A stretch of DNA of 64,000 nt from an uncultured Salinisphaerales bacterium (lineage in GTDB: Bacteria; Pseudomonadota; Gammaproteobacteria; Nevskiales; CAJXLF01). Location: contig CAJXLF010000001.1 in assembly GCA_913055805.1 (NCBI GenBank), positions 146,761 to 210,760 on the forward strand, in the 5' to 3' direction. The notes below the pieces were generated by a model. That model saw only the letters and a list, made by a program, of their open reading frames with translations, was not told the DNA's origin and ran no database searches. Positions 1 through 64,000 of the stretch are shown piece after piece (positions within the stretch are counted from its first letter, which is position 1; the number at the start of each line of letters is the position of its first letter). Position numbers and translations under genes: made by a program.

Positions 1-114
1 ATGGGTCGTCAGGCCCTGATCAGGCTGGAACAGGCATATGCAGCTTGCCGGGATGCCAACGATCAACTGCCGGTGACCTATGAGGTCATTTTTGCCGAGG
101 TGCATAAGCCATGA
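1..114 (+). CDS. 3' end of upstream gene, probably malonyl-ACP O-methyltransferase BioC (partial, 37 codons)
   Basis: Frame 1 is open from the window edge and stops at TGA 112-114, overlapping the bioD ATG (ATGA coupling). Identity is inferred only from its position upstream of bioD; it is too short to recognise by sequence. Confidence 0.35.
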   Translation: MGRQALIRLEQAYAACRDANDQLPVTYEVIFAEVHKP

Positions 115-773
115 CGACCGTTTTTGTAACCGGGACGGATACCGAAGTGGGCAAGACCCATGTAGCGGAGCAGCTGTTACGCGCGGTAGCTGACCGGGGG
201 CTTGCCTGCGCGGGGTTCAAGCCGGTGGCAGCCGGCGCAGAGCATACTGGGCAGGGCTGGCGTAATGAGGATGCGCTAGCCCTGAAGGCGGCGGGGAATG
301 TGGATCTGCCTTACGAGGTCATCAATCCCTATTGCTTTGAACTGCCCATTGCGCCGCATCTGGCAGCTGCAGAAGCGGGGGTGAGGGTGGATAAACAGCG
401 CATTCTGGATGCGCATGCGCAAATAGCTGCGCAGGCCGACTGGGTGCTGGTCGAAGGTGCGGGCGGCTGGCGCGTACCTTTGAATAATGCACTGGATTTC
501 GCCAATCTTGCGGCGGGGGCCGGTTGGCCGGTGCTGCTGGTAGTGGGTATGCGGCTGGGCTGTATTAATCATGCTTTGCTCAGCGCCGAGAGCATCGTGC
601 GCCGTTGCAGGTTGCTGGGCTGGGTGGCCAATTGCCTGCCCCCGGAGCAACCCAGATTGCGGGAAAACATCGAAACGCTGACCAAACTCATGCCTGCGCC
701 CTTGCTGGGTATCTTTCCGGGTAACGGGGAAAACCCCGAAAAACTTGAGATTGAGGCGCTTTTGCACGTCTGA
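111..773 (+). CDS. bioD: dethiobiotin synthase
   Basis: N-terminal FVTGTDTEVGKT P-loop and overall BioD-like sequence, 220 aa. Confidence 0.9.
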   Translation: MTTVFVTGTDTEVGKTHVAEQLLRAVADRGLACAGFKPVAAGAEHTGQGWRNEDALALKAAGNVDLPYEVINPYCFELPIAPHLAAAEAGVRVDKQRILDAHAQIAAQADWVLVEGAGGWRVPLNNALDFANLAAGAGWPVLLVVGMRLGCINHALLSAESIVRRCRLLGWVANCLPPEQPRLRENIETLTKLMPAPLLGIFPGNGENPEKLEIEALLHV

Positions 774-846
774 AAGGCCTGCGACAGTTTGCCACGGCTT
801 TTACCCATCGACTAAAATTCGCCGTCTGTTTGGGCAGGAGCCTTCC

Positions 847-1392
847 GTGAGTGCTGTCCAGCCGCAAATCAGTCCGCATGAGAGAGCCGCAAGCGCGGTG
901 CGGGCGGAGGCGATTCTGGTGATCGGAAGGAATGCCTCGCTTGGACGCCGTCAGGCGGTGGCTCTGATGTTGTTCATGTGCGGTATCTCCTTTGGCATCG
1001 CCGGTGTTTTTGCCGTGCTGGGCTACTGGATGATCCTGCCATTTGCCGGGCTGGAGATGCTGGTCCTTGCGCTGGGTCTGGCCTGGAGTATGCGGGGCAA
1101 CGCCTGGCGCGAGGTGTTGCGCATCGATGAGGATTTTATAAGCGTCGAACGCGGACTGGGTGGGCCCCGGGAGCGTTATCGCTTCAGCCGATACTGGGTG
1201 CAGCTTCGGCTTGAGGCCGGTGCAATGCCCAATGACCATCGCCGACTCATGTTGTCGGAATCTGGTCGCCATTGTGAGGTTGGGGGCTGCCTGACCGAAG
1301 ATGAGCGTATTGCTCTGGCACAACGCCTGCGCGAATTGCTGCAAAGGCCGGTGCCTGCGGGGATTCACGCAGAGCAGACGCTTGAAAAATGA
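847..1392 (+). CDS. DUF2244-like integral membrane protein (cox-cluster associated)
   Basis: Two adjacent hydrophobic helices (ALMLFMCGISFGIAGVFAVLGYWMILPFAGLEMLVLALGLAW), in the position upstream of coxB typical of DUF2244. Start moved to GTG 847, which follows GGAG. The track start at 745 overlaps bioD by 29 nt. Confidence 0.6.
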   Translation: MSAVQPQISPHERAASAVRAEAILVIGRNASLGRRQAVALMLFMCGISFGIAGVFAVLGYWMILPFAGLEMLVLALGLAWSMRGNAWREVLRIDEDFISVERGLGGPRERYRFSRYWVQLRLEAGAMPNDHRRLMLSESGRHCEVGGCLTEDERIALAQRLRELLQRPVPAGIHAEQTLEK

Positions 1393-1439
1393 CTGATGCC
1401 GCTGAACCAATACAAGGCGGCTGTTTCAGGGAGTAACGC

Positions 1440-2678
1440 ATGTCCGTTAAAACCATGTTGAAGTTTGTCAGCGGTCTGATGGCCTGGGGTATGTCCAGCG
1501 CCGCGCTGGCAGCCTGGGAAGTCAACATGCCGGTCGGGGTCACCGAAATCAGCCGTGAGGTTCATGGCCTGCATATGCTGATTTTCTGGGTTTGTGTGGC
1601 TATCGGTGTGGTGGTGTTCGGCGCCATGTTCTATTCGGTGTTCGCGCATCGCAAATCACGTCATCCGAAGCCCGCTGATTTCCACGAAAGCACCCTGGTG
1701 GAAATCATCTGGACCATTATTCCCTTCGGTATTCTCATCGCCATGGCCATCCCCGCGGCCGGCACCCTGATCCGCATGGAAGATACCCGCGGCACGGATA
1801 TGACCGTGAAGATCACCGGCTATCAGTGGAAATGGCAGTACGAATACATGGATCACGACATTTCGTACTTCAGCACCCTGGACGCCAAGAGCAACGAGGC
1901 GCGCCGTCTGGGTTCGGGCATCGATCCCGCTACTGTCGACAATTATCTTCTGGAAGTGGACAACCGCCTGGTGTTACCGGTGGGCAAGAAAGTGCGCTTC
2001 CTGCTGACCTCCAATGACGTGATCCACGCCTGGTGGGTGCCGGATCTGGCGGTCAAGAAAGACGCCGTGCCGGGTTACATCAACGAAATGTGGACCCAGA
2101 TTGATGAGCCGGGTATCTACCGCGGCCAATGCGCCGAACTCTGCGGCCGCGACCATGGCTTCATGCCTGTGGTGGTGGAAGCGGTAAGCCAGGAAGATTT
2201 TGATGCCTGGGTGGCCGGCAAGACCGGTGGTGCCCAGGAGGCGGCCGCCGAAGAAGCGGTTGCAGAAGAACCCGCTGAGGCTTCCGTTGAAGCAGCCGCC
2301 GAGCCGGAAGAAGCGCCTGCTGCAGAGCAGGTTGCCGCTGCTGAAGCTCCGGCCGCCGAACCGGCTGCTGCCGAAATGAGCAAGGACGAGCTGATGGCCA
2401 GCGGTGAAAAGGTCTACCAGACCTATTGCAGTGCCTGTCATCAGGCCGGTGGCGAAGGCCTGCCGCCTGCATTCCCCGCCCTCAAGGGCAGCGCCATCGC
2501 CACCGGTGATCAGGCTGCGCATATCGATATCGTGCTCAACGGCAAGAATGCCATGACGCCTTTTGGCGGTACGCTCAACGATGAGCAGCTAGCCGCTGTA
2601 ATTACTTATGAACGCAACGCCTGGGGTAATGACACCGGCGACGTCGTGCAACCGGCCCAGATCAAGGCCGCACGCTGA
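1440..2678 (+). CDS. coxB: cytochrome c oxidase subunit II with C-terminal cytochrome c domain
   Basis: CuA motif region (HAWWVPDL...CAELCGRDHGFM) and C-terminal CSACH heme-c motif, joined by an Ala/Glu/Pro-rich linker. Confidence 0.95.
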   Translation: MSVKTMLKFVSGLMAWGMSSAALAAWEVNMPVGVTEISREVHGLHMLIFWVCVAIGVVVFGAMFYSVFAHRKSRHPKPADFHESTLVEIIWTIIPFGILIAMAIPAAGTLIRMEDTRGTDMTVKITGYQWKWQYEYMDHDISYFSTLDAKSNEARRLGSGIDPATVDNYLLEVDNRLVLPVGKKVRFLLTSNDVIHAWWVPDLAVKKDAVPGYINEMWTQIDEPGIYRGQCAELCGRDHGFMPVVVEAVSQEDFDAWVAGKTGGAQEAAAEEAVAEEPAEASVEAAAEPEEAPAAEQVAAAEAPAAEPAAAEMSKDELMASGEKVYQTYCSACHQAGGEGLPPAFPALKGSAIATGDQAAHIDIVLNGKNAMTPFGGTLNDEQLAAVITYERNAWGNDTGDVVQPAQIKAAR

Positions 2679-2692
2679 TTTAGGAGATGAAC

Positions 2693-4369
2693 ATGAGTCA
2701 CGCTGATACTCACGACGCACACGACGACCACCATCACGGCCCGGTTACCCTGAAAGACGGCTTTGTGCCATGGGCGCTGCGCTGGATTGGCACCACCAAT
2801 CACAAGGATCTGGGCACGCTGTACCTGATCTTTGCCTTCACCATGTTCTTCATCGGCGGCGTCATGTCGCTGATCATTCGCGCCGAGCTGTTCCAGCCCG
2901 GCATGCAGCTGGTGAGCCCGGAGTTCTTCAACTCCATGACCACCATGCATGCACTGGTCATGATCTTCGGCGGTGTGATGCCCGGCTTCGTCGGTCTGGC
3001 CAACTGGATGGTGCCGCTGATGATCGGCGCCGGCGATCTGGCCTTGCCGCGTGTCAATAACTGGGGCTTCTGGATTCTGCCCTTTGCCTTCACGCTGCTG
3101 CTGTCGACCCTGTTCATGGACGGTGGTGGCCCGGCGTCGGGCTGGACCATGTATCCGCCGCTGGTGCTGCAGACCGGTGATGCACTGCCGTTCGTGATTT
3201 TCGCCATCCACCTGATGGGTATTTCCTCCATCACCGGTGCGATCAATGTGATCGTGACCATTCTGAATCTGCGCGCACCCAGCATGACGCTGCTGAAAAT
3301 GCCGCTGTTCGTCTGGACCTGGCTGATTACCGCCTATCTGCTGATTGCGGTGATGCCGGTGCTGGCAGGTGCGGTGACGATGTTGCTGACCGACCGCTAC
3401 TTCGGCACCAGCTTCTTCACTGCCGCCGGCGGTGGCGACCCGGTCATGTTCCAGCACATCTTCTGGTTCTTCGGACATCCCGAGGTGTACATCCTGATTC
3501 TGCCGGCCTTCGGTATCGTGTCCACCATCATCCCGACCTTCGCCCGCAAGGCGCTGTTCGGTTATGACTCGATGGTGTACGCGACCGCCTCGATTGCCTT
3601 CCTGAGCTTCATCGTCTGGGCGCACCACATGTTCACCGTGGGCATGCCGGTGGCAGGTGAGTTGTTCTTCATGTTTGCCACCATGCTGATTGCGGTGCCG
3701 ACCGGTGTGAAGGTGTTCAACTGGATCGCCACCATGTGGCGCGGCTCCATGACCTTTGAAACGCCGATGCTGTTCGCAGTGGGCTTCGTGTTCCTGTTCA
3801 CCATTGGTGGCTTCTCCGGTCTGATGCTGGCCATTGCGCCGGCTGACTTCCAGTACCACGACAGCTACTTCGTGGTTGCGCACTTCCACTATGTGCTGGT
3901 GCCGGGCGCGGTGTTCTCGATTATTGCCGGCGTCTACTACTGGATTCCCAAGTGGACCGGCGTGATGTACAGCGAGTTCTGGGGCAAGGTGCATTTCTGG
4001 CTGTCCGCCATCTTCATTAACGTCACCTTCTTCCCGCAGCATTTCGTGGGTCTGGCTGGTATGCCGCGCCGTATTCCGGACTACAACGGTCAGTTTGCGG
4101 ATTTCAACTGGATATCCACCGTAGGCGCATTTGCCTTCTTCCTGGCGCAGTTCATCTTCATCTTCAACATGATGCGCTGCATGGCCAGGAAGGGCGAAAA
4201 GGCCACAGACCGCGTCTGGGAAGGCGCACATGGTCTGGAGTGGACCGTGCCTTCGCCGGCGCCGTACCACACCTTTGAAGTGCCGCCGGAACAGATCAGC
4301 ATCCCGGAAGACGAGCTCACTGCGGTGCATGATGAATTTGACGCCCTCGACGGTCACAAGCTGACCTGA
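2693..4369 (+). CDS. coxA: cytochrome c oxidase subunit I
   Basis: Canonical heme-copper oxidase subunit I sequence ([28 protein letters not shown]). ATG 2693 is 6 nt after AGGAG 2682-2686. ATG 2687 directly abuts the SD. Confidence 0.95.
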
Positions 4370-4382
4370 GGATGTGGCGAGC

Positions 4383-4523
4383 ATGAGCAGAGAAGATCTG
4401 GCGCAGGGGCATGAGGGGAGCGGGCATGGCAGCCGTACCCGCACCATCCGCCTGGCATTGATGCTGGTGGCCCTTGTTTTGGTCTTTTTCTTCGGCAGCT
4501 TTTTCTTTCTGACCGGGCGTTAG
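4383..4523 (+). CDS. small single-TM peptide (46 aa), cytochrome oxidase small assembly protein-like
   Basis: Read by hand, below the track cutoff: [46 protein letters not shown]. It fills the coxA-ctaG gap in the same orientation. One TM helix follows a basic stretch. Confidence 0.4.
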
Positions 4524-4546
4524 GCCGGGTTGGTCAGGGCAGAGCT

Positions 4547-5089
4547 ATGAAGCATGGCCGGTTGCTGTTGCACCTCGGTGCCGTGGTTCTGGGCATGTTT
4601 GCTTTCGGTTTCGCCATGGTGCCGCTGTACGATGTGATCTGCGATATCACGGGTCTCAACGGTCGCAGCAGCACGGTGACCGAGCAGGCCAAAGTGGTTA
4701 ATGAAGTCGTGGACGCGAATCGCGTGATCACGGTGGAATTCACGACCACGGTGAATGGCGGCAGCGACTGGACGTTTGCCTCCGAACAGCGACAGGTGGA
4801 AGTGCATCCGGGCGAACTGACCCTGGTGTATTTCAATGCCAGAAACCTGCAGTCGCGGGACGTGGTGGGCCAGGCGGTGCCGAGTGTGTCGCCGGCGGCT
4901 GGCGCCAAGTACCTGCGCAAGACGGAATGCTTCTGTTTCGAGCAACAACAGTTCGAGGCAGACGAGGAAAAGCGGATGCCGGTACGGTTCGTTATCGATC
5001 CGGACCTGCCGGAACACATAGACCGGCTCACGCTGGCCTATACTTTTTTTGATGCCACCAACCTGGCATCACTTGGAGCAGCCCGATAA
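4547..5089 (+). CDS. ctaG: cytochrome c oxidase assembly protein CtaG/Cox11
   Basis: Cox11 family features (N-terminal TM, CFCF copper motif in [10 protein letters not shown]), 180 aa, located between coxA and coxC. Confidence 0.9.
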
Positions 5090-5112
5090 GGGCATGACAT
5101 TGGGGAACTGAA

Positions 5113-5988
5113 ATGTCACAGAACAGTACTGCGGACACCTATTACGTACCGGCGGGGAGCAGCTGGCCATTCCTGATGACGATCGCGCTGGTGATCTTCG
5201 TCTCCGGGTTCGGTCACATGCTCAACGAAGATATGAGCTTTGGCCGTATCGCCTTCTTCACGGGCCTCGGCTTTATCATCGTCATGACCTTTGTATGGTT
5301 GCGTGGCGTGATTCACGAAAGCGAATCCGGCAAGTACAACATGCAGGTGGACCGCACTTACCGCTGGAGCATGGGCTGGTTCATCTTCTCCGAGGTGATG
5401 TTCTTCGGCGCCTTTTTCGGCGCACTGTTCTATGCCCGCATCCTGTCGGTGCCATGGGTAGCGGGCGCCGGTCCCGAACTCATGACCAACGAAGTGCTGT
5501 GGAAGGGTTTCGAGGCCGTGTGGCCCACCAACGGTCCGGCCGATATGGGCGGTGAGTTCAGCACCATTCCCGCCTGGGGCGTTCCGTTCCTCAACACCCT
5601 GATCCTGCTGACCTCCGGCGTGACCTGTACCTTCGCCCATCATGGCCTGAAGGAAGGCAATCATCGCAAGGCCACGATCTGGCTGGCGGCGACTGTGGCG
5701 CTGGGCTGCGGTTTCCTGTTCTTCCAGGCTGAAGAATATATCGAGGCCTACAGCCATCTGAACCTGACTCTGGAGTCAGGCATCTATGGTTCTACATTCT
5801 TCATGCTGACCGGTTTCCACGGCATGCATGTGACGCTGGGCACCATCATGCTCATCATCATCATGTTCCGTTGCGCCAAGGGGCATTTCACCGAAGACCG
5901 TCATTTCGGCTTCGAAGGTGTGGCCTGGTACTGGCACTTTGTGGACGTAGTCTGGATTGGCCTGTTTATCTTCGTATACGTCGTATAA
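5113..5988 (+). CDS. coxC: cytochrome c oxidase subunit III
   Basis: Subunit III signature regions (FFMLTGFHGMHVTLG, AWYWHFVDVVW), 291 aa. Confidence 0.93.
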   Translation: MSQNSTADTYYVPAGSSWPFLMTIALVIFVSGFGHMLNEDMSFGRIAFFTGLGFIIVMTFVWLRGVIHESESGKYNMQVDRTYRWSMGWFIFSEVMFFGAFFGALFYARILSVPWVAGAGPELMTNEVLWKGFEAVWPTNGPADMGGEFSTIPAWGVPFLNTLILLTSGVTCTFAHHGLKEGNHRKATIWLAATVALGCGFLFFQAEEYIEAYSHLNLTLESGIYGSTFFMLTGFHGMHVTLGTIMLIIIMFRCAKGHFTEDRHFGFEGVAWYWHFVDVVWIGLFIFVYVV

Positions 5989-6005
5989 ACACAAACGCAG
6001 ACAAC

Positions 6006-6034
6006 AAAAAGCCCGGCAATGCCGGGCTTTTTTA
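6006..6034. terminator. bidirectional rho-independent terminator between coxC and rlmJ
   Basis: AAAAAGCCCGGC-AAT-GCCGGGCTTTTTT: a perfect GC-rich stem flanked by an A-run and a T-run. The rlmJ stop codon lies in the T/A tract. Confidence 0.7.
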
Positions 6035-6868
6035 TTCTTGCGCCAGAATCCTGCAACGATGATACCCATTACTCCCGCTGGCGAGAGTGCTTGCCAGTAA
6101 AGGCAGGATCGTCTGCATCCTCGTCAGCAGCGTCCAGGGCGGATTGATAACGATCATGCCGGCAGCGGTCATGCCATGGCCCCGGCTATCCGCTGTCAGT
6201 CCCAGTTCAAAGAGCTGAATATCACGTATGCCACTGCCGATCAGGGCCTTTTCCATCTGGTGTATGCGTTCTCGTTCCACCACCGGGTACCAGAGTGCGT
6301 AGATACCGCCGGCGAATCTGCGGTGAGCAGTAATAAGGGCATTAACAACGGCAGCGTAGTCCGTCTTGAGTTCGTAAGAGGGGTCGATGAGCACCAGCCC
6401 GCGCCGTGAAAGCGGCGGCAACAGGCGGGTGAAGGTTTTCAGGCCATCTTCCTTCAGCACCTTGATACTACGCTGCCCGGCCATGTTCGCGGCCAGCAGC
6501 TCAAAGTCCCGGGGGTGCAGTTCGTACAGCCAGGCGCGGTCTTCCCGTCTCAGAAAATGGCGCGCAATGAGCGGGGAGCCGGGGTAATGCGCCAGACGTC
6601 CGGCGTTGTTGTACTGGCCAACGATAGACAGATAGCTTGCCAGTTCGGGCAGAGCCTGACCGAACAGCTTGCCGATACCGCTTTCATATTCGCGGGTTTT
6701 GCCGGACGGCTCTGAAGTCAGGGCGTAATAGCCCGCCCCGGCGTGAGTGTCGATATAGGTAAAGGGCTTATCCTTGCGTATCAGGTACTCAAGGATTTCG
6801 ACCAGGACGACATGTTTTATGACGTCGGCAAAATTGCCAGCGTGGAAAGAGTGGCGGTAGCTGAGCAA
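6032..6868 (-). CDS. rlmJ: 23S rRNA (adenine2030-N6)-methyltransferase
   Basis: N-terminus MLSYRHSFHAGNFADVIKH...DTHAGAGYY closely matches E. coli RlmJ (YhiR). Confidence 0.85.
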   Translation of the reverse strand: MLSYRHSFHAGNFADVIKHVVLVEILEYLIRKDKPFTYIDTHAGAGYYALTSEPSGKTREYESGIGKLFGQALPELASYLSIVGQYNNAGRLAHYPGSPLIARHFLRREDRAWLYELHPRDFELLAANMAGQRSIKVLKEDGLKTFTRLLPPLSRRGLVLIDPSYELKTDYAAVVNALITAHRRFAGGIYALWYPVVERERIHQMEKALIGSGIRDIQLFELGLTADSRGHGMTAAGMIVINPPWTLLTRMQTILPLLASTLASGSNGYHRCRILAQE

Positions 6869-6947
6869 GAACGTGTAATCACAGGCTGGCGGGACGGAGA
6901 TTTTACTCCGCTTCCCGACCGGCGAGGTAGAGGGTAGCGAAGGGGCT

Positions 6948-7406
6948 TCAGTTAACGGTACCCAGCGGACTGCCGCGCAGCTTTTCCGCCAGTTCGTCTC
7001 CCAGGTCCTCGCACATTTCCTCGCTGGTCAGCGAACCTTCCTTACCGGAAGTGGTGAACAGCACGGCATCATCGGCGCCGATCACCTTGGCCGAAAATGT
7101 CGCCTTGGCGCCAAAGCCGCCGAACTCGGGCACCTGGTCCAGGTTGCGGCCCGTGCGGGTGACGGTGACATCAAGCCGGGCGTCCGCCTGCTGGTTTTCT
7201 TCCAGAACGGCAAAACCGTGCTCGCGCAGCGCCTTGGCGATGCCGGCCGGGCAGTCGTTGGTCTGCAGCTGCATGGTGCGGACCTGATTGATATGGGTCG
7301 CAGTGGGTCCGGGTTTCTCCGTTTCTCCGGAGAGATCGCAGGCCGTGAGTGGAAGGGCAAGCAACAGGGGGATGCTGATGCTCAGTGCAACGCGTTCGTG
7401 TCTCAT
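6948..7406 (-). CDS. hypothetical lipoprotein
   Basis: Signal peptide with lipobox LPLTAC. No recognisable family. Confidence 0.55.
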   Translation of the reverse strand: MRHERVALSISIPLLLALPLTACDLSGETEKPGPTATHINQVRTMQLQTNDCPAGIAKALREHGFAVLEENQQADARLDVTVTRTGRNLDQVPEFGGFGAKATFSAKVIGADDAVLFTTSGKEGSLTSEEMCEDLGDELAEKLRGSPLGTVN

Positions 7407-7531
7407 GACAGGCTCCTTGTACGAGTTGCAATATTAGACCTTTTGCCTGTGAAAGGTTTAACCGGGATTTTAAGGCGCAGATCGGGCGTATTGTCGCTAT
7501 ATTGGCTGTGATCGGGGAAAGGGAGACTGTA

Positions 7532-8290
7532 ATGGAAACGAGCGGAAATACCAGCAACGCCTACGCAGCGCCTGTCTGGGCACAGAAGATGCGCGCTTTC
7601 AGTAACTGGGTGAACTTTGATTTTGGCGGTGGCCCACGACCCTGGAAGGCAGCCTGGGTGATCAACTTCCAGAAGACCGGCACTTTCGTATTTCTGGGAT
7701 GCCTGATGTGGTTCTATGCGGACAAGACAGCGGCGGCCACTTCCACGGCCGCCTGGATATACCTGGCCATGCATGGCAGCTATGGGCTGGTCTGGATTCT
7801 CAAGGATGTGACATTCCCCGATCCCGGCTGGCAGGCGCGCATGACCATCGGTGGTGGCATCAACGCTTTCCTGTTTGTGCTGGGTTGGTACTGGGTGTTC
7901 GGCTGGTTGCTGATTTCAGGCACTTCCAGTCCCGACTATCCCTTACCGGACAATGCCTGGTTTTGTTTGTGTATCAGCCTGTGCATGCTGGGTTCGGTCA
8001 TCATGATCGCTGCAGATGCCCAGAAGTACTTCACGCCGAGAGTGAAGCGCGGTCTGATCACTGATGGCATGCATAAATATATTCGCCATCCCAATTACCT
8101 GGGCGGAATGATGATTTATGGCTCTTTCGCGCTCATGGTCTGGCACTGGTTGCCGGTGCTGGTGCTGGCCTGGGTCTGGCTGGGCCTGTTTGCGGTCAAC
8201 ATGCACATGAAGGAAGCCAGTATGTCGCGTTATCCGGAGTGGGCAGCCTATAAGAAAAGAAGCTGGTGGCTGCTGCCATTCGTGCTCTAG
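7532..8290 (+). CDS. membrane methyltransferase family protein (ICMT/DUF1295-like)
   Basis: Multi-TM protein with C-terminal HKYIRHPNYLGGMMIYGSFAL, typical of the isoprenylcysteine carboxyl methyltransferase/DUF1295 superfamily. ATG 7532 follows GGGAGA with 5-nt spacing. Confidence 0.6.
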   Translation: METSGNTSNAYAAPVWAQKMRAFSNWVNFDFGGGPRPWKAAWVINFQKTGTFVFLGCLMWFYADKTAAATSTAAWIYLAMHGSYGLVWILKDVTFPDPGWQARMTIGGGINAFLFVLGWYWVFGWLLISGTSSPDYPLPDNAWFCLCISLCMLGSVIMIAADAQKYFTPRVKRGLITDGMHKYIRHPNYLGGMMIYGSFALMVWHWLPVLVLAWVWLGLFAVNMHMKEASMSRYPEWAAYKKRSWWLLPFVL

Positions 8291-8553
8291 TTTTTGCCGC
8301 GCTCTCCCGAAACCTGTTCCTGCGTCTGCGCAGTGCCGTTACCGGACTGATCCGGATAGACATCATGCGGCCGTAACCAGCCCATGAAGAAGGCCACGAT
8401 CAGTACAATAATAAGTCCGATTTGCAGGCCGACGCGCCAGGTGAGGGCATTGGCGGTGCGTCTGGATTTTCCCTCATCCTTCATGAGGAAAAACAGACCG
8501 GTGAACAGCGAAACGCAAATGGCGACAAGGAACAGGATTAGGATGATTTTCAT
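8287..8553 (-). CDS. twin transmembrane helix small protein (DUF2909-like)
   Basis: MKIILILFLVAICVSLFTGLFFLMKDEGKSRRT...LTWRVGLQIGLIIVLIVAFF: two TM helices, adjacent to SURF1 as in other cox clusters. The track ORF extension to 8685 was rejected. Confidence 0.65.
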   Translation of the reverse strand: MKIILILFLVAICVSLFTGLFFLMKDEGKSRRTANALTWRVGLQIGLIIVLIVAFFMGWLRPHDVYPDQSGNGTAQTQEQVSGERGKN

Positions 8554-8571
8554 GGCGGGTTTTCCAAACTG

Positions 8572-9321
8572 ATGCTGCGGGTCGGGGCTTTTCGCTTTGC
8601 GCCCCCCTGGTGGGCCTGGATCCTGTACGCGGCTGTGCTTGCCTTGTTGCTGAATCTGGGTGTCTGGCAGCTGCAGCGAGCGCATGCCAAGGAAGCCATG
8701 TTAGTCGCGCAGGCCGTAGCCGCCAAGGCCGACCCCCGGGATCTGGTTGCTCACTTCTGGTCAGGGGGTGATGGTAATGATCTGCACAATGAATCGGTTT
8801 CCATTACCGGGCGCTACCTGACAGACCGGGTGTTGCTGCAGGACAGTCAGGTTTATCGGGGACAGGCGGGTTACCACGTCTGGACTCCGATGCAGACCAG
8901 GGCAGGGCTGATCATGGTGAACCGCGGCTGGATAGCGGCCGGTGCAACGCGCGCGCAGCTGCCCTCGGTGGAGACGCCGGTGGAATGGCAGCGGGTGCGC
9001 GGTCAGTGGCGTGGATTACCGCAACCCGGCTTCCGTCTGGGCGAGGTTGCCTGCGACGCAGACGAGCTCCGAAAAAACTGGCCGCAGGTGGTACAATATC
9101 CGCGCCGTGAAACGCTGAAATGCCTGCTCGGTGCGCCGGTCAGGGATGGCATTCTGTTATTGGCAGATGATCAGCCCCACGGTTACGCGCGTGACTGGAG
9201 CGCCGAGGTAATGCCGCCGGCCAAACATTATGGTTACGCCTTTCAATGGTTTGCTCTGGCGTTGGCCCTCACGGGGATATTCGTGGTGGTCAACAGCCAT
9301 CGCGAGAATGCCGCTTCTTAA
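8572..9321 (+). CDS. SURF1 family cytochrome oxidase biogenesis protein
   Basis: N- and C-terminal TM helices, GVWQLQRA motif, HYGYAFQWFALA near the C-terminus. Confidence 0.85.
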   Translation: MLRVGAFRFAPPWWAWILYAAVLALLLNLGVWQLQRAHAKEAMLVAQAVAAKADPRDLVAHFWSGGDGNDLHNESVSITGRYLTDRVLLQDSQVYRGQAGYHVWTPMQTRAGLIMVNRGWIAAGATRAQLPSVETPVEWQRVRGQWRGLPQPGFRLGEVACDADELRKNWPQVVQYPRRETLKCLLGAPVRDGILLLADDQPHGYARDWSAEVMPPAKHYGYAFQWFALALALTGIFVVVNSHRENAAS

Positions 9322-9337
9322 TTACTAGAGTATTTCC

Positions 9338-9958
9338 ATGGCTGCAGCATCGGTACGCAAGGGCCGCCTCGCCCTGATCACGCTGGCTATCCTTTTCCTG
9401 GGGCCGCTGGTTTTGGCCTATTCCACCTATTACAGCGGTTGGCGGCCGGGTGGGCAGGTGCAGAAAGGGCATCTGGTCGATCCGGTGAAAACCCTGCCTC
9501 AAATCATGGTCTACGACAGCGAGGGCAGAGGCCTGGAGAAGGACCTTTTGCACGGCGATCGCTGGACCATGCTGTATGTGGGCAGCAGCGATTGTCAGTC
9601 GGATTGTCAGAGAACCCTCCATAACATGCGCCAGGTATGGAAGTCGCTGCATCGCCGTTCCGAGCGCGTCAAGGGTGTCTACGTCGCTACCGACCGGGTC
9701 GGGCAAGGCGCGCTGGACGCGTTTGTCGAGGCCGAGCACGGCGGCCTGAACCTGGTCTATGCCAATCCCGGAAAAGAGCGGGAACAGTCGGTGCAGTGGC
9801 GGGAGTTCTTCCATGCCGAGAATGGCGCACCCGAAGGCGCCAATGTCTACATCATTGACCCTCTGGGTAACTGGGTGCTGTATTACACGCCCAGAGATGC
9901 CGCCAAGGGCATGCTCAAGGACATCAAGAAGCTGCTCAAGCTGTCCAACATCGGGTAA
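9338..9958 (+). CDS. membrane-anchored SCO/thioredoxin-like protein of the cox cluster
   Basis: N-terminal TM anchor. RWTMLYVGSSDCQSDCQRTLHNMRQV resembles the SCO1/SenC CxxxC region. Sits between SURF1 and ctaA. Confidence 0.5.
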   Translation: MAAASVRKGRLALITLAILFLGPLVLAYSTYYSGWRPGGQVQKGHLVDPVKTLPQIMVYDSEGRGLEKDLLHGDRWTMLYVGSSDCQSDCQRTLHNMRQVWKSLHRRSERVKGVYVATDRVGQGALDAFVEAEHGGLNLVYANPGKEREQSVQWREFFHAENGAPEGANVYIIDPLGNWVLYYTPRDAAKGMLKDIKKLLKLSNIG

Positions 9959-9964
9959 TTCGTC

Positions 9965-11119
9965 ATGACCGGCCCGACTTTCCAGAGAATAGCCCTGCTC
10001 GCGACATTGCTTGCGCTGGGCGTTGTCATGCTGGGCGCCTATGTACGCCTTTCGGATGCCGGGCTGGGTTGCCCGGACTGGCCGGTGTGTTACGGCCATC
10101 TGGCCTGGCCGACCGAGGATGAGCATATCGCCCGTGCCAACGAAGCATTTCCGGAGCGGCCGGTGGAGGTGCACAAGGCCTGGAAAGAACAGGTGCATAG
10201 ATTCTTTGCCGCTTCGCTGGGGGTGCTGGTGCTGACCCTGGCTTTGATGGCCAACTGGCAGCGGGCGGGGCGACGTGCCCTCATCCTGGTGTCTGCAGCG
10301 GCTGCGGCTGCCGGTACCGTGCTTTACGTCAAGCAGGCGTTGCTTGTCTCCTCACTGCTCTCGGCCCTGTCGGTGCTGTTGCCGATGATCGGTGTATTTG
10401 CATGGAAAGATCACTGGGCGGGGCGCTTCACGGCCGGGTTGCTGGCACTGATCATCGTACAGGCTGCGCTGGGCATGTGGACGGTCACCTTGCTGGTCAA
10501 GCCGATTATCGTGACCGGCCATCTGCTGGGCGGCATGGCCACGCTGGCCTTGCTGTTCCTGCTGACGCTTCGCAGTGGAAAAAGCGTCACTGCAGCGCCG
10601 CCCAGACGCCTCGCTCTGCTCAGAACGGGCGCCCTTGTCGGGTTGTGTGTGTTGCTCGTACAGATATTCCTCGGTGCATGGACCAGCACCAACTATGCGG
10701 CGCTGGCCTGTCCGGATTTCCCGACCTGTCAGACGCACTGGTGGCCGCCTACTGATTTTACGGAGGCCTTCACGCTGTGGCGTGGCCTGGGCGTGAATTA
10801 TGAATTCGGCGTACTGGAAAATACGCCGCGGGTAACCATCCATCTGACGCATCGTATCGGCGCTCTGATCACGGCTGCGGTCTTGCTGGGACTGGTCGTG
10901 CTGCCGCTGTTGCGTGAGCAGGCCGGCAGACTGAAGGCGCTGGGCGCCCTGGTGTTGGCTGCACTGCTACTGCAGATTACAGTCGGCATATCGGTGGTGT
11001 GGTTACACCTGCCATTACCGGTGGCGGTAGCGCATAACGGCGGCGCGGCACTGCTATTATTGAGTCTGGTGGCGGCGAACTCGGCGGTGAGGCCGCCCCG
11101 GATGGAGAGAGAGCGATGA
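9965..11119 (+). CDS. ctaA: heme A synthase (COX15/CtaA)
   Basis: Eight-TM protein with GLGCPDWPVCYG and ACPDFPTC motifs, typical of COX15. Confidence 0.9.
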   Translation: MTGPTFQRIALLATLLALGVVMLGAYVRLSDAGLGCPDWPVCYGHLAWPTEDEHIARANEAFPERPVEVHKAWKEQVHRFFAASLGVLVLTLALMANWQRAGRRALILVSAAAAAAGTVLYVKQALLVSSLLSALSVLLPMIGVFAWKDHWAGRFTAGLLALIIVQAALGMWTVTLLVKPIIVTGHLLGGMATLALLFLLTLRSGKSVTAAPPRRLALLRTGALVGLCVLLVQIFLGAWTSTNYAALACPDFPTCQTHWWPPTDFTEAFTLWRGLGVNYEFGVLENTPRVTIHLTHRIGALITAAVLLGLVVLPLLREQAGRLKALGALVLAALLLQITVGISVVWLHLPLPVAVAHNGGAALLLLSLVAANSAVRPPRMERER

Positions 11120-12033
11120 ATGCAGAGTCCATGACGATGCAGCAGAGCTGGCGTCAGCGCGCCAACGACTATTACGAACTGTGCAAACCCCGGGTGGTGA
11201 TGTTGATCGTCTTCACTGCCGTAGTGGGCATGTTTCTGGCCACTCCGGGCATGGTGCCCCTGACCCCGCTGTTGCTGGGTACGTTGGGCATTGGTCTGAT
11301 GGCAGCCTCGGCAGCAGCCGTGAATCAGGTGCTGGATTACCAGGTGGATGCGCGCATGGCGCGTACCTGTGGGCGTCCGGTGGTCACCGGCAATCTCTCG
11401 GTTCGTCAGTCGGTGCTGTTTGCTGCGCTGATCGGCGTGGCTGGTATGGTTGTGTTGTATGTATGGGTCAACCCGCTCACAGCCTGGCTCACCCTGCTCA
11501 CCCTGGTGGGCTATGCAGGTGTTTACACCATCTATCTCAAGCGGGCCACGCCGCAGAATATTGTCATCGGTGGTGCGGCTGGTGCGGCGCCGCCGATTCT
11601 TGGCTGGACGGCGGTCACCGGCCAGCTGGACCCGGAACCCCTGCTGCTGTTTCTGATCATCTTCGTGTGGACCCCGCCGCACTTCTGGGCGCTGGCGATT
11701 GAGCGGCACAAGGAGTACGCCGAGGTGGAAATTCCGATGCTGCCGGTAACCCACGGCCTGGAGTTCACCCGCACCCAGGTGCTGTTGTATACGCTGCTGC
11801 TGATCGCGGTCAGTCTCATGCCCTACGTCTATGGCATGAGTGGGGTGCTCTATCTGGCCGGCGCGCTGCTGCTGGGCATCATGTTCCTGGTCTATGCCTG
11901 GAAACTGAAATTCAAGCCCAGACCGGGTCTGTCCATGCGTACCTTCGGCTTCTCCATTGTCTACCTCATGGGTATCTTTACCCTGCTGCTGGTGGATCAC
12001 TACATACCCGCGATGATGGGACTGTTTGGCTGA
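11116..12033 (+). CDS. cyoE: protoheme IX farnesyltransferase (heme O synthase)
   Basis: UbiA-family motifs (NQVLDYQVDARMARTCGRP, WTPPHFWALA). ATGA overlap with ctaA. Confidence 0.93.
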   Translation: MNAESMTMQQSWRQRANDYYELCKPRVVMLIVFTAVVGMFLATPGMVPLTPLLLGTLGIGLMAASAAAVNQVLDYQVDARMARTCGRPVVTGNLSVRQSVLFAALIGVAGMVVLYVWVNPLTAWLTLLTLVGYAGVYTIYLKRATPQNIVIGGAAGAAPPILGWTAVTGQLDPEPLLLFLIIFVWTPPHFWALAIERHKEYAEVEIPMLPVTHGLEFTRTQVLLYTLLLIAVSLMPYVYGMSGVLYLAGALLLGIMFLVYAWKLKFKPRPGLSMRTFGFSIVYLMGIFTLLLVDHYIPAMMGLFG

Positions 12034-12073
12034 CGCCGGACCGCACTCACTGTAAAGCCTCTAGAATGTTCAC

Positions 12074-13504
12074 ATGAGGCGGGAATACTTTCTGAAGTTC
12101 GGCTTGTCGGCCGTTTTGCTGGCGCTGGCAGGTTGTGCGTCCGTGCCGGGTACGCCGCCGCCGACGGTGGTATCGGCCTGCCTGCAGCAATTTCAGAATC
12201 TTGATGCTCGGTTGAGCAGAGCCGGCCTGCATGATGCAGGCGCTTATCGGATTCCCGGATTTCCCTTTTTGCGCAGCACACGCTTTACCGCTTCCTTTGC
12301 ACATGAACTGCAGGGCAGGGCGCAGTGGCATGAGTGGCTGAGTGCTTTGCGCGACGAGGATCAACAGGCGCGTGAGCATGAGCTGCGTAATCTGGGTCTG
12401 CCCGATTCCGCCCGGCAGGCCCAGGTACTGGCCCAGTGTGGCGAGCAATTGATTGGCAAGCTGCTGGACGACGACAAGCGTCTCATGCAACTGGCCGCAA
12501 GGGCGGAAGTGCCGGATGACTATTCGACCCTGGCGCGTATTCTGGGCGCCTATCCTCTGGCTGTGCCGTTTCTGCGTCAGGGTGTGGCGGGTTACCAGGA
12601 TGAAGTACGCCAGAATTTCTCAAGGCCATTGCGCGGCGATGCCATTGCTTATGTGCCGGACGCGCCGTCGGTCGATGCCAAACGCTTGAGTCGGTCGTTG
12701 GCGCGTGCGCCACGCGACACCCTTGGCCGTCCTGTGCTGACATCTGACATGAAGGCGCAACTGCTGCGCGTGCATGCGCCAGTCTGGTCGGTAGAGGTAG
12801 AGGGCAATGCCGACAGTCCCGGCCGTCTTGTTTCAAATCAGGAGCGGGTCATGGTCGTCACGGATGAGGCTGTGCTGTACACCCGAATCGGCCATACCCG
12901 TTTTGCTGACCAGGTATTCCTGCAACTGATCTATACCCTCTGGTTTCCCGCTCGGCCACATGAGGGTCCGGTGGACCCCTATGCCGGCGATTTTGATGCG
13001 GTCGTCTGGCGTGTCACGCTCGGCAATGACGGTGAGCCCGTAGCCTATGACAGTATTCACGCCTGCGGTTGTTACCATTATTTCTTCCCGGCCAGGGACT
13101 GGCCCCGGCGGCCGCAGGATGACTGGTGGCAGGAGCCGGTTATCCATCCACAGGACAACCTGCCGTCGCCACCACTGGCCCTGCGTATCCAGGCCGGCAC
13201 ACATTATCTGATTCGAGTGTTGCCGCGCTCGGCGGTGCGGGATGTAGACACGCGCAGGTATCGGCTGCAGCCCTATGCAACGCTGCGCAGCCTTGAGGAT
13301 GCGGGGGGCGGACATCAAAGCCTGTTCGGCGCTGATGGTCTGGTAGCCGACAGCGAACGCCTGGAACGCTTCTGGTTATGGCCAACCGGCGTCGTCAGCC
13401 CTGGCGCCATGCGGCAATGGGGGCGGCATGCCACTGCTTTTGTCGGACGGCGTCATTTTGATGATGCACGTCTGCTCGAGAGTTTTCTTTCTGAGCCCCG
13501 CTGA
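12074..13504 (+). CDS. hypothetical lipoprotein (476 aa)
   Basis: Signal peptide with lipobox LALAGC. Coding-like composition, no family recognised. Confidence 0.55.
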   Translation: MRREYFLKFGLSAVLLALAGCASVPGTPPPTVVSACLQQFQNLDARLSRAGLHDAGAYRIPGFPFLRSTRFTASFAHELQGRAQWHEWLSALRDEDQQAREHELRNLGLPDSARQAQVLAQCGEQLIGKLLDDDKRLMQLAARAEVPDDYSTLARILGAYPLAVPFLRQGVAGYQDEVRQNFSRPLRGDAIAYVPDAPSVDAKRLSRSLARAPRDTLGRPVLTSDMKAQLLRVHAPVWSVEVEGNADSPGRLVSNQERVMVVTDEAVLYTRIGHTRFADQVFLQLIYTLWFPARPHEGPVDPYAGDFDAVVWRVTLGNDGEPVAYDSIHACGCYHYFFPARDWPRRPQDDWWQEPVIHPQDNLPSPPLALRIQAGTHYLIRVLPRSAVRDVDTRRYRLQPYATLRSLEDAGGGHQSLFGADGLVADSERLERFWLWPTGVVSPGAMRQWGRHATAFVGRRHFDDARLLESFLSEPR

Positions 13505-13623
13505 TCAAAGATATTTCTGTCGTGTTTTTGCAGAAAAATGACCTTGGCGTCATAATTTGCCCATGCTGGCGCCCCGTAAGGGAAGAGACGGGCGCCTTGA
13601 CCTACCTTCAGGCATAGATAGTC

Positions 13624-14265
13624 ATGAATGAGCTAGCGATTCAGGAATTCGAGCCGCAGGACGCAGAGGCGGTCGGCAAACGCGAGCGTAACAAGCTGCG
13701 CAATCGGCAATTGATCATGGAAGCGGCACGGCGTTGTTTTATCGAGAATGGCTACGATGCCGTGACGGTGCGCGACATTATTGGTGAAACCGATCTGGCC
13801 TCTGGAACTTACTACAATTATTTTCCGGACAAGGCGGCCGTGTTCAAGGCGCTGGTGGAAGACAGCATGGTCGCCATGAACCAGCGTCTGCATGAGGTAC
13901 GCAGCAGCGCGCGGTCGATGGAGGAATTTCTCTACGGGGCTTATCTGACTGCGTTCCAGACCGTGGCGGATGATCCCCTGTTCTTTGCCTTTATTCTGCG
14001 TAATGAACCCGTGGTGCGGGACTTCTACGAAGATACCGTGTTCGGGATATCCATCAATACCCTGAAAAAGGACATCAAGGATGCTGTGGTCCGCGGTCTG
14101 TTGCCCATGACCGATATCGAGTTCCTGGCTGCCGCTTTTTATGGTGTGGGTTACGAAATGTCACGTAGCCTGGCTGCACGTGAGATCAAGGATCCGGAAA
14201 GGGCGGCGCGCATGGCTACGGATCTGCTTATGCGTGGCGTGCAATCCGTGGGGCAGCGAGCCTGA
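13624..14265 (+). CDS. TetR family transcriptional regulator
   Basis: N-terminal TetR HTH (RNRQLIMEAARRCFIENGYDAVTVRDIIGETDLASGTYYNYFPDK). Confidence 0.85.
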   Translation: MNELAIQEFEPQDAEAVGKRERNKLRNRQLIMEAARRCFIENGYDAVTVRDIIGETDLASGTYYNYFPDKAAVFKALVEDSMVAMNQRLHEVRSSARSMEEFLYGAYLTAFQTVADDPLFFAFILRNEPVVRDFYEDTVFGISINTLKKDIKDAVVRGLLPMTDIEFLAAAFYGVGYEMSRSLAAREIKDPERAARMATDLLMRGVQSVGQRA

Positions 14266-14282
14266 TCAGGCAATAGCAGGCA

Positions 14283-14290
14283 ATAAAAAA
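14283..14290. repeat. left copy of 8-bp target site duplication ATAAAAAA
   Basis: Identical octamer at 16455-16462, immediately outside the two terminal inverted repeats. Confidence 0.8.
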
Positions 14291-14316
14291 GGGTCTTATA
14301 TACATAACAAACCCAC
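14291..14316. repeat. IS terminal inverted repeat (left)
   Basis: See mobile element; 24/26 match to the reverse complement of 16429-16454. Confidence 0.85.
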
Positions 14317-14369
14317 TATTAATGGGCTATGCTCGGACTCCCGCTAATAACTAACTGGGAGACTGGCTT

Positions 14370-14558
14370 ATGGCCGAATATGATTTGGATGCCGAAATCG
14401 GTGCTTTGCAGTTTTTAGTTCTGACCCTAATCGCTTCTCATCCTGATGCTGAGAAGCTGCTTCACGAGTTTGATTACAGGATGAAGGGGACAAGGATGAG
14501 TCAGAACATGTTGGAAACGTTGACCCGTTATCGTCGCCATGTTGAATCTGCGATCTAA
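14370..14558 (+). CDS. hypothetical small protein (62 aa), IS passenger
   Basis: ATG preceded by GGGAGA. Followed by the hairpin terminator at 14605-14636. No family recognised. Confidence 0.4.
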   Translation: MAEYDLDAEIGALQFLVLTLIASHPDAEKLLHEFDYRMKGTRMSQNMLETLTRYRRHVESAI

Positions 14559-14604
14559 GCGGTTCCGGCAAATCATACAAATACATTTTTGACTCCATAA
14601 CGAC

Positions 14605-14636
14605 GAAGCCCGCTATTCAGCGGGCTTCTTCTTTTC
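14605..14636. terminator. rho-independent terminator inside the IS
   Basis: GAAGCCCGC-TATTCA-GCGGGCTTC, a perfect 9-bp stem followed by TTCTTTTCC. Lies between the convergent passenger genes. Confidence 0.6.
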
Positions 14637-14729
14637 CGGTTTCTGTTTGGGTTTGGGCGGCGTGTTTAGCATTCGCCGGAGTATTTCATCCATTCTCCGC
14701 TTGGTTTCTCTATCTTCGTTTTGGCTCAT
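14613..14729 (-). CDS. possible 38-aa basic/Pro-rich peptide
   Basis: Hand-read: MSQNEDRETKRRMDEILRRMLNTPPKPKQKPEKKKPAE. Its ATG overlaps the stop of the 108-aa ORF (ATGA). Its stop lies in the terminator loop. Very short, so weak. Confidence 0.25.
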   Translation of the reverse strand: MSQNEDRETKRRMDEILRRMLNTPPKPKQKPEKKKPAE

Positions 14730-15052
14730 TTCTTCAGTACCTTTGCTGCGCCAAGCGCCTTATCTACCGCCTGCTCAACAATGCTGATATCAAAGCGTTC
14801 GGCGAGAACCAACAACAGCAAAACTTCGAGGGCGAGTATCGAAACCGGCCCGGCCCAGCTCTGCATGGAGGAAAAAACATGTATATCTAGAACAATGGTA
14901 CCAACCAGAATGAATAGAAAAACATCTACTTTTCTGGCTTTTTGCTCTGCCGCCAAGTCTTCTTGCAGTTCGTTTATTTGGCGGTCTTTCGGAGTTTCTT
15001 GGGCTTCTTTTCCAAGCGAATCAAACTCTGTTCCGGATTCCTTATTTGCCAT
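14726..15052 (-). CDS. small 2-TM membrane protein (108 aa), candidate toxin partner of the Panacea-domain protein
   Basis: Charged N-terminal segment, then two hydrophobic helices (VDVFLFILVGTIVLDIHVFSSM and VSILALEVLLLLVLA). Overlaps the upstream gene by 11 nt. The toxin role is inference. Confidence 0.55.
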   Translation of the reverse strand: MANKESGTEFDSLGKEAQETPKDRQINELQEDLAAEQKARKVDVFLFILVGTIVLDIHVFSSMQSWAGPVSILALEVLLLLVLAERFDISIVEQAVDKALGAAKVLKK

Positions 15053-15494
15053 CGAATCTCATCCTATATTCGGCGAGGATGTCTTCGTTTGGAATAATCG
15101 CGCCGTGCCCAGGAAAATAATTCTTCGCCCAAGCACCCTTTTCGTCATGCGTGATAGCCACTAGCCTGCTTGGCGCAAGCTTGGACAAACTGTCTACGGC
15201 ACCCTCCAAAAAATCAGACAAGTCCTGATCTGCAATATCTGGAACAGAATGAAATACATTCTTTACAGGCTTTTTCCCGAAAGCCTTTACCTGATGATAA
15301 ACAGGCGGATTCACGGGGCCGTAGTCCCATGCCTCAAAATTGCCGTCAATCAGCGGATCGCCGTCTTGCTGGCCCATGTAAACCATGTGTGCCAGATAAA
15401 GGATTTTCTGCAATTGGAGATTGGAAATTCCCCAGTCGGATAATCTGCAAATTTCCTTGGCTACTGATAATGATGAAATCGCCATTTTTAACAC
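15042..15494 (-). CDS. Panacea (DUF4065, SocA/GepA-like) domain protein, putative antitoxin
   Basis: NLQLQKILYLAHMVYMGQQDGDPLIDGNFEAWDYGPVNPPVYHQVK matches the hallmark LQKLLY...PL..FEAW.YGPV.P.VY pattern of DUF4065. Overlaps the transposase stop by 7 nt. Confidence 0.75.
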   Translation of the reverse strand: MLKMAISSLSVAKEICRLSDWGISNLQLQKILYLAHMVYMGQQDGDPLIDGNFEAWDYGPVNPPVYHQVKAFGKKPVKNVFHSVPDIADQDLSDFLEGAVDSLSKLAPSRLVAITHDEKGAWAKNYFPGHGAIIPNEDILAEYRMRFDGK

Positions 15495-16387
15495 TCCTTG
15501 TACAGGAGCCTCTTCCCCGATATTCCCATCATAACAACATGGGCGCGTTCCATGTCACTTATATGGCGATGGTTATATCGAAAATCAAACTCGCCGACAT
15601 ACCGCTTCAAATGCTGTTCGCCTACGTGGTGATAAGTACCCACAAGGCCGCGCTTCAGAATGCTGAAGTAGCTTTCAATCGTGTTCGTGTGGACGTCGCC
15701 ACGCACATACTCACCGATGCCATGCGACACCACGCCATGATCGGCAAACTCGCGGCCAACCTTCGTGTAAACGCTGGCTTCGTCGGTCATGATCTTGGCT
15801 TCAGCGGCTACCTGTTCCTTGATGATTGGCTTCAGGGTGTCGCCGTTCACGCGGGGAACGTGGAAACTGCGAGCCTTGCCGCCGCGTTCAACCAGCGTGA
15901 AGATTTTCATCTTGTGGTCATAGCCGCGAGCAGTCTTGCCTTTCTTCTTGCTGGTGCCCCAGTAGGTTTCATCAATCTCAACCGTACCGCCGCCAGCACC
16001 GAAGATACCGCCATCTTCCTTCATGGCCTCACGGATACGGTGAGTCATGAACCACGCAGATTTGTACGTGATTCCTAGCATGCGATGAAGTTGGTGGCTG
16101 CTAATGCCTTTCTTGCTGGCACTCATCAGATAGACCGCCATCAGCCACTTGTTCAGCGGAATCTTGCTGCGCTCAAACACAGTGCCCACAGTTACAGAGA
16201 ATTGCTTACGGCATTTGTACTCGCCGCACTTGTACAGACCGGGGCGGGCGCTCTTGCCAGTAATGGCATACGCCTTATCCTCAACTCCGCAATGAGGGCA
16301 AACCGGGCCATTGGGCCAACGGATTTCCTCAAGGTATTCGCGGGCTTTATCGGCGTCTTGGAACTGTGGGGCGGTTAAGTTGCACAT
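15488..16387 (-). CDS. IS1595 family transposase (ISXO2-like DDE domain with N-terminal zinc ribbon)
   Basis: N-terminal CPHCG...YKCGEYKCRKQFSVTVGTVFERSKIPLNKWLMAVYLM, KGISSHQLHRMLGITYKSAWFMTHRIREAM and VEIDETYWG are characteristic of IS1595-family transposases. Confidence 0.9.
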   Translation of the reverse strand: MCNLTAPQFQDADKAREYLEEIRWPNGPVCPHCGVEDKAYAITGKSARPGLYKCGEYKCRKQFSVTVGTVFERSKIPLNKWLMAVYLMSASKKGISSHQLHRMLGITYKSAWFMTHRIREAMKEDGGIFGAGGGTVEIDETYWGTSKKKGKTARGYDHKMKIFTLVERGGKARSFHVPRVNGDTLKPIIKEQVAAEAKIMTDEASVYTKVGREFADHGVVSHGIGEYVRGDVHTNTIESYFSILKRGLVGTYHHVGEQHLKRYVGEFDFRYNHRHISDMERAHVVMMGISGKRLLYKEC

Positions 16388-16428
16388 GGCTTTGTCTCCA
16401 AACTACAACTTAACTGTAATCCTTTACT

Positions 16429-16454
16429 GTGGGTTTGTCAAGTATATAAGACCC
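16429..16454. repeat. IS terminal inverted repeat (right)
   Basis: Reverse complement matches 14291-14316 at 24/26 positions. Confidence 0.85.
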
Positions 16455-16462
16455 ATAAAAAA
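16455..16462. repeat. right copy of 8-bp target site duplication ATAAAAAA
   Basis: Identical to 14283-14290. Confidence 0.8.
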
Positions 16463-16487
16463 ACCCGGCCATGGCCGGGTTTTTTTA
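16456..16487. terminator. bidirectional rho-independent terminator (rpoH side intact, tetR side displaced by the IS)
   Basis: AAAAAAA-CCCGGCCATGGCCGGG-TTTTTTT, 19 nt downstream of the rpoH stop. The A-tract is the IS target site. Confidence 0.65.
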
Positions 16488-16505
16488 TGCGGAAGCGGGA
16501 GTACC

Positions 16506-17399
<894 letters not shown>

Positions 17400-17493
17400 T
17401 ATTTTAACCCGATTAGCACTCTCATCAATAGAGTGCCAGGTGTTAGAGGAACCATGTCGGGAAAAGTTCCCTCTTGTGCGGGCAGGCGGCGGC

Positions 17494-18465
17494 TTACTTG
17501 GGCTCGATGGCCTGCAGATGACGGGTTACAGTCCACCATGAGCCGGTCCAGCCAAGCGCAATGCCGGCCAGAAACAGTAGCACAGTCGCTTCGAAGTTGA
17601 GGCCACTGAGGCTGAAATCACTCTGATACAGACCGGCCAGATGACGCACCGGGCCGGACAGCACACCCAGCACGATCTGCAGCAGCAGCCAGGCCACGAT
17701 GCCGCCGCAGAGGCCGTACCAGACGCCTGTGTACAGGAAGGGCCGGCGCACAAAGGCATTGGTCGCGCCGAGCAGTTTCATGACCTCGATTTCCGCTTTG
17801 CGGTTCTGGATATCCAGGCGGATGGTATTGCCCACCGTAACGATGACCGCCAACGCCAGCAGAAGAGCCAGCGCCTGCACGATGTGCTGCACGATGATGA
17901 GTATGCCGTTAAGGCGCTCCAGCCAGGACTGATCGATACGGGCGCTGTCCACGCCCTTGGTCAGCGAGAGTTCCTTGAGCAGATCCTCGATCTGCAGGGC
18001 GCTGGCGGTGGCTACCGGCTGTACGGCGATCACCGCGGGCAGCGGGTTTTCCTCAAGCAAATCCAGGGCAGCGCCGAAACCGGAGAGTTCACGGAATTCC
18101 GCCAGAGCCTTCTCGCGTGATATGTACTCGGTCTCTTCAACTTCAGGATGTTCGGCAATGCGCGTCGCCATTTGCCGGCCCTGTTCTTCGCTCAGGTCGT
18201 CTGACAGGAATACCGATGCCTGCACCGTGCGCTCCCAGGAAAAGCTCAGGGCGTCCATATTCTGCACCAGCAAATGCAGGGCGGCGGGCAGGGCCAGGGT
18301 GATGCCGATCACCAGCGCGGTCAGCAGGCTGGAGAGAGGGTGCCGGGTCAGTTTCCCTGCGCTGAAAAAGAAGGCGCGCGCATGATTCTGTCCGAGACTG
18401 GTCAGCAGTCCGGCCTGCGGCCCGGTGCGCTTGTTAGTCGCGGGCTGGGGAGTCTGTCTGCTCAT
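17494..18465 (-). CDS. ftsX: cell division ABC transporter permease FtsX
   Basis: FtsX topology and sequence; ATGA-type overlap with ftsE; conserved ftsYEX-rpoH order. Confidence 0.9.
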
Positions 18466-19160
18466 GCCGGCACCGGTCCGGGTATGGCGTCCGACATCAC
18501 CTTGCCTTCTTCAATGTGAATGATGCGTCGGTTCATACGGCGGATCAGGGCAACATTGTGGCTCGCGATCAGGGTGCTTACGCCCACTTCGTTGAGTCGG
18601 CGGAAGAGATTCATGATGTCCAGGGAAAGGTCCGGGTCCAGATTGCCGGTGGGTTCGTCAGCCAGCAGCAGGAATGGCTTGCAGACGATGGCGCGGGCAA
18701 TGGCTACGCGTTGCTGTTCACCACCGGACAGGGTAATGGGCTCGGCACGTTCCTTCTTCAACAGGTTGACCGTATCCAGAGCCGCACGCACACGCCGCGC
18801 AATGTCCTGGTGGCGCAGCCCGCGGATCACCAGTGGCAGGGCGACATTATCGAAGACACTGCGGTCATAAAGCAGGTTGTAGTGCTGGAAGATGATGCCC
18901 AGTCCCAGGCGGTAGGCGGGAATGTGATGGCGCTTGAGTTGCGACAGGTTGACGCCGTTCACAATGATGTTGCCGCGGGTCGGGCGTTCGATCAGCGCGA
19001 TGAGCTTGAGGAAGGTACTCTTGCCGGCGCCCGAATGGCCGGTAAGAAAGGCCATTTCGCCGTGTCCCAGCTTGAAATCCAGTCGATCCAGAGCGTCGCC
19101 ACTTCCGGGGTAGCGCTTGCTTACTCCGTGAAACTCGACAATGTTCTGTCCGGTAGCCAT
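18462..19160 (-). CDS. ftsE: cell division ATP-binding protein FtsE
   Basis: Walker A GHSGAGKST, ABC signature LSGGEQQR, Walker B LLLADEPT. Confidence 0.93.
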   Translation of the reverse strand: MATGQNIVEFHGVSKRYPGSGDALDRLDFKLGHGEMAFLTGHSGAGKSTFLKLIALIERPTRGNIIVNGVNLSQLKRHHIPAYRLGLGIIFQHYNLLYDRSVFDNVALPLVIRGLRHQDIARRVRAALDTVNLLKKERAEPITLSGGEQQRVAIARAIVCKPFLLLADEPTGNLDPDLSLDIMNLFRRLNEVGVSTLIASHNVALIRRMNRRIIHIEEGKVMSDAIPGPVPA

Positions 19161-19165
19161 AAGGA

Positions 19166-20143
19166 TTAATTCTTACCTGTTCCCAGCAGCGCATCGACAA
19201 ACTCAACGGCATTGAAGACGCCCAGGTCCTCCAGCTTTTCGCCGACACCCACATAGCGTATCGGCAGACCCATCTTTTTGGCCAGTGCGAATACGATACC
19301 ACCCTTGGCCGTGCCGTCGAGCTTGGTAATGGCCAGACCGGTAAGGCCGACCGCCTCATGAAATTGCTGTGCCTGGGTGAGCGCATTGCCACCAGTGGTG
19401 GCATCCAGCACCAGCATGATTTCATGCGGCGCATACGGGTCGTGACGTTGTACGACGCGCTTGATCTTGCGCAGTTCCTCAATCAGGTGCGCCTGGGTAT
19501 GCAGGCGGCCGGCAGTATCCGCAATAAGAATGTCTACATTGCGGGCTCTGGCGGCTTCCACGGCATCGTAGATAACCGAGGCGCTGTCTGCGCCCTGCTG
19601 CTGGGCAATAACGGGCACGTCGTTGCGTTCGCCCCAGGTCTTGAGTTGTTCGACAGCCGCCGCACGGAAAGTATCACCGGCGGCCAGCATGACTTTCCTG
19701 CCCTCGTTCCGGAAGCGCTGGGTGAGTTTGCCGATAGTCGTGGTTTTGCCCACGCCGTTAACGCCCACCATCAGCAGGACATAAGGGCGGGTATGCTCGG
19801 GAATATCCAGGGGTACGCTGCAGGGCGAGAGTATCCTGATCAGACTGGCGCGCAGGCTCTGTACCAGTTCCTTGCCGTTCTTGATGTGGCCGTGGTGGAT
19901 GGCGCTGCCGAGTTCGTCCATGACTTCAGTGGTGGCCTCCACGCCCACATCGGCCATCAGCAAACGGGTTTCCAGTTCTTCCAGAAGATCATCATCCACC
20001 CCGCGGCCCGGCAGAAAATTGGCCAGATCGTAGGTAAGGAAGGAATCACCGCGATTGATTTGCGAACGCAGGCGGGCAAAGAAACCGGAGCGTTCCCTGG
20101 GATCAATGACGGGGTCTGAACTGGAAGGAGAATTCTGGGTCAT
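19166..20143 (-). CDS. ftsY: signal recognition particle receptor FtsY
   Basis: SRP GTPase NG domain ([29 protein letters not shown]). Confidence 0.9.
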
Positions 20144-20256
20144 GGCAATGCTGTACTTGGCCGCTCATCCTATCAGAAAGGCGTTTGCGGCATCCTGCGA
20201 CTGGCGCTCAATAAAGTTTGCAGAACGCGGATTTTATGCGTCCCTGCAGGGCGGCG

Positions 20257-22269
20257 CTATTCCGTATTCAGACGGGTATGCAACAGCAGCACACTGCCGT
20301 CCCATTCGGCTTGCTGCGAGAAAGACGAAGCTTCAGGGTGGGGACGTATACGTCCAGCCGAAATCTGCTCGCGCAGCAAGTTACGGCCGGCATTGAAGTC
20401 TCCCACCATGCGGGGAATGCGCAGATAGCGCCAGGTGGGCCGGGCGTGATAACGCGCGACGCTGCCAATCCAGATCGGATGTCCGTCTGCTTGCCAGTGT
20501 GTGCGCCACAAGCGCAGTACCCATTCCTGTTGCTGGTCGATGGGCAGGGCCAACGCTATCTGGTGGTCGCGCCCATCATGATACTGCGGCAGCAGGGCAA
20601 GTTGGTCGACGGAAGCCGAAGGACTGAGCCAGAGCAGGCTGCGGTACAGAACATCGCCCTGCTGGGGAACCCAGTTCAGCGTCTTGAGTTGCGCGATGAT
20701 GGCATCCGGCGGTCCGGACCACTGCAGGTTCAGTGGATAGCGCAGGTGCGCAAGCAGGTCGGTGCGGTAGGCGGGCAGGGCCGCATAGTCTTCATGCTGC
20801 CAGCTGCGGATGTCGGTCTGTTCTACCTCGGGTTGTGGCCGATACTGCGCACGCTGGTCATCAATGCCGTATTGCCATTGCCAGCCGGCAGCGATAATGC
20901 CGATCACGACAGCAATCGGCATGAGGCTGATGGAGGCCACACGCTGCACGCTGTGGCGCCGGTAACCCAGGGCCAGCAGGCTGACCCAGATGGTGCCGAT
21001 GGACAGGCTGATAATAACGTCGCTTAACCACTGCGCGCCCAGATAAAGCTGGGACAGGGCGATGAGTACGACGGTGGTGACGGCCACACCGTAATAGCGC
21101 CAGCGGCGCGATTCGGCCTTGCCGGAGGCCAGCAGTACCGCCAGAAAACCGTAGATCACCAGGCTCAGGATCAAATGGCTGCTGTCCGACTGCTGGTCAG
21201 CCAGCCCCAGGTAGAACTGAGTGGGTTCCGGACGCGAGACCAGCAGATCCAGGCTGAACGCCAGAACTGCGCCAAAAGCCAGGGCAGCGCCCCAATGAGC
21301 GGCCGCCAGATAGCGGCGGGTTACCAGCAGGCTGGCAAATACCACCACCGAAACGGGCAGATAGACATGCCAGCGCCCCACCGCCGCAACCGCCAGAGCG
21401 ATGGTATCGGCAATGGAGTTTTGCAAGCTGTAAAACAACTGATAAACGAAGGCATCCAGCGCTGCGGGTTGCGCACCGTTCCAGAGCAGGCTGTACACCA
21501 GCCAGGCGATACCCAGCAGAATAAACGCCAGCACCGCCAGGCCCGGCGTTTCCGGTTGTGCGGGGTCGGTCAGGTTGGGGCCGAACATGCCCAGACGGCG
21601 GTGCGCCTGGCTCCAAGACAACAGACGCAGGGTCATTTCTTCGGCGTGATGCGAGATGAACAGGAAGATGCGCCGGGACAGCCACACGAAAATCCACACA
21701 GCTACGGCCGCCACGACCAGCATGACCAGCAGGCGGGTGCCGATTTCAGCGGCCAGATTCAGTGAGGCGCCAAAAATTACGCCGGGGACCAGGTAGGTAA
21801 GCAGCCAGGGCAGCATGGCGATACCGTCCATGACGCTGAACATCAGAGGCCGCATACCGGCGGCCCCGGCCACCGTGGGGACCAGCGGCCGTACGGCGCC
21901 GATGAAGCGCCCCAGCACGACACCTTTGCCACCATGCTGCCGGAAAAATTCTTCGCCGCGCGTCAGCAGGCCGGGATAGCGGCTGATGGGCCAGATTTTC
22001 CGGAGATCACCGCGCAGGCGGTAACCGAGAAAGAAGCTCAGGTGGTCGCCGATGAAGGCGCCGGCAAAGGCCCAGGCCAGGGTGGTCCAGAGGTCCATGG
22101 CCCCGGCCGCCACCAGCGCGCCGAATCCGAACAGCAGGATGGCGCCGGGCACCAGCAGGCCAATCACAAACAGGGCTTCCAGGAACCCGGTGAGGAAAAC
22201 GATCACCATGGCCCAGGTGGGGTGATTGCCTATCCAGGCGAGCAGATCCTGTATCCAGGTGGCTTCCAT
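20257..22269 (-). CDS. DedA-family / PAP2-like / LssY-C-like fusion membrane protein (670 aa)
   Basis: N-terminal DedA (SNARE-associated) region (GLLVPG...GRFIGAVRPLVP). A central multi-TM region has PAP2-like motif remnants. The extended C-terminal soluble domain resembles LssY_C fusions. Confidence 0.65.
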   Translation of the reverse strand: MEATWIQDLLAWIGNHPTWAMVIVFLTGFLEALFVIGLLVPGAILLFGFGALVAAGAMDLWTTLAWAFAGAFIGDHLSFFLGYRLRGDLRKIWPISRYPGLLTRGEEFFRQHGGKGVVLGRFIGAVRPLVPTVAGAAGMRPLMFSVMDGIAMLPWLLTYLVPGVIFGASLNLAAEIGTRLLVMLVVAAVAVWIFVWLSRRIFLFISHHAEEMTLRLLSWSQAHRRLGMFGPNLTDPAQPETPGLAVLAFILLGIAWLVYSLLWNGAQPAALDAFVYQLFYSLQNSIADTIALAVAAVGRWHVYLPVSVVVFASLLVTRRYLAAAHWGAALAFGAVLAFSLDLLVSRPEPTQFYLGLADQQSDSSHLILSLVIYGFLAVLLASGKAESRRWRYYGVAVTTVVLIALSQLYLGAQWLSDVIISLSIGTIWVSLLALGYRRHSVQRVASISLMPIAVVIGIIAAGWQWQYGIDDQRAQYRPQPEVEQTDIRSWQHEDYAALPAYRTDLLAHLRYPLNLQWSGPPDAIIAQLKTLNWVPQQGDVLYRSLLWLSPSASVDQLALLPQYHDGRDHQIALALPIDQQQEWVLRLWRTHWQADGHPIWIGSVARYHARPTWRYLRIPRMVGDFNAGRNLLREQISAGRIRPHPEASSFSQQAEWDGSVLLLHTRLNTE

Positions 22270-22284
22270 CAGGTTTTCCCGCCC

Positions 22285-23559
22285 TTATTCTGCGAGTGCA
22301 AAGCTTTCGGCCGCGGCCTGCAGGGTGAGGTCGATGTCTTCGTCGCTATGCGCCGCCGACATGAAGCCCGCCTCAAAGGCCGACGGGGCCAGGTTGACCC
22401 CGCGTGTCAGCATGGCATGGAAGAAGCGGTTGAAGGCCGCGCTGTCACAGGCCATGACCTGGGCAAAACTGCTGATGCTGGCATCTTCAGTGAAAAACAG
22501 GCCGAACATGGCGCCCACATACTGCAGGACAACCGGCGTTCCGGCATCCGCCGCGGCCTGCGTCAGGCCACGGCATAATTTTTCAGTCTTGCTCTCAAGA
22601 GATTCGTAAAACCCGGGTGCGGCAATCGCATCCAGGGTGGCGAGTCCGGCCGCCATGGCCAGGGGATTGCCGGACAAGGTGCCGGCCTGATAGACCGGTC
22701 CGACCGGCGCCAGCTGCTGCATGATGTCGCGGCGGCCTCCAAAAGCGCCCACCGGCATGCCGCCACCCACCACCTTGCCGAGGGTGGTCAGGTCGGGGGT
22801 GATGCCATAGCGGGCCTGGGCACCACCCAACGCGACCCGGAAGCCGGTCATGACTTCATCGAAAATCAACAGGCTGCCGTGCTTGCTGCATTCCTCACGC
22901 AGGGTTTCCAGAAACCCGGGGACGGGGGGTATACAGTTCATGTTACCGGCTACCGGTTCAACGATAACGCAGGCGATTTTTTCGCCGTGTTTGGCGAAAG
23001 CGCGCCGCACCGATTCCGCATCGTTGTAATTCAGGGTCAGAGTATGTCGCACAGTATCGGCGGGTACGCCGGGTGAGGTCGGCACACCCAGGGTCAGGGC
23101 GCCAGAGCCGGCCTTCACCAGCAAGGCGTCGGCATGTCCGTGGTAGCAGCCCTCGAATTTCACCAGCAGGTCGCGGCCAGTGAAGCCACGGGCCAGGCGT
23201 ATCGCGCTCATCGTGGCCTCGGTACCGGAATTCACCATGCGCAGCTGTTCAATCGAAGGCACAAGCTGACAGATACGTTCGGCCATGCGCACTTCCAGTT
23301 CGGTCGGTGCGCCGAAGGACAGGCCCTTGTCCGCCTGTTTTTTAACGGCATCAATTACATCGGGGTGGGCGTGCCCCAGGATCATGGGGCCCCAGGAGCC
23401 GACATAATCAATGTAGCGCTTGCCTTCAGTGTCATACAGATAGGCGCCGCGGGCGTGATCAATGAAAGGTGGCGTGCCGCCAACACTTTTGAATGCCCTT
23501 ACCGGTGAATTTACGCCACCCGGAATGTATTGCTGTGCTTGTTCGAAGAGTTCGGTCAT
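22285..23559 (-). CDS. hemL: glutamate-1-semialdehyde 2,1-aminomutase
   Basis: [13 protein letters not shown]-terminus and class-III aminotransferase core, 424 aa. Confidence 0.95.
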
Positions 23560-23602
23560 GCGCGCAATATCCTTTGCTCCTGCGAATTCGTCAATGTCAT
23601 GT

Positions 23603-24232
23603 TCAGCTAAAAAAGCTGCTCAGCCTGCGGGCGGCGGACTTTATATCGGGTGCGCCAAAGACAGCGCCTACCACGGCCAGCATGTCTGCACCGGCCGCCA
23701 GCACCTCGGTGGCGTTGGTCGCGTTGATACCGCCAATGGCAACAATGGGTATGGGCAGTTTGTTCCGTGCCTGCTGCAGGATATCGAGAGGAGCGGGTGG
23801 CGCGTCCGGTTTGGTCGCCGAAGGGAAGAAGCGCCCGAAGGCCGCGTAATCTGCGTGCGTGGTATAGGGGGCATCAGGGTCCGCATGACAGGTCACGCCA
23901 ATGATGGCTTCAGGACCCAGGCGGCGGCGGGCCTCGGCAGGCGAACTGTCGCTGAGCCCCAGATGCACGCCAGCCGCGCCGACGGCGGCGGCCAGATCGA
24001 TATCGTCATTAATAATGAGCGGCACGCTGGCGGCATTGCAAAGCGCATTCAGCGCCGCGGCTTCATCCTGGCGCCGGTTATGCTCCTGGCTCTTGTCACG
24101 GTACTGAATCATGCATGCGCCCCCCTCGAGGGCTGCGCTTACAGCGGGCAGCAGGCGCTCGCCCCCGATCAGTCCGGGTTCGGTAATGACATACAGGCCC
24201 CGACGAGGGCAGCGCAAACGGCTTGTATTCAT
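23603..24232 (-). CDS. thiE: thiamine-phosphate synthase
   Basis: ThiE family sequence (QYRDK, IGVTCH, GGI); overlaps thiD by 4 nt. Confidence 0.9.
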
Positions 24233-25023
24233 GTAACAGGCAGGATGCGACGGGGCAGGCGCGGGCCGTCATCGGCCCCCACAGCCTGCTGCAGGGTCTG
24301 CTGGGTATAGTGCTGGGCCACTTCACAGGCGCGGGCCATGGGTTCTCCGTGCGCCAGGAAAGTGGCCAGCGCCGAGGCCAGGGTGCACCCGGAGCCATGG
24401 CAGTTGTAGGGCAGGCGTGTCCATTGCCATAGCTGGCGGCCTGTTTTGCCGTACAGACGGTTGGTGACCTGCGCCTCGTTTGCATCACCCCCCGTCACCA
24501 GTACGTGGTTGGCGCCCGCTGCCAGCAGTTTTTCCGCTGCGGCCTCGATATCGTCCAGGCCGGTTAGGGCGCGTAGCTCGCTCTGGTTGGGCGTGACCAC
24601 AGTGGCCAGGGGAAGCAGCTGTTTCATCAGTGCTTCCGCGCTGCGGTGATTGCTCAGATTCGCTCCCCCCGTAGCTCGCAGTACCGGGTCGAGCACTACC
24701 GGCAGGCCGGGTGGCAGGGTATTCAGCCAGCTGCCCAGAATATCAATGATTTCTTCGCTGGCGAGCAGGCCGAACTTGATGCCTGCCGGAGACATATTGT
24801 CTTGTTGCAGACAGTCCAGCATGGCCTGAAAGAATGCAGGATCGACAGGTTGAATTCCCATGGCATTGTGACGATTTTGCGCCGTCAGGCAGGTGGGCAG
24901 TGTCTGCGCCTGTCCGCCGCAGGCGGCAACGGCTTCAATATCGGCCTGTAAACCCGCGCCTCCACTTGGGTCGTGACCTCCAATGCAAAGAACAGTGGGC
25001 GGTAGCAGTACTTCCCTGGCCAT
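24229..25023 (-). CDS. thiD: hydroxymethylpyrimidine/phosphomethylpyrimidine kinase
   Basis: GGHDPSGGAGLQADI N-terminal motif and ribokinase-like fold. Confidence 0.9.
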   Translation of the reverse strand: MAREVLLPPTVLCIGGHDPSGGAGLQADIEAVAACGGQAQTLPTCLTAQNRHNAMGIQPVDPAFFQAMLDCLQQDNMSPAGIKFGLLASEEIIDILGSWLNTLPPGLPVVLDPVLRATGGANLSNHRSAEALMKQLLPLATVVTPNQSELRALTGLDDIEAAAEKLLAAGANHVLVTGGDANEAQVTNRLYGKTGRQLWQWTRLPYNCHGSGCTLASALATFLAHGEPMARACEVAQHYTQQTLQQAVGADDGPRLPRRILPVT

Positions 25024-25151
25024 TCAAAAAGGCCCGATTTCAGGCGTCATAGAGCGGTTTTTGCCCCCGGTGCACGAAAACGGGAGTATACCAGCCGGCA
25101 CCATGGCGGCCGATGTTGCGCTGCAGGATTGCAACACGCCCGTTTTTGCTG

Positions 25152-25352
25152 TTATGCACAAGAAAAAATTTTGTGCACTGCATCGAAGCCGGGTTGTGGA
25201 TAGTCTGTGTTTCCATACGCCTATGTTTGTTATAACTTATTGAAATTAATAAATAATTACAAAGTGGTTACAAATTGTTCGCAGCGCATAAAATGCAGTT
25301 CTGACAGGGATTTCCGGCGCTGACTCAACTATTGTCCACATAGTTATCCACA
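25152..25352. promoter_or_regulatory. DnaA-box cluster flanking an AT-rich stretch
   Basis: Perfect TTATCCACA at 25344-25352. One-mismatch boxes: TTGTCCACA 25332-25340, TGTGGATAG 25195-25203 (opposite orientation) and TTATGCACA 25152-25160. Segment 25221-25280 has 12 G/C in 60 nt. Confidence 0.35.
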
Positions 25353-25407
25353 GCTTCTGTGAATATCTATTTTTTTTGTTTGTGGAATACACACTTAGCG
25401 CAAATAG

Positions 25408-26193
25408 CTAAGAAAATGCCTCTTTTATCAGGCCGCAGGAGCGCGCTTGCGGAACGCGTTCGATACGGGTCTCGAATGCGCCGTTCGGGCGCAGAATCAG
25501 CCATCGATATCCCGGGGGTTGCGCATCTTCCGCAAATTCCGTTGAGCCGGGGAGAAATTGCCGGCAGGTGGAAGGGGTGGCAAGCAGTTGCAGGTGGCCC
25601 AGCCGGCGATCCCATTGCTGATGGATGTGGCCGCAGACTACAGCCCTGACCTGCTCGGACTTCATCAGCAGCTCCATGAGTTGCGGGCCGTTTTCAAGAC
25701 CAATGACATCCAGCCAGGCGCTGTGGACTTGCCATGCCGGGTGGTGAAGGGCCACAAGGCAGGGTGTCTGGCAGTCCTCCAGTAACTGCGTGAGACGGGC
25801 CAGTTCGCTTTCCTGCAGGCGTCCGCCAATGCGGCCGGGCAGATGGCTGTTGAGCAGGATGACTCGCCAGCCGGGTATATCAACATGACTCAGATAGCAT
25901 GCCGGGGCGAGGTGTTGCTGAAAGGCAGCAGGATGATCATGGTTGCCGGGCAGGGCCCATACCGGTGCCTCAAGAGTGGCTATGATGTCCCGGAGTCTGC
26001 GATAGGTCCGGGGTTTTTCATCATGGGCCAGGTCGCCCGTCAGTAACACGGCATCGGGTTGCGGACCCTGCGCGCGAATATGCTCAACCACTGCCAGCAA
26101 CGACCGGTTGGTGCGCCAGCCACGGTAGACTGTGTCGGGATCCGCCCACAGGTGAGTATCAGTGATGTGTACGATGCGGAAAGCTTCAGTCAT
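25408..26193 (-). CDS. cpdA: 3',5'-cyclic-nucleotide phosphodiesterase (CpdA-like metallophosphoesterase)
   Basis: HITDTHL, TGDLAHD and LPGNHD metallophosphoesterase motifs arranged as in CpdA. ATG 26193 preferred over the TTG at 26223. Confidence 0.7.
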   Translation of the reverse strand: MTEAFRIVHITDTHLWADPDTVYRGWRTNRSLLAVVEHIRAQGPQPDAVLLTGDLAHDEKPRTYRRLRDIIATLEAPVWALPGNHDHPAAFQQHLAPACYLSHVDIPGWRVILLNSHLPGRIGGRLQESELARLTQLLEDCQTPCLVALHHPAWQVHSAWLDVIGLENGPQLMELLMKSEQVRAVVCGHIHQQWDRRLGHLQLLATPSTCRQFLPGSTEFAEDAQPPGYRWLILRPNGAFETRIERVPQARSCGLIKEAFS

Positions 26194-26216
26194 GTAATCG
26201 TATTGGGAAGATGAAT

Positions 26217-26879
26217 ATGTCAACCAAGAGTTTTTTCCTGGAACAGTCGCTTTACGATTATCTCTGCAAGCAGAGTTTGCGTGAACCCGATGTGCTGCGC
26301 CGCTTGCGCGAGGAAACGGCGCAAAGCAGCATGGCGCGCATGCAGATTGCTCCCGAGCAGGGGCAGTTCATGCAATGGCTGATTCGACTGATGGGGGCAC
26401 GCCGTGGTATCGAAGTGGGTGTATTCACCGGTTATAGCAGCCTGTGTGCCGCGCTGGCCATGCCTGAGGACGGCTACCTGCTGGCCTGTGATGTTTCCGA
26501 GGCCTGGACTGATGTGGCAAGGCGATATTGGGTGCAGGCTGGCGTGGCCGAGAAGATCGAGCTGCGTCTGGCGCCGGCCACCCGCACGCTGGATACCGAA
26601 CTGGGTACGGGTCTGGCCGGCAGTTATGACTACGCCTTCATTGATGCCGACAAAACCAATTACATCGCCTATTACGAGCGCTGTCTTGAATTACTCAGGC
26701 CCGGTGGCGTCATCCTGGTAGACAATGTCCTGTGGTCCGGTGCGGTGGCAGATGCGGCGAATCAGGAAGAAGACACCGTGGCCTTGCGTGCCTTCAATGA
26801 ATATCTGCACGGCGATGAACGCATAGACCTGAGCATGCTGCCGCTGGCGGACGGGCTCAGTCTCTGTCGTAAACGGTAG
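26217..26879 (+). CDS. class I SAM-dependent O-methyltransferase (caffeoyl-CoA OMT family 3)
   Basis: IEVGVFTGYSSL SAM-binding motif and DFAFIDADKTNY. ATG 26217 is 6 nt after GGGAAG; ATG 26211 is also possible. Confidence 0.8.
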   Translation: MSTKSFFLEQSLYDYLCKQSLREPDVLRRLREETAQSSMARMQIAPEQGQFMQWLIRLMGARRGIEVGVFTGYSSLCAALAMPEDGYLLACDVSEAWTDVARRYWVQAGVAEKIELRLAPATRTLDTELGTGLAGSYDYAFIDADKTNYIAYYERCLELLRPGGVILVDNVLWSGAVADAANQEEDTVALRAFNEYLHGDERIDLSMLPLADGLSLCRKR

Positions 26880-26890
26880 CTGCGGACGGA

Positions 26891-27328
26891 CTACAGCAGC
26901 TTTCGCAGGCGTCGGGCGTCTGCTTCGAATTGTGCCATGTCCGGTTTATGCAAAAAGCGGGTGGCGATACGCCCCATAAAGCGCAGATTGTCACGGCCGG
27001 TACGGGGAATCAGGTGCAGATGTACGTGCGGCACATGTTGCCAGGCAGCCTTGCCGTCGTTGATCAGCCAGTTGATATCCGTGCCTTCAGGATAGAGTTC
27101 GCGCATGGCGCGGGCGATGCGATTACCGGTTTCCATCAGCTGGCCACGCGTGGATTCGTCCAGTTGTGTCACCAGTGGATGGTGATCACGTGGAATTACC
27201 AGAACATGGCCCGGGCGCAGCGGGAAGATATCCATGAAGGCCACGACCGGCCCCTTCTCAATCACCCAGGCGGCAGGTGCCTTGCCGGCCAGTATCTGGC
27301 AGAAAATGCAGTTATTGTTTTGATCCAC
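26891..27328 (-). CDS. HIT family protein
   Basis: CIFCQI N-terminus and histidine triad HVHLHLIPR. The only available start is GTG 27326-27328, which lies inside the CACAGAT repeat arm. Confidence 0.8.
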   Translation of the reverse strand: MDQNNNCIFCQILAGKAPAAWVIEKGPVVAFMDIFPLRPGHVLVIPRDHHPLVTQLDESTRGQLMETGNRIARAMRELYPEGTDINWLINDGKAAWQHVPHVHLHLIPRTGRDNLRFMGRIATRFLHKPDMAQFEADARRLRKLL

Positions 27329-27350
27329 AGATTTCCCGGATTAAACAGAT
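27323..27350. repeat. solo, degenerate copy of the 28-bp CACAGATTW-triplet arm
   Basis: ATCCACAGATTTCCCGGATTAAACAGAT: 25/28 match to the arm at 28987-29014. No inverted partner found nearby. Confidence 0.6.
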
Positions 27351-27400
27351 GGAGAAGCTGAGATCATAACAGCAGAACAATCGTTGCCCATGCTGAAGAT

Positions 27401-27862
27401 CTAGAAAATACCCGCTTCCAGACCCGCGGCCAGTGTGAGGCCCAGTTCCCGGCAGGCCTGCAAATGTTCATCGGTCACTTCACCCTTGGCAATGAGGGCT
27501 TCATGAACTTCCACGAAGGGGTAGCCATTGGCAATGCGCTGAATGGCGTTGACCGCACCGCTGCCGTCGTTTTCGGCACTGATGAAGATGGCATAGGGCA
27601 GGGCCTGTAATTCACCCTCGACTTCATAATAAGTACGGTCGAGGAAGTCCTTCATCATGCCGCTCATATAACCGAAGTTTTCCGGCGTTCCCAGCAGCAG
27701 GCCATCGGCCCAGCGCAGGTCGTCGGGGCCTGCTTCGGGCGCTTGCAGATAGCGTACTTCAACTTCCGTCACTTCCTTGTCCTGCGCACCTTTCAGCACA
27801 GCTTCGGCAAGCTTTTGCGTGTTGCCTGTCTTGGAGTGGTAGACGATCAGCAGGTGTTTCAT
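27401..27862 (-). CDS. flavodoxin-like fold family protein
   Basis: MKHLLIVYHSKTGNTQKLAE is a flavodoxin/WrbA-type FMN-binding N-terminus; 153 aa. Confidence 0.7.
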   Translation of the reverse strand: MKHLLIVYHSKTGNTQKLAEAVLKGAQDKEVTEVEVRYLQAPEAGPDDLRWADGLLLGTPENFGYMSGMMKDFLDRTYYEVEGELQALPYAIFISAENDGSGAVNAIQRIANGYPFVEVHEALIAKGEVTDEHLQACRELGLTLAAGLEAGIF

Positions 27863-27966
27863 GGGCGTTAGCTTAACAGGCGAGATCTTAATGCCGGTCC
27901 CTGTGCCAGGTTGAGTGCTAGCTGCGGCACTCAGATGTTGTATAAGAATGCCCTGAAGATGCTGGG

Positions 27967-28059
27967 CGAGTCAGTTCAGGGGGCGTTCGGCGTTGGAAGA
28001 CCGAGGTTGTTCCAAAGGGCAGCAGTCGCTTCCGCCTTGTTCAGAGTGTAGATGTGTAG
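27967..28059 (-). pseudogene. orphan duplicate of the last 29 codons plus stop of metF
   Basis: 89/93 nt identical to 28115-28207. Translates to the same LHIYTLNKAEATAALWNNLGLPTPNAP-stop. No start codon or upstream metF sequence. Confidence 0.8.
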
Positions 28060-28123
28060 GCTGAAACTGCGAGTCCATACCGAGGGGCCCCGCTTGCGGG
28101 GATCGGTATTGAGACGAGTCAGT

Positions 28124-28975
28124 TCAAGGGGCGTTCGGCGTTGGAAGACCGAGGTTGTTCCAAAGGGCAGCAGTCGCTTCCGCCTTGTTTAATGTGTAGA
28201 TGTGTAGCCCCGGCGCGCCCCCATCCAGCAGGCGCTCACAAAGCTCAGTGACCACGTCTTCGCCGAAGGTACGGATGGATTCCAGATCGTGGTCCCAGGC
28301 CTCCAGGCGTTTGCGTATCCAGGCCGGGATTTCGGCGCCGCAAACATCGGAAAAACGTGCCAGTTGCCGGTAGTTGGTAATCGGCATGATGCCGGGCACA
28401 ACGGGAATCTCAATGCCGCGATCCGTGATTTCATCCATGAAGCGGAAATAGGCATCAGCATTGTAGAAATACTGGGTGATGGCCGAGTCTGCGCCGGCCT
28501 TGACCTTGCGTTCGAAGGCGTCGAGGTCGGCCTGCGGGCTGGCGGATTCAGGGTGGTGCTCCGGATAGGCGGCCACTTCCAGATGGAAGTAGTCGCCGGT
28601 TTCGGCACGGATGAATTCCACCAGTTCGTTGGCAAAGCGCAGTTCACCCACTGCGGTCTGACCTTCCAGTACGTCACCGCGCAGGGTGACCAGGCGCTTG
28701 ATGCCGGCTTCGCGGTAGCGTTGCAGCAGTTCGCGAATGCCGTCACGGCTGGAGTCGATGCAGGAAATATGCGGCGCGGCGTCGATGCCGGTTTGCTGCA
28801 AGGTTTCCTGCACAGTCTCGAAAGTGCCGTCGCGGGTGGTGCCGCCGGCGCCGAAGGTCACCGAGAAGAACGCCGGTCCCAGCGCGGCCAGTTGCGGACG
28901 GGCTTCGCGCAGCGATTCCAGCGCCTTGTCGGTGCGCGGCGGGAACAGCTCCAGGCTGTAGGTGCGATGCTTCAT
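28124..28975 (-). CDS. metF: 5,10-methylenetetrahydrofolate reductase
   Basis: YSLELFPPRT N-terminus and MetF family sequence, 283 aa. Confidence 0.93.
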   Translation of the reverse strand: MKHRTYSLELFPPRTDKALESLREARPQLAALGPAFFSVTFGAGGTTRDGTFETVQETLQQTGIDAAPHISCIDSSRDGIRELLQRYREAGIKRLVTLRGDVLEGQTAVGELRFANELVEFIRAETGDYFHLEVAAYPEHHPESASPQADLDAFERKVKAGADSAITQYFYNADAYFRFMDEITDRGIEIPVVPGIMPITNYRQLARFSDVCGAEIPAWIRKRLEAWDHDLESIRTFGEDVVTELCERLLDGGAPGLHIYTLNKAEATAALWNNLGLPTPNAP

Positions 28976-28986
28976 TTATGTACTAC

Positions 28987-29179
28987 ATCCACAGATTTCA
29001 CAGATTACACAGATAGGGTTTTGAAGATCTGCTTAATACTTGTCATCCCCGCGACTTGTACGGCTCTCCCCGCCAAAGCGGGGACGGGAATCCAGTGTGT
29101 CATGTTTCTGGATTCCGGATAGTCGCTATGCGACTTCCGGAATGACATGAAATCTGCGCAATCTGTGTAATCTGTGGAT
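28987..29179. repeat. 193-bp inverted-repeat element: 28-bp CACAGATTW-triplet arms around a nested palindromic (REP/MITE-like) core
   Basis: Left arm ATCCACAGATTTCACAGATTACACAGAT (28987-29014). Reverse complement of the right arm (29152-29179) is ATCCACAGATTACACAGATTGCGCAGAT. The core holds hairpins TCCCCGC-CAAA-GCGGGGA, GGAATCCAG-N12-CTGGATTCC and ATTCCGGATAGTCGC-TAT-GCGACTTCCGGAAT. Confidence 0.8.
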
Positions 29180-29185
29180 TAATTC

Positions 29186-30601
<1,416 letters not shown>

Positions 30602-30620
30602 AATATTTACCTCATTAGTC

Positions 30621-30702
30621 ATCCACAGATTACACAGATGTCACAGATTATTTCGTGACTGGCCAGGCGCGTTTATCTGTGTAATCCGTGAAATCCGTGG
30701 AT
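30621..30702. repeat. 82-bp inverted-repeat element with the same CACAGATTW-triplet arms
   Basis: Left arm ATCCACAGATTACACAGATGTCACAGAT (30621-30648). Reverse complement of the right arm (30675-30702) is ATCCACGGATTTCACGGATTACACAGAT. 26-nt spacer. Confidence 0.8.
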
Positions 30703-30712
30703 CGTCCTGTTG

Positions 30713-31927
30713 CTATTTGGCGTCAGCCTTGAGAGCCTCGGCCTTGTCGGTTTTCTCCCAGGAGAAACCTTCAAATTCATGCACCTTGCCGGTTTCGGCG
30801 CAGGTGTATTTGATTTTTTCCGGCTTACGGCCGAAGTGGCCGTAGGCGGCGGTGGGCTGGTAGATAGGATGGATCAGGTCCAGCATTTCGATGATGCCCC
30901 AGGGGCGCAGATCAAAATGCTTGCGTACCAGTTTTTCCAGTTTTTCTTCGGCGATCTTGCCAGTGCCGAAGGTATCGACCATGACTGATGTCGGCTCGGC
31001 CACGCCAATGGCATAACTGATCTGCACTTCACAGCGTTTGGCCAGACCCGCGGCAACGATGTTCTTGGCCACATAACGGGCGGCGTAAGCAGCCGAGCGG
31101 TCGACCTTGGACGGATCCTTGCCGGAGAAGGCGCCGCCGCCATGACGGGCATAACCACCGTAGGTGTCGACAATGATCTTGCGTCCGGTCAGGCCGGCAT
31201 CGCCCAGCGGGCCGCCGGTCACGAAGCGACCGGTGGGGTTGATGTGGTACTTGGTGCCCTTGTGCAGCAGTTTGGCGGGCAGGATGGGTTTTATGATTTC
31301 TTCCATCACTGCTTCGCGCAGGTCCTTGGTCTTGATGGCATCGTCGTGCTGGGTGGAAAGCACCACGGCGTCAATGGCCACTGGCTTGCTGTTTTCATAA
31401 CGCAGGCTGACCTGACTCTTGGCGTCCGGACGCAGCCACTTGAGCTTGCTGCGGCGCAGCTTGGCCTGTTTTTCCACCAGGCGATGCGCGTACTGGATCG
31501 GCGCCGGCATCAGTGCGGTGGTTTCGTCGCAGGCGAAGCCGAACATCAGGCCCTGGTCGCCGGCGCCCATCTTCTTGCGGTCTTTCTTGCTGCGGTCCAC
31601 GCCACGGTTGATGTCCATGGACTGCTCGCCCAGCGCGTTAACAATCGCGCAGGTCTCGGCATCGAAGCCGATATCCGATGAGGTGTAGCCGATCTTTTCG
31701 ATCACATCACGCATGATGCGTTCGGCATTGATATGCACACCCTTGGCGACCTTGATTTCACCGGCCACCAGGGCGATACCGGTCTTGGTCAGGGTTTCGC
31801 AGGCCACGCGGGCGTGCTCGTCCTGGGCCAGGTAGGCATCCAGAATGGCGTCCGAAATCTGGTCGCAGATCTTGTCCGGATGGCCTTCGGAGACCGATTC
31901 AGAAGTAAAGACGTAGTCCTTGAGCAT
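30713..31927 (-). CDS. metK: S-adenosylmethionine synthetase
   Basis: [14 protein letters not shown]-terminus, [26 protein letters not shown]; 404 aa with a C-terminal extension. Confidence 0.95.
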
Positions 31928-31998
31928 GTACCAACCCTCTCGGTAAATACCGGTAACTCGGAAAATCGCAATATCTATATATACGGATAAGCGGATGA

Positions 31999-32027
31999 AT
32001 TTTACCCTGCTTTGGTATCACTGTCGA
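31999..32027 (-). promoter_or_regulatory. putative sigma-70 promoter of metK
   Basis: On the minus strand: TCGACA (32027-32022), 17 nt, TAAAAT (32004-31999). About 70 nt upstream of the metK ATG. Confidence 0.3.
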
Positions 32028-32110
32028 CTATGCGATGCATGCCCGGGCAGGGGTTGTAGAATAGCAGTCTGAATGACCGCCTGTTGTATTCCTGAACTTC
32101 GAGACGAACC

Positions 32111-32671
32111 ATGGTATTGACTCCCTCCAATATGTTGCCAATCGGCACTTCTGCGCCGGATTTTTCATTGCCGGATACCGTAAGCGGCAAGACGTTCAAC
32201 CTGGCTGAGCTGGCCACTGGCAAGGCTACCGTCATCATGTTCATCTGCAATCATTGCCCTTATGTGAAACACGTTAATGACGAACTGGTACGCCTGGCCA
32301 GGGATTACCAGCCACGGGGTGTCGGTTTTATCGCCATCAGTGCCAATGACGTCGACAACTATCCGGACGATTCGCCGGAAAAGATGAAGCAACTGGCCGG
32401 CGAGCTGGGCTATACCTTCCCCTATCTCTATGACGAAAGCCAGACTGTTGCGCGCGCCTACGATGCAGCCTGCACTCCCGATTTTTTTGTGTTCGATGCA
32501 GAGCGCAAGCTGGCCTATCGCGGTCGCTTGGACGGTTCCACGCCGGGGAATGCTCTGCCCGTCACGGGGGCCGAGCTACGTGCAGCGCTGGATGCATTGT
32601 TGCGCGGCGAACTGCCGGATTCGGAGCAGAATCCCAGTGTGGGCTGCAACATCAAGTGGAAAGCAGCCTAA
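32111..32671 (+). CDS. thioredoxin-fold (AhpC/TSA-redoxin like) protein
   Basis: ATVIMFICNHCPYVKH redox motif in a redoxin-sized 186-aa protein. Confidence 0.7.
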   Translation: MVLTPSNMLPIGTSAPDFSLPDTVSGKTFNLAELATGKATVIMFICNHCPYVKHVNDELVRLARDYQPRGVGFIAISANDVDNYPDDSPEKMKQLAGELGYTFPYLYDESQTVARAYDAACTPDFFVFDAERKLAYRGRLDGSTPGNALPVTGAELRAALDALLRGELPDSEQNPSVGCNIKWKAA

Positions 32672-32674
32672 CGG

Positions 32675-33430
32675 CTAGGCGGGTAATTGCCCCAGAATCT
32701 TTCCTGCCGGGCCTACAATCAGAATGTAGTTACTGAAACGACCCTGCAGTTTGATAAAGGCAAAATCATCTAGGGTTTTATCCGGATGCCTTTGCATGAA
32801 AGCATCCAGCCGGGCGGCCAGTTCCGGTTTCTTTTCGGCGCGCGCCTGAATATCGAGGCTGTTTGCACGCAACCGCTCGAGGTGGTCGCTGAGAGGTTGA
32901 AAACGTTCGATGTCGGCGTACATCTTCGGACCCTCGCCAAAGAAGGCTGAAAGGGCAACGGCCGCTGCTTCGTCCTGATTCTCCGGTTCGCGCGCGGCTA
33001 TGACCAGGGGCAGCTTCTGTTCAAACTGCGCCAGGTCGGCCGCTGTGGTGTCGAATGCTGCGAGGTCCTTGCTGTCCACGGAGTAAAAAGAACCATCCCA
33101 GTAAACAATCGCCAATGGGCGTTGGCTGTGGACGGCGTATATGCCCCACATGAGCGCCAGTGCCTGAAACAGGGCGATACAACTGAAATCAAACAGGATC
33201 GCCTGCCGCGACTTGGCAGGGTTGAAGATGATGAAAGTCAGCAGCGGGCCCAGCACCATGTCCACCACGAGCATGATGCGCGTGCCCTGCCAGCCACCCT
33301 CGATAGAGAACCACAGGCCGGGATACCACCAGAACAGAATCAATACGAACAGCACAATGAAAATGCCGGTGCTGATGCCCAGGTGGGCGGCAAGCGCCTT
33401 GATTTTGCTTTTAAGTAACTGCCTGTTCAT
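32675..33430 (-). CDS. hypothetical membrane protein
   Basis: Four predicted TM helices at the N-terminus plus a soluble C-terminal part. ATG 33430 chosen because the GTG at 33472 lies only 7 nt beyond the upstream terminator. Confidence 0.5.
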   Translation of the reverse strand: MNRQLLKSKIKALAAHLGISTGIFIVLFVLILFWWYPGLWFSIEGGWQGTRIMLVVDMVLGPLLTFIIFNPAKSRQAILFDFSCIALFQALALMWGIYAVHSQRPLAIVYWDGSFYSVDSKDLAAFDTTAADLAQFEQKLPLVIAAREPENQDEAAAVALSAFFGEGPKMYADIERFQPLSDHLERLRANSLDIQARAEKKPELAARLDAFMQRHPDKTLDDFAFIKLQGRFSNYILIVGPAGKILGQLPA

Positions 33431-33478
33431 GGTCGCGGGTAAGTTGAAGATGCTGAATCTTATACCAGCCACCGGACG

Positions 33479-33511
33479 AAAAAAAACCGGCCCCGCGCAG
33501 GGCGGGGCCGG
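33479..33511 (-). terminator. rho-independent terminator after the DUF1329 gene
   Basis: Minus strand: CCGGCCCCGC-CCTGC-GCGGGGCCGG followed by TTTTTTTT. Confidence 0.75.
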
Positions 33512-33531
33512 TTGCTTTCGGCAATACAGCC

Positions 33532-35061
33532 TTAGCGGGTACGTGCCCTGCGCTTGAGGGACGACGGCGTGAAGAAGCTGTCATCGTACTGTGCTTCCCA
33601 GTCGGTGATTTCACCCTCGTTGAGCAATGCAGTTACAAAGTAACGGCGGCTCTGCAGGTCATACATGACCTCGGGAATACCGGTGACCGTAGGCACGAAG
33701 GGTGCCGTGATCAGATGGGCTTCCTGTACTTTCCATAGCTGATCACGGTTGTCGTAGTTGGCAACCGAGGCGATGGACCAGGAGTCTTCGTCCAGATAGA
33801 ACACACGTTTCTTGAACTGGTGACGCAGGCCATCTTTCAGCGTGGCTTCCACGACCCATACGCGATGCAGCTCATAGCGCGGCAGGCTCTGGTTCATGTG
33901 CAGCGGGCGGAACATGTCGCTGTACTTGAGTACCGGAGCGCTCATCAGATAGGAGTTGTACGGAATGTACATCTCCTTCTTGCCCAGCAGTTTCCAGTTG
34001 TAGCGGTCCAGTGACCCGTTGAACACGTCCACCTGGTCGTTGAACTGTTCGCCGTCGGTACCGGGTGAGGGGTTGTCATAGCCCACGTCGGGGGCGCGGT
34101 TTACGCGGCCCAGGCCGGGGTTGAAGATCCAGGCGGCGCGGCCTGAGGTGGTCTGGTCGGCGGTTTCATGCACCAGGATCAGCTGGCCGGCCACGCGGGG
34201 CGGTGAGACCACCTCCTGCAGGTAGTAGGCCAGCAGCTTGCTGCTGGCAATGTCATTCTGCTCGTTCAGGTTGGCGTACTTGAACTTCACGTCTTCTACA
34301 ACCTGGGTCAGCTTGAAGTCGCCGTCCGGCTTCACGATGGCCTGGTCGTTATAACGCTTGGCGGCCGAGCCGCGGAACTTCAGCTTGTGATTCCAGATGG
34401 CTTCGGCGCCACTCTTGGGGATCGGGAAGGGAAAGCCGAGCTTGGCGTCTTTCACGCCATCGGTGCCTTCCAGGCGGGCACGGGTGGCGTTTTCCTTGGT
34501 GGTCTTGTTGATTTCCTCGGGGAAGAACGCGTTACGAATCGGCTCGTAGACGTTCATCTTGTAGTCCGGGTAGTTCTCGAACAGAGCCTGGTGGCCAACG
34601 GTCAGCTTGTCGGCGTGTTCCTTGTAATTCGCCTTGGTGATTGTGGCGATCGGCTCGGCGGCACTGGCGATCTGGTCCTCGGCGACCTTGGCCGTATTCT
34701 TGAGTTCGCCGTCGGGCAGTTTGTCGATCAGGCCGCGCAGCGTGGTGCTGGCGGATTTGAAATCATTCTTTTCTGCCGCGGCCAGAGCGGATTCAACATC
34801 GCCCCGGATATCCATGCCGCGCAATGTGGCCACAATTTCCTGGAGTTGCGAACGTTTGATGTCCTTCAGTTCCTGGGGGAAGTCACGTCCGCCGATCCAT
34901 TCGGGGATGGTGCCGTCAGCATTGCCGGCTTTGAGGCCGCCGACAGGGGTGAGTTCGTTGCCCAGCTTGGCGGCTTCTTCGGCCGTGGCTGTGGCAGACG
35001 CCTGTCCGGCACACAGGCCGAGGCCTGCGGTCAGACAGAAAGTCAGTAAGCGGTGTTTCAT
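33532..35061 (-). CDS. DUF1329 domain protein (LolA-like outer-membrane lipoprotein-sorting fold)
   Basis: Signal peptide, then AEEAAKLGNELTPVGGLKAGNADGTIPEWIGG, typical of DUF1329. ATG 35061 is preceded by GGAG; the track extension to 35142 was rejected. Confidence 0.8.
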   Translation of the reverse strand: MKHRLLTFCLTAGLGLCAGQASATATAEEAAKLGNELTPVGGLKAGNADGTIPEWIGGRDFPQELKDIKRSQLQEIVATLRGMDIRGDVESALAAAEKNDFKSASTTLRGLIDKLPDGELKNTAKVAEDQIASAAEPIATITKANYKEHADKLTVGHQALFENYPDYKMNVYEPIRNAFFPEEINKTTKENATRARLEGTDGVKDAKLGFPFPIPKSGAEAIWNHKLKFRGSAAKRYNDQAIVKPDGDFKLTQVVEDVKFKYANLNEQNDIASSKLLAYYLQEVVSPPRVAGQLILVHETADQTTSGRAAWIFNPGLGRVNRAPDVGYDNPSPGTDGEQFNDQVDVFNGSLDRYNWKLLGKKEMYIPYNSYLMSAPVLKYSDMFRPLHMNQSLPRYELHRVWVVEATLKDGLRHQFKKRVFYLDEDSWSIASVANYDNRDQLWKVQEAHLITAPFVPTVTGIPEVMYDLQSRRYFVTALLNEGEITDWEAQYDDSFFTPSSLKRRARTR

Positions 35062-35083
35062 TGAATGTCTCCTCGCTCTTTCT

Positions 35084-35923
35084 CTAGGTTTGTGATGGAT
35101 GATCATGCAGATGATCAAGAATATGTCCGAATCTTTCTCCAAGATATTTGTTTGCGGCCCGCTCTATTGCACGCGTGCCTTCGGCCATAATTGCGGTCCT
35201 TGCAACCGGCTGTAGTTTGCTCACCAATTCCGCCAGTTTGGGCACATCTTCCGGTGGCGGCAGGTCATCACCGTAGCGGTCCAGTTCCTTGACCACAAGT
35301 TGGACCAGTTTTGTTGCCGCGTGTTCTACGTTGTCACGCAGCAATTCGATGATTTCGAGAATATGTTCCAGCGGAATTCCGGCCTTGGCCAATTGGGCGC
35401 CGGCATGGATCAGGCGTGGGCTGTAGGCGCGAAAACGGTCGCCTTCCGGTTCCAGCAGACCCAGGTCGATGATTTTGCCGAGGCTGTTGAGTGTCTGCGG
35501 GCTCAGGCTGTCTCCGAACAGTTCGGCCAGTTCCTCAAGTGTGAAGTAGCCGGGCACTTCATCCGTCCAGGGGCCGGAGATGGCAGTGCCCAGTCCCAGC
35601 AACTGGTTAATGTCATGACCCTTTTCCGCAGCGGTCATCAGTTCCAGAATGTTGCCCAGGGTATATCCCCGGCCAAGCAATTCTCCGATCAGCTTCAGGC
35701 GGTGCAGGTGGACATCGGTATAGATCCCTACGCGCCCCCGGCGTTCGGGCGCGGGAATCAGGCCGCGATCCTGGTATGCACGGACATTTCTGACGGTAGT
35801 ACCGGCGGCGCGCGCCAGATCGTCAATGGTGAACTCGGCTGTTGGCTCATTTGCGTTGGACTGGCGCAGGGCTTCCAGTGAGCTGACGATGTCGTTGGTC
35901 GCTGTTTCACTCATAACTGCCAT
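35084..35923 (-). CDS. MerR family transcriptional regulator
   Basis: HTH region FTIDDLARAAGTTVRNVRAYQDRGLIPAPERRGRVGIYTDVHLHRLKLI. Start at ATG 35923 (or 35914), downstream of the preceding gene's stop. Confidence 0.8.
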   Translation of the reverse strand: MAVMSETATNDIVSSLEALRQSNANEPTAEFTIDDLARAAGTTVRNVRAYQDRGLIPAPERRGRVGIYTDVHLHRLKLIGELLGRGYTLGNILELMTAAEKGHDINQLLGLGTAISGPWTDEVPGYFTLEELAELFGDSLSPQTLNSLGKIIDLGLLEPEGDRFRAYSPRLIHAGAQLAKAGIPLEHILEIIELLRDNVEHAATKLVQLVVKELDRYGDDLPPPEDVPKLAELVSKLQPVARTAIMAEGTRAIERAANKYLGERFGHILDHLHDHPSQT

Positions 35924-35963
35924 AATAGCGGCTTTCACGACTGAATCTCTACCGTTCCGGCAC

Positions 35964-36908
35964 TCATGCTTGCGAATGCACGGCTTGAGCAGCCGGAGAC
36001 TGGCGAAGATAATTGAGAGCCTGCTCGGTATTGGCTTCATAAATCGGGTGATAACCCGGTTTCAGATAGCTCATCGATTCCCGCAGCAGCCAGCCGAGTC
36101 TTGGCAGGTGCCCGGTACGTTCGGCCACGCGGCTCCATTCGCGCCATATCCACGGCCGCCACAGACGGGGTTTCTTGTCCTGGAAGGCCGGGTCCTGCCG
36201 CATCATCAGGGCCGTACCTGCAATCCAGAAGCTAATCATCAGCGGGATAATCAGCGCCATCAGACCGAAGCGGTTGGCATAACTGCCGCCGACATGCCGG
36301 TACAGGTCATAGGCCACGCAGCGGTGCTCGACCTCTTCGGCGCCATGCCAGCGGGCAATGTCCAGCATGACCGGGTCGGCGCCATCACGGTCCCAGGTTT
36401 CGTTATTCAGGGCATAGTTGCCCAGCACGCAGGTGAAGTGTTCGATGGCGGCAATGACGCCCAGACGAAACTTCAGCCACCAGCGTTCGCGGCGACTGTC
36501 GGCCGGTACGGGGATGAGCCCCAGGATTCTGTCATCACCAAGCAGTTTCTTGAAGAACCAGTCCATGCGGCTGGTGAATGGCGTGGTGTCCAGGCCATGT
36601 CGCGCCAGGTAGTCATTAACGGCAGATTCATGCGCGCGGGCATGCATGGATTCCTGGCGCAGGAATGCCTGCACATCTGCCTTGAGCTTGTCGTCGCTGA
36701 TCAACGGTTTGGCCTTGTTGTATACGCGGCAGAACCAGAATTCACCAGCCGGCAGAATGATGTGCAGCAGGTTGATGAAATGGCTGCTGTAAGGGTCGCC
36801 CGGAATCCAGTGCAGCGGCGTGTTACTGAAATCGAAGGCGACCTTGCGTGGTTCGATGGGATAGTCGGTGGAGGAAGCCCGGGAGGGCAGCGCGACAGGG
36901 TCACTCAT
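35964..36908 (-). CDS. predicted metal-dependent hydrolase family protein (paralog 1)
   Basis: FLRQESMHARAH and AIEHFT-type motifs; paralogous to 40292-41137. ATG 36908 overlaps the upstream stop (ATGAGTGA). Confidence 0.65.
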   Translation of the reverse strand: MSDPVALPSRASSTDYPIEPRKVAFDFSNTPLHWIPGDPYSSHFINLLHIILPAGEFWFCRVYNKAKPLISDDKLKADVQAFLRQESMHARAHESAVNDYLARHGLDTTPFTSRMDWFFKKLLGDDRILGLIPVPADSRRERWWLKFRLGVIAAIEHFTCVLGNYALNNETWDRDGADPVMLDIARWHGAEEVEHRCVAYDLYRHVGGSYANRFGLMALIIPLMISFWIAGTALMMRQDPAFQDKKPRLWRPWIWREWSRVAERTGHLPRLGWLLRESMSYLKPGYHPIYEANTEQALNYLRQSPAAQAVHSQA

Positions 36909-37800
36909 GATGCTCCTCCTTTGCCAATGCTTCGATGAATTCGCGAATATGGCTCGCCAGCAACGCGGGATCCTTGAGCGGCAGCCAGTGACCCGAAGCA
37001 ATATTGCGGCGCGTTAACCGGGGCACCCACTTGCCGAGATCATCCGAAATTTTCGGGCTGACAAACAGGTCCTTCATGGGCACGATGACCTGTACCGGGG
37101 CGTGAGCGATACGTTCGCCGGGCCGGAACAGGCGGTCAAGAAAGTTCGCCCGGTACAGGGCAATGCCACGAATACCGTCGCGGATCTGGGTCGGACGGAG
37201 GTCGGTGTCTACCCCCTCCGTGAGCCGAATGAAGGCAGGCCAGAATTTTCCGGACAGACGCCACAGTGTCGGCGCCAGCAGGGGCAGGTGAAACAGCATG
37301 ATGTACCAGGAGCGGATCAGCTGACCCCCCACGGCCAGCAGCGAGGCTGGCGTGGGACGCTTGAACCTGTCGCGCATCCAATGTGCGGCGTGATCCAGAC
37401 AGGGGCCGGACATACTGGTGAAGGAGGCAATGCGCCCTTTCAGGCGGGGTGATGTGACCGCTTCCCAGGATTGAATGGAGCCCCAGTCATGCGCAATGAG
37501 GTGCACGGGCTGATCCGGTGATACCGCGTCAACCACGTTGGCCAGGTCCCCGGCCAGATATTCGAGCCGGAAGTCCCGGGTGGTTTCGGGCTTGTCTGAC
37601 TGCCCGCTGCCGCGGGTATCGTAAGTCACGATGCGGTAATCGGCGGCCAAATGCTCTATCACTTTGTCCCATACCCTGTGATCGTCCGGGTAGCCATGCA
37701 CCATCAGCAGGGTGGGGCCGTCGGCGTTGCCCTGGATCCAGGTGGCCAGTTCCAGTTCACCCGAACGTATGCGGCGGTATTCTATTGCGGATTTCAGCAT
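36901..37800 (-). CDS. alpha/beta hydrolase (epoxide hydrolase/esterase-like)
   Basis: LLMVHGYPDD oxyanion region and nucleophile elbow AHDWGS. Confidence 0.8.
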   Translation of the reverse strand: MLKSAIEYRRIRSGELELATWIQGNADGPTLLMVHGYPDDHRVWDKVIEHLAADYRIVTYDTRGSGQSDKPETTRDFRLEYLAGDLANVVDAVSPDQPVHLIAHDWGSIQSWEAVTSPRLKGRIASFTSMSGPCLDHAAHWMRDRFKRPTPASLLAVGGQLIRSWYIMLFHLPLLAPTLWRLSGKFWPAFIRLTEGVDTDLRPTQIRDGIRGIALYRANFLDRLFRPGERIAHAPVQVIVPMKDLFVSPKISDDLGKWVPRLTRRNIASGHWLPLKDPALLASHIREFIEALAKEEHHE

Positions 37801-37808
37801 GGCGTGCC

Positions 37809-38657
37809 TCAGGCGGCTTGTAACAGACCGCGCTGCTGCCAGCGGCGTACATGAGGCAGGTCATCATCCAGCCAGAAGGCGTCATTGTCCGTGATAACCA
37901 GCAGTTCCTCGAATTTGGCGCCCACGCCTTTCAGCCCCAGATGAGGTTCCACCGCCCAGAGACCGGGTGTCGGCGGGTGGTCGGATTTGCTGCTGCTGTT
38001 CCAAAGAGGGGACCAGCCCTCCTTGCGCCCTTGCAGCACTTCATTACGCAGTTCCGTCAGCGCCTTGATGCCGAAACGCATCAGGCTATGCGGCTTCTTC
38101 TGTTCATCGAGTTTTTCCACCCGGTGCGCAAGAACCGAGAACGGATAGGCCTTGTGCCGTGGCTCCACGCCCTGCCTTTCGCAGAGGGCGTCCACCGCGC
38201 GACTGACTTCGGCCAGGGTCTTGCCCTGCCGGATCTGCTCTACGATCAATTGACGGTGCTCGATAAGCGCATCCATCAGTTTGTCCATTTCAGAATTGTC
38301 GCCCAGGGCGCCGGCGTAACCGATATCGGCCACGGCGCCGTCGAAAACAGGTGCGCAATCCAGAATAAAGGGCATACCTTGTTGCAATTTGCGGCCGCCC
38401 GGATAGAAGGCGGGGTTGAAGCCCTTGAGCTGACTGACGGCAATCAGGCCGCGGAAAGCAGTACGGTCACCGAACCAGGCAAAGGGCTGATGAAACCAGT
38501 CCCGCACACCACGCGAAACCAGCCAGTCCTTCATTTGGCTGGCGGCCTGCCGTTCACTGATGCCGGGCCTGAGTTCGGCGGCGATGGTTTCCGCGCACTC
38601 ATAGGCAAGCGCCTGGGCGGTCCTGAATCGTGACAGTTCTTCAGCGGAATAGCTCAT
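37809..38657 (-). CDS. M24 (creatinase/prolidase fold) family protein
   Basis: Pita-bread-fold-like motifs (PFILDCAPVFDGAVADIGY). Family assignment from memory, moderate certainty. Confidence 0.5.
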   Translation of the reverse strand: MSYSAEELSRFRTAQALAYECAETIAAELRPGISERQAASQMKDWLVSRGVRDWFHQPFAWFGDRTAFRGLIAVSQLKGFNPAFYPGGRKLQQGMPFILDCAPVFDGAVADIGYAGALGDNSEMDKLMDALIEHRQLIVEQIRQGKTLAEVSRAVDALCERQGVEPRHKAYPFSVLAHRVEKLDEQKKPHSLMRFGIKALTELRNEVLQGRKEGWSPLWNSSSKSDHPPTPGLWAVEPHLGLKGVGAKFEELLVITDNDAFWLDDDLPHVRRWQQRGLLQAA

Positions 38658-38712
38658 GGTTTTCTCCTCCAGGCCGCCACCCGGTACTCTCTAATATAGT
38701 TTGCCTGCCGGG

Positions 38713-40239
38713 TTATGCAGCTTTTGCCATTTTGCTGCGGCGTGCGCGGGGTTTGTGCTGCACATGATAGTCACGTATTTCAAAGCGCCGCGTGGCGCGA
38801 CGGAACTGCCAGGTGAAGCCTGGCCACAGGGTGACGTTCTTGCCATTTTCGTCCAGGTACCAGCTGCGGCAACCACCGGTGGTCCACACCGTATCCTTCT
38901 GCCTGGCCTGCAGACGGCGATTGAAATCGGTTTGCACCCACTCACTGACTTCGATGCTCGCCAGTTTTTTCTCGTGCATGTTTTTCAGGGCATCAAGAAT
39001 GTAGGTGATCTGGGACTCGATCATGTACACCATCGAGTTATGTCCCAGGCCGGTATTGGGCCCGGTGATCAGGAACAGATTGGGGAAACCGGCAACGCTG
39101 GTGCCCAGGTAGGCTTCAGTGCCGGTCTTGTGGAATTGCTGTTTCAGATCCACACCGTCACGGCCGCTGATCTGCAGCGGGCCAATGGGATCGGTGGCGG
39201 CAAAGCCGGTACCGAAAATAATGCTGTCGACTTCGCGTTCGCTGCCATCGTTGCTGATGATGCGGTTGCCGCGAATTTCGCGGATACCGCCGGTCAGGAC
39301 ATCCACATTGCTGCGGTTTAACGCCGGGTAATAATCATTGGAAATGAGAATGCGCTTGCAGCCAATGGTGTAGTCGGGGGTCACCTTGGCGCGCAGCGTC
39401 GGATCCTTGATCTGCCGCCGAATATGCGAGCGCGCCCAGCGCTGGGCCAGTTTCATCAGCCGCGGATTCAGGGTGAACGCCACGGCGCGGCTTTCCAGCA
39501 TCCAGTAGATAGCGGAGCGCAGCGCAGCCTGGGTCCTGGGCAGGCGTTTGAATACGGTCTGTTCGGCCTGGCGGATGCGCCGGTCCGGCTTGGCAATGAT
39601 CCAGGGCGGGGTGCGCTGATACAGATCCAGCTGCTGCACCTGGTTGGCAATTTGCGGCACGAACTGGATGGCGCTGGCGCCGGTGCCGATTACGGCCACG
39701 CGCTTGCCGCTCAGGTCGTAATCATGATCCCATTGCTGGGAGTGAAAAGCCTTGCCGGTAAAACTGTCCAGGCCGGGAATATCCGGATAGGAAGGGCGCG
39801 ACAGACCGCCCATGCCCGAGATAAGAATCTTGGCGGTGAAGGTTTCGCCTGCCGTGGTGCTTAGCTCCCATTCCGCCGTTTCCTCGTTGTAGCGCGCTTC
39901 TGCCAACTCCGTATTGAAACGTATGTGCGGACGCACGCCGTACTTGTCGGCACAGCCCTTCAGATAGGACAGAATCTCCGGCTGGGGCGCAAACATGCGC
40001 GTCCAGCCCGGATTCTGCTCAAAGCTGAAGGAATAGAGATGTGACTGCACATCGCAGGCGCAACCCGGATAGTGATTCACCAGCCAGGTGCCGCCAACCT
40101 CGGCCTCTTTCTCCAGCACAATGAAGTCGTTCTCACCGCTCTGCTTGAGACGAATAGCCATGCCCAGGCCGGAAAAACCGCTGCCGATAATGGCAATCCT
40201 GGTGCTATTGCCGGTTTTCTTCAGGGTAGACGTTGCCAT
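38713..40239 (-). CDS. flavin-dependent Baeyer-Villiger-type monooxygenase
   Basis: FAD GxGxxG (IAIIGSGFSGLG), BVMO fingerprint FTGKAFHSQQWDHDYD, second Rossmann motif VAVIGTGASA. ATG 40239 is preceded by GGAGGA with 7-nt spacing. Confidence 0.85.
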   Translation of the reverse strand: MATSTLKKTGNSTRIAIIGSGFSGLGMAIRLKQSGENDFIVLEKEAEVGGTWLVNHYPGCACDVQSHLYSFSFEQNPGWTRMFAPQPEILSYLKGCADKYGVRPHIRFNTELAEARYNEETAEWELSTTAGETFTAKILISGMGGLSRPSYPDIPGLDSFTGKAFHSQQWDHDYDLSGKRVAVIGTGASAIQFVPQIANQVQQLDLYQRTPPWIIAKPDRRIRQAEQTVFKRLPRTQAALRSAIYWMLESRAVAFTLNPRLMKLAQRWARSHIRRQIKDPTLRAKVTPDYTIGCKRILISNDYYPALNRSNVDVLTGGIREIRGNRIISNDGSEREVDSIIFGTGFAATDPIGPLQISGRDGVDLKQQFHKTGTEAYLGTSVAGFPNLFLITGPNTGLGHNSMVYMIESQITYILDALKNMHEKKLASIEVSEWVQTDFNRRLQARQKDTVWTTGGCRSWYLDENGKNVTLWPGFTWQFRRATRRFEIRDYHVQHKPRARRSKMAKAA

Positions 40240-40291
40240 GCCATGGTCCTCCATGGTCGCTTGATGGAATTGGGGGAGAGGAGGGAGGTGA

Positions 40292-41137
40292 TCAGGCAGC
40301 GTTGGCCTGCGGTTCCCCGTAATGGCTCACTTCTTCGACCAGTTCATCAATCATGGTCAGGAAGTGGCGGTTGTCGTGATCCCAGGGATGGAAGCCGGGC
40401 TTGAAGTAATCCAGCCAGGGCAGCATCAGTTTGCGGAAGAAGCCGATCTCGCCAAAGGTGAAACGGAACAGCTGACGCCAGCCCTTGCCGTCGCCCAGGC
40501 GGCCCTGTTCACGCAGGATGCGTACATAGGTGACACCTACCACTGGCCACAGAATCAAGGTGGCGATGACCAGGCCCATGGTGCGTTCCATATAACGCAG
40601 CGGGTTGCGGCTGCTCATTACCGTTTTATAAACGTCGAAGGCAACGGCTTTATGCTCGGTTTCCTCCAGCGCATGCCAGTTCCAGATGTTGCGGAACTGC
40701 GGGTCGGCATTCTCCAGAATACGCGGATCCTTCAGCAGGCCGTCGGCCATGATGGCGGTGTAATGCTCAAGCGCGATGGTAGCCGAGAGCTGGGCTGATT
40801 TTGGCGTGTATTTCTGCACCGCCTTGAGCAGGCCGGCGACGAAACGCTCCATCTGGGCGGCGGAGGGCGCCACCGCAAACAGGGCCTCGTTGTATTCCTG
40901 GTGCTCGCGGCCATGCATGGCTTCCTGGCCGATAAAGGCGGTCACTGCCTTCTTCAGTTCCGGATCGGTGATCTGGTCACGGTAGTTGCGCACGCTGTCC
41001 ATGAAGAAGCGTTCGCCTACCGGGAACAGCATGGAAAGCGAGTTCAGGAAATGCGCCACATGTACGCTGTCGCCATGCCAGTCGTTGATCTTGTCGGCAG
41101 GCAGCTTGAATTTAAGGTCGCGTCGAATCGGTAACAT
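40292..41137 (-). CDS. predicted metal-dependent hydrolase family protein (paralog 2)
   Basis: FIGQEAMHGREH and ALEHYTA motifs parallel those of 35964-36908. ATG 41137 is preceded by GGAGGA with 7-nt spacing. Confidence 0.65.
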   Translation of the reverse strand: MLPIRRDLKFKLPADKINDWHGDSVHVAHFLNSLSMLFPVGERFFMDSVRNYRDQITDPELKKAVTAFIGQEAMHGREHQEYNEALFAVAPSAAQMERFVAGLLKAVQKYTPKSAQLSATIALEHYTAIMADGLLKDPRILENADPQFRNIWNWHALEETEHKAVAFDVYKTVMSSRNPLRYMERTMGLVIATLILWPVVGVTYVRILREQGRLGDGKGWRQLFRFTFGEIGFFRKLMLPWLDYFKPGFHPWDHDNRHFLTMIDELVEEVSHYGEPQANAA

Positions 41138-41222
41138 GTTTGTATCCTCCATGTTGTCCGCAACAGCCGGGTTGGTGATCCCCCGGGCCATTTGTATGTT
41201 GCAGTGAACAATAACATTGAAC

Positions 41223-41253
41223 AATGTAACAGTCAATATGGTTCTCTTGTCAA
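41223..41253 (-). promoter_or_regulatory. putative promoter of the BVMO operon with a 19-nt spacer
   Basis: Minus strand: TTGACA (41253-41248), 19 nt, TACATT (41228-41223). An alternative 17-nt pairing TTGACT/TATTGT lies just downstream. Confidence 0.3.
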
Positions 41254-41358
41254 CTGTTTTATTGATCCATGACCATGGATTTGGCTCCAAAGGCAGGGCA
41301 CAGGCGGGCGGCGGAGGTGAGAAGCGGGCGGTTACGTGAGTGCGCGGCTGGTGCGCTA

Positions 41359-41709
41359 TCAGTTATCCGAGGCGTTTTTGGAATGAAAACTGTGCAGCAG
41401 CCGGTGCACCAGCGGCGCCAGCACGATACCGGCTGCAGCGATGAAAATCAGGCCGGCGTAAAGCGAAAAGGCGGCAGTAAAAAGCTTGCCGGCGCCCGTC
41501 TGGGGAGGGTGCAGAATACCCATGCCGCTGAGCATGGTGGTGGCATTCAGCATGGCGTCGGGCCAGGATTTTTCTTCCAGCAGCATGGAGCCGGCTGCGC
41601 CGATGGCGACTGAGCCCAGCAGTAATAAAGTAGCGCCGGCCACATGCAGAACCAGGCGTCGCAGGAAGGCGCGCCGTGTCAGCAGGGGTTGATGGCTGCG
41701 TTCGTACAA
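41359..41709 (-). CDS. small 2-TM K+-channel-pore-like membrane protein (116 aa)
   Basis: TM1, then WPDAMLNATTMLSGMGILHPPQTGAGKLFTAAFSLYAGLIF. This aligns by eye with the pore-helix/filter/TM2 pattern W.DA..F...T.TTVGYGD..P.T..GK.FT of 2-TM channels. Confidence 0.5.
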   Translation of the reverse strand: MYERSHQPLLTRRAFLRRLVLHVAGATLLLLGSVAIGAAGSMLLEEKSWPDAMLNATTMLSGMGILHPPQTGAGKLFTAAFSLYAGLIFIAAAGIVLAPLVHRLLHSFHSKNASDN

Positions 41710-41713
41710 GGCG

Positions 41714-42307
41714 TCAGTTGTCTTCGTCTGTTGCCGGCGGTAGCGGTTCGTTGATCTTGCCCAGACCGGACATGCGGGTTTTGGGATTGATAATCGTGGG
41801 CCGGCTGATCAGCAGGTTGTTGGGGTAGATGACGGTTTCGCGTGACTCGGTAATCAGCCGGGTATTGAAGAGGTTGACCTCGGCGATATAGCCCTCGATG
41901 TAATTGTCGAAATCGATCACACGAATGAAATTCCCGCGCCGGTAGGAACGGTGCAGCAGCAAAACGATGAAGGCCGTCACATTGCTCAGAATCGACCAGC
42001 CGGCGAACAGCGCGATGCCCAGCACCGTGATGATGGAGGTGGTGACCAGCAGCAGGCCGCTGAAATCGAAGCCCCAGATCACCAGCAGGGCGACGATCAC
42101 TACAATGCCGCTGAAAAAACGGGTCAGCCGGAAGGCCTTGAGCGTGGCTTCGGATTTGAACTTTCCCTGCTCCACGCCTTCCTCAATTCTGGGGAAGGCA
42201 AAGCGGGTGATCAGAAAATAGACCAGCAGGGCGGCCAGTGAGGCGAACGTCTGTATGCCGTAGGTGGCAAGCCAGTCTGTCGAAAGTGGAAGTAAGGCGC
42301 TGCGCAT
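41714..42307 (-). CDS. mechanosensitive ion channel (MscS family, small)
   Basis: Three TM helices followed by an MscS beta-domain-like region (GNFIRVIDFDNYIEGYIAEVNLFNTRLITESRETVIYPNNLL). Confidence 0.75.
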   Translation of the reverse strand: MRSALLPLSTDWLATYGIQTFASLAALLVYFLITRFAFPRIEEGVEQGKFKSEATLKAFRLTRFFSGIVVIVALLVIWGFDFSGLLLVTTSIITVLGIALFAGWSILSNVTAFIVLLLHRSYRRGNFIRVIDFDNYIEGYIAEVNLFNTRLITESRETVIYPNNLLISRPTIINPKTRMSGLGKINEPLPPATDEDN

Positions 42308-42334
42308 GGCTTATCTGCTGGTACCGGGAGAGGC

Positions 42335-42658
42335 TTAGTTTACATGGTCATCCGGTTGCCAGAGATGGCGTTGCAAATTGATGCGCCTGCCCAGCCCGAA
42401 TTCAACGCCTTCGGATTCCAGCAAAAGGCGTTGATAGTCATCACTGCCCGACAGGCCTCTCGGGCTGATTTCTCCCCGGGCATTGACGACCCGGTGCCAG
42501 GGAATCTGGCTGTCATTGCCGAGGGCAGACAGTGCGTAACCGACCTGACGTGCATGACGTGGGTAGCCTGCCAGCGCGGCGATCTGTCCGTAGGTGGCTA
42601 CACAGCCTTCCGGGATGCGTTCCACGGTTTTGTAAATGCATTGATATAGCGGCGACAT
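42335..42658 (-). CDS. alkyltransferase-like (ATL) DNA-binding protein of the MGMT family
   Basis: VATYGQIAALAG...IPWHRVVNARGEIS: the MGMT active-site PCHRV is replaced by PWHRV, as in ATL proteins (E. coli YbaZ type). Confidence 0.75.
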   Translation of the reverse strand: MSPLYQCIYKTVERIPEGCVATYGQIAALAGYPRHARQVGYALSALGNDSQIPWHRVVNARGEISPRGLSGSDDYQRLLLESEGVEFGLGRRINLQRHLWQPDDHVN

Positions 42659-42711
42659 ACGGAAAACCACAACACAGGTTTTCCGTATTCTAGTGCGCAG
42701 CGGCGGCTTCG

Positions 42712-43527
42712 TTAATTCTGCTGATGGTCCAGCGCACTGCGCATGCTTCTGAACTGGCGCAGCGCAATACGATCCAGGCGCCGGTGGATTGCAGTCATTT
42801 CACTGTGCAGGGACTGGCTGAGCGCCTCGGCTTCTTCACGCGCGATCTGGCGGAAGACGGCAATTTCTTCCTCCGAAATACCGGCAGTTTCAAAAGCGGC
42901 GATCTGCGAGCTGAGTTCGCTGACCTGTACCGACAGCTCGTTTTTGAGGCGTTGCAAGGCCTGATCAATCTGTGTCTGCAGATGCCGGTAGGTGGCCTGA
43001 GCCACGTCTTCCTCGGGCGGTCCCTTTGTCACAGCCATGGGCTCAGGCGCTGCCGTTGCCGGTGGCGCCACATCACAGTTGGCGGCTGTTTGCAGGCGCT
43101 CGTTATGATTCAGGTTGGCCAGCAACTCGGATAGCACATCCACGGTAGGCGGCTTGTGCAGTACTTCCCGTGCGCCACTTTTCAGGGCCTTGATAATGAA
43201 GTCTTCGTTTTCTATCGATGTGCAGAAAATCACCGGAATGAAGGCCGTTGTGCGGTCATTTTGCAGGGTGCTCAGGACATCGATGCCGTTAATGCCCGGC
43301 ATGACGTTGTCCAGAAAGATCACGTCGGGATGATGGTCGGTCAGAAAGCTGTAGGCCTCATAGGCATTGTCCACTGTATCGACGTGGCAGCTCAGGCTTT
43401 CCAGGTACTTGCGCATGGCAAAGCGGGCCGTCTTCGAGTCATCAACGACCAGAATGCTCAGCGACTTACGGGGTCGCTCGGCGTCGCCGGCATCTGCCGG
43501 CAAGAGGGTATTGTCAGGCATCTCCAC
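42712..43527 (-). CDS. response regulator (receiver domain plus coiled-coil C-terminus)
   Basis: REC domain (ILVVDDSKTARFAMRKYL...VIFLDNVMPGINGIDVL). The C-terminal half is predicted helical, with no recognised output domain. Confidence 0.8.
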   Translation of the reverse strand: MEMPDNTLLPADAGDAERPRKSLSILVVDDSKTARFAMRKYLESLSCHVDTVDNAYEAYSFLTDHHPDVIFLDNVMPGINGIDVLSTLQNDRTTAFIPVIFCTSIENEDFIIKALKSGAREVLHKPPTVDVLSELLANLNHNERLQTAANCDVAPPATAAPEPMAVTKGPPEEDVAQATYRHLQTQIDQALQRLKNELSVQVSELSSQIAAFETAGISEEEIAVFRQIAREEAEALSQSLHSEMTAIHRRLDRIALRQFRSMRSALDHQQN

Positions 43528-43687
43528 GTTGCACCTATACGGCTTGGGACCTCTTGTTCAGGGTCTTTGTACTCTATGCGTTTTACCCTGATATGTAGAT
43601 CGGCAAACGCAGATTTCTTGTGTCAGCCTGGGCTTACCCCGGGCTGCCGATTGTCTGTGCGCTGAGTGCTTGTTATTAACGGCGGGA

Positions 43688-43721
43688 ACAAAAAAGGGCG
43701 CCCGTCATCGACGTGCGCCCT
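43688..43721 (-). terminator. rho-independent terminator
   Basis: Minus strand: AGGGCGC-ACGTCGATGACGG-GCGCCCT followed by TTTTTTGTT, downstream of the 43778-44155 gene. Confidence 0.6.
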
Positions 43722-43777
43722 CCCTGGCAGTTGCCAGAATAGGCAAAAAACTCCAGGCCGGCAATGCCTGCCGCAGG

Positions 43778-44155
43778 CTAGCCGGGTTTCAGATAATGCA
43801 GCAGGGCTGCGCCAGCCAGCGCGGCCATGGCGATGACGTCACCGATCACCACCTTGCGCAGGGCGGTGTTGTAGTGATCGGCACTCCAGGCCAGACACAG
43901 GAAGCTCAGAATGCTGACCAGGGCGGCAAGAAAGGCCAGGGGACGCAGGCCCGGCTGAAAAACGGCATACAGCAGAAATGCACCCAGCAGGCCGAAGAGC
44001 ACGGCACGGTGCCGCATCAGTATTTCAAGGCTTGGGTCCTCCAGCCGCACGCCATACAGGGTGCCCAGTTTTTCAGCGCCCAGGACACCTGCCAGGGGCA
44101 GCAGGTGGCCGATTGCTACCACCATCAGCAAGATGCGAATACCCCATTCCTGCAT
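43778..44155 (-). CDS. hypothetical 4-TM membrane protein (125 aa)
   Basis: ATG 44155 is preceded by AGGAGGA. Hydrophobic throughout. The track extension to 44449 overlaps the acyl-CoA dehydrogenase gene and was rejected. Confidence 0.5.
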   Translation of the reverse strand: MQEWGIRILLMVVAIGHLLPLAGVLGAEKLGTLYGVRLEDPSLEILMRHRAVLFGLLGAFLLYAVFQPGLRPLAFLAALVSILSFLCLAWSADHYNTALRKVVIGDVIAMAALAGAALLHYLKPG

Positions 44156-44268
44156 TGTTGTTCCTCCTGATGCGTCCCTGCAGCATGACGCGCTGGGGTC
44201 ATGCAGGCAATTACCTGGCGCATCATAATGTGCGCTGCATGGTCTGCCGCACAGCACGCGGTAACGGT

Positions 44269-45402
44269 TTATGTCAGTTTCAGTTCGCGCGCGATCTGGT
44301 TCTTCTGCAGTTCGGTCGTGCCGCCGGCATACAGTGAAAGCGGCGCACCGCGGTAGAGGTGGGCGATTTCGTTTTCGAGGAAGTAACCCCTTCCGCCATG
44401 GATACGCATGGCGCTTTGCACGATCTCCTGCAGTTTCTCGGCACACCATGCCTTGGCCATGCAGATTTTCAGTGGCGACATTTCGCCGCTGGCGGCCGAA
44501 GCGACGGCATCAGCGGTGAGCAGCTCCATGGTCTTGAGGGTCATGGCCATGTCGACCAGGCGATGCTGGATGGATTGATGTTGCACAATTTTCTGGCCGA
44601 ACTGTTCGCGTTCCCGTGCGAACTCGGCGGCCAGATCGTAGGCGCGGCGGGCTGAGGCAGTCGATGAGATCGCTACCGAAAGCCGTTCCAGACCGCCGGC
44701 CATGCGCAGCACCATGAAGGCTTTGCCGGCGGCCTCTGCACCGCCCAGTATATGGCTGGCCGGCAGGCGAATATCCTTCATCTGCAGTCGGCAGGAGGGC
44801 TGGGCGTTGCTGCTCAGTTTGGGCATGGGTTCGATGCTCAGGCCATCAACATTTGCCGGCAGTTCCACAATGGTCAGGCTGCGCCTGTCGATATCGTCGC
44901 CGAATTCACGGCAGATCAGCAGAATGGAATCGGCTACCGACGAGCCGGTAATGAACTGCTTGGCGCCGGAGACAATGATGTCTTCCCCGTCACGGCTGAA
45001 ACCGGCTTCAATGGCACCCACATCCGAGCCTGCCTGCGGTTCCGTCATGGCGAAGGCCAGTTTGGTTTTACCGGCGGCCAGACCACTGAGCAGGCGCTCC
45101 TTCTGTTCCTTGCTGCCCAGCATGGAAATGCACAGGCCACAGAATATGGCGCTGACCAGATACACAGAGGAAAGCAGCGGGCTGCGATAGGTCAGGGCGG
45201 TGATGGCTTGCGCGACCTTGCTGATATCCGCCGGGTTGAACATGCCTTTGCTGATGAAGTCGAGTTCGAAAAAACCCTGCTCGGATAATTGCCGCATGGC
45301 AAAGTCATTCAGCGCGCGGGGATCAGCCGACTCCAGGTCGTCGCCGAATTCGGCTGTAACGGCCGCAACGACACTGGCTGCGTTTTCATCTATGGAGCTC
45401 AT
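44269..45402 (-). CDS. acyl-CoA dehydrogenase family protein
   Basis: AFAMTEPQAGSD motif and C-terminal ACAD helical domain, 377 aa. Confidence 0.85.
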   Translation of the reverse strand: MSSIDENAASVVAAVTAEFGDDLESADPRALNDFAMRQLSEQGFFELDFISKGMFNPADISKVAQAITALTYRSPLLSSVYLVSAIFCGLCISMLGSKEQKERLLSGLAAGKTKLAFAMTEPQAGSDVGAIEAGFSRDGEDIIVSGAKQFITGSSVADSILLICREFGDDIDRRSLTIVELPANVDGLSIEPMPKLSSNAQPSCRLQMKDIRLPASHILGGAEAAGKAFMVLRMAGGLERLSVAISSTASARRAYDLAAEFAREREQFGQKIVQHQSIQHRLVDMAMTLKTMELLTADAVASAASGEMSPLKICMAKAWCAEKLQEIVQSAMRIHGGRGYFLENEIAHLYRGAPLSLYAGGTTELQKNQIARELKLT

Positions 45403-45513
45403 GGGGCCTGCCTGTTCGATTTGTGCGATGCCAAGAGTCTAGTGCTTGCATCGACATACTGTGAACCACAGGGGGTAAGTTGGATTCCCGCGCTTACAGG
45501 AAGTCAGCGCCCA

Positions 45514-45540
45514 CAAAAAAAGCCCGGCATTGCCAGGCTT
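45514..45540 (-). terminator. rho-independent terminator after the hydrolase gene
   Basis: Minus strand: AGCCTGGCAATGCCGGGCT followed by TTTTTTTG. One mismatch in the stem. Confidence 0.55.
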
Positions 45541-45560
45541 TTTCGAAAAGCAGGAGAAGC

Positions 45561-47441
45561 TTACAGTCCGTCGATCACAATGTCTCCGCTATTGAGCAGG
45601 GGCAACTGCAGCTCACCACTGAAGTTCACGGCGGGCACGAAGATGTCTCGTGACCAGGTCACCGGGAACTGGGCATGGAAGCCATATATAAGGAGCGCCA
45701 GTTCGTCGCCTTCTGCCAGGCGTTCGGCGATACCGTTCATTTCGATGCTGTGCTGACCGAAACCACGGATCGGGGTGATCTGGTCATCCAGCGGCTCCCA
45801 GCGGCTCTGGCCGGCAGGCCGGTGCCCGATCGCCAGGAACAGAATGGGATCGCAGCCGGTCTGCAGCATGGGGGCAGGGCATTCTTCCATCTCGACGCCG
45901 GAAAGACCGCTCAGTTCCACGTTCAGGGTGGGAATGCCGGCGATCACGCGGCCACCTTCCGGGGTGACATACAGCGGAATATTGGCCAGCATGGCTTCGC
46001 GAACCTGGGTGCCAAGCAGCGAGCCAACCAGACCCAGCACACTGTTGAGTTGTGGAGTCCCGGCTTCAATGGCAAAAGCTTCGCCGCCGCGTTTGATGGC
46101 GCGTACGGCAACGGCGTCATCCTCGGCCAGGCTCATGCAAACATTCCTGCCACTGACCAGGGCGGCATCCACCGCACCGTCCTGGCCGCGCAGTTTTTCC
46201 TCGAACCAGGCGAATTGCACCTCATCCAGCACCAGACTGCCGCAGTTGCGGGAAGCACCGGATTCCTGGAATTCAGGTAGGGTAAGCGCCTGGTAGAAAG
46301 GATCGAGCGGATCCTCGAGCCCGGCAGTGTCCAGACTGACGGGCAGGATGTGTCCGGACTGGTGCGTCAGCAGGCGGACATCGCCACCAAAGCGTTTCAG
46401 GCATTCGTAGTTGCCCGCGCCGTCGTTGAAATTGAACAGGGTGTCGAGCATGCCCTGGGTAACCAGTACATCCGCCGCCGGAGGCGCATCAGGCGCTACC
46501 AGCATGGGGTCGGGGTCGGCAAACATGAAGTCCTGCGGTCCGGCAGGCTGACCGTCACAGTAGTACTTCATGCTGTGGTAACGCATGAAATTGAAACCCG
46601 CTTCGGAGAACTCATTGCTGACCGCGGCGTTGAGCAGAATCTCGAAGATGGCCACGTCCTGCCGTTGGCTGCCGCGTTGCAGATAGACGCCCATCTTTTC
46701 CAGAAAGGCCGCGGGGTCCTGATCCGAGGCCAGGCTCAGCAAGGGCACTTCGCCACCGGCAATCAGCGCCAGGCCCCAGCCGGATTTGACGGTGTCATGC
46801 GGGTTCAGGGCATAAGTCAGGTCATGCGGGGTGATGTCCGGGGCCATCACACGCAGGCGGTGTTCAGGATCGGCCGCGTAGAGCAGTAACTGGTACATGC
46901 CGCCGTAGGAACCGCCGTAGGAGCCAACATACATTTCGCCGTTGCTGCGGCGGGCCAGACCTTCGAGATCCTCGGCCCAGTCAAGCAGGGCAATCAGGCT
47001 CTGGCCTTCGAAGTCGGGGCTCATCACGCGCACAGTGCCGCTGGATTCGCCAAAGCCGCGCTCGTCAATGGAAATGACGTAATAACCGCTATCGTTCAGG
47101 CGCTGGATGAAGTCATTGGCTTCCTGGTAGCGGGTGCCGCCATAGCCGTGACCCTGCAGAACCAGAGGGTAGCTCCGGCCGGCTTCCAGTTCGCTGGGCT
47201 CGAATACCTGTACCACCAGAATGTCGCCGTTGGGTGCGGTGATTTCCTGCCGGTAACTGGTGCCCGCGCGGGATTCCGCAACTGGCACCTTGGGGGCCGA
47301 GCTGCCGCCGGAAATCGGGCTGCTGTTGTTGCCCGGGGTGTCGTTGCTGCCGTCCGATCCGCAGCCGCCGGCCAGCAGCGCAGCCGACAACATCAGGCAG
47401 AGCCCGAAGAAGCTGGTCATCAATCGCATGTTGCTCTCCAT
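45561..47441 (-). CDS. lipoprotein, CocE/NonD (S15) family alpha/beta hydrolase
   Basis: Lipobox LLAGGC. LVLQGHGYGGTR...VISIDERGFGESSG resembles the X-Pro dipeptidyl-peptidase/CocE N-terminal hydrolase domain. Start could be ATG 47429. Confidence 0.65.
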   Translation of the reverse strand: MESNMRLMTSFFGLCLMLSAALLAGGCGSDGSNDTPGNNSSPISGGSSAPKVPVAESRAGTSYRQEITAPNGDILVVQVFEPSELEAGRSYPLVLQGHGYGGTRYQEANDFIQRLNDSGYYVISIDERGFGESSGTVRVMSPDFEGQSLIALLDWAEDLEGLARRSNGEMYVGSYGGSYGGMYQLLLYAADPEHRLRVMAPDITPHDLTYALNPHDTVKSGWGLALIAGGEVPLLSLASDQDPAAFLEKMGVYLQRGSQRQDVAIFEILLNAAVSNEFSEAGFNFMRYHSMKYYCDGQPAGPQDFMFADPDPMLVAPDAPPAADVLVTQGMLDTLFNFNDGAGNYECLKRFGGDVRLLTHQSGHILPVSLDTAGLEDPLDPFYQALTLPEFQESGASRNCGSLVLDEVQFAWFEEKLRGQDGAVDAALVSGRNVCMSLAEDDAVAVRAIKRGGEAFAIEAGTPQLNSVLGLVGSLLGTQVREAMLANIPLYVTPEGGRVIAGIPTLNVELSGLSGVEMEECPAPMLQTGCDPILFLAIGHRPAGQSRWEPLDDQITPIRGFGQHSIEMNGIAERLAEGDELALLIYGFHAQFPVTWSRDIFVPAVNFSGELQLPLLNSGDIVIDGL

Positions 47442-47808
47442 TGTGGTGCGCCGTCCGGCAGGCAGGGGCCGGTAGCGCTGTTCACGGTCTGCTGCAGGTA
47501 GAGCGGCAGCCGCGAATCCGTTTTATGTAAACAGGCAGGGTGAGTCAGAAGACGGCCGGGGTCCTTGAGGACCCCGTGCCGAAAGGACCCTTACGGGCCC
47601 AGGGGATCACCCGGTAGGGCGTCGGCTGGCAGGATTGGCCGGCGGCCCGGAAATCGTATGGGAATATACCGACCGATAGGTCAGGTATGGCCCTGATAAT
47701 TAACCATACTATGCGGTATGGGGTTTGACTACTAGCGTTTAATCACATAACCATGTAGTAATTATTACTTAGCAATTAGTAATAACTACGCAGGAGGCGA
47801 CTGTCAGG

Positions 47809-48753
47809 ATGAAATTCCTGCAAGCGTTCATCAGTAATCTTTACCGGGGCGGGGTCGATATAGCTCCCGAAGATTTTCAGGCTTGGGCCCTTAACGAACT
47901 CAAGGCCCTGATTCCTTTCGATGCGGCGGTCTGGGGCATGGGCAATGCCAAACGGGCCAAATTCCATAATGTCATGGTGCAGGGTCTGCCCAGCAGTTAC
48001 GCCGTCGCCATCGAACAGACCACGGCTATCAACCCCATCTACCCGGTGCTTTCGGGAAACATCGGCAAGGCGGCCACCATGGATGAGGTCTTTCCCGACG
48101 AAGAGTTCTATGCCTCGGAGTTGTATCACCGCACCTTCAACCCCTTCGGTGTGGAGCGCATCCTGTCCATCGGGCATGCTGATCCGCGCAGCGGACTTTA
48201 TACCCTGCTCAGTCTCTATCGCTTCGACCGTGCGCATCGTTTTACTCCGCAGGAAAAGGAGATTCACGAAGCGGCCAGCTATCATCTGGTGCAGGCCTAT
48301 TCGCATGTCTTCTTCCTGCATCTGACCCGGCCCAAGCCCAAGGAGCGGCACAAGGTATCGGCAGTGGTGGACCGCGAAGGTGTCCTGCATGAAACCGAGC
48401 CGGCCTTTCTGGATTTGCTGGAGAAGCATTTCCCGGACTGGACCGGTATGAAATTGCCGTTCGAGTTGAGCCCCGGCAACGAGCGTTATCTGGTAAATGA
48501 TTTATATATAAGTATGCGTCCCATCGCCGACCTGTACCTGGTGCGCATGCGCGAGCAGGGGCCGCTGGACGAATTGACACCACGGGAAAAGGAAGTGGTA
48601 TTTGCGGTTTGTCGTGGGTTGTCGCACAAGGAAATCGGACGCCAGCTGGGGCTTGCTCCGACCACTGTCTCCAGTCATCTTTACCGCGCCTACGGCAAGC
48701 TGGGCGTCGACAGCCGCAGCGCCCTGGCCAGACTGGTGCACAACCAGCACTGA
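47809..48753 (+). CDS. LuxR family transcriptional regulator (orphan, non-AHL-type N-domain)
   Basis: C-terminal [48 protein letters not shown]. Confidence 0.8.
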
Positions 48754-48877
48754 GTATCGCCCTTACCCGCCGCCTTGCCTGAGCGGCTCCGGTAGTAGAA
48801 AATATGCGGCTCTCCGGCCTCGTGGGCAGTGCCTCGCGGGGCTTTTTCAGTACCATCGATTCCAGCCGGGAGCTGCG

Positions 48878-50908
48878 ATGCCACCCGAATCCGCCGCCGG
48901 GGCAGAGGCCCAAGTCACTCGTCAGACAAAGGCAAATGCCATTCGTGCATTGGCCATGGACGCCGTTCAGCAGGCCAAGTCCGGTCATCCTGGTATGCCC
49001 ATGGGCATGGCGGATATCGCCGAGGTTCTGTGGTCGGACTATATCCGTCATAACCCTTCGAACCCGCATTGGGTGGATCGCGATCGCTTTGTGGTTTCCA
49101 ACGGTCATGGCTCCATGCTGCTTTATGCCTTGTTGCATCTGACTGGCTACGACCTGCCGATGGAGGAGTTGAAGAACTTCCGCCAACTCGGTTCGAAGAC
49201 GCCGGGGCACCCTGAGTACGGCATGACCCCGGGTGTGGAAACCACCACCGGCCCGCTGGGCCAGGGTCTGGCCAATGCCGTGGGTATGGCGCTGGCAGAA
49301 CGTGTGCTGGCCGAGCATTTCAACTGTGATGGTTTCGATATCGTTGACCATTACACCTACGCATTTACCGGCGATGGTTGCCTCATGGAAGGCATCTCGC
49401 ATGAAGCCTGTTCTCTGGCCGGCACGCTGGGTCTGGGCAAGCTGGTTGTCTTTTACGACGACAACGGTATTTCCATCGACGGTCATGTGGCCGGCTGGTT
49501 CGGTGACGATACGCCGGCCCGCTTCGAAGCTTATGGCTGGCATGTGGTGCGTGATGTGGACGGCCATGATGCGAATGCTGTTAAGGCCGCCATTGAAGAA
49601 GCACGCGACGAAGCCTATAAACCCACCCTGATCTGCTGCAAGACCGTGATCGGTTTCGGCTCTCCCAATAAAGAGGGGACTGAAGGCGTGCATGGCGCGC
49701 CGCTGGGCGAGGAAGAAATCGCCGCCACCCGGCAGAAGATTGGCTGGCCGCATGCCGCGTTCGAGATTCCGCCGGATGTCTATGCCGACTGGGATGGACG
49801 TTCCGCAGGAGCGGAAGCGGAAACCGCCTGGCAGGAGCAGTTCGAGCGTTACGCCGAAAAGCATCCGGAGCTTGCGGCTGAATTCAGCCGCCGCATGAAA
49901 GGTGAGTTGCCTGCGGACTGGAGTCAGGCGATAGCCGACTATGTCGCCAGGACGCAGGATGAGGCGGCTACAGTGGCCACCCGCAAGGCCTCGCGTATGG
50001 CGCTGGACGCAGTGGCCAACGTGCTGCCGGAACTCATCGGTGGTTCGGCGGACCTGTCCGAGTCCAACTGTACCGACTTCACCGGTCACCGCACCATCCA
50101 GCCCGGTAATCTCGACGGCAACTATATCTACTATGGTGTCCGCGAATTCGGCATGAGCGGCATCATCAACGGCCTGTGCCTGCATGGCGGATTTGTGCCC
50201 TATGGGGGTACATTCCTGACCTTTTCCGACTATGCGCGCAACGCAGTACGCGTGGCGGCACTGATGGGGGCGGGCAGCATTTTTGTCTATACGCATGATT
50301 CCATCGCGTTGGGCGAGGACGGTCCCACCCATCAGCCGGTGGAGCATGTCGCCAGCTTGCGCCTGATGCCCAACCTGCATGTATGGCGACCAGGCGATGT
50401 GGTGGAAACGGCGGCCGCCTGGCGCGCAGCCGTTGAGCGTCGCAGCGGACCTTCCGCGCTGGCGCTGACGCGTCAGAACCTGGCCTGCCAGCCGCGTTCC
50501 GCGGATCAGGTCGAAGCTATCGCGCGTGGCGGTTACGTGCTGGTTGAGCCTGATGCGGCGCCCGAGGCGGTCATTATTGCCACCGGTTCGGAGGTAGCGA
50601 TTGCCGTGCAAGCGGCCGAGCAGTTGAATGGCGCCGGCAAGGCCGTGCGTGTGGTGTCCATGCCCTGCGTTGAAGTCTTCGAGCAGCAGGATGCGGATTA
50701 CCGCGAGCAGGTGTTGCCGGCCGCGCTCAAGGCCCGCGTGGCCGTGGAAGCGGGTTCAACAGCGGGCTGGTATCGCTGGGTCGGAGATGCCGGCCGCATT
50801 ATCGGGCTGGATCGTTATGGTGAATCGGCGCCGGGCGGTCAGGTATACGAGCATTTTGGTTTCACGGCTGACAATGTCGTCAACGCCGTGCAAGAAGTTT
50901 TGAACTGA
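48878..50908 (+). CDS. tkt: transketolase
   Basis: [29 protein letters not shown] and the TPP-binding [16 protein letters not shown] 48878 is preceded by GGGAG; the track extension from 48602 overlaps the LuxR gene. Confidence 0.95.
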
Positions 50909-50933
50909 TAGAGACGAAACGAGGAATAGAACT

Positions 50934-51947
50934 ATGGCAGTCAAGGTTGCGATCAACGGTTTTGGACGCATTGGCCGTAACGTGTTGCGTGCGCTGTATG
51001 AATCAGGCCGCACCAGCGAAATCCAGATTGTGGCAATCAATGATCTGGGCGATGCCAACACCAACGCCCACCTGACCCGCTACGACACCGTGCATGGCCG
51101 TTTCAACGGCACTGTCGAGGTGGACGGCGATCATATGGTGGTCAACGGCGACCGCATCAAGGTGCTGGCCCAGCGCGATCCGGCCCAGTTGCCCTGGGGT
51201 GAGCTGGGTGTCGATGTGGTGATGGAATGCACCGGCTTTTTCGCCAGCCGTGACAAGGCCTCGGCCCATCTGCAGGGCGGCGCCAAGAAAGTGGTGGTCT
51301 CGCAGCCCGCCGGTAACGACGTCAAGACCATCGTCTACGGCGTTAACCACGGCACGCTGACTGCAGACGATGACATCATCTCCAACGCTTCCTGCACCAC
51401 CAATTGTCTGGCCCCGCTGGTCAAACCGTTGCAGGAAAAGATTGGTGTGGTGACCGGTCTGATGACCACAGTGCACGCCTACACCAACGACCAGGTGCTG
51501 ACCGATGTGTATCACTCCGACCTGCGTCGTGCCCGTTCCGCTACCCAGTCCATGATCCCGACCAAGACCGGCGCGGCCGCCGCGGTGGGTCTGGTGTTGC
51601 CGGAGCTGAATGGCAAGCTGGACGGATTCTCCGTGCGCGTGCCGACCATCAATGTGTCACTGGTGGACCTGAGTTTCACGGCAGCCCGTGAAACCAGCGT
51701 GGAAGAAATCCACAGCATCATGAAGGAAGCCTCGGAGGGCGAGCTCAAGGGTGTGCTGGCCTACACCAACGAACCGCTGGTCTCCATGGACTTCAACCAT
51801 GACCCCGCTTCCTCGACCTATGACGAAAGCATGACCAAGGTCGGCGCCAATGGCACGCTGGTCAAGGTCTGCTCCTGGTATGACAATGAGTGGGGCTTCA
51901 GTAACCGCATGCTGGATACCACGCTGGCACTGATGAACGCAGCCTAG
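50934..51947 (+). CDS. gap: type I glyceraldehyde-3-phosphate dehydrogenase
   Basis: [10 protein letters not shown]-terminus and active site [12 protein letters not shown]. Confidence 0.95.
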
Positions 51948-51976
51948 GCTGCGTTCTTTCCCGCCCGGGGTTCGCC

Positions 51977-53155
51977 ATGACCGTCCTGAAAATGACCGAC
52001 CTGGATCTGGCCGGTAAGCGCCTGCTTATTCGTCAGGATCTGAACGTGCCGATCATGAACGGCCGCATCACTTCCGATGCGCGTCTGCGTGCGGCATTGC
52101 CGACGATTGAATATGCCCTGGAAAAGGGTGCGTCGGTGTTGATCATTTCTCACCTGGGCCGGCCCAAAGCGGGCAAGCTCAATCCCGAGCAGTCGCTGAC
52201 GCCGGTGGCTTCCTGGTACAGCGATGCGCTGGAACGCACCGTGCCGCTGGTGACCAACTGGATTGACGGTGTGGACATGGAGCCCGGCCAGGTATATCTC
52301 GGCGAGAACACCCGTTTTCTGGCGGGCGAACGTGACAACGACGATGCTCTGGCGCGGAAGATGGCGGCGCTGTGCGATATCTATGTGATGGACGCCTTCG
52401 GCACCGCACATCGCGCCGAGGCTTCCACCCATGGTGTGGCGAAGTATGCGCCGGTGGCCTGTGCGGGTCCGTTGCTGGCGGCGGAGCTTGAGGCCCTGGG
52501 CAAGGCGCTGGCCGAACCGAAGCGTCCGCTGGCCGTGATTGTCGGCGGTTCCAAGGTGTCCACCAAGCTCGATCTGCTTAACAACCTGGCTGATGTCGCC
52601 GACCAGCTGATTATCGGTGGTGGCATCGCCAATACCTTCCTGGCGGCTGCTGGCCATAACGTGGGCAACTCCCTCTACGAAGCGGATATGGTGGATACCG
52701 CCAATGAAATTCTGGCGAAAATCCGTGCCCGAGGTGGGGATATACCTCTGCCGATGGATGTGGTCTGTGCCTCGGAGTTTTCACCCGAAGCGCATCCGGA
52801 AGTGCGCCCGGTGAATGAAGTCGAAAGCGACGAAATGATTCTTGACATTGGTCCCAAGACGGCCAAGACCCTGGCAGGGTTGCTCAAGGATGCCGGCACC
52901 ATCGTCTGGAACGGCCCGGTAGGTGTGTTTGAGTACGACAGTTTTGCCGGTGGCACCGAGGCGCTGGCCGACGCCATTGCCAACAGTAACGCCTTTTCTA
53001 TCGCCGGCGGTGGTGACACCCTGGCGGCTATCGACAAGTTCGGCGTGGCCGACAAGATCGGCTATATCTCCACCGGCGGCGGCGCTTTCCTGGAATTCCT
53101 GGAGGGCAAGAAGCTGCCGGCAGTCGCCGTGCTTGAAGAAAGAGCGGAAGCTTGA
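51977..53155 (+). CDS. pgk: phosphoglycerate kinase
   Basis: RQDLNVP, SHLGRP and [14 protein letters not shown] motifs. Confidence 0.95.
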
Positions 53156-53208
53156 CTCTGTAGTTAACTACAGGTGCTATTTTGCTCCTGCAGTTGCAGG
53201 AGTGAATC

Positions 53209-53553
53209 ATGCGCAGAGCTTTACGTCAGGCATTTGAAGCCGAGCTGAAGCAAGGTTATGCAGCCATGCATTCGGCTGATTGTCCCCGGGCCTACCATCA
53301 TTTCGAGCGTGCCCATGTGCTGGGTCAGCGTTGGGTGGTTCCGCATACCCGCAGCCACTGGGCGTTTCTGACCTGGGCCTGGCAATGCCGAGACCTGCGT
53401 GAAATGGCCGGTCAGTTACTCAGGATTCCGGCAGGTATGCTGGGTTCGGCCCTGGGCTGGGTGCCGCTTGGTAATACCGGAGGCGCCCGCGTCAGCGCCA
53501 TTAAATCGATGCCGGTGCCTGAAGATCTGAAATCCCTGTTGCAAGGCCGATGA
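53209..53553 (+). CDS. DUF3703 domain protein
   Basis: HFERAHVLGQ...HTRSHWAFL pattern typical of DUF3703. ATGA overlap with the downstream CDF transporter. Confidence 0.65.
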   Translation: MRRALRQAFEAELKQGYAAMHSADCPRAYHHFERAHVLGQRWVVPHTRSHWAFLTWAWQCRDLREMAGQLLRIPAGMLGSALGWVPLGNTGGARVSAIKSMPVPEDLKSLLQGR

Positions 53554-54167
53554 ACGATTGTTGCGATAAAAGCTGTGAAGTCGAGGCCTTGCACAAGCGG
53601 CACAGCGCCGTTCTGAAGTGGGTGCTGGTTATTAATGCGGTGATGTTTGCCGTCATGGTGGCCGCGGCGCTCTACGCCGATTCCTCGGCTTTGTTGTCCG
53701 ACAGTCTCGATAACCTGGGGGATGCGCTGACCTATGGGTTGAGCCTGTGGGCCGTGAGCATGGGCGCGCGTGCCAAAGCGCAGGTGGCCTTGTTCAAGGG
53801 CCTGCTGATTCTGGCAGCAGCGTTGGTGGTGCTGGCCCAGATCGGATACCGGCTGGCCTATCCAGCTGTCCCCCTGTTCGAGGCCATGGGTCTTTTCAGT
53901 CTGTTGGCTCTGGCCGCCAACAGCCTGTGTTTTGCGCTGTTGTGGAAGCACCGCAGCGACGACGTCAACATGAGCTCGGTGTGGGAATGCTCGCGTAATG
54001 ACATTGCCGCCAACCTGGCCGTTTTCGTAGCGGCCGGCGGGGTATGGCTGACCAACGCCGCCTGGCCGGATCTGCTGGTTGCGGGCGGATTGCTGCTGTT
54101 GTTCCTGCGCTCATCTTTCAGAGTGCTGCGCTCGGCAATGGCCGAGTTAGACCGGAGTAAAGCATAG
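53550..54167 (+). CDS. cation diffusion facilitator family transporter (membrane domain only)
   Basis: Cys-rich N-terminus MNDCCDKSC and six TM helices with DSLDNLGDA, typical of CDF. No C-terminal cytoplasmic domain. Confidence 0.8.
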   Translation: MNDCCDKSCEVEALHKRHSAVLKWVLVINAVMFAVMVAAALYADSSALLSDSLDNLGDALTYGLSLWAVSMGARAKAQVALFKGLLILAAALVVLAQIGYRLAYPAVPLFEAMGLFSLLALAANSLCFALLWKHRSDDVNMSSVWECSRNDIAANLAVFVAAGGVWLTNAAWPDLLVAGGLLLLFLRSSFRVLRSAMAELDRSKA

Positions 54168-54207
54168 AAAAGGCGCCCGGGACGGGCGCCTTTTGCCGGC
54201 TATCGTT

Positions 54208-54561
54208 TCATGCCGCGTTGCGTGCTGCTTCTGTTCCGGTTTCGAATGGCAGGCCGGCGCCTTCCCAGTCTTCCTTGCCCTCCACATATTCATGCACATT
54301 GCGGTAACCCAGACGATCCAGGGTATCGGCTGCGATAGCCGAATTGCGGCAGCCGGTACTGGCGCAGTACACGACAATAAAGGCCGACTTGTCCGGCAGG
54401 CGTTCCGCAGCCCGCTCCTCGATTTCATCGTGCGGGATATTGATGGCGCCGGGCAGGTGCCTGTCCTGGTAGTAACGGGCGGGCAGGGCCTCGACCAGGG
54501 TCATGGCTTCGCCACTTTCCAGCCGGCGCTGGATCTCTTCACGTTGGATAGTCTCGAACAT
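54208..54561 (-). CDS. rhodanese-like domain protein
   Basis: Active-site loop VVYCASTGCRNS. ATG 54561 is preceded by AAGGAG with 6-nt spacing. Confidence 0.8.
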   Translation of the reverse strand: MFETIQREEIQRRLESGEAMTLVEALPARYYQDRHLPGAINIPHDEIEERAAERLPDKSAFIVVYCASTGCRNSAIAADTLDRLGYRNVHEYVEGKEDWEGAGLPFETGTEAARNAA

Positions 54562-54590
54562 CACATGCTCCTTCGGGTGGAAGTAAAGTA

Positions 54591-54641
54591 GTTGCAAGTG
54601 CAACAAAAATTAACATACCGGTTATTTGTTGCATTTGCAAC
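54591..54641. promoter_or_regulatory. two 14-bp palindromic boxes GTTGCAnnTGCAAC, putative MarR operators
   Basis: GTTGCAAGTGCAAC at 54591-54604 and GTTGCATTTGCAAC at 54628-54641. Centres are 37 bp apart, in the divergent rhodanese/MarR intergenic region. Confidence 0.5.
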
Positions 54642-54663
54642 TATATGGTCTTAAGCTGAGGTC

Positions 54664-55095
54664 ATGAAGGAAATACCCGATGCCAAGATTCAGGCCTGGG
54701 CGCGTCTGATTCGGGCCCAGCGTGTTTTGCTGGAGCGCGTGGAGCAGCGGCTGAAAGACGCCGGTATGCCGCCCTTGGCCTGGTATGACGTGCTGCTGGA
54801 ACTGGACCGTGGCAACGAGGGGTTGCGCCAGTACGAAATCGGCGAACGCATTCTGCTCAGCAAGCACAATCTGTCACGCCTGCTGGACCGGATGGAGAAG
54901 GAGGGCATGCTGCAGCGCCGTCCCTGTCCGGAGGACGGTCGCGGCAGTGTGGTCAGCATCACTGCGGAAGGCAGGAAGCTGCGCCGCCGCATGTGGCCGG
55001 AGTATGCGGCCGCCATCGATGAGGTCTTCGCCGGCAAGATTACGGCCGCGCAGGCGGGGGAATTCTCGAATACCCTGCAACGTCTGCTGGACTGA
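54664..55095 (+). CDS. MarR family transcriptional regulator
   Basis: Winged-helix region (LRQYEIGERILLSKHNLSRLLDRMEKEGMLQRRPCPEDGRGSVVSITAEG). Confidence 0.85.
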   Translation: MKEIPDAKIQAWARLIRAQRVLLERVEQRLKDAGMPPLAWYDVLLELDRGNEGLRQYEIGERILLSKHNLSRLLDRMEKEGMLQRRPCPEDGRGSVVSITAEGRKLRRRMWPEYAAAIDEVFAGKITAAQAGEFSNTLQRLLD

Positions 55096-55160
55096 ATTGC
55101 CCCGCCAGCTGTGCGAAAATGACCTGATCCGTACAGAAACCACACAATTAGGCAGACATC

Positions 55161-56003
55161 ATGCGTTTTGAAGGTTCCAAGAATTACGTCGCCACCGACG
55201 ATCTGAAAATGGCGGTGAACGCCGCCGCCACCCTGGAGCGGCCGCTGCTGGTCAAGGGCGAGCCGGGTACCGGCAAGACCCGGTTGGCCGAGGAAGTGGC
55301 TCAGGCGTTGGGCAAGCCGTTCTTCGAATGGCACATCAAGTCCACCAGCAAGGCCCAGCAGGGGCTGTATGAATACGATGCGGTGTCGCGCCTGCGCGAC
55401 TCGCAGCTGGGTGAGGAAAAGGTGCATGACATCGCCAACTACATCGTCAAGGGGCCGTTGTGGGAATGCTTTAACTGTGACGAGCAGCCAGTGCTGCTGA
55501 TCGACGAAATCGACAAGGCCGATATCGAGTTTCCGAACGACCTGCTGCGTGAGCTGGACCGCATGGAGTTCTACGTCTACGAGACGCATGAAACCATCCA
55601 GGCCAGGCACCGCCCGATCATTATCATCACCTCGAACAACGAGAAGGAACTGCCGGATGCCTTCCTGCGCCGCTGCTTCTTCCACTACATCAGCTTCCCG
55701 GACAAGGACACCATGAAGGACATCGTGGATGTGCACTTCCCGGACATCAAGAAGAACCTGCTGTCCGAGGCGCTGAACGTGTTCTTCGATCTGCGTGAAC
55801 TGCCGGGCCTGAAGAAGAAGCCCTCCACTTCGGAGCTGCTGGACTGGCTCAAGCTGTTGCTGGCCGAGGACATCCCGCCCGACGCATTGAAGGAAACCGA
55901 CGTCAAGAAGTCCCTGCCGCCGCTGTACGGCGCCCTGCTGAAGAACGAGCAGGATGTGCATATGTTCGAAAGACTGGCCTTCCTGGCAAGAAGAGAAGCC
56001 TAG
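55161..56003 (+). CDS. MoxR-like AAA+ ATPase
   Basis: Walker A GEPGTGKT, Walker B LLIDEIDKA, AAA_5/MoxR architecture; 280 aa. Confidence 0.85.
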   Translation: MRFEGSKNYVATDDLKMAVNAAATLERPLLVKGEPGTGKTRLAEEVAQALGKPFFEWHIKSTSKAQQGLYEYDAVSRLRDSQLGEEKVHDIANYIVKGPLWECFNCDEQPVLLIDEIDKADIEFPNDLLRELDRMEFYVYETHETIQARHRPIIIITSNNEKELPDAFLRRCFFHYISFPDKDTMKDIVDVHFPDIKKNLLSEALNVFFDLRELPGLKKKPSTSELLDWLKLLLAEDIPPDALKETDVKKSLPPLYGALLKNEQDVHMFERLAFLARREA

Positions 56004-56009
56004 GCCCCC

Positions 56010-57188
56010 ATGCTGATTCCGTTTTTCTACGAGCTCAAGGATGCCGGCCTCAAGGTCAGCATCACCGAGTTCCTGACCCTGCTGGAAGCGCTGGACAAGC
56101 GTGTCGCCAGCCTGTCGATTGACGACTTCTACTATCTGTCGCGCACCTCGCTGGTCAAGGACGAGAGCAAGTACGATCTGTTCGACCGTGTGTTCGGCCA
56201 TTACTTCAAGGGCATCGAAGACAGCTTCGAGCAGATGGGTTTCGAAATTCCGGCCGACTGGCTGGAGAAAATGAAGGAACTCAATCTGACCAGGGAAGAG
56301 CTGGACAAGCTGCAGGCCATGGGCGGGCTGGACGAGCTGATGGAGCAGTTCAGAAAGCGCATGGAGGAACAGAAGGAGCGCCACGAAGGCGGCAACAAGT
56401 GGATCGGCACCGGCGGCACTTCGCCGTTCGGCGCCTATGGCGCCAACCCCATGGGTATCCGCATCGGCCAGGACGGCGGGCGCATGCGGTCGGCGGTCAA
56501 GGTCTGGGACAAGCGCGAATACAAGAACCTCGACGACAGCCGCGAACTGGGCACCCGTAACATCAAGGTGGCGCTGCGCCGCCTGCGCCGGTTCGCCCGT
56601 GAAGGCGCGGCGGACATCCTGGATCTGGACGACACCATCCAGAGCACAGCCAGGAACGCCGGCTACCTGGATATCAAGATGATTCCCGAGCGGCACAACG
56701 CCGTGAAGGTGCTGTTGTTCTTCGACATCGGCGGCTCCATGGATCCGCATATCAAGGTCTGTGAGGAGCTGTTCTCGGCCGCGCGCACCGAGTTCAAGCA
56801 CATGGAGTATTTCTACTTCCACAACTTCCTCTATGAATACGTGTGGAAGGACAACCACCGCCGCCATAGCGAGAAGCTCAAGACCTTCGACGTGCTGCAC
56901 AAGTACGGTAGCGACTACAAGGTGATCTTCGTGGGCGATGCCACCATGAGTCCCTACGAGATCACCTATCCCGGCGGCAGTGTCGAGCACTGGAACGAGG
57001 AGGCCGGCGCCGTCTGGCTCAAGCGCGTGCTGGACGTCTACGAAAAGGCCATCTGGCTGAACCCCGAGCAGGAGCGTCACTGGGAATACACGCCCTCCAT
57101 TGAAATCACCCGCGAACTGATGGGCGACCGCATGTTCCCGCTGACCATTGAGGGTCTGGACCGGGGCATGCGCAAACTGACGCGATAA
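56010..57188 (+). CDS. VWA domain-containing CoxE-like protein
   Basis: N-terminal region typical of the CoxE/VWA partners of MoxR ATPases. C-terminal VWA with a MIDAS-like FFDIGGSM. Confidence 0.8.
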   Translation: MLIPFFYELKDAGLKVSITEFLTLLEALDKRVASLSIDDFYYLSRTSLVKDESKYDLFDRVFGHYFKGIEDSFEQMGFEIPADWLEKMKELNLTREELDKLQAMGGLDELMEQFRKRMEEQKERHEGGNKWIGTGGTSPFGAYGANPMGIRIGQDGGRMRSAVKVWDKREYKNLDDSRELGTRNIKVALRRLRRFAREGAADILDLDDTIQSTARNAGYLDIKMIPERHNAVKVLLFFDIGGSMDPHIKVCEELFSAARTEFKHMEYFYFHNFLYEYVWKDNHRRHSEKLKTFDVLHKYGSDYKVIFVGDATMSPYEITYPGGSVEHWNEEAGAVWLKRVLDVYEKAIWLNPEQERHWEYTPSIEITRELMGDRMFPLTIEGLDRGMRKLTR

Positions 57189-57298
57189 AGCGGATTACCG
57201 ACGGCAATTAAAATCCTGACCGAGCGGTCAGTATGGGCTAGAGTAGTTCGCACAATGTTTGTACAACAACCGTCACAAGTCGGCTAAAGGAGGCAATC

Positions 57299-57721
57299 AT
57301 GGAATTTGAACTCAATCCAACGATCGGGGCGCTACTGGGTTTTGCGGCAGTCACCATCGTACTGGTGGCGCTGGTCGTATCTTACCGAGTGGTGCTGGTG
57401 CTCACTGGCGCGAAAAAGGCGGATGAGTTTCCGCGCCGCGGCTACGAGCCCCCGGCGTTCATTCAGCGCATGACCGATGCGCATATGAACTGTGTTGAAA
57501 ACCTGCCGCTGGTGGCGGCGGTTGTGCTGGCCGCTGTAGCAACCGGTCAGACGGCAGTGACTGACCCGCTGGCCTGCTATCTGTTGTATGCGCGCATCGC
57601 CCAGTCCGCCGTGCATTCCATCGCAGTCAATCACTGGATGGTACTCATTCGGGCTACGTTTTATACCGTGCAGATTGGTATCCTAGTGTGGTGGATACTG
57701 AAACTGGCACATCTGATCTAG
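57299..57721 (+). CDS. MAPEG family membrane protein
   Basis: About 140 aa, four TM helices, HMNCVENLP motif resembling MAPEG. Confidence 0.65.
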   Translation: MEFELNPTIGALLGFAAVTIVLVALVVSYRVVLVLTGAKKADEFPRRGYEPPAFIQRMTDAHMNCVENLPLVAAVVLAAVATGQTAVTDPLACYLLYARIAQSAVHSIAVNHWMVLIRATFYTVQIGILVWWILKLAHLI

Positions 57722-58404
57722 AAAACATCGACAGGCCCAGGCCGGGTGTCAAACGACTCCTGGCCTGGGGCTTGTTTGCAGGACTTGGGCTGTTGCTTTG
57801 TGTGGCGGCCTTTTGTTTTGCCGCCAACCAGCGCGTAATCAACAGCGCGCAACCCTTCGTGATCGAGCAGATCGCCGATCTGCCGGTCAACGATGTCGGT
57901 CTGGTACTGGGGACCAGCACCTATACCCGCTCAGGGGCCAATAACCGTCTTTTCAATACCCGCATGTGGGCGGCAGTGAATCTCTACAACCTGGGCAAGG
58001 TGCGCCATATTCTGGTCAGCGGCGCCAATCCCGACGAGACCTATAACGAGCCGCGCAAGATGTACCGGGCGCTGGTGCGCAACGGCGTGCCTGAAGAGGC
58101 CATCACCATGGACTTTGCCGGCTTCCGCACTCTGGATTCCGTTGTGCGTGCCCACGAAGTGTTTGGTCAGGACAGCTACACCGTCATTTCCCAGAAATTC
58201 CACGACTACCGGGCCGTCTATCTGGCGCGTCAGAAGGGTCTCGACGTTGTGGCCTACGCCGTGCCGGAGGAAGAGCCGGGGCAGAACTTCCGCACCTACG
58301 CGCGCGAGTTCTTCGCGCGCATCCGCGCAGTGCTGGATGTACATGTGCTCAACGCCCGGCCGCGTTATCTGGGCGAGCCGGTCCTGATTGAAATCGACGG
58401 CTGA
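57688..58404 (+). CDS. SanA/YdcF (DUF218) family protein
   Basis: GLVLGTS...NRLFNTRMWAAVNLYNLGKVRHILVSGAN...EPRKMYRALVRNGVP...DFAGFRTLDS matches SanA. Start uncertain: GTG 57688 overlaps the MAPEG gene. Confidence 0.8.
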   Translation: MVDTETGTSDLENIDRPRPGVKRLLAWGLFAGLGLLLCVAAFCFAANQRVINSAQPFVIEQIADLPVNDVGLVLGTSTYTRSGANNRLFNTRMWAAVNLYNLGKVRHILVSGANPDETYNEPRKMYRALVRNGVPEEAITMDFAGFRTLDSVVRAHEVFGQDSYTVISQKFHDYRAVYLARQKGLDVVAYAVPEEEPGQNFRTYAREFFARIRAVLDVHVLNARPRYLGEPVLIEIDG

Positions 58405-60204
58405 CTACCAGCTATAACGCATAAACACGCTGAAGAAGTCCCGGTCCGCGATCAAATTGAAAGGTTCGCCACCTGAATAGCGGGTGTAGGAAAGGCCGCC
58501 TTCCCAGGACAGATAGCGGATATTCAGGGTGCTGCTCAGTTGTTTGCGGTCCTCGACAAAGTTGAGTATCGGCGTCGGGCTGGTGCCATGAACGTCATGC
58601 GCAAACATGAAGCTGGGTTCCACCGTGAAGCGGTTGAAGACGTTGTTGTAGTCGAGGCGTACGCCGACCCGGTAGCCCCAGGAAGTGGCATCTGCGTAAC
58701 CGCCATCCTGTACGGGTACGCCAACCGCGGCCGCCACCACCGGATTACCGGGCAGGTAGGTGCCGGGACCTTCCAGTCGCAGGTCGTCTTCGGAAGGCAT
58801 GGAATGCACCTGCATGGCGCCGACTTCGATCAGCAATATCATCTGGTCGCTGCGGATGGCTTCAATCGGCCCAAAGATGCGAATGGTCGAGATATCGATC
58901 TGGCTGACATCAAAACGTTCCCAGCCCTGAATGAATTCGCCCGCGCCTGGTGAGCCCACCTGGCTGGGGAAGCCCGCGCGCAGGCCGGCCAGGAACAGTT
59001 CTACATCGTCAATCTGTAATGGTTGGTCCTTCTTGTAGCTGTATTCGCCCTGCAGCGACCAGTCGCCCACCACGGTATTGAAACTCAGGCCGTAGATCTG
59101 AATGTCTTCCGGGTACTCGATGCTGTAACGGCCACTGGGCGCCACACCGGGTACGAGTACCGCGTTGCCGCTGCTCAGGGGCAGGCGGCTGTGGTAGTTG
59201 GCGGCATAGATGCCCAGATCCATTTCATTCAGTTCAGGCAGGAAGATATGCATGGCCACACCATACTGGCCACCATCATCGGGTTCGATGTCCGGGCCAC
59301 GCGGAATGGCGCTGCCACCAGGTGCAAAGGTGCAAACCCCCGCTGCCGAATTTTCGCGGCAACGTCCGAACCCGATCTCGGCAGCGTTGCCGCCTATGCC
59401 GGCAAAGTCATTGCTGGCCCAATAGGTGCCGGAGGCGTCGATGACCGTCTTTTCCCATTCCCATTGATAGAAGGCTTCGACGTTAATGGTGTCGCTGAGG
59501 TCGAAGTTCAGCACCGTCATGGCAGCCGGTTCGTAGAGTTCCTCCAGTTCGAAGCCGGGTGCATGCAGGCGATTTACGTTGGCGGAAATAATGCTGTTGA
59601 GGCCGTTGGGAATGAACAGGCTCTCGCCCCAGTTCAACACCTGGCGGCCGATCTTGTAGCCAATGGAGTTGCCGGCCAGGTCGAAGTCGCCGTGTATATA
59701 GGCATCCAGTAAGTCCAGATTGTTGCCGATTTCATCGCGTACATCATTGCGCTTGTCACTGAGGTTGTCACCATTCTGGGTAAAGAAGGGGGCACCCTGA
59801 TAGTTCTCGCTATTGAAGAACTGCTTGTCTTCGTTGATGTGGTCATAGCGATACGTGCCACGGATAAACAGACCTACGGAACGGTAGTTCACGGAAACAT
59901 CAGCCGTGTATTTCATTCCGGCATTAATCGGATCGCCACCTGAGTAGGCCAGGTTGCCGTCATCGCCATTTGTTGAGTAGGCACGCCCGCCGTTGGAGAT
60001 ACCGATCAGGTCGCCATCGCGGCCTTCTGCACGCCAGGCGGCGCCGAGGCTGATGGAAGAATCCCAGACCAGATTGATCTCGTCCCATTGGTATTCAAGG
60101 GCCTGTCCTGTGACGGGTGCAAGGGATGCCGCACCCAGACAACTTGCCAGAACCCATCTCGCACCTGGGCCACGCAGGGCCTTTTTCGATAGCCGACTCT
60201 TCAT
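58405..60204 (-). CDS. DUF1302 family outer-membrane beta-barrel protein
   Basis: Signal peptide, N-terminal WDSSISLGAAWR pattern, alternating beta-strand composition, C-terminal aromatic residue (MRYSW). ATG 60204 is preceded by GGAGGAG. Confidence 0.8.
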   Translation of the reverse strand: MKSRLSKKALRGPGARWVLASCLGAASLAPVTGQALEYQWDEINLVWDSSISLGAAWRAEGRDGDLIGISNGGRAYSTNGDDGNLAYSGGDPINAGMKYTADVSVNYRSVGLFIRGTYRYDHINEDKQFFNSENYQGAPFFTQNGDNLSDKRNDVRDEIGNNLDLLDAYIHGDFDLAGNSIGYKIGRQVLNWGESLFIPNGLNSIISANVNRLHAPGFELEELYEPAAMTVLNFDLSDTINVEAFYQWEWEKTVIDASGTYWASNDFAGIGGNAAEIGFGRCRENSAAGVCTFAPGGSAIPRGPDIEPDDGGQYGVAMHIFLPELNEMDLGIYAANYHSRLPLSSGNAVLVPGVAPSGRYSIEYPEDIQIYGLSFNTVVGDWSLQGEYSYKKDQPLQIDDVELFLAGLRAGFPSQVGSPGAGEFIQGWERFDVSQIDISTIRIFGPIEAIRSDQMILLIEVGAMQVHSMPSEDDLRLEGPGTYLPGNPVVAAAVGVPVQDGGYADATSWGYRVGVRLDYNNVFNRFTVEPSFMFAHDVHGTSPTPILNFVEDRKQLSSTLNIRYLSWEGGLSYTRYSGGEPFNLIADRDFFSVFMRYSW

Positions 60205-60322
60205 TCTTGTTGCTCCTCCGTGAACGACGCCTCTAAATGCGTTTATTGACAAGTGTAGCTGCATCGACTACTAATTGTAAGCAGAGTATTTTTTTATTTA
60301 TGTACTTGATTTAACTAACATT

Positions 60323-60342
60323 TTGTAGGCCTTTTCCTACAA
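60323..60342. promoter_or_regulatory. perfect inverted repeat TTGTAGG-N6-CCTACAA in the divergent promoter region
   Basis: TTGTAGG (60323-60329), CCTTTT, CCTACAA (60336-60342). Lies in the AT-rich spacer between the DUF1302 gene and the lipase lipoprotein gene. Confidence 0.4.
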
Positions 60343-60403
60343 GGGAACAAGGTCATTTGCCACAAGGAAAGGCGCTGCCGCGCCATGTGCGAGGAGCAAT
60401 GTC

Positions 60404-62686
60404 ATGGAAAGAGTTAACGTGGCGCGAGCACGCCGGGCACTGCTGGCCATCTGTCTCGGTAGTCTGGTTACTGCCTGTGGCGGCGGAGGTGGAGATGATC
60501 AGGAAAACCTCAACACCGGCAATACCAACATTGCACCCGTCACGCTTTTCGATCCGGTTGCCGCCAGTGCTGTAGTGCCTTTTCCCATCGACCTGTTCTT
60601 TGTCGATGCTTCCAGTCCCAGTGGTTTTTCCACCGATACCACACTGAATATTCCCAATAGCGGTGAGGTGCCGTTCGTCACCCAGGCCAACCTGCAGGAC
60701 GGCTTCTCGACCGTGGCCGAGGCCTTCATGGATATCCTGGGCCTGAACATCGATCTCGATACCGCCAATGCCGGAGGCGCACCGGCCGCGCGAGGCGTGA
60801 TTGTGGTCAATACAACGAGCGGTGCCCTGCTCAATCCGGGCGTGGATTATCAGGTCAGTCGCTCGGCGGTGATTCCAACCCGCACCCGTTTATATATCCA
60901 GTGGCTCAAGCCACTGGCACCGCGCAGTACCTATGCCGTAGTGGTGACTGACAACTTGGCAACGACCGATGGTGTACCCGTCGATGCTGCGGTGATTTTC
61001 CAGGCAGTACGTAGCAGTGATGCGATCGGTAGTGAGGGAAACCCCGTCCCTCCGGTCACGCCGACACTGACGCAGGCGCAGATTGCCCAACTCGAACAGA
61101 TCCGGGGTTTTATGCAGCCGTTGTTCGGCCTGGCCGAGAATAATCTGGGAATTGAACGGGAGCACATCATTCTAGCCTGGCCGTTCACTACGCAGGCCAT
61201 CGGTGACAGCCTGGCTGCGCTGAATGCTGCTGCTAGCCCCCAGGCACTGGGGATATCCCCGAGCGGTTTAAGTACCGGAGACTTGGGTATCGGCCTGCCG
61301 GATACCGCAGACATCTATGTTGGCACCATGAGTTTGCCGTATTACCTGCAGCGGGCCGCAGCCAGTAATGACCCCACTCCGCTCGGCAGTTTCTGGCTTT
61401 CAGATGGCGCTGCTGCTTCGGGCAATAGCCACCTGCCGCAGACACCGCCCTGTGCAGCGTTTGCTGAAACGCCGAGTGTCAGTACTACCGCCTGTTTCCC
61501 GACGCCGGTGGCGCAGAGCACCCAGACGGTGCCGGTAGTGGCGCTGGTGCCGAATGCCAACAGCGCCTGCTTTGAAGTGCCATCTGGTGGTTACCCGGTA
61601 ACCATATATATCCACGGCATTACCCGCAGCCGGGCAGATGCCTTGATCGTCGGCCCGGCCCTGGCCAATGCCTGCCAGGTGACCATCGCCATTGATCTGC
61701 CCCTGCATGGCATCACGCCGCAGTCACCGTTCGCCACATTGCGGCTACCCGGTATCGGTGAGCGTACCTTTGACGTGGACTACGCTCCGACTCAGGACGA
61801 CGGCGCAGGCAATTGCTCACAGGCGACGGCGGACCCCTTCAACCTTGCCCCCGATGGCGTGGTAGATTGTTCGGGCGGGCATTTCATCAATCTGGGCAGT
61901 GTCATTACCTCGCGGGATAATCTGCGCCAGGGTGTGATCGACAATATTCATCTGCTCAAATCCGTTCAGGCCATCGATCTTGTGGTGGTTGATGGCACTG
62001 GGACACAGGTGGGCAGTATCGATACCAACACGGCGGTGACCAATCTGCTCGGTCATTCATTGGGCGGCATTATCGGCACCACACTGATGGGCGTGAACGA
62101 CGAAGGCACGGCCGCCAGTCTGGCAATGGCCGGTGGGGGTGTGGCCAAGATTCTGGACGGCTCCGAGACCTTCGGTCCGGCCATCGCGGCTGGCCTGGCG
62201 GGTAATGGCGTGGTGGAAGGCACAGATAACTACGAAACCTTCCTGCGCTTTGCCCAGACGCTGGTCGACAGCGCCGACCCGATCAACTATGCCGCTACTG
62301 CCGGCGCCAACTATCCCATCCATTTTATGGAAGTGGTCGGTGAGGAGGGCGTCAGCCTGCCGGACCAGGTGGTGCCCAATAATGTGCCGGTGAGCAACTC
62401 GGGTTCCATTGTGGTGACGGCCGGACCGCTGGGCGGCACCGATCCGCTGGTCGAGGTGGTGATGGAGTTGATGCCGGTAGAGGATGTGAACCCCGAAGCG
62501 GCGTCACCTGCCTGTACGGCGGGGCCTGATACGGTGGTAAAATTCCTGCGTGGCGGACATGGCTCCATCCTGGACCCTTCCATCTCCGCGGCCACCACGG
62601 TGGAAATGCAGACCCAGGTGGCCAGCTTCCTCGGCAGTGGCGGCGCCGGCTTCCCGGTTAATGGCGGGGGCGCGGCTTGCCCCTAG
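60404..62686 (+). CDS. extracellular lipase lipoprotein (bacterial virulence-factor lipase family, VolA-like)
   Basis: Lipobox LVTAC followed by a Gly-rich linker, a long N-terminal domain, and the alpha/beta-hydrolase nucleophile elbow GHSLGG. Confidence 0.7.
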   Translation: MERVNVARARRALLAICLGSLVTACGGGGGDDQENLNTGNTNIAPVTLFDPVAASAVVPFPIDLFFVDASSPSGFSTDTTLNIPNSGEVPFVTQANLQDGFSTVAEAFMDILGLNIDLDTANAGGAPAARGVIVVNTTSGALLNPGVDYQVSRSAVIPTRTRLYIQWLKPLAPRSTYAVVVTDNLATTDGVPVDAAVIFQAVRSSDAIGSEGNPVPPVTPTLTQAQIAQLEQIRGFMQPLFGLAENNLGIEREHIILAWPFTTQAIGDSLAALNAAASPQALGISPSGLSTGDLGIGLPDTADIYVGTMSLPYYLQRAAASNDPTPLGSFWLSDGAAASGNSHLPQTPPCAAFAETPSVSTTACFPTPVAQSTQTVPVVALVPNANSACFEVPSGGYPVTIYIHGITRSRADALIVGPALANACQVTIAIDLPLHGITPQSPFATLRLPGIGERTFDVDYAPTQDDGAGNCSQATADPFNLAPDGVVDCSGGHFINLGSVITSRDNLRQGVIDNIHLLKSVQAIDLVVVDGTGTQVGSIDTNTAVTNLLGHSLGGIIGTTLMGVNDEGTAASLAMAGGGVAKILDGSETFGPAIAAGLAGNGVVEGTDNYETFLRFAQTLVDSADPINYAATAGANYPIHFMEVVGEEGVSLPDQVVPNNVPVSNSGSIVVTAGPLGGTDPLVEVVMELMPVEDVNPEAASPACTAGPDTVVKFLRGGHGSILDPSISAATTVEMQTQVASFLGSGGAGFPVNGGGAACP

Positions 62687-64000
62687 ACTTCGGTCGTTTC
62701 CGAGGTCTTCTTTTTGGCCGCCGTGCTGCGCTTGCGAGCGGCGGGCTTTTTCGCGGTGCTCTTCTTCGCGGCAGGTTTGTTCGCAGCAGGCTTGCGTGCC
62801 GCGGCGCGCGGTTTGCTGGCGCCTGCCGCCATCATGTCAGCCGGATCGAAATCGTCCACCTTGATGATGTCGATAATCAATTGATAGGTCTCACGCAGGA
62901 AAGCGGCTTCCTGGCTGTCGATAAGGCCAGCGGCGAGCGCTTCTTCGATGCGTTCGGCTGGGTGATCGGTGCCAATCCTGCCTGCTTTCACGGCTTCCAG
63001 AATTTTCTTCTCCAGCGGTTTGGCCTCCAGTACCTGGCGCATGGCCTGCTCCAGCTTGGCCACTGAGGTGTCTGAAGGATTGTTGGTGAAGACAAATTCG
63101 GCCAGGCGGTCGCGTAGCCCGCTGGGTTCCTGCAGGGCATTGGAAACCTGTACGCCGATTTCATCGCGCGGCGGTTTGGCCCAGCGGCCCAGCGGGAAAA
63201 TGAGCGCACGCATCTTCAGGCGTACCAGCGCGTAGGGCAGGTGGCGGATGATGCCGTCCAGCGCATTCTCGATCTTGTGAAAACAGTCCTCGGCGACCCA
63301 GCGCAGCACCGGCAGGTCATCCGCCGGCCGGCCGTCGGTCTCGAAGCGCTTGAGAGCGGCGCTAACGATATACATATTGGCCAGCACGTCACCCAGCCGG
63401 GCGGAAATACTTTCACGGAACTTCAGTTCGCCCCCCAGCACCGCCATGCAGACATCCGACAGTACCGCGAGATCGGCGCTGTAACGATTCAGTTTCTGAT
63501 AACAGCGCCGCGCCGGGTGCGCCTGCGGCGCCTGCGAACCCCGGCCCTGGGTTATGCCCAGGACAAAGGCGCGGGAGGCGCTGCTCAGGACGTGGCCGAT
63601 ATGACCCCAGAAAGCCGCATCAAATTCCTGCAAGCCGCGCTTCTTATCCGGGTCATGTGCCGCTTCCATTTCCTTGAGTACATAAGGATGGCAGCGGATG
63701 GCGCCCTGGCCGAAGATGATCATGCTACGAGTGAGGATGTTGGCACCTTCCACGGTGATGCCGATCGGCGCGCCCTGATAGCCACGCGCCAGATAGTTGT
63801 TCGGTCCGAGCATCACGCCCTTGCCGCCGTGGATGTCCATGGCGTCAATGGAGACTTTCTGCGCCATATCCGTGCAGTGGTATTTGGCAATGGCCGAGGG
63901 CACGGACGGTTTCTCACCCAGGTCCACGGCGTTGGCGGTAAAGCGCCGCACCGCCTCACCGGCGTAGGCGTAAGCTCCGATGCGCGCCAGCGCTTCCTGA
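62683..64000 (-). CDS. fadE: acyl-CoA dehydrogenase FadE (C-terminal part; continues beyond the window)
   Basis: AIAKYHCTD...DIHGGKGVMLGPNNYLARGYQGAPIGITVEGANILTRSMIIFGQGAIRCHPYVLKEMEAA closely follows E. coli FadE. The frame stays open to position 64000. Lys/Ala/Pro-rich C-terminal tail. Confidence 0.85.
   Translation of the reverse strand, partial: QEALARIGAYAYAGEAVRRFTANAVDLGEKPSVPSAIAKYHCTDMAQKVSIDAMDIHGGKGVMLGPNNYLARGYQGAPIGITVEGANILTRSMIIFGQGAIRCHPYVLKEMEAAHDPDKKRGLQEFDAAFWGHIGHVLSSASRAFVLGITQGRGSQAPQAHPARRCYQKLNRYSADLAVLSDVCMAVLGGELKFRESISARLGDVLANMYIVSAALKRFETDGRPADDLPVLRWVAEDCFHKIENALDGIIRHLPYALVRLKMRALIFPLGRWAKPPRDEIGVQVSNALQEPSGLRDRLAEFVFTNNPSDTSVAKLEQAMRQVLEAKPLEKKILEAVKAGRIGTDHPAERIEEALAAGLIDSQEAAFLRETYQLIIDIIKVDDFDPADMMAAGASKPRAAARKPAANKPAAKKSTAKKPAARKRSTAAKKKTSETTEV

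Follow-up and report, generated by a model that had tools for sequence, protein, structure and literature searches.

The locus poses a question in three parts: what is the stretch of low-GC DNA that lies between a tetR gene and rpoH in the window (the whole 64,000-nucleotide stretch of DNA analyzed here), how does it stand to the terminator that the two genes share, and what do its extra genes do for it? Our answer, which we consider likely when taken as a whole, is that a transporter insertion sequence (tIS) sits in that terminator, with an operon driven from one of its own inverted repeats, a cargo of the PanAT type, a micro-ORF proper to its clade and read-through from tetR. A sequence-only reading had already called the segment a recent IS1595-family insertion; its observation is confirmed, and every part of its interpretation that could be tested is supported by the results below.

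Perfect 8-bp repeats, ATAAAAAA, stand at 14283–14290 and 16455–16462 as the left and right copies of a target-site duplication, and the element is therefore 14291–16454, 2,164 bp long and with its transposase on the minus strand. The ends had been described as near-perfect inverted repeats, and so they are: 26 nt each, the transposase-distal one (GGGTCTTATATACATAACAAACCCAC) at 14291–14316 and the transposase-proximal one (reverse complement GGGTCTTATATACTTGACAAACCCAC) at 16429–16454, matching at 24 of 26 positions (92% complementary). Both mismatches fall within a TTGACA hexamer, in place of which the distal repeat has ATAACA. When up to three mismatches are allowed, the repeat matches only these two sites in the 64-kb window and none in 100 shuffles. 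The AT-richness reported earlier is also plain, with a GC content of 0.491 in the element against 0.586 in the window, a difference of 9.5 points that places the element about 4 s.d. below the window mean (s.d. 0.022 among segments of the same size); the lowest of these segments starts at 14301 and is almost exactly the element. At this size, and with passenger genes present, the element does exceed a minimal IS, as had been proposed.

The transposase gene (15488–16387, minus strand) is a single intact ORF of 299 aa without a frameshift, and residues 1–297 align to its relatives. Its assignment to the IS1595 family holds on three counts: a C-terminal DDE_Tnp_IS1595 domain (PF12762, E = 3.3e-37, 128 bits vs a cutoff of 27), an N-terminal zinc ribbon (PF12760, E = 1.7e-15, residues 13–62) and the NCBIfam model NF033547 'IS1595 family transposase' (207.7 bits, cutoff 75). 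Candidate catalytic residues lie in the motifs DET (from residue 139), TDE (from 201) and TIES (from 236), with a K seven residues past the E. The 8-bp duplication fits the length that is usual in this family, in which a zinc-ribbon domain occurs in all groups except IS1016 (PMC8101967). Between the inverted repeats there is also 1.1 kb that holds panA, a 108-aa gene and ORFs of 38 and 62 aa; by the definition used here, passenger genes enclosed by the inverted repeats of what otherwise resembles an IS, 14291–16454 is an intact tIS of the IS1595 family. Such tISs are an already known variant of IS1595, and the element is a further example rather than a new kind. With the known ones it shares a single DDE transposase with a zinc ribbon, inverted repeats, 8-bp duplications and internal passengers; it differs in that the nearest transposase, among metagenomic relatives, is only 71% identical. 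We take the ISNwi1+ subgroup of the ISfinder tables to have ends ggnnatTAT, 8-bp duplications and sizes of 1.75–4.75 kb, which presumably accommodates the ends GGGTCTTAT found here, the clade consensus GGCGATTAT, the E...K(+7) motif and the clade sizes of 1.8–4.7 kb, and we would expect the element to belong there. The exact element had no plasmid match by megablast, and its exact inverted repeat was absent from the viral contigs searched.

On the left flank is the gene for a TetR-family regulator of 213 aa (13624–14265, plus strand; PF00440 TetR_N, E = 1e-13), and on the right is rpoH, encoding sigma-32 (16506–17399, minus strand; TIGR02392 rpoH_proteo, 404 bits vs a cutoff of 323). Between these convergent genes, a palindrome scan and folding place a bidirectional intrinsic terminator at 16457–16486, composed of A7, the stem-loop CCCGGCCATGGCCGGG and T7 (A7-CCCGGCC ATGG... 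GGCCGGG-T7), and 16454–16489 is a perfect palindrome of 18+18 nt. On the rpoH strand the terminator has a folding energy of −26.7 kcal/mol (z = −4.4), with U7 after it. Removal of the element regenerates the terminator, as the sequence-only reading had argued, with a folding energy of −29.6 kcal/mol for the rebuilt empty site; the predicted sequence of the empty tetR–rpoH junction is GCAATAAAAAAACCCGGCCATGGCCGGGTTTTTTT. This reconstruction shows the element to have inserted into the predicted A-tract of the terminator common to tetR and rpoH, duplicating ATAAAAAA, and shows rpoH to retain its predicted hairpin and U7 tract. The duplicated octamer, in its right copy, supplies the U7 past the hairpin on the rpoH strand, which is what had been claimed for it. 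The tetR side had been expected to lose its hairpin, and between tetR and the element there is indeed no significant structure (z = 0.04), the terminator being 2.2 kb away. The first terminator-like site 3' of tetR is now an internal hairpin at 14605–14628, likewise noticed before and upheld by folding, whose arms GAAGCCCGCT/AGCGGGCTTC are followed by the tail TTCTTTTCC (14605–14638 in all, plus strand; hairpin scan and folding). It folds at −22.0 kcal/mol on the plus strand (z = −3.9) and at −24.5 kcal/mol on the minus strand (z = −4.2); it looks like a plus-strand terminator, its minus-strand U-tract being poor. Rfam gave only sub-threshold matches, to the generic terminator hairpin.

Relatives of the element place this insertion in a wider setting. 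Inverted-repeat pairs that share the core gGcnATTATATACTTGACAaAcCc were recovered at 39 of the 80 closest metagenomic transposase loci (52–71% transposase identity), and 30 of those 39 carry perfect 8-bp duplications around elements of 1.8–4.7 kb. It is from these relatives that we infer mobility of the window copy, because for the exact element one copy at one insertion site is known, from a single clone. In a perfect-stem test that was devised after the sites had been seen, and whose controls were drawn from whole contigs, coding sequence included, 10 of 31 insertion sites overlap or directly adjoin a perfect stem of at least 8 bp; random positions do so in 3.1% of cases (p = 2e-8) and AT-rich random ones in 4.8% (p = 1e-6). 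At four loci (L046, L048, L075 and L076) the duplicated octamer coincides exactly with the loop of a CCCCC...GGGGG hairpin, and at L069 with that of a hairpin with a CCTTCCC...GGGAAGG stem; at L026, L028, L040 and in the window it forms the T-tract immediately behind a terminator stem.

The best-surviving rival holds that the location in a terminator reflects neutral survival only: intergenic terminators would tolerate insertions, and the transposase itself would be indifferent to hairpins and T-tracts. We regard it as a substantial possibility, short of probable. A minimum-free-energy test in 40-nt windows at the 31 insertion sites was non-significant (p = 0.22) and was replaced by the perfect-stem test; that result, the post hoc design of the replacement and the inclusion of coding sequence among its control positions all speak for neutrality. 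They have to be set against the excess of sites at perfect stems over both sets of controls, and against the several sites at which the duplication is itself a hairpin loop or the T-tract that follows a stem. A preference of the transposase for such structures, if true, would make intrinsic terminators safe havens for the clade; if upheld, the tendency toward hairpins is a lead on how the clade chooses low-cost landing sites.

Within the element, the best hit of a promoter scan (10/12) is a promoter-like site at 16413–16441 on the minus strand, TTGACA, 17 nt and TACAGT, and its predicted −35 hexamer lies within the transposase-proximal inverted repeat. Across the clade, 26 of 31 proximal repeats but only 15 of 31 distal ones retain TTGAC (Fisher p = 0.0066). 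Consensus scans and gene spacing suggest that this promoter would drive an operon of the transposase gene, panA, the 108-aa gene and the 38-aa micro-ORF. panA (15042–15485, minus strand) begins 2 nt past the transposase stop, with an AAGGAG motif within the last transposase codons; the 108-aa gene (14726–15052, minus strand) and panA overlap by 11 nt, and the start codon of the micro-ORF shares bases with the stop codon of the 108-aa gene (ATGA).

Two of the four possible passenger ORFs noted at the outset now have names, panA and its membrane partner, and one is a likely conserved gene of the clade. PanA (147 aa) is a Panacea/DUF4065 antitoxin by its match to PF13274 SocA_Panacea (E = 1e-14, 55.8 bits, cutoff 25.7; profile positions 1–112 of 113), and it matches phrog_1281 as well (E = 8e-31). 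Its homologues number 393, of which the closest that is not identical shares 61% identity with it, and it has no sequence relative in the PDB. The 108-aa protein is a putative PanT-type membrane toxin, judged from hydropathy, an AlphaFold2 model and its adjacency to PanA: its N-terminal helix is charged, two transmembrane helices follow (hydropathy above 1.6 at about residues 39–60 and 72–92), and the model has a mean pLDDT of 86.6 with helices at 21–62, 67–86 and 90–107. Its family comprises 249 cluster representatives (E ≤ 1e-3). Searches with it returned no Pfam, NCBIfam, PHROG or PADLOC match and no plasmid match by tblastn, and Foldseek against the PDB gave E > 4 only. In 8 of 8 independent contexts, the 108-aa family lies directly downstream of this PanA subfamily and overlaps it (HMM E = 1e-30 to 5e-38), the contexts being the window, Salinisphaera, Arhodomonas, Tokpelaia, a Roseobacter prophage, a Bordetella phage, a phage-like contig and another IS1595 element. 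This constant adjacency argues that the two are probably a toxin–antitoxin pair of the PanAT type.

The paper of Kurata et al. 2022 (PMC8832971) describes PanAT as a Panacea/DUF4065 antitoxin with a membrane-depolarizing PanT toxin, gives a charged N-terminus with C-terminal transmembrane helices as the architecture of validated membrane-depolarizing PanTs and places many PanATs near transposase genes. The window pair resembles these systems in its antitoxin–toxin order, with a small gene that comes after and overlaps a panA whose product lacks any additional N-terminal domain, and in the partner's charged N-terminus and its transmembrane helices toward the C-terminus. It differs in being, by our prediction, co-transcribed behind a transposase with no promoter region of its own, and in a partner that neither BLASTP (E > 1) nor hhalign (probability 0.1%) relates to the validated PanT clusters T12 and T3, T12 being represented by Aggregatibacter phage S1249 D11S_2262 and T3 by an annotated E. 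coli PanT taken to stand for it (phage PhiR47_1). Cluster T10 was set aside as a home for the partner because it contains SocB (Dataset S1 of PMC8832971) and the 108-aa protein matches no NCBIfam model. Tn3-family transposons with type II toxin–antitoxin passengers (TnCentral) likewise hold such a pair inside their ends, where it is presumed to stabilize the element or replicon; however, they belong to another transposase family with another mechanism, are much larger and carry a resolvase, and the toxin–antitoxin types listed for them (ParE, PIN, Gp49, HigB, zeta and others) are without Panacea. In the element studied here, the two-helix membrane protein would damage or depolarize the membrane unless PanA neutralizes it, and the pair would penalize loss of the element (addiction) or serve abortive-infection defense that pays for the element's upkeep.

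SocAB of Caulobacter is a type VI toxin–antitoxin system in which SocA, the founding Panacea protein, acts as a ClpXP adaptor and SocB is a replication inhibitor. PanA partly matches the SocA equivalog model NF047745 (E = 2e-27), but with 95.9 bits it falls far under the cutoff of 190, and its partner is a membrane protein without an NCBIfam match and therefore not demonstrably a SocB-like replication inhibitor. A second rival accepts the tIS and denies that PanA and the 108-aa protein form an addiction-type pair: they would be an abortive-infection module, or a non-toxic membrane protein with a PanA-like adaptor or chaperone. The adaptor or chaperone version rests on an analogy with SocA as ClpXP adaptor. 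We find this rival unlikely. In three contexts (L018, Bordetella phage L105 and phage-like contig L112) the same pair does belong to a phage or prophage genome, and the cargo of sister elements is rich in defense-type genes (GmrSD_N, HNH, a restriction-modification-type methylase and PIN), but PADLOC models give no real match and defense and addiction are not mutually exclusive in toxin–antitoxin modules. The sub-threshold SocA match and a partner without homology to any validated PanT also favor it, whereas the absence of an NCBIfam match for that partner counts against it, as does a tight gene overlap with strict co-occurrence, the classic signature of a toxin–antitoxin pair. On the preferred reading, that of a PanAT-type pair, an IS-sized element can carry a putative Panacea toxin–antitoxin pair in an operon with its transposase. 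Such an element would be a concrete vehicle for the swapping of PanAT partners and for their spread, a role of transposons on which Kurata et al. speculated (PMC8832971).

The cargo of relatives includes PIN (4 ORFs), DUF3800, HNH, GmrSD_N, an EcoRI-type methylase and another Panacea gene, and a Panacea-like gene directly follows the transposase in two other relatives (clear in L025, weak in L030). This PanA and the 108-aa protein had no tblastn match in any of the 80 closest transposase relatives. The 38-aa micro-ORF (MSQNEDRETKRRMDEILRRMLNTPPKPKQKPEKKKPAE; 14613–14729, minus strand), followed up by tblastn, motif regex and codon entropy, is distributed otherwise. Its product runs …ILRRMLNTPPKP and then into a Lys-rich tail, and it is called as a gene on some public contigs. 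tblastn matches it in about 55 of the 80 relatives; the motif regex finds it at 47 of 80 loci, against 0–3 of 80 in shuffles, and in 21 of 30 complete elements the motif falls within the IS. Its codon-position entropy (0.87/0.65/1.68) varies as that of coding sequence does. Clade-wide, the small protein has 40–55 aa and reads D-[DE]-[VI]-L-R-R-M-L-x-T-P-P-x-P before a poly-Lys tail, and it matches no Pfam or NCBIfam family. The micro-ORF looks like a core accessory gene of the IS clade rather than cargo. On the more tentative clade reading that comes next, its protein would accompany the transposase irrespective of the cargo, perhaps as a cofactor or regulator of transposition; if upheld, the micro-ORF is a lead on how this IS1595 clade controls transposition.

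More tentatively, and as a possibility that we would not yet call probable, the relatives might form a distinct and widespread IS1595 tIS clade, defined by a near-universal 40–55-aa protein, an exchangeable slot for toxin–antitoxin or defense cargo and a preference for inserting at hairpins and T-tracts. The slot, so read, would be freely exchangeable and hold mostly PanA pairs, PIN, GmrSD, HNH and methylases. PanA/108-aa cargo, a conserved micro-ORF and a hairpin tendency are undescribed for IS1595 in the literature searched, a body that does not include the family's 2009 founding paper.

We also looked for an unoccupied site and for further insertion sites. Look-ups by exact protein sequence (transposase, TetR and RpoH) yielded no contigs other than ones 100% identical to the window, which therefore represent one clone and are uninformative on age; a genome-contig scan with TetR gave only a Nevskiales MAG, at 75% identity and with rpoH not adjacent. 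A contig break in SRR6201700 at 16460/16483 was rejected as a polymorphism and read as a de Bruijn assembly artifact, because it is centered symmetrically on the 36-nt perfect palindrome. That the insertion is instead old and fixed, an immobile and possibly domesticated resident whose duplication stayed perfect because it is part of the rpoH terminator's U-tract, strikes us as more doubtful than either rival above: the element is at the same site in every public contig with these genes, the window has no second copy and the right duplication copy is functionally constrained, but those contigs are a single clone and silent on age, the left copy is perfect without obvious constraint, all ORFs and both ends are intact and a GC content 9.5 points under that of the host gives no sign of amelioration.

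A perfect duplication, undamaged ORFs and repeats and a GC deficit all fit the recent insertion proposed by the sequence-only reading; since no empty site was found, however, we can only infer both this recency and the read-through from tetR. Transcripts from tetR should extend some 340 nt into the element, passing through the 62-aa ORF as far as the internal hairpin. This candidate coding ORF (14370–14558, plus strand), taken from the ORF list, has no homologue besides itself and no Pfam, NCBIfam or PHROG match; it is convergent with the main operon, has a GGAG motif 8 nt before its ATG and is followed by the internal terminator. For the host, the outcome would be one well-defined mobile insertion that leaves rpoH termination intact and probably makes the tetR transcript longer.

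The element that separates a TetR-family gene from rpoH is an IS1595 transporter IS (tIS), a further example of an already known type; the identity of its cargo as a PanA–partner pair, a conserved micro-ORF and a recurrent association of its clade with hairpins are offered as leads and not as established novelties. Its two arms (14291–14316 and 16429–16454) pair at 24 of their 26 positions, and a search of the 64-kb window that allowed up to three mismatches finds the repeat nowhere else (and never in 100 shuffles). Both are adjoined externally by the octamer ATAAAAAA (14283–14290 and 16455–16462), and arms and octamers therefore define an element of 2,164 bp at 14291–16454. At 0.491, its GC content is the minimum over all windows of the same size (s.d. 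0.022); the window as a whole has 0.586 and the flanking 5-kb segments ~0.595. The tetR-family gene region at 13400–14290 is also lower in GC (~0.53–0.55) than its surroundings (0.58–0.62).

When the element and one octamer copy are deleted, the empty site reads ...GCAATAAAAAAACCCGGCCATGGCCGGGTTTTTTTATGC... and is predicted to fold at −29.6 kcal/mol (z = −4.1) between two convergent genes, the TetR-family gene (13624–14265, + strand) and rpoH (17399–16506, − strand). Immediately to the right of the element lies a perfect palindrome of 18 + 18 nt (36 nt; 16454–16489). On the rpoH strand, the terminator hairpin still precedes UUUUUUUAU because the duplication re-creates it. The sequence-only reading had described these repeats, the perfect 8-bp duplication, the AT-richer composition, a bidirectional terminator restored by excision, a U-tract kept for rpoH and a transposase of the IS1595 family; all of this stands, and we consider its finding real and its interpretation sound. 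Since the tetR strand has no structure ahead of the element (z = 0.04) and its first terminator-like site is a hairpin inside the element, tetR transcripts should be longer by about 340–370 nt and include a 62-aa ORF of the element.

The perfect duplication, intact parts and unameliorated GC content suggest that the insertion is recent. Every public contig on which these genes occur matches the window at 100% identity and has the element in this position; neither an empty site nor a second site nor a close relative turned up among plasmids, viral contigs, genome contigs and public contigs. In the sole related genome found, a Nevskiales MAG, TetR is 75% identical and rpoH does not adjoin it. 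A break in the SRR6201700 assembly at window 16460–16483, between the end of one contig (L016) and the start of another (L003), might be taken for an empty-site allele; we set this aside because the break falls exactly on the terminator's perfect 36-nt palindrome and the contigs overlap by 24 nt, and it is most likely an assembly artefact.

Inside the element, a compact series of genes runs on the − strand. The top-scoring site of a promoter scan (TTGACA-17 nt-TACAGT, 16441–16413) has its −35 hexamer within the inverted repeat and is followed by the transposase (299 aa, 16387–15488), then by panA (147 aa, 15485–15042), which starts 2 nt past the transposase stop and is preceded by an AAGGAG motif within the final transposase codons. 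A 108-aa gene (15052–14726) overlaps panA by 11 nt, and a 38-aa micro-ORF (14729–14613) overlaps the 108-aa gene through ATGA. On the + strand, the 62-aa ORF (14370–14558; GGAG motif 8 nt 5' of its ATG) converges on the strong internal hairpin (14605–14628), which is followed by TTCTTTTCC on the + strand and has a poor U-tract on the − strand. The repeats differ at just two positions, and these differences turn the inward-facing TTGACA into ATAACA at the distal end, far from the transposase (14304–14309 versus 16436–16441). Across 31 elements, TTGAC is retained in 26 proximal versus 15 distal repeats (Fisher p = 0.0066), which fits a role for this hexamer as the transposase −35.

The 147-aa protein carries a Panacea (DUF4065) domain (55.8 bits, cutoff 25.7). 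Of its 393 homologues, the closest that is not identical to it shares 61% identity; the protein's assignment as a SocA equivalog was rejected (score 95.9, cutoff 190). In every context inspected (Salinisphaera, Arhodomonas, Tokpelaia, a Roseobacter prophage, a Bordetella phage, a phage-like contig and a second IS1595 element in a Rhodobiaceae MAG), the gene after panA overlaps it and belongs to the 108-aa family (family HMM E = 1e-30 to 5e-38), which comprises 249 cluster representatives at E ≤ 1e-3. The 108-aa protein, which matched none of the library families, begins with a charged helical segment, continues with two hydrophobic helices joined by the family's conserved W-G-G-P turn and ends in an amphipathic helix (AlphaFold2 mean pLDDT 86.6), an architecture that fits the description of validated membrane-depolarising PanT toxins (PMC8832971). 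Comparisons of sequence and of profile found it to resemble neither a member of the validated PanT toxin cluster T12 nor an E. coli protein annotated as PanT, which stood for T3. Because this partner is conserved, overlapping and PanT-like in architecture, yet lacks similarity to validated PanT, we infer with good support, rather than state as demonstrated, that the two proteins form a PanAT-type toxin–antitoxin pair. In Dataset S1 of PMC8832971, toxin cluster T10 holds Caulobacter SocB and ~40 loci, mostly alphaproteobacterial.

Other loci touch on this cargo. In one relative (L025, transposase 67% identical), a transposase, a divergent 177-aa Panacea protein, a 99-aa ORF and a micro-ORF follow one another as they do here, and another (L030) has a weak Panacea match immediately downstream of its transposase. 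In Bordetella avium phage vB_BaM-IFTN6 (OM293955.1; locus L105, 1501–2321), a 'SocA family protein' is 50% identical to PanA, and the next gene, annotated as hypothetical, belongs to the 108-aa family (30% identity, E = 2e-15). The Rhodobiaceae element (L019, 3115–5880; JACKJO010000006.1) is differently arranged: its PanA (57% identical) and the 113-aa partner are convergent with the transposase. Two repeat-like sequences (5801–5838 and 5843–5880) abut head to head at the right end of this element, 4 nt apart; they may represent an adjacent copy or some junction-like structure.

The ends, duplication length and size range of the element's clade presumably fit 'ISNwi1+' of the ISfinder tables. 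Its transposase has an IS1595 zinc ribbon and a DDE domain and scores far above the NCBI IS1595 model cutoff, and the element shows all IS1595 features of PMC8101967, including the 8-bp duplication, single transposase ORF and terminal repeats. A metagenome scan gave 80 loci with transposases 52–71% identical to the element's; terminal repeats with a common core, gGcnATTATATACTTGACAaAcCc, could be paired in 39 of them, 30 with perfect 8-bp duplications. These 39 elements span 1.8–4.7 kb, so that each carries ~0.9–3.8 kb downstream of its transposase, and together with our element they therefore constitute a clade of tIS, a category confined to the IS1595 and IS66 families according to the TnCentral authors. 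Pfam matches among 84 cargo ORFs of the relatives include PIN (4), DUF3800 (3), DUF1828 (2), HNH, GmrSD_N, EcoRI-type methylase, ClpP and one more Panacea gene. In an annotated relative on Roseomonas marmotae plasmid p1318-1 (NZ_CP061092.1; L103, 3492–5971), the transposase (55% identical) is followed by three co-directional genes: one for a 266-aa hypothetical protein, one with a PIN domain and a 61-aa ORF whose tail is rich in Pro and Lys. The operon follows the same logic but has a different probable toxin–antitoxin cargo.

The micro-ORF carries the motif DEILRRMLNTPPKP and a Lys-rich tail. By tblastn, small ORFs with ...D[DE][VI]LRRMLxTPPxP[KH] and such a tail occur in ~55 of the 80 relatives, and one is also detected in the Rhodobiaceae element; a strict regular expression finds the motif in 47/80 loci, versus 0–3/80 across 20 shuffles. 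Of 30 complete elements, 21 contain it inside the IS (at least 25 once tblastn matches are added). Its orientation with respect to the transposase varies, and it is absent from three checked PanAT loci without an IS (L017, L018 and L105). Entropy by codon position 1/2/3 is 0.87/0.65/1.68 across 45 distinct DNA copies, a pattern that recurs in flanking codons outside the search pattern; the micro-ORF is therefore a protein under purifying selection. The micro-ORF matches no Pfam or NCBIfam family and is kept in most relatives irrespective of cargo; we interpret it as an accessory gene that is part of the core of the IS clade and may encode a DNA-binding cofactor or a regulator.

Among the reconstructed empty sites of 31 elements, 10 overlap or directly border a perfect stem of at least 8 bp, versus 3.1% of random positions on the same contigs (p = 2e-8), in a test devised after the data were seen and with controls that include coding sequence. 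A cruder 40-nt energy test of the target sites was not significant, and survival of harmless insertions could contribute to the association. The duplication lies within the loop of a GC-rich hairpin in five relatives (L046, L048, L069, L075 and L076) and on the T-tract immediately 3' of a terminator stem in three others (L026, L028 and L040) and the window, the hairpin being upstream of the transposase end in 4/4 terminator-type sites. The insertion site of a further relative, L038, is also listed among the hairpin-associated sites. Another relative (L051) is inserted beside a second repeat-like sequence (~2518–2560), with CGGAGTTATATACTTGACAAACGC coming after its duplication, which suggests tandem or nested insertions of these elements.

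Follow-up and report, generated by a model that had tools for sequence, protein, structure and literature searches.

SocA, the antitoxin of SocAB, the founding Panacea system of Caulobacter, is a ClpXP adaptor. Among insertion sequences (ISs) of the IS1595 family, the ISNwi1 subgroup (ISfinder) is characterised by ends reading ggnnatTAT and by 8-bp duplications. Transporter ISs of this family, which carry passenger genes, were reportedly described by Siguier, Gagnevin and Chandler in 2009 (cited in PMC3129680). Panacea-domain antitoxins (PanA) are paired with diverse toxins (PanT), the membrane PanTs T3 and T12 combining a charged N-terminus with transmembrane helices and depolarising cells (Kurata et al. 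2022, PMC8832971). The Panacea protein contacts the region of PanT that lies ahead of the transmembrane helices, and residues Y56 and H120 of B. choladocola PanA are required for neutralisation (PMC10440598). Kurata et al. 2022 (PMC8832971) discussed addiction for PanAT pairs near transposases and counted among the false-positive toxins those IS1595 transposases that immediately precede PanA; in cluster pT35 of their Dataset S1, two genomes have such a transposase ahead of PanA, at a distance of 54 nt or -8 nt. Toxin–antitoxin pairs also occur in Tn3-family transposons, where they have been suggested to be expressed together with the transposase and to stabilise the element (Lima-Mendez et al. 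2020 mBio, PMC7157771).

The locus compared here with these systems lies in a stretch of 64,000 nucleotides from an uncultured Salinisphaerales bacterium, the whole of which is termed the window. Positions 14291-16454 of the window (2,164 bp, about 2.2 kb) are a complete and intact IS1595-family 'transporter' insertion sequence, and the element as a whole is probably a transporter IS that sits in the T-tract of the rpoH terminator and carries a toxin–antitoxin pair of the PanA–PanT type. The initial annotation placed a chain of open reading frames (ORFs) at 14613-15494; the chain is there, but the rest of the element and a convergent 62-aa ORF had been missed. The features of the element and its borders are as follows.

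14283-14290, no strand: target-site duplication copy 1, ATAAAAAA, the identical 8-mer at both IS ends
14291-14316, no strand: IRR, the terminal inverted repeat far from the transposase, GGGTCTTATATACATAACAAACCCAC, 24/26 matches with 16429-16454
14370-14558, plus strand: convergent 62-aa ORF within the IS, a putative gene from gene calls on metagenome contigs
14605-14628, no strand: GC-rich hairpin, GAAGCCCGC / GCGGGCTTC, with the stop codon of the 38-aa ORF in the loop
14613-14729, minus strand: predicted 38-aa basic peptide with the motif DEILRRMLNTPPKP and a Lys-rich tail, a small ORF linked to the IS clade
14726-15052, minus strand: PanT-like small membrane protein, 108 aa, 11-nt overlap with panA, of a family found downstream of the PanA clade
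15042-15485, minus strand: stand-alone Panacea-domain protein, 147 aa, PanA-type antitoxin candidate (Pfam, phrog_1281), originally called as 15042-15494
15488-16387, minus strand: IS1595-family DDE transposase, 299 aa, with an N-terminal zinc ribbon (Pfam and NCBIfam)
16413-16441, minus strand: sigma-70-like candidate promoter of the whole operon, TTGACA, 17 nt, TACAGT, 10/12 consensus positions
16429-16454, no strand: IRL, the terminal inverted repeat on the transposase side, 26 nt, pairing with 14291-14316
16455-16462, no strand: target-site duplication copy 2, ATAAAAAA, corresponding on the opposite strand to the T-tract of the rpoH terminator

The limits of the element are set by its ends. 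IRR has only two matches within the window, against 0 expected, and the 8-bp target duplication ATAAAAAA is perfect, the insertion point being the terminator T-tract just behind rpoH. Exact 8-bp target duplications were also found in thirty relatives. The ends are of the GGnnnTTATATAC type; the window element has GGGTCTTAT, whereas most relatives have GGCAATTAT or GGCGATTAT. The encoded transposase matches Pfam DDE_Tnp_IS1595 (3.3e-37) and Zn_ribbon_IS1595 (1.7e-15) as well as NCBIfam transpos_IS1595 (1.8e-61, 207.7 bits against a cut-off of 75), so that zinc ribbon, DDE domain, inverted repeats and 8-bp direct duplication, the marks of IS1595 membership, are all present. The comparison with ISNwi1, which covered ends and cargo, set the window ends GGGTCTTAT against the subgroup consensus and noted cargo throughout the relatives. 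Each copy of this exact IS so far encountered on metagenome contigs lies at one and the same chromosomal site, which gives no direct sign of continuing transposition; on plasmids, searches for further copies of the IS returned distant transposase matches only and tblastn with PanA two weak matches only. Between the hairpin and IRR, the 62-aa ORF has a coding-like composition (GC of 0.52/0.33/0.51 at codon positions 1/2/3), but matches no family, and searches of 176 loci and of viral contigs returned no homologue. An alternative 76-aa ORF at 14368-14598 on the minus strand was discarded, its composition not being coding-like.

On the minus strand, the genes follow one another in the order transposase, Panacea protein, 108-aa protein and 38-aa peptide, all abutting or overlapping. 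As first described, the arrangement proved partly right: the ORF chain is real, whereas a start codon, the terminator and the limits of the element had to be corrected. The 7-nt overlap claimed between the transposase and a 150-aa Panacea ORF depends on a mechanically chosen GTG start. Translation more likely begins at the ATG at 15485, which gives 147 aa, lies 2 nt past the transposase TAA and is preceded at 8 nt by an AAGGAG Shine-Dalgarno sequence inside tnp; 147 aa is also the length of the Panacea protein in gene calls on five metagenome contigs, and the MxVSxLxAAK with which homologues of the PanA clade begin supports the same start. The two other overlaps were read correctly, with 11 nt shared by the Panacea and 108-aa ORFs (15042-15052) and ATGA shared by the 108-aa and 38-aa ORFs (14726-14729). 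The hairpin said to terminate the chain does have a perfect stem, but it does not look like an intrinsic terminator for the minus strand: a T-tract exists on the plus strand only, the minus strand past the hairpin reading GTCGTTATGG with no U-tract of the kind expected of an intrinsic terminator for the operon, and a scan scored the hairpin as a terminator for the plus strand only.

Upstream of the chain, a consensus scan found a single minus-strand promoter-like site in the IS, the -35 box of which lies inside the inverted repeat at the transposase end; throughout the IS clade, the consensus of the inverted repeat includes TTGACA. The passenger pair abuts the transposase gene, as originally described; between tnp and panA/panT, and up to the end of the chain, the scan predicted no minus-strand promoter or terminator. 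Judged by this consensus scan alone, tnp and panA-panT would be co-transcribed.

That the predicted ORF chain is more than chance is indicated by one relative in particular (locus L006, 63-67% identical), which keeps the same succession of Panacea protein, 108-aa protein, small ORF and hairpin with the same overlaps and shows low non-synonymous differences. In the two larger genes, these amount to 0.19-0.23, against saturated synonymous values of 0.77-0.85, and dN/dS for the 38-aa ORF is about 0.28; gene order and overlaps, as read from this alignment, are under strong purifying selection. Over the hairpin and some 110 surrounding nt, identity to L006 is about 93%, compared with about 70% elsewhere. 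An RNA element in this highly conserved 3' region was considered and rejected, as no Rfam family matched at gathering score and only terminator-like noise was returned; an ORF overlapping the hairpin accounts for the conservation better.

The Panacea identity of the first cargo gene, proposed from the hallmark LQKILYLA...FEAWDYGPV, was borne out. The profile search that had been suggested as a check gave a match to PF13274 SocA_Panacea at 9.7e-15 (55.9 bits, gathering score 25.7) spanning profile positions 1-112 of 113, and the phage family phrog_1281 was matched at 7.6e-31. The SocA equivalog NF047745 of NCBIfam reached 96 bits, under its cut-off of 190. By these profile scores, the predicted 147-aa protein has a Panacea domain, yet is not a SocA orthologue. 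PanA homologues numbered 393. The clade of this protein has a nearly invariant Y55 in AWDYGPV and an invariant H113 in ITH. Judged by position only, the two residues look equivalent to Y56 and H120 of the Bartonella protein. PanA has no DNA-binding domain, which leaves autoregulation unexplained.

For the 108-aa protein, the charged N-terminus and two hydrophobic helices seen in the initial annotation were confirmed by hydropathy, with peaks at residues ~45-62 and ~67-86, and by an AlphaFold2 model (pLDDT 74) of a helical hairpin with helices at 21-62, 67-86 and 89-107. The predicted build is thus a charged N-terminal helix followed by two C-terminal transmembrane helices and an amphipathic C-terminal helix. 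Across the family, the charged N-terminal segment is conserved as ...KDRQIxELQExLxxERDxRxxDRF, and the transmembrane helices keep an Asp in TM1 and a Glu in TM2. Comparison with solved structures, by fold and by sequence, was uninformative for both this protein and PanA. The initial annotation did not recognise the protein as a member of any described toxin family, and it is indeed unnamed in Pfam, NCBIfam, PHROGs and PADLOC, the PADLOC defence models giving no significant match. It is not, however, an oddity. The orphan status suggested by a word-based search, which returned the protein itself and one relative, was abandoned because the proteins neighbouring PanA elsewhere are homologous and because profile searches gave first 315 relatives (clusters at 90% identity) and then 730 (representatives at 50% identity).

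Members of this family always follow PanA genes of this clade, whether on chromosomes, in prophages or, in several cases, in IS1595 elements. A partner directly downstream of and overlapping PanA was found in Salinisphaera, a Rhodobiaceae MAG, prophage-like contigs and Bordetella phage IFTN6, and a homologue directly downstream in L006, L087, L088, L091 and L093. Where PanA is >=42% identical, about 34 of the 49 metagenome loci also have the partner; below 42%, none does. The conserved, co-directional and adjoining partner by which PanAT loci are recognised is therefore present, and in L087 the pair adjoins a HigB/HigA toxin–antitoxin pair. Sequence similarity to described membrane PanTs was not detected in the comparators used: the family HMM gave E 9.1 at Z=1000 against the T12 member of Aggregatibacter phage S1249 (YP_003344835.1) and E 26 against the PanT of E. 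coli phage PhiR47_1, neither of which is significant, and the hhalign probability was 0.4%. Cross-checking family accessions and genus names with Kurata Dataset S1 likewise gave no link to T12 or T3. Judged by the S1249 and PhiR47_1 proteins, the two members compared, the family would lie outside T12 and T3; the validated Bartonella member of T12/D11 is WP_077993242.1.

The pair is a passenger, as proposed, since it lies inside the inverted repeats and the target duplication, but it is not conserved as one. A survey of other copies, which the initial annotation had called for, found PanA or the 108-aa protein in none of the 80 closest transposase loci, so that the IS lineage does not carry the pair as a constant feature. 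These 80 elements measure 1.8-4.6 kb with 0.9-3.4 kb of cargo, which varies across the whole transposase clade and includes further defence- or toxin-antitoxin-like genes (PIN-domain pairs, DUF4145 and trypsin-like peptidases). The pair was nonetheless found beside transposases elsewhere. A further transporter IS belonging to the same inverted-repeat clade, L088, carries the pair in the opposite orientation, and L117, L129 and L135 have the order tnp, PanA, PanT with other IS1595 transposases, the L117 junction reading TGATG.

The 38-aa peptide shows the reverse pattern. It has 43 distinct relatives, is present in 54 of 80 transposase-anchored loci and occurs among Panacea-anchored loci only in L088-L090, where the IS clade is present, and in L006, a locus that has the ORF and is too short to show a transposase. 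In the initial annotation it was listed as a possible last member of the ORF chain; a role as a third toxin–antitoxin component was rejected because its distribution follows the IS and not the pair. No Pfam or NCBIfam family covers the peptide, and a YoeB-like toxin was dismissed, the NCBIfam match being insignificant (E 0.016, 15 bits). The distribution shows the predicted peptide and the hairpin at its stop codon to be backbone of the IS clade and not part of the toxin–antitoxin pair.

In the favoured explanation, a promoter with its -35 box in the left inverted repeat would give a single tnp-panA-panT-p38 mRNA. Translation of all four genes is predicted to be coupled because of the 2-nt spacing of panA behind the tnp stop, the 11-nt overlap of panT and the ATGA of p38. 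By analogy with the family, the 147-aa Panacea protein would bind the charged N-terminal segment of the 108-aa protein in the cytoplasm and would keep the two-helix hairpin from acting in the inner membrane. Once PanA is lost or triggered, the hairpin, with its Asp in TM1 and Glu in TM2, may depolarise or permeabilise the membrane, an effect known from validated membrane PanTs in E. coli and Bartonella. The pay-off could be stabilisation of the IS or of the replicon on which it landed, or a host benefit such as phage exclusion. The original interpretation is supported as to PanA, the two-helix partner and the IS cargo; it needs change in that the partner belongs to a large family and the 38-aa peptide stands outside the pair.

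The likeliest alternative, possible if still well short of probable, is that the pair is mainly anti-phage cargo acting by abortive infection or superinfection exclusion. PanA would sense an infection cue and release the membrane protein, the cell being killed or arrested, and the IS would persist through the benefit of its cargo to the host rather than through the lethality of its loss. The same pair occurs in Bordetella avium phages, prophage-like contigs and six viral-collection loci, which together with the match to a phage family and the defence- or toxin-antitoxin-like character of other cargo in the IS clade is consistent with such a role, and the NetFlax authors propose Panacea as a sensor and tie toxin–antitoxin systems to phage defence (PMC10440598). 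The silence of the PADLOC models counts against it; moreover, it is compatible with the main explanation, from which it differs only in the selective benefit, and does not exclude it.

A somewhat more doubtful alternative, the one put forward in the initial annotation, is that the pair serves specifically as an addiction module for the IS. Toxin and antitoxin would then be made only from the transposase promoter, so that loss or silencing of the element would kill the cell, and a surge of expression upon arrival in a new host would favour cells in which the element has moved to a stable replicon. The idea is not new, as Kurata et al. 2022 already raised addiction for PanATs near transposases, and an analogous model exists for pairs abutting the Tn3-family transposition module (PMC7157771). 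Tight coupling to tnp in the window, in L117, L129 and L135 and in the two pT35 genomes of Kurata et al. would suit it. The pair in L088, however, is convergent to tnp and cannot share its promoter, and most members of the pair family adjoin no transposase. Precise loss of a chromosomal IS is also rare, and selection for post-segregational killing would therefore be weak here.

That the Panacea protein and its partner form a benign mobile two-protein module, such as a membrane-anchored sensor or regulator, is improbable: 18 of 50 family members match DUF5345 (small membrane proteins of unknown function) weakly and below threshold, ten NetFlax candidate pairs were non-toxic in E. coli (PMC10440598) and the 108-aa protein has no recognisable catalytic or pore motif, but antitoxin-first order, overlaps, patchy mobile distribution and architecture all match validated membrane PanATs, and the L087 pair adjoins HigB/HigA.

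Beyond the toxin–antitoxin pair itself, the observations on the IS clade can tentatively be joined in a wider reading, in which the IS1595 branch with GGnnATTATATACTTGAC ends would be a cargo-swapping platform with a constant backbone, an accessory small protein and a T-tract preference. The backbone may consist of the transposase, a basic 'TPP-motif' protein (DxxLRRMLxTPPxP with a Lys-rich tail) and, in many cases, a bidirectional hairpin where the ORF of that protein stops. The cassettes may be interchangeable two-gene units, toxin-antitoxin- or defence-like and in either orientation, examples of which could be PanA/PanT, an unknown protein with a PIN-domain protein, DUF4145 and a trypsin-like peptidase. 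The small protein may be an undescribed IS accessory factor, in transposition control or in coupling of cargo expression, and landing may be preferential in terminator T-tracts.

The element is of interest as a precisely delimited Panacea toxin–antitoxin cargo of a simple IS, with predicted coupling to the transposase, an association that large-scale surveys had seen and filtered out as a false positive. On a 2.2-kb element, it becomes testable whether a toxin–antitoxin pair is able to stabilise an IS or to 'pay its rent'. The 108-aa family, as the regular partner of one PanA clade, is a candidate membrane toxin family, and the 38-aa peptide represents a small conserved protein common to a whole clade of cargo-carrying IS1595 elements.

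Set beside the described systems, the window element adds a further case to a known kind of system and does not represent a new kind. PanAT pairs with a membrane PanT (T3 and T12 of Kurata; PanT_D11:PanA of B. choladocola, Ernits et al. 2023) likewise have the antitoxin first and a small toxin gene overlapping or close behind, are found in chromosomes, in prophages and near transposases, and have in PanA a core Tyr (before beta2) and His (alpha5), to which Y55 and H113 of the clade may correspond by position; the architecture of T3 and T12 PanTs is matched by the 108-aa protein, a likeness of build and not of sequence. With SocAB, the element shares the Panacea/DUF4065 domain of the antitoxin, whereas the partner is a small membrane protein and not SocB, which is cluster T10 in the Kurata dataset; nothing in the window element points to a ClpXP-adaptor role. 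In Tn3-family transposons, the toxin–antitoxin pair also adjoins the transposition genes instead of lying among distal cargo, but the transposon family and mechanism are others, the pairs sit by the res site and resolvase and belong to classical type II families, whereas the window has a Panacea protein with a candidate membrane toxin on an IS of 2.2 kb. The IS1595 transporter ISs have the same transposase domains; they too end in short inverted repeats, are flanked by an A+T-rich duplication of 8 bp and hold further genes beyond tnp, towards the distal end. This element differs from them in that its cargo is a PanAT pair predicted from sequence to be translationally coupled to tnp.

From 14613 to 16387 the minus strand is occupied by four consecutive genes, encoding a transposase (tnp), a Panacea protein (PanA), a 108-aa membrane-protein partner (PanT) and a 38-aa peptide (p38), and the junctions between them are tight. 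The features of the region are these:

14291-14316, 26-nt inverted repeat, pairing with 16429-16454 (24/26 matches)
14370-14558, plus strand, convergent 62-aa ORF, flanked by the hairpin and the distal inverted repeat
14605-14628, perfect hairpin with a T-run on the plus strand
14613-14729, minus strand, 38-aa ORF, its stop codon in the hairpin loop
14726-15052, minus strand, 108-aa ORF, sharing an ATGA overlap with the 38-aa ORF
15042-15494, minus strand, Panacea ORF (150 aa as the ORF finder calls it), overlapping the 108-aa ORF by 11 nt
15488-16387, minus strand, 299-aa transposase
16441-16413, minus strand, sigma-70-like promoter (TTGACA-17 nt-TACAGT, 10/12 consensus), its -35 box within the inverted repeat
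16429-16454, 26-nt inverted repeat, partner of 14291-14316
16506-17399, minus strand, rpoH, beside the insertion sequence

The 11-nt and ATGA overlaps are as the initial annotation described them. The 7-nt overlap that it placed between the transposase and the 150-aa ORF rests on a GTG picked mechanically by the ORF finder; the likely panA start is the ATG at 15485, which comes 2 nt after the stop codon (TAA) of the transposase and is preceded at 8 nt by AAGGAG. Gene calls on five separate metagenome contigs begin there, which yields 147 aa, and it is equivalent to the Met at which panA homologues begin (consensus MxVSxLxAAK). The terminator said to end the chain does have a perfect stem, but its T-run is on the plus strand and not on the strand of the chain, and the scan calls it on the plus strand only. 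That is also the strand of the 62-aa ORF, a gene call on the metagenome contigs with coding-like composition, for which no homologue was found anywhere searched. The scan returned no terminator-like site between any of the four minus-strand ORFs, and the consensus scan found no minus-strand promoter-like site in the element other than 16441-16413.

The 26-nt repeat occurs at two sites only in the window, where none is expected, and ATAAAAAA flanks the outer side of both; 14291-16454 is therefore a complete insertion sequence (IS) of 2,164 bp. Profile matches identify the 299-aa protein as an IS1595-family transposase (Pfam DDE_Tnp_IS1595 3.3e-37 and Zn_ribbon_IS1595 1.7e-15; NCBIfam 1.8e-61). 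The element, with a G+C content of 49% against 59% for the window, is inserted in the T-tract of the rpoH terminator. All contigs encoding this exact 108-aa protein share the rpoH/TetR site, and four of the five fetched carry the whole IS, identical in sequence, the fifth being a 1.5-kb fragment; a single insertion event is therefore known.

The assignment of the first cargo gene to the Panacea (DUF4065) group holds in a profile search, the 147-aa protein scoring 55.9 bits against Pfam SocA_Panacea (cut-off 25.7) over the full model length, which identifies it as a Panacea protein. It also matches the phage family phrog_1281 (7.6e-31), reaches 96 bits against the NCBIfam SocA equivalog, under the cut-off of 190, and is a stand-alone domain, without additional N- or C-terminal domains. 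[quoted passage not shown] 2023, PMC10440598).

An 851-bp contig, L006, carries relatives of the Panacea, 108-aa and 38-aa genes at 67%, 62% and 75% amino-acid identity, in unchanged order; the overlaps are of the kind seen in the window, and the hairpin recurs. Synonymous differences between window and L006 are saturated in the Panacea gene (pS 0.77, non-synonymous differences 0.19) and the 108-aa gene (pS 0.85, non-synonymous 0.23), and dN/dS is about 0.28 for the 38-aa ORF, patterns that mark all three as real genes. Over the last ~110 nt, which take in the 3' two-thirds of the 38-aa ORF, then the hairpin, then a few more bases past it (window 14593-14700, L006:730-851), nucleotide identity rises from ~70% elsewhere to ~93%, and no Rfam family accounts for this stretch. 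It may be conserved because the Lys-Lys-Lys-Pro-Ala end of the ORF doubles as the A-tract and 5' arm of the hairpin; the identity would fit either such a constraint on coding and structure together or a recent recombination event involving a segment of the IS backbone.

A single-sequence search with the 108-aa protein returned only itself and its L006 relative. Yet every PanA homologue examined in the 50-60% identity range has, directly after it, an overlapping ORF of 102-122 aa that aligns with the 108-aa protein; the cases are Salinisphaera, a Rhodobiaceae MAG, a prophage-like contig and Bordetella avium phage IFTN6, the Bordetella protein matching a five-sequence profile at E 1e-19. Profile searching extended the family to 315 clusters at 90% identity, all of ~100-126 aa, all annotated as hypothetical and none with a Pfam domain, and an exhaustive HMMER scan raised the count to 730 representatives, clustered at 50% identity, of which 398 score below 1e-10; this rules out an orphan protein. 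Among PanA-anchored metagenome loci, the partner lies directly downstream in about 34 of the 49 with PanA of at least 42% identity and in none below that value. On this distribution, the 108-aa protein is a regular, conserved partner of this PanA clade. In Salinisphaera sp. PC39 (L087:4931-5539) the pair adjoins a HigB-like toxin and HTH antitoxin pair, the two pairs making up a small toxin-antitoxin island that is flanked by an aroB-like and a gltB-like gene.

The charged N-terminus and two hydrophobic helices noted earlier for the 108-aa protein recur family-wide: a charged stretch with the motif [KR]D[KR]QIxELQExLxxERDxRxxDRF is followed by a first hydrophobic helix, in which one Asp is nearly invariant, then a short turn (MPxFGGP), and a second hydrophobic helix with a conserved Glu and a basic RRMG-type end, leading into an amphipathic tail. 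AlphaFold2, run on an alignment of 50 members (mean pLDDT 74), predicts a helical hairpin with helices at 21-62, 67-86 and 89-107; comparison with solved structures by sequence and fold gave no informative match. Sub-threshold Pfam DUF5345 matches in 18 of the 50 aligned members (best E 2.9e-4, under the gathering score) run from the charged helix through the first of the transmembrane helices, and as a lead could reflect remote kinship or shared composition.

The 38-aa peptide, taken initially as part of the chain, follows the IS clade in its distribution and so belongs to the IS rather than to the toxin-antitoxin pair. Small basic ORFs that share the motif D-x-[IV]-L-R-R-M-L-x-T-P-P-x-P and have a Lys-rich tail occur in 54 of 80 transposase-anchored loci (phmmer E<1), in 43 distinct versions of 36-60 aa that match no Pfam or NCBIfam family. 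Among Panacea-anchored loci they are found in L088-L090 only, where the clade IS is present, and in L006, which is too short to show a transposase. The ORF, seen at 14613-14729 and in L009, L011, L014, L015, L021, L034, L035, L088 and others, often closes the cargo operon whatever its direction, and precedes PanA in L088; a subset shares the KKKPA end with the stop codon in a GC-hairpin loop. In L028 and L058 the motif and basic tail form the C-terminus of 367- or 374-aa trypsin-like peptidases convergent to the transposase (L028:4881-5984 and L058:4935-6059, minus strand; Pfam Trypsin_2 1.6e-6 and 5.2e-9), and the motif thus acts as a transferable tail module.

Nearly all of the 80 closest transposase relatives (L007-L086) have element ends GG(c/g)(a/g)ATTATATACTTGAC, also given as GGnnATTATATACTTGAC. 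The elements are 1.8-4.6 kb long, and the 0.9-3.4 kb of cargo that they therefore carry can face the same way as the transposase or the opposite way. Exact 8-bp duplications, 77% A+T, were found in 30 of the 80, and in the reconstructed empty sites of these 30 about one-third are T or A runs directly beside strong GC hairpins, as in the window; this may point to a preference for terminator T-tracts. Examples are the rpoH terminator (16454-16489), L008, L010 and L021. Cargo is diverse, including DUF4145 proteins, trypsin-like peptidases and others; a recurrent arrangement places a ~250-270-aa protein after the transposase and then one of ~160-185 aa that weakly matches the PIN domain (E ~2-3e-4), roughly ~260 and ~180 aa, sometimes followed by the TPP-motif ORF (L015:4915-6254, L011:4942-6292, L035:4935-6297, L025, L029, L047), and is possibly a second toxin-antitoxin-like cassette.

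Conservation of the PanA/108-aa passenger across related copies, which the initial annotation had proposed to survey, was not borne out: none of the 80 relatives carries the pair, which is therefore acquired cargo rather than a feature of the lineage. The link with IS1595 elements is nonetheless recurrent. A second transporter IS, in L088, has ends of like type (CCTAATTATATAC...) and an 8-bp duplication, AATAATTT, and carries the pair convergent to its transposase; at L088:5801-5880 two IS ends of this clade meet head to head with the shared AATAATTT alone between them, and another clade element therefore lies immediately beside it. In L117, L129 and L135, with more distant IS1595 transposases, transposase, PanA and PanT follow one another on one strand, the transposase stop and PanA start overlapping in L117 (TGATG). 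Cluster pT35 in Dataset S1 of Kurata et al. 2022, marked a false positive by their pipeline, has IS1595 transposases upstream of PanA at 54 nt (Mesorhizobium kowhaii) and -8 nt (Novosphingobium nitrogenifigens), and their Discussion observes that PanATs often lie near transposases and could be addiction modules (PMC8832971). Neither the PanA-IS1595 association nor the addiction idea is therefore new to the literature; this locus adds proof of the pair inside IS boundaries.

The pair is probably a functional toxin-antitoxin system of the PanAT type, with a transporter IS as its carrier. A single transcript would start at the inverted-repeat promoter, PanA would bind the cytoplasmic N-terminal segment of its partner and hold it inactive, and free partner would depolarise the membrane, the benefit being stabilisation of the element or replicon, or phage exclusion. 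As selective roles, phage defence is conceivable though unlikely, and addiction to the IS is a little more doubtful; the two are not exclusive. The reading that the pair is no toxin-antitoxin system at all is improbable.

Passenger genes in IS1595 elements (Siguier et al. 2009, as cited in PMC3129680), PanAT systems with small membrane toxins (PMC8832971) and toxin-antitoxin pairs integrated in the Tn3 transposition module (PMC7157771) have all been described; the locus is a clean new example joining these with PanA-IS1595 proximity, and yields two by-products, a partner family that is large and unnamed and a small ORF found across the IS clade. Three membrane-targeting PanTs have been validated, E. 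coli T3, Bartonella T12 and a Helicobacter protein, their expression causing depolarisation and permeabilisation of cells (Kurata et al. 2022, PMC8832971). The 108-aa family showed no significant sequence similarity to the two comparators used, the T12 member of Aggregatibacter phage S1249 and the annotated PanT of E. coli phage PhiR47_1, and on this comparison it is not filed under T3 or T12. T3 and T12 have a charged N-terminus followed by a predicted transmembrane-helix region, and several T12 entries place the antitoxin first with an overlap of -4 to -29 nt (Kurata et al. 2022). The pair described here has the same architecture and the same gene order, antitoxin first and overlapping, and by this analogy the 108-aa protein most likely works like a membrane PanT.

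Follow-up and report, generated by a model that had tools for sequence, protein, structure and literature searches.

REPs are species-specific repeats that carry a GTAG/CGTC tag at the end of the palindrome, and their RAYT is a Y1 transposase of the IS200/IS605 type. In cyanobacteria, intergenic DNA contains the STRR heptamers, and small dispersed repeats are found there nested in one another. We know of no described link between STRR and a gene family, nor of an inverted-array architecture of STRR. The IVS of 23S rRNA are bounded by inverted repeats and are excised by RNase III.

Some of these IVS contain a reading frame. According to PMC4990558, the IVS of Coxiella burnetii is a selfish element with an S23p ORF; it has 428 nt and lies in helix 45 of the precursor of 23S rRNA. 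The NTS of Neisseria (which include dRS3) and the wider class of SRM are hairpin repeats that occur across phyla (Chenal et al. 2025, PMC11893778). Their ssn gene encodes a small GIY-YIG nuclease of the family cd10448, which cuts single-stranded DNA beside the repeat; the arrangement NTS-ssn-NTS is insertion-sequence-like, many copies of the repeat come without the gene, and 81% of the repeat-rich genomes encode Ssn (PMC11893778).

We compared these systems with a nested hairpin element, here called E1 (28987-29179, 193 bp), in a 64-kb window, that is, the whole stretch of 64,000 nucleotides that was analysed. E1 lies in the spacer between ahcY (29186 to about 30601) and metF (28124-28975). 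The minus strand carries every gene around it: metK (30713-31927), ahcY, metF, a gene for a flavodoxin-like protein (27401-27862) and a gene of the HIT family (26891-27328). The start of ahcY, as given by the gene callers, is the ATG of MSTPAEK. A second hairpin, E2 (30621-30702), lies in the spacer between metK and ahcY, its end about 22 nt before this ATG. Since the sole good promoter match of the region is found upstream of metK, and since a terminator scan restricted to loops of 3-8 nt has no entry for E1 or E2, the genes metK, ahcY and metF probably form one transcript. There is no U-tract at E1 or at E2, where the flanks on the sense strand read GTAGTACAT and GACTAATGAG. The Rfam covariance models gave no match at gathering score in the window and nothing relevant up to E = 10 between positions 26800 and 32200. 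Three metagenome contigs of JGI carry an identical copy of the locus, and the closest relatives of its MetF protein carry the names Nevskiales and Salinisphaeraceae.

The outer part of E1 consists of two arms of 28 nt that enclose 137 nt. The arm adjoining ahcY (29152-29179, minus strand) is the 5' arm of the transcribed strand, and the arm adjoining metF (28987-29014, minus strand) is the 3' arm; they are complementary at 25 of 28 positions. Each arm is made of ATC and, after it, three units of 9 nt in tandem, each consisting of the word CACAGATT and one variable base (N-CACAGATT), which in the arm adjoining metF is T or A. A reading of this DNA from its sequence only had already described these arms, and it had placed the element 6 nt after the ahcY stop codon and 12 nt before the ATG of metF; the arms and the first distance could be reproduced, while we measured the second as 11 nt.

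E2 spans 82 bp on the minus strand, with arms of the same family at 30621-30648 and 30675-30702 (23 of 28 positions complementary) around a loop of 26 nt. A lone degraded arm, 86% identical to an E1 arm, is found at 27322-27350 (minus strand) between the flavodoxin-like and the HIT genes, and the HIT reading frame takes its first possible GTG start from the GTGGAT of this arm. If a pattern of two words with up to 3 mismatches is searched for, 11 matches are found in the window compared with 1.4 expected, a number that none of 100 shuffles reached. Nine of the 11 fall on E1, E2 and the lone arm.

What lies between the arms of E1 is of a different kind. A spacer of 26 nt (29015-29040), which has no recognisable relative, leads from the arm to inner unit A (29041-29097, plus strand). 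This is an NTS/SRM-like hairpin, TGTCATCCCCGCG...GGGAATCCAGTG, with an enlarged, irregular interior that includes TCCCCGC-CAAA-GCGGGGA. Inner unit B (29108-29147, minus strand), the NTS/SRM-like hairpin TGTCATTCCGGAAGTCGCATAGCGACTATCCGGAATCCAG, is convergent with A. The centre between the two units (29098-29107) lies in the 12-nt loop of GGAATCCAG-N12-CTGGATTCC and is the site of ssn in full cassettes. The hairpins TCCCCGC-CAAA-GCGGGGA and GGAATCCAG-N12-CTGGATTCC had been described correctly from the sequence, together with ATTCCGGA(T)AGTCGC-TAT-GCGACTTCCGGAAT and the pair TGTCATCC...GGAATGACA.

Both core units have the oriented flanks GTCATYCC and GGAATCCAG that match the NTS repeat, and the relaxed pattern GTCAT[TC]CC...GGAATC[CT][AG]G has exactly two matches in the 64 kb, both of them in the core (29042-29095 on the plus strand and 29108-29146 on the minus strand). 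The published SRM motif, HGTCWYN(0-2)YYVSBRHN(0-5)WNVSBRGN(0-2)RNCYNB, has no match in the whole window, and neither has the published NTS, CGTCATTCCCGCGMAVGCGGGAATCYRG, with up to 6 substitutions. A motif scan for a small GIY-YIG or ssn gene found none in the window, and no GIY-YIG gene was found in the fetched loci. The core is a deviant member of the NTS/SRM kind. A similar layout is seen elsewhere. An arm of CACAGATT words followed by a convergent NTS pair is also present in a member of the Prevotellaceae (L016) and in Candidatus Leptofilum (L115), and in a further locus (L139) a truncated ssn frame (MKTYYVYIMASK...LYIG) lies between two NTS that are convergent like those of the core. Because of the convergent NTS-like flanks and of these three loci, the core is best read as a gene-less cassette of the ssn type that sits in the loop of the outer hairpin. 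Arms and core are each found elsewhere independently of the other, which supports the suggestion of a composite of two repeat families.

Next, we asked how widely the arms are spread. The pattern ATCCACRGATTNCACRGAT, searched in one genome per species, was found in at least 120 stretches; for the whole collection, chance alone would give about 70 matches, as estimated from its size. E1 is clearly not a one-off sequence. Among the matches listed, hairpins with such arms occur in at least ten phyla. These matches come from Acidobacteriota (many of them Pyrinomonadaceae), Verrucomicrobiota, Planctomycetota, Chloroflexota, Bacteroidota, Gemmatimonadota, Spirochaetota, Cyanobacteria (for example L102, an array of CACAGATT words), Desulfobacterota, Alpha- and Gammaproteobacteria and others; cultured carriers are Asticcacaulis, Persicobacter psychrovividus and Bacteroides finegoldii. 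The listed loci contain 75 inverted pairs, in which an arm has 2-4 words and the loop 1-384 nt (median about 18 nt), and about 40% of the listed loci of 8 kb have a second copy. Many of the listed copies are just 35-60 bp long, with loops of 1-15 nt. The arms enclose dozens of loops that show no relationship from one lineage to the next, or hardly any loop at all, and the long loops often contain further nested word hairpins. Judged by eye, the genes between and beside the hairpins have an ordinary housekeeping look. Rfam has no family over the hairpins in 18 other loci, and a literature search by sequence left the 16-mers of the arms unmatched and found the 11-12-mers only in unrelated primers. 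The arm pattern was also seen in 30 stretches of viral contigs.

E2 does have the same arms without the core, as had been proposed, but it is not E1 minus its core; short loops are the commonest state of the family.

The construction of the arms from words allows a distinction between selection on the pairing of the stem and selection on the words themselves. The base between two words is free to vary (A in about 60% of cases, T in about 20%). When one arm is compared with the other, this base is complementary in 43% of cases compared with 41% expected (permutation test, p = 0.41). Since the free base shows no covariation between the arms, the data suggest that selection acts on the words and not on the pairing of the stem, where it should be noted that the conservation of the words in the arms is partly imposed by the procedure by which arms were detected. 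Selection on words in turn suggests that they are either recognised in a sequence-specific manner or copied from a master.

A candidate for such recognition came from the genes that are enclosed by the arms. In one locus of the Pyrinomonadaceae (L045), fetched by the DNA pattern, a frameshifted pseudogene of the GxxExxY family lies exactly between two CACAGATT arms, and in a Paludibacter locus (L018), also fetched by the DNA pattern, an intact GxxExxY gene adjoins a cluster of arms. The family (PF13366/TIGR04256) belongs to the PD-(D/E)XK superfamily; its function is listed as 'Unknown', and its clades are mixed across bacterial divisions. Such transfer across divisions fits the spread of the words across phyla. 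A search of PDB by sequence gave no match for the protein, and in the library searched the term 'GxxExxY' was found in just two papers, both of them unrelated.

To quantify the association, we fetched 20 metagenome loci by similarity to the GxxExxY protein alone and counted oriented CRCRRAK words within 120 nt of the gene ends. Upstream of the gene there are 29 forward words compared with 2.8 expected (P = 5e-20), and downstream 35 reverse words compared with 2.9 expected (P = 8e-26), which is an enrichment of about 10-fold; just 2 and 1 words are in the wrong orientation. At least two words on one side are present in 16 of the 20 loci. The words vary from locus to locus (CGCAGAG, CACAGAG, CACGAAG or CACAAAG, and others such as CGAATT that fall outside the counted class). 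We also calculated an ungapped inverted-repeat score for the flanks, which exceeds the 99th percentile of shuffles in 10 of 19 loci. The word counts were preferred, because transitions and the free spacer bases break such alignments and make the score weak.

Words of the type CACAGATT were found in two of the 20 loci fetched by protein. The GxxExxY gene is disrupted in one of them (L178). In the other (L181), the gene between the arms is reduced to its first 40 codons and its last few, and this locus is a cassette on its way to a gene-less hairpin. A fuller element with the same termini, which the sequence-only reading had proposed to look for, exists in versions with a GxxExxY gene between the arms, and internally deleted derivatives of these versions exist as well (L045, L178 and L181). 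Among isolate records, word repeats lie on the flanks of eight GxxExxY genes, and in three loci (L182, L184 and L185) they are clear inverted arrays. All six isolate genes with annotated neighbours lie between co-oriented host genes, for example radA and a gene for an FAD-dependent protein in B. finegoldii or fabD and fabG in Sphingomonas.

Furthermore, the type of word tracks the clade of the protein: words ending in -GAG go with one clade and words ending in -GAT(T) with the clade of L018, L178 and L182. The proteins P0147 from Bacteroidota and WP_040842287 of Treponema saccharophilum are also of the CACAGATT clade. We used the link of word type and clade as a prediction for the proteins most similar to that of L018, which were fetched by protein and are 69-94% identical to it, and all nine places where they occur are among CACAGATT arrays. 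Since these nine places (L190-L198, Bacteroidota) are one orthologous insertion site, with the gene between those for an epimerase and UDP-glucose dehydrogenase, they do not represent nine independent events. In summary, there is a statistical association of GxxExxY genes with inverted word arrays, arrays of CACAGATT included, and that these genes are bracketed by inverted word arrays is new here. The arms of E1 and E2 fit the class of termini that we propose, namely inverted arrays of two to four CRCRRAK-type words of 8-9 nt with C-CACAG outermost, as compared with the arms around the GxxExxY genes of L045, L178, L181 and L190-L198.

How can this association be explained? We propose that the hairpins made of tandem 8-9-nt words (CACAGATT here, and CGCAGAG, CACGAAG, CGCAAAG and others elsewhere) are the recognition ends of selfish mini-cassettes that occur throughout the bacteria and carry a GxxExxY gene, the product of which is predicted to be a sequence-specific nuclease or DNA-binding protein that reads 9-nt words. 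We give this proposal an even chance of being correct. In other genomes, the arrangement is an arm, 5-10 nt, the gene from ATG to stop and another arm, placed between co-oriented host genes. The words would be recognition sites of the GxxExxY protein, as REP are for RAYT and NTS/SRM for Ssn. They would be kept because the protein recognises them or because they are copied from a master copy, and not because base pairing is needed. The gene-less hairpins, we infer, derive from such cassettes or were copied by them, so that E1, E2 and most of the others may be decayed cassettes or copies made in trans.

With regard to E1 itself, we lean somewhat towards the view that it is selfish non-coding DNA composed of two nested, gene-less members of two nuclease-associated hairpin-repeat families. 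Its outer arms would be the ends of a cassette, and its core a convergent NTS/SRM-like pair that has no gene and came to lie, by insertion, in the outer hairpin's loop. E1 would have arisen in the common ancestor with the nearest sequenced relative, and it would be transcribed together with metK, ahcY and metF and form a stem-loop of high stability, with 11 nt left to the start of metF. Any effect that it may have on mRNA processing or on the translation of metF would then be a side effect, and E1 presumably has no selected role in the operon.

Several observations do not sit easily with the proposal that the arms are cassette ends. There is no GxxExxY gene in the 64-kb window, and the listed loci have only three such genes in about 850 kb compared with about 75 hairpins. 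The replicons of Persicobacter psychrovividus have many hairpins and no detectable GxxExxY gene. In B. finegoldii, the gene is flanked by CACAGAGGA words and the gene-less hairpins are made of CACAGATT words, although both have the end CACCACAGA in common; one hairpin of this species lies between serC and a downstream gene for an NAD(P)-dependent oxidoreductase (L160). In addition, no nuclease activity or DNA binding of the GxxExxY protein is known.

Hence, the main rival explanation reverses the order of events: the hairpins were there before, and the cassettes landed in their loops later. The word hairpins would then be an independent, REP-like family that spreads by other means or is kept by the host, for example as terminators, mRNA stabilisers or sites of a nucleoid protein, and their loops would be favoured landing sites. 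The low number of GxxExxY genes relative to hairpins and the Persicobacter replicons are what one would expect in this case. Loops do attract other elements, since NTS pairs are found inside them in three phyla, and the flanks of the hairpins tend to be terminator-like, A-rich upstream and T-rich downstream. On the other hand, the arrays sit tightly on the start and the stop of nearly every GxxExxY gene examined and are correctly inverted, and the word type follows the protein clade. As for the roles in the host, a function of the stem is difficult to reconcile with spacer bases that do not covary between arms, and a role as terminators with the missing U-tract of E1 and E2 and their absence from the terminator scan. 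We consider this explanation possible but rather unlikely.

A different possibility is that E1 and E2 are a cis-regulatory RNA of this SAM-cycle operon and stand in for the SAH riboswitch that would be expected upstream of ahcY and was not detected by Rfam. They could be RNase III processing sites, elements that stabilise individual cistrons or a gate on the translation of metF, from whose ATG the end of E1 is 11 nt away. Both hairpins are inside what is probably a single transcript, and both fold into very stable structures: on the transcribed (minus) strand the fold of E1 has -96.7 kcal/mol (z = -8.8, 200 shuffles) and that of E2 -36.4 kcal/mol (z = -3.9). The two transition mismatches of E1 had been noticed as G:U pairs on the sense strand, which is correct for both, and for E1 and E2 together it is true for all four. 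However, this bias does not extend to the family. In co-directional contexts, as judged from gene calls by a crude home-made scorer, 8 such mismatches are G:U on the sense strand compared with 7, and with looser rules 18 compared with 23. Selection at the RNA level was rejected for lack of a sense-strand G:U bias across the family, and the free positions, as shown above, do not covary either.

The same spacers in related organisms were also informative. The nearest sequenced relative (L154, MetF 83% identical) has hairpins of the family in both spacers, as a regulatory role would predict, with the variant words AACCGCAGATT...AATCTGCGGTT and with the second hairpin partly decayed. In four others (L155 and L156 with 81% MetF identity, L157 with 79% and L158 with 78%), no such hairpins are found in these spacers, which are 12-159 nt long and either empty or occupied by quite different palindromes. 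The comparison of the ahcY-metF spacer across species, which the sequence-only reading had proposed, shows diverged hairpins in one relative and none in the rest. Since L154 has the hairpins and L155-L158 do not, E1 and E2 were acquired by a recent ancestor that this organism shares with L154. The spacers metK-ahcY and ahcY-metF are insertion hot spots for palindromes, and relatives have different ones or none. The copies within one genome have a word variant in common, as seen for the two copies of the window and the two of L154. Together with the occurrence of the same hairpins between unrelated genes in the ten or more phyla among the matches listed, this means that E1 and E2 are not operon-specific regulators, and we regard a cis-regulatory RNA as improbable.

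The sequence-only reading had further suggested a MITE with an internally deleted derivative, and this could not be upheld as stated, although the arm family does have ORF-bearing and internally deleted versions. A classical MITE would have terminal inverted repeats, a DDE transposase encoded elsewhere and a target-site duplication. The arms of E1 are terminal inverted repeats, the interior is variable, and in some transposons multiple sub-terminal repeats are the binding sites of the transposase. However, a target-site duplication, which had not been identifiable before, was not seen by eye at E1, E2 or the listed copies either, and where flanks match they are complementary and not direct repeats. 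The genes between the copies are, by eye, of the ordinary housekeeping type without a transposase, many copies measure no more than 35-60 bp and their loops 1-15 nt, and the only gene found enclosed by arms is GxxExxY, which is not a known transposase. Because both the target-site duplication and the transposase are missing, we do not think that this is a classical MITE, and rate it as very improbable.

Finally, a cluster of sites for a universal host DNA-binding protein such as DnaA, suggested by an outermost unit that often reads TTATCCACA, the DnaA-box consensus, and by TT being the commonest dinucleotide before ATCCACA, hardly deserves consideration and was dropped, since TT is present in only 26% of the arms with CC and CG nearly as common, copies end in CACCACAG and AACCCACAG in Bacteroides and Persicobacter and in AACCGCAG in L154, and the conserved part is CACAGATT and not the DnaA box.

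Taken alone, the locus is ordinary selfish DNA, and its interest lies in the link between the families. If the mini-cassette proposal is true, this would be a third system of the kind of REP-RAYT and NTS-Ssn, and PF13366, a family that is large and has been transferred widely, would have its first functional handle. It would explain why identical short words are found in the intergenic DNA of organisms from Acidobacteriota to Bacteroides, gut Bacteroides included, and E1 would be two such systems, one nested in the other. The link, if it holds, would also account for conspicuous intergenic palindromes that have no Rfam family and would be a warning to annotators that hairpins of such a type inside operons are probably selfish DNA and not regulators. 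Potentially, it might be a source of further nucleases with sequence specificity, as was the case with the Ssn family.

Among the known systems, REP/REPIN-RAYT shares several properties with the arms: the palindromes are short and intergenic and are present many times in a genome, whose copies share a variant, a single small gene of the nuclease type is flanked by repeats, and no target-site duplication is seen. In contrast to REP, the arms are tandem words of 8-9 nt and not one GC-rich stem; they are AT-rich word arrays that start with ATCCACAG and have no GTAG/CGTC tag; the associated gene has the PD-(D/E)XK fold and not HUH/Y1; and the same word is found across many phyla. No RAYT (Y1) gene was noticed among the ORFs between hairpins when their N-terminal translations were inspected by eye. 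Being built from words, with no tag and with no Y1 or GIY-YIG gene noticed in the loci inspected, the arms lack the defining features of both REP-RAYT and NTS-Ssn. With the ORF-bearing IVS of 23S rRNA they have in common a small selfish insert with one short uncharacterised ORF inside a host transcript, whereas there the insert is in rRNA and here in operon spacers, and the ORF family is another one; an excision of E1-type arms at the RNA level is not suggested, given the lack of covariation. The cyanobacterial STRR heptamers and nested small dispersed repeats resemble them in the intergenic tandem words of 7-9 nt and in the nesting. The core, and only the core, compares with NTS/SRM-Ssn. It differs from it in the enlarged and irregular interiors, in failing the published motif and in having no ssn gene in the window, and it agrees with it in the oriented flanks, (T)GTCATYCC, a hairpin and then GGAATCCAG, and in the arrangement as a convergent pair.

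The spacers of the metK-ahcY-metF operon are recurrent insertion sites. In relatives that lack hairpins of the CACAGATT type (the word from which the arms of E1, at 28987-29179 between ahcY and metF, and of E2, at 30621-30702 between metK and ahcY, are built), the same spacers hold different, unrelated palindromic elements. One syntenic relative, L158, carries such elements at 4842-5000 and 5841-6086, which have ...CCCATCCATGGGG... motifs in common, and another, L155, has a GC hairpin at 4938-5000. In Beta- and Gammaproteobacteria ahcY is commonly preceded by a SAH riboswitch; we found neither this riboswitch nor any other Rfam family upstream of ahcY (30601-30720) or elsewhere in the 64-kb window.

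The 3' end of metF is duplicated in a direct repeat of 93 nt (27967-28059 and 28115-28207, copies 96% identical), which comprises the final ~81 nt of metF and 12 nt beyond it. The two copies are separated by a 55-nt segment containing a GC-rich hairpin (CCGATCCCCGCAAGCGGGGCCCCTCGG). This arrangement resembles the outcome of a tandem duplication, or else of an insertion accompanied by a very long duplication, downstream of metF. A single degraded arm of the family, at 27322-27350, overlaps the 5' end of a HIT-family ORF (MDQNNNCIFCQ...); its GTGGAT supplies the first in-frame GTG of this ORF, and that GTG is preceded by GGGAAA.

Elsewhere, copies of the family are also arranged head-to-tail, namely in a Gemmatimonadales MAG (L081, 4237-6934; at least six hairpins with cores of 118 nt and a period of ~266 bp) and in a cyanobacterial MAG (L102, 1423-1650), where six direct units of 42 nt each consist of three words and GTCTGAAGGAGGG. 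Multi-layer palindromes were seen in Asticcacaulis sp. AC402 (L123, 2808-3352) and at L010, L020 and L041, with CACAGATT hairpins lying inside, or around, hairpins of other words (CACGAAC, CGGATTT, CACGAAG); the L123 palindrome has three layers and is present in two near-identical copies, 266 bp apart. On an IMG/VR contig (L139, 40-290), GTCATTCCCGCTTCGCCTT is repeated five times in tandem and runs into an NTS, the hairpin repeat that flanks ssn genes, followed by a truncated GIY-YIG (ssn-like) reading frame and a second, convergent NTS.

The GxxExxY genes of three isolates lie within operon-like runs of co-oriented host genes, between fabD and fabG in Sphingomonas parapaucimobilis (L189), radA and a FAD-dependent protein gene in Bacteroides finegoldii (L185), and ade and a mannose-1-phosphate guanylyltransferase gene in Bernardetia (L184). 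This layout, with spacers of at most ~50 nt, suggests that these GxxExxY genes are expressed by read-through.

Finally, for all arms in L004-L123, loci fetched by the arm pattern, the sequence beyond the arm on its 5' side tends to be A-rich (A up to ~40% at -9 to -4), so that a T-rich tendency follows 3' of the partner arm. E1 and E2 are without these flanks, which at L004-L123 are like those of bidirectional terminators.
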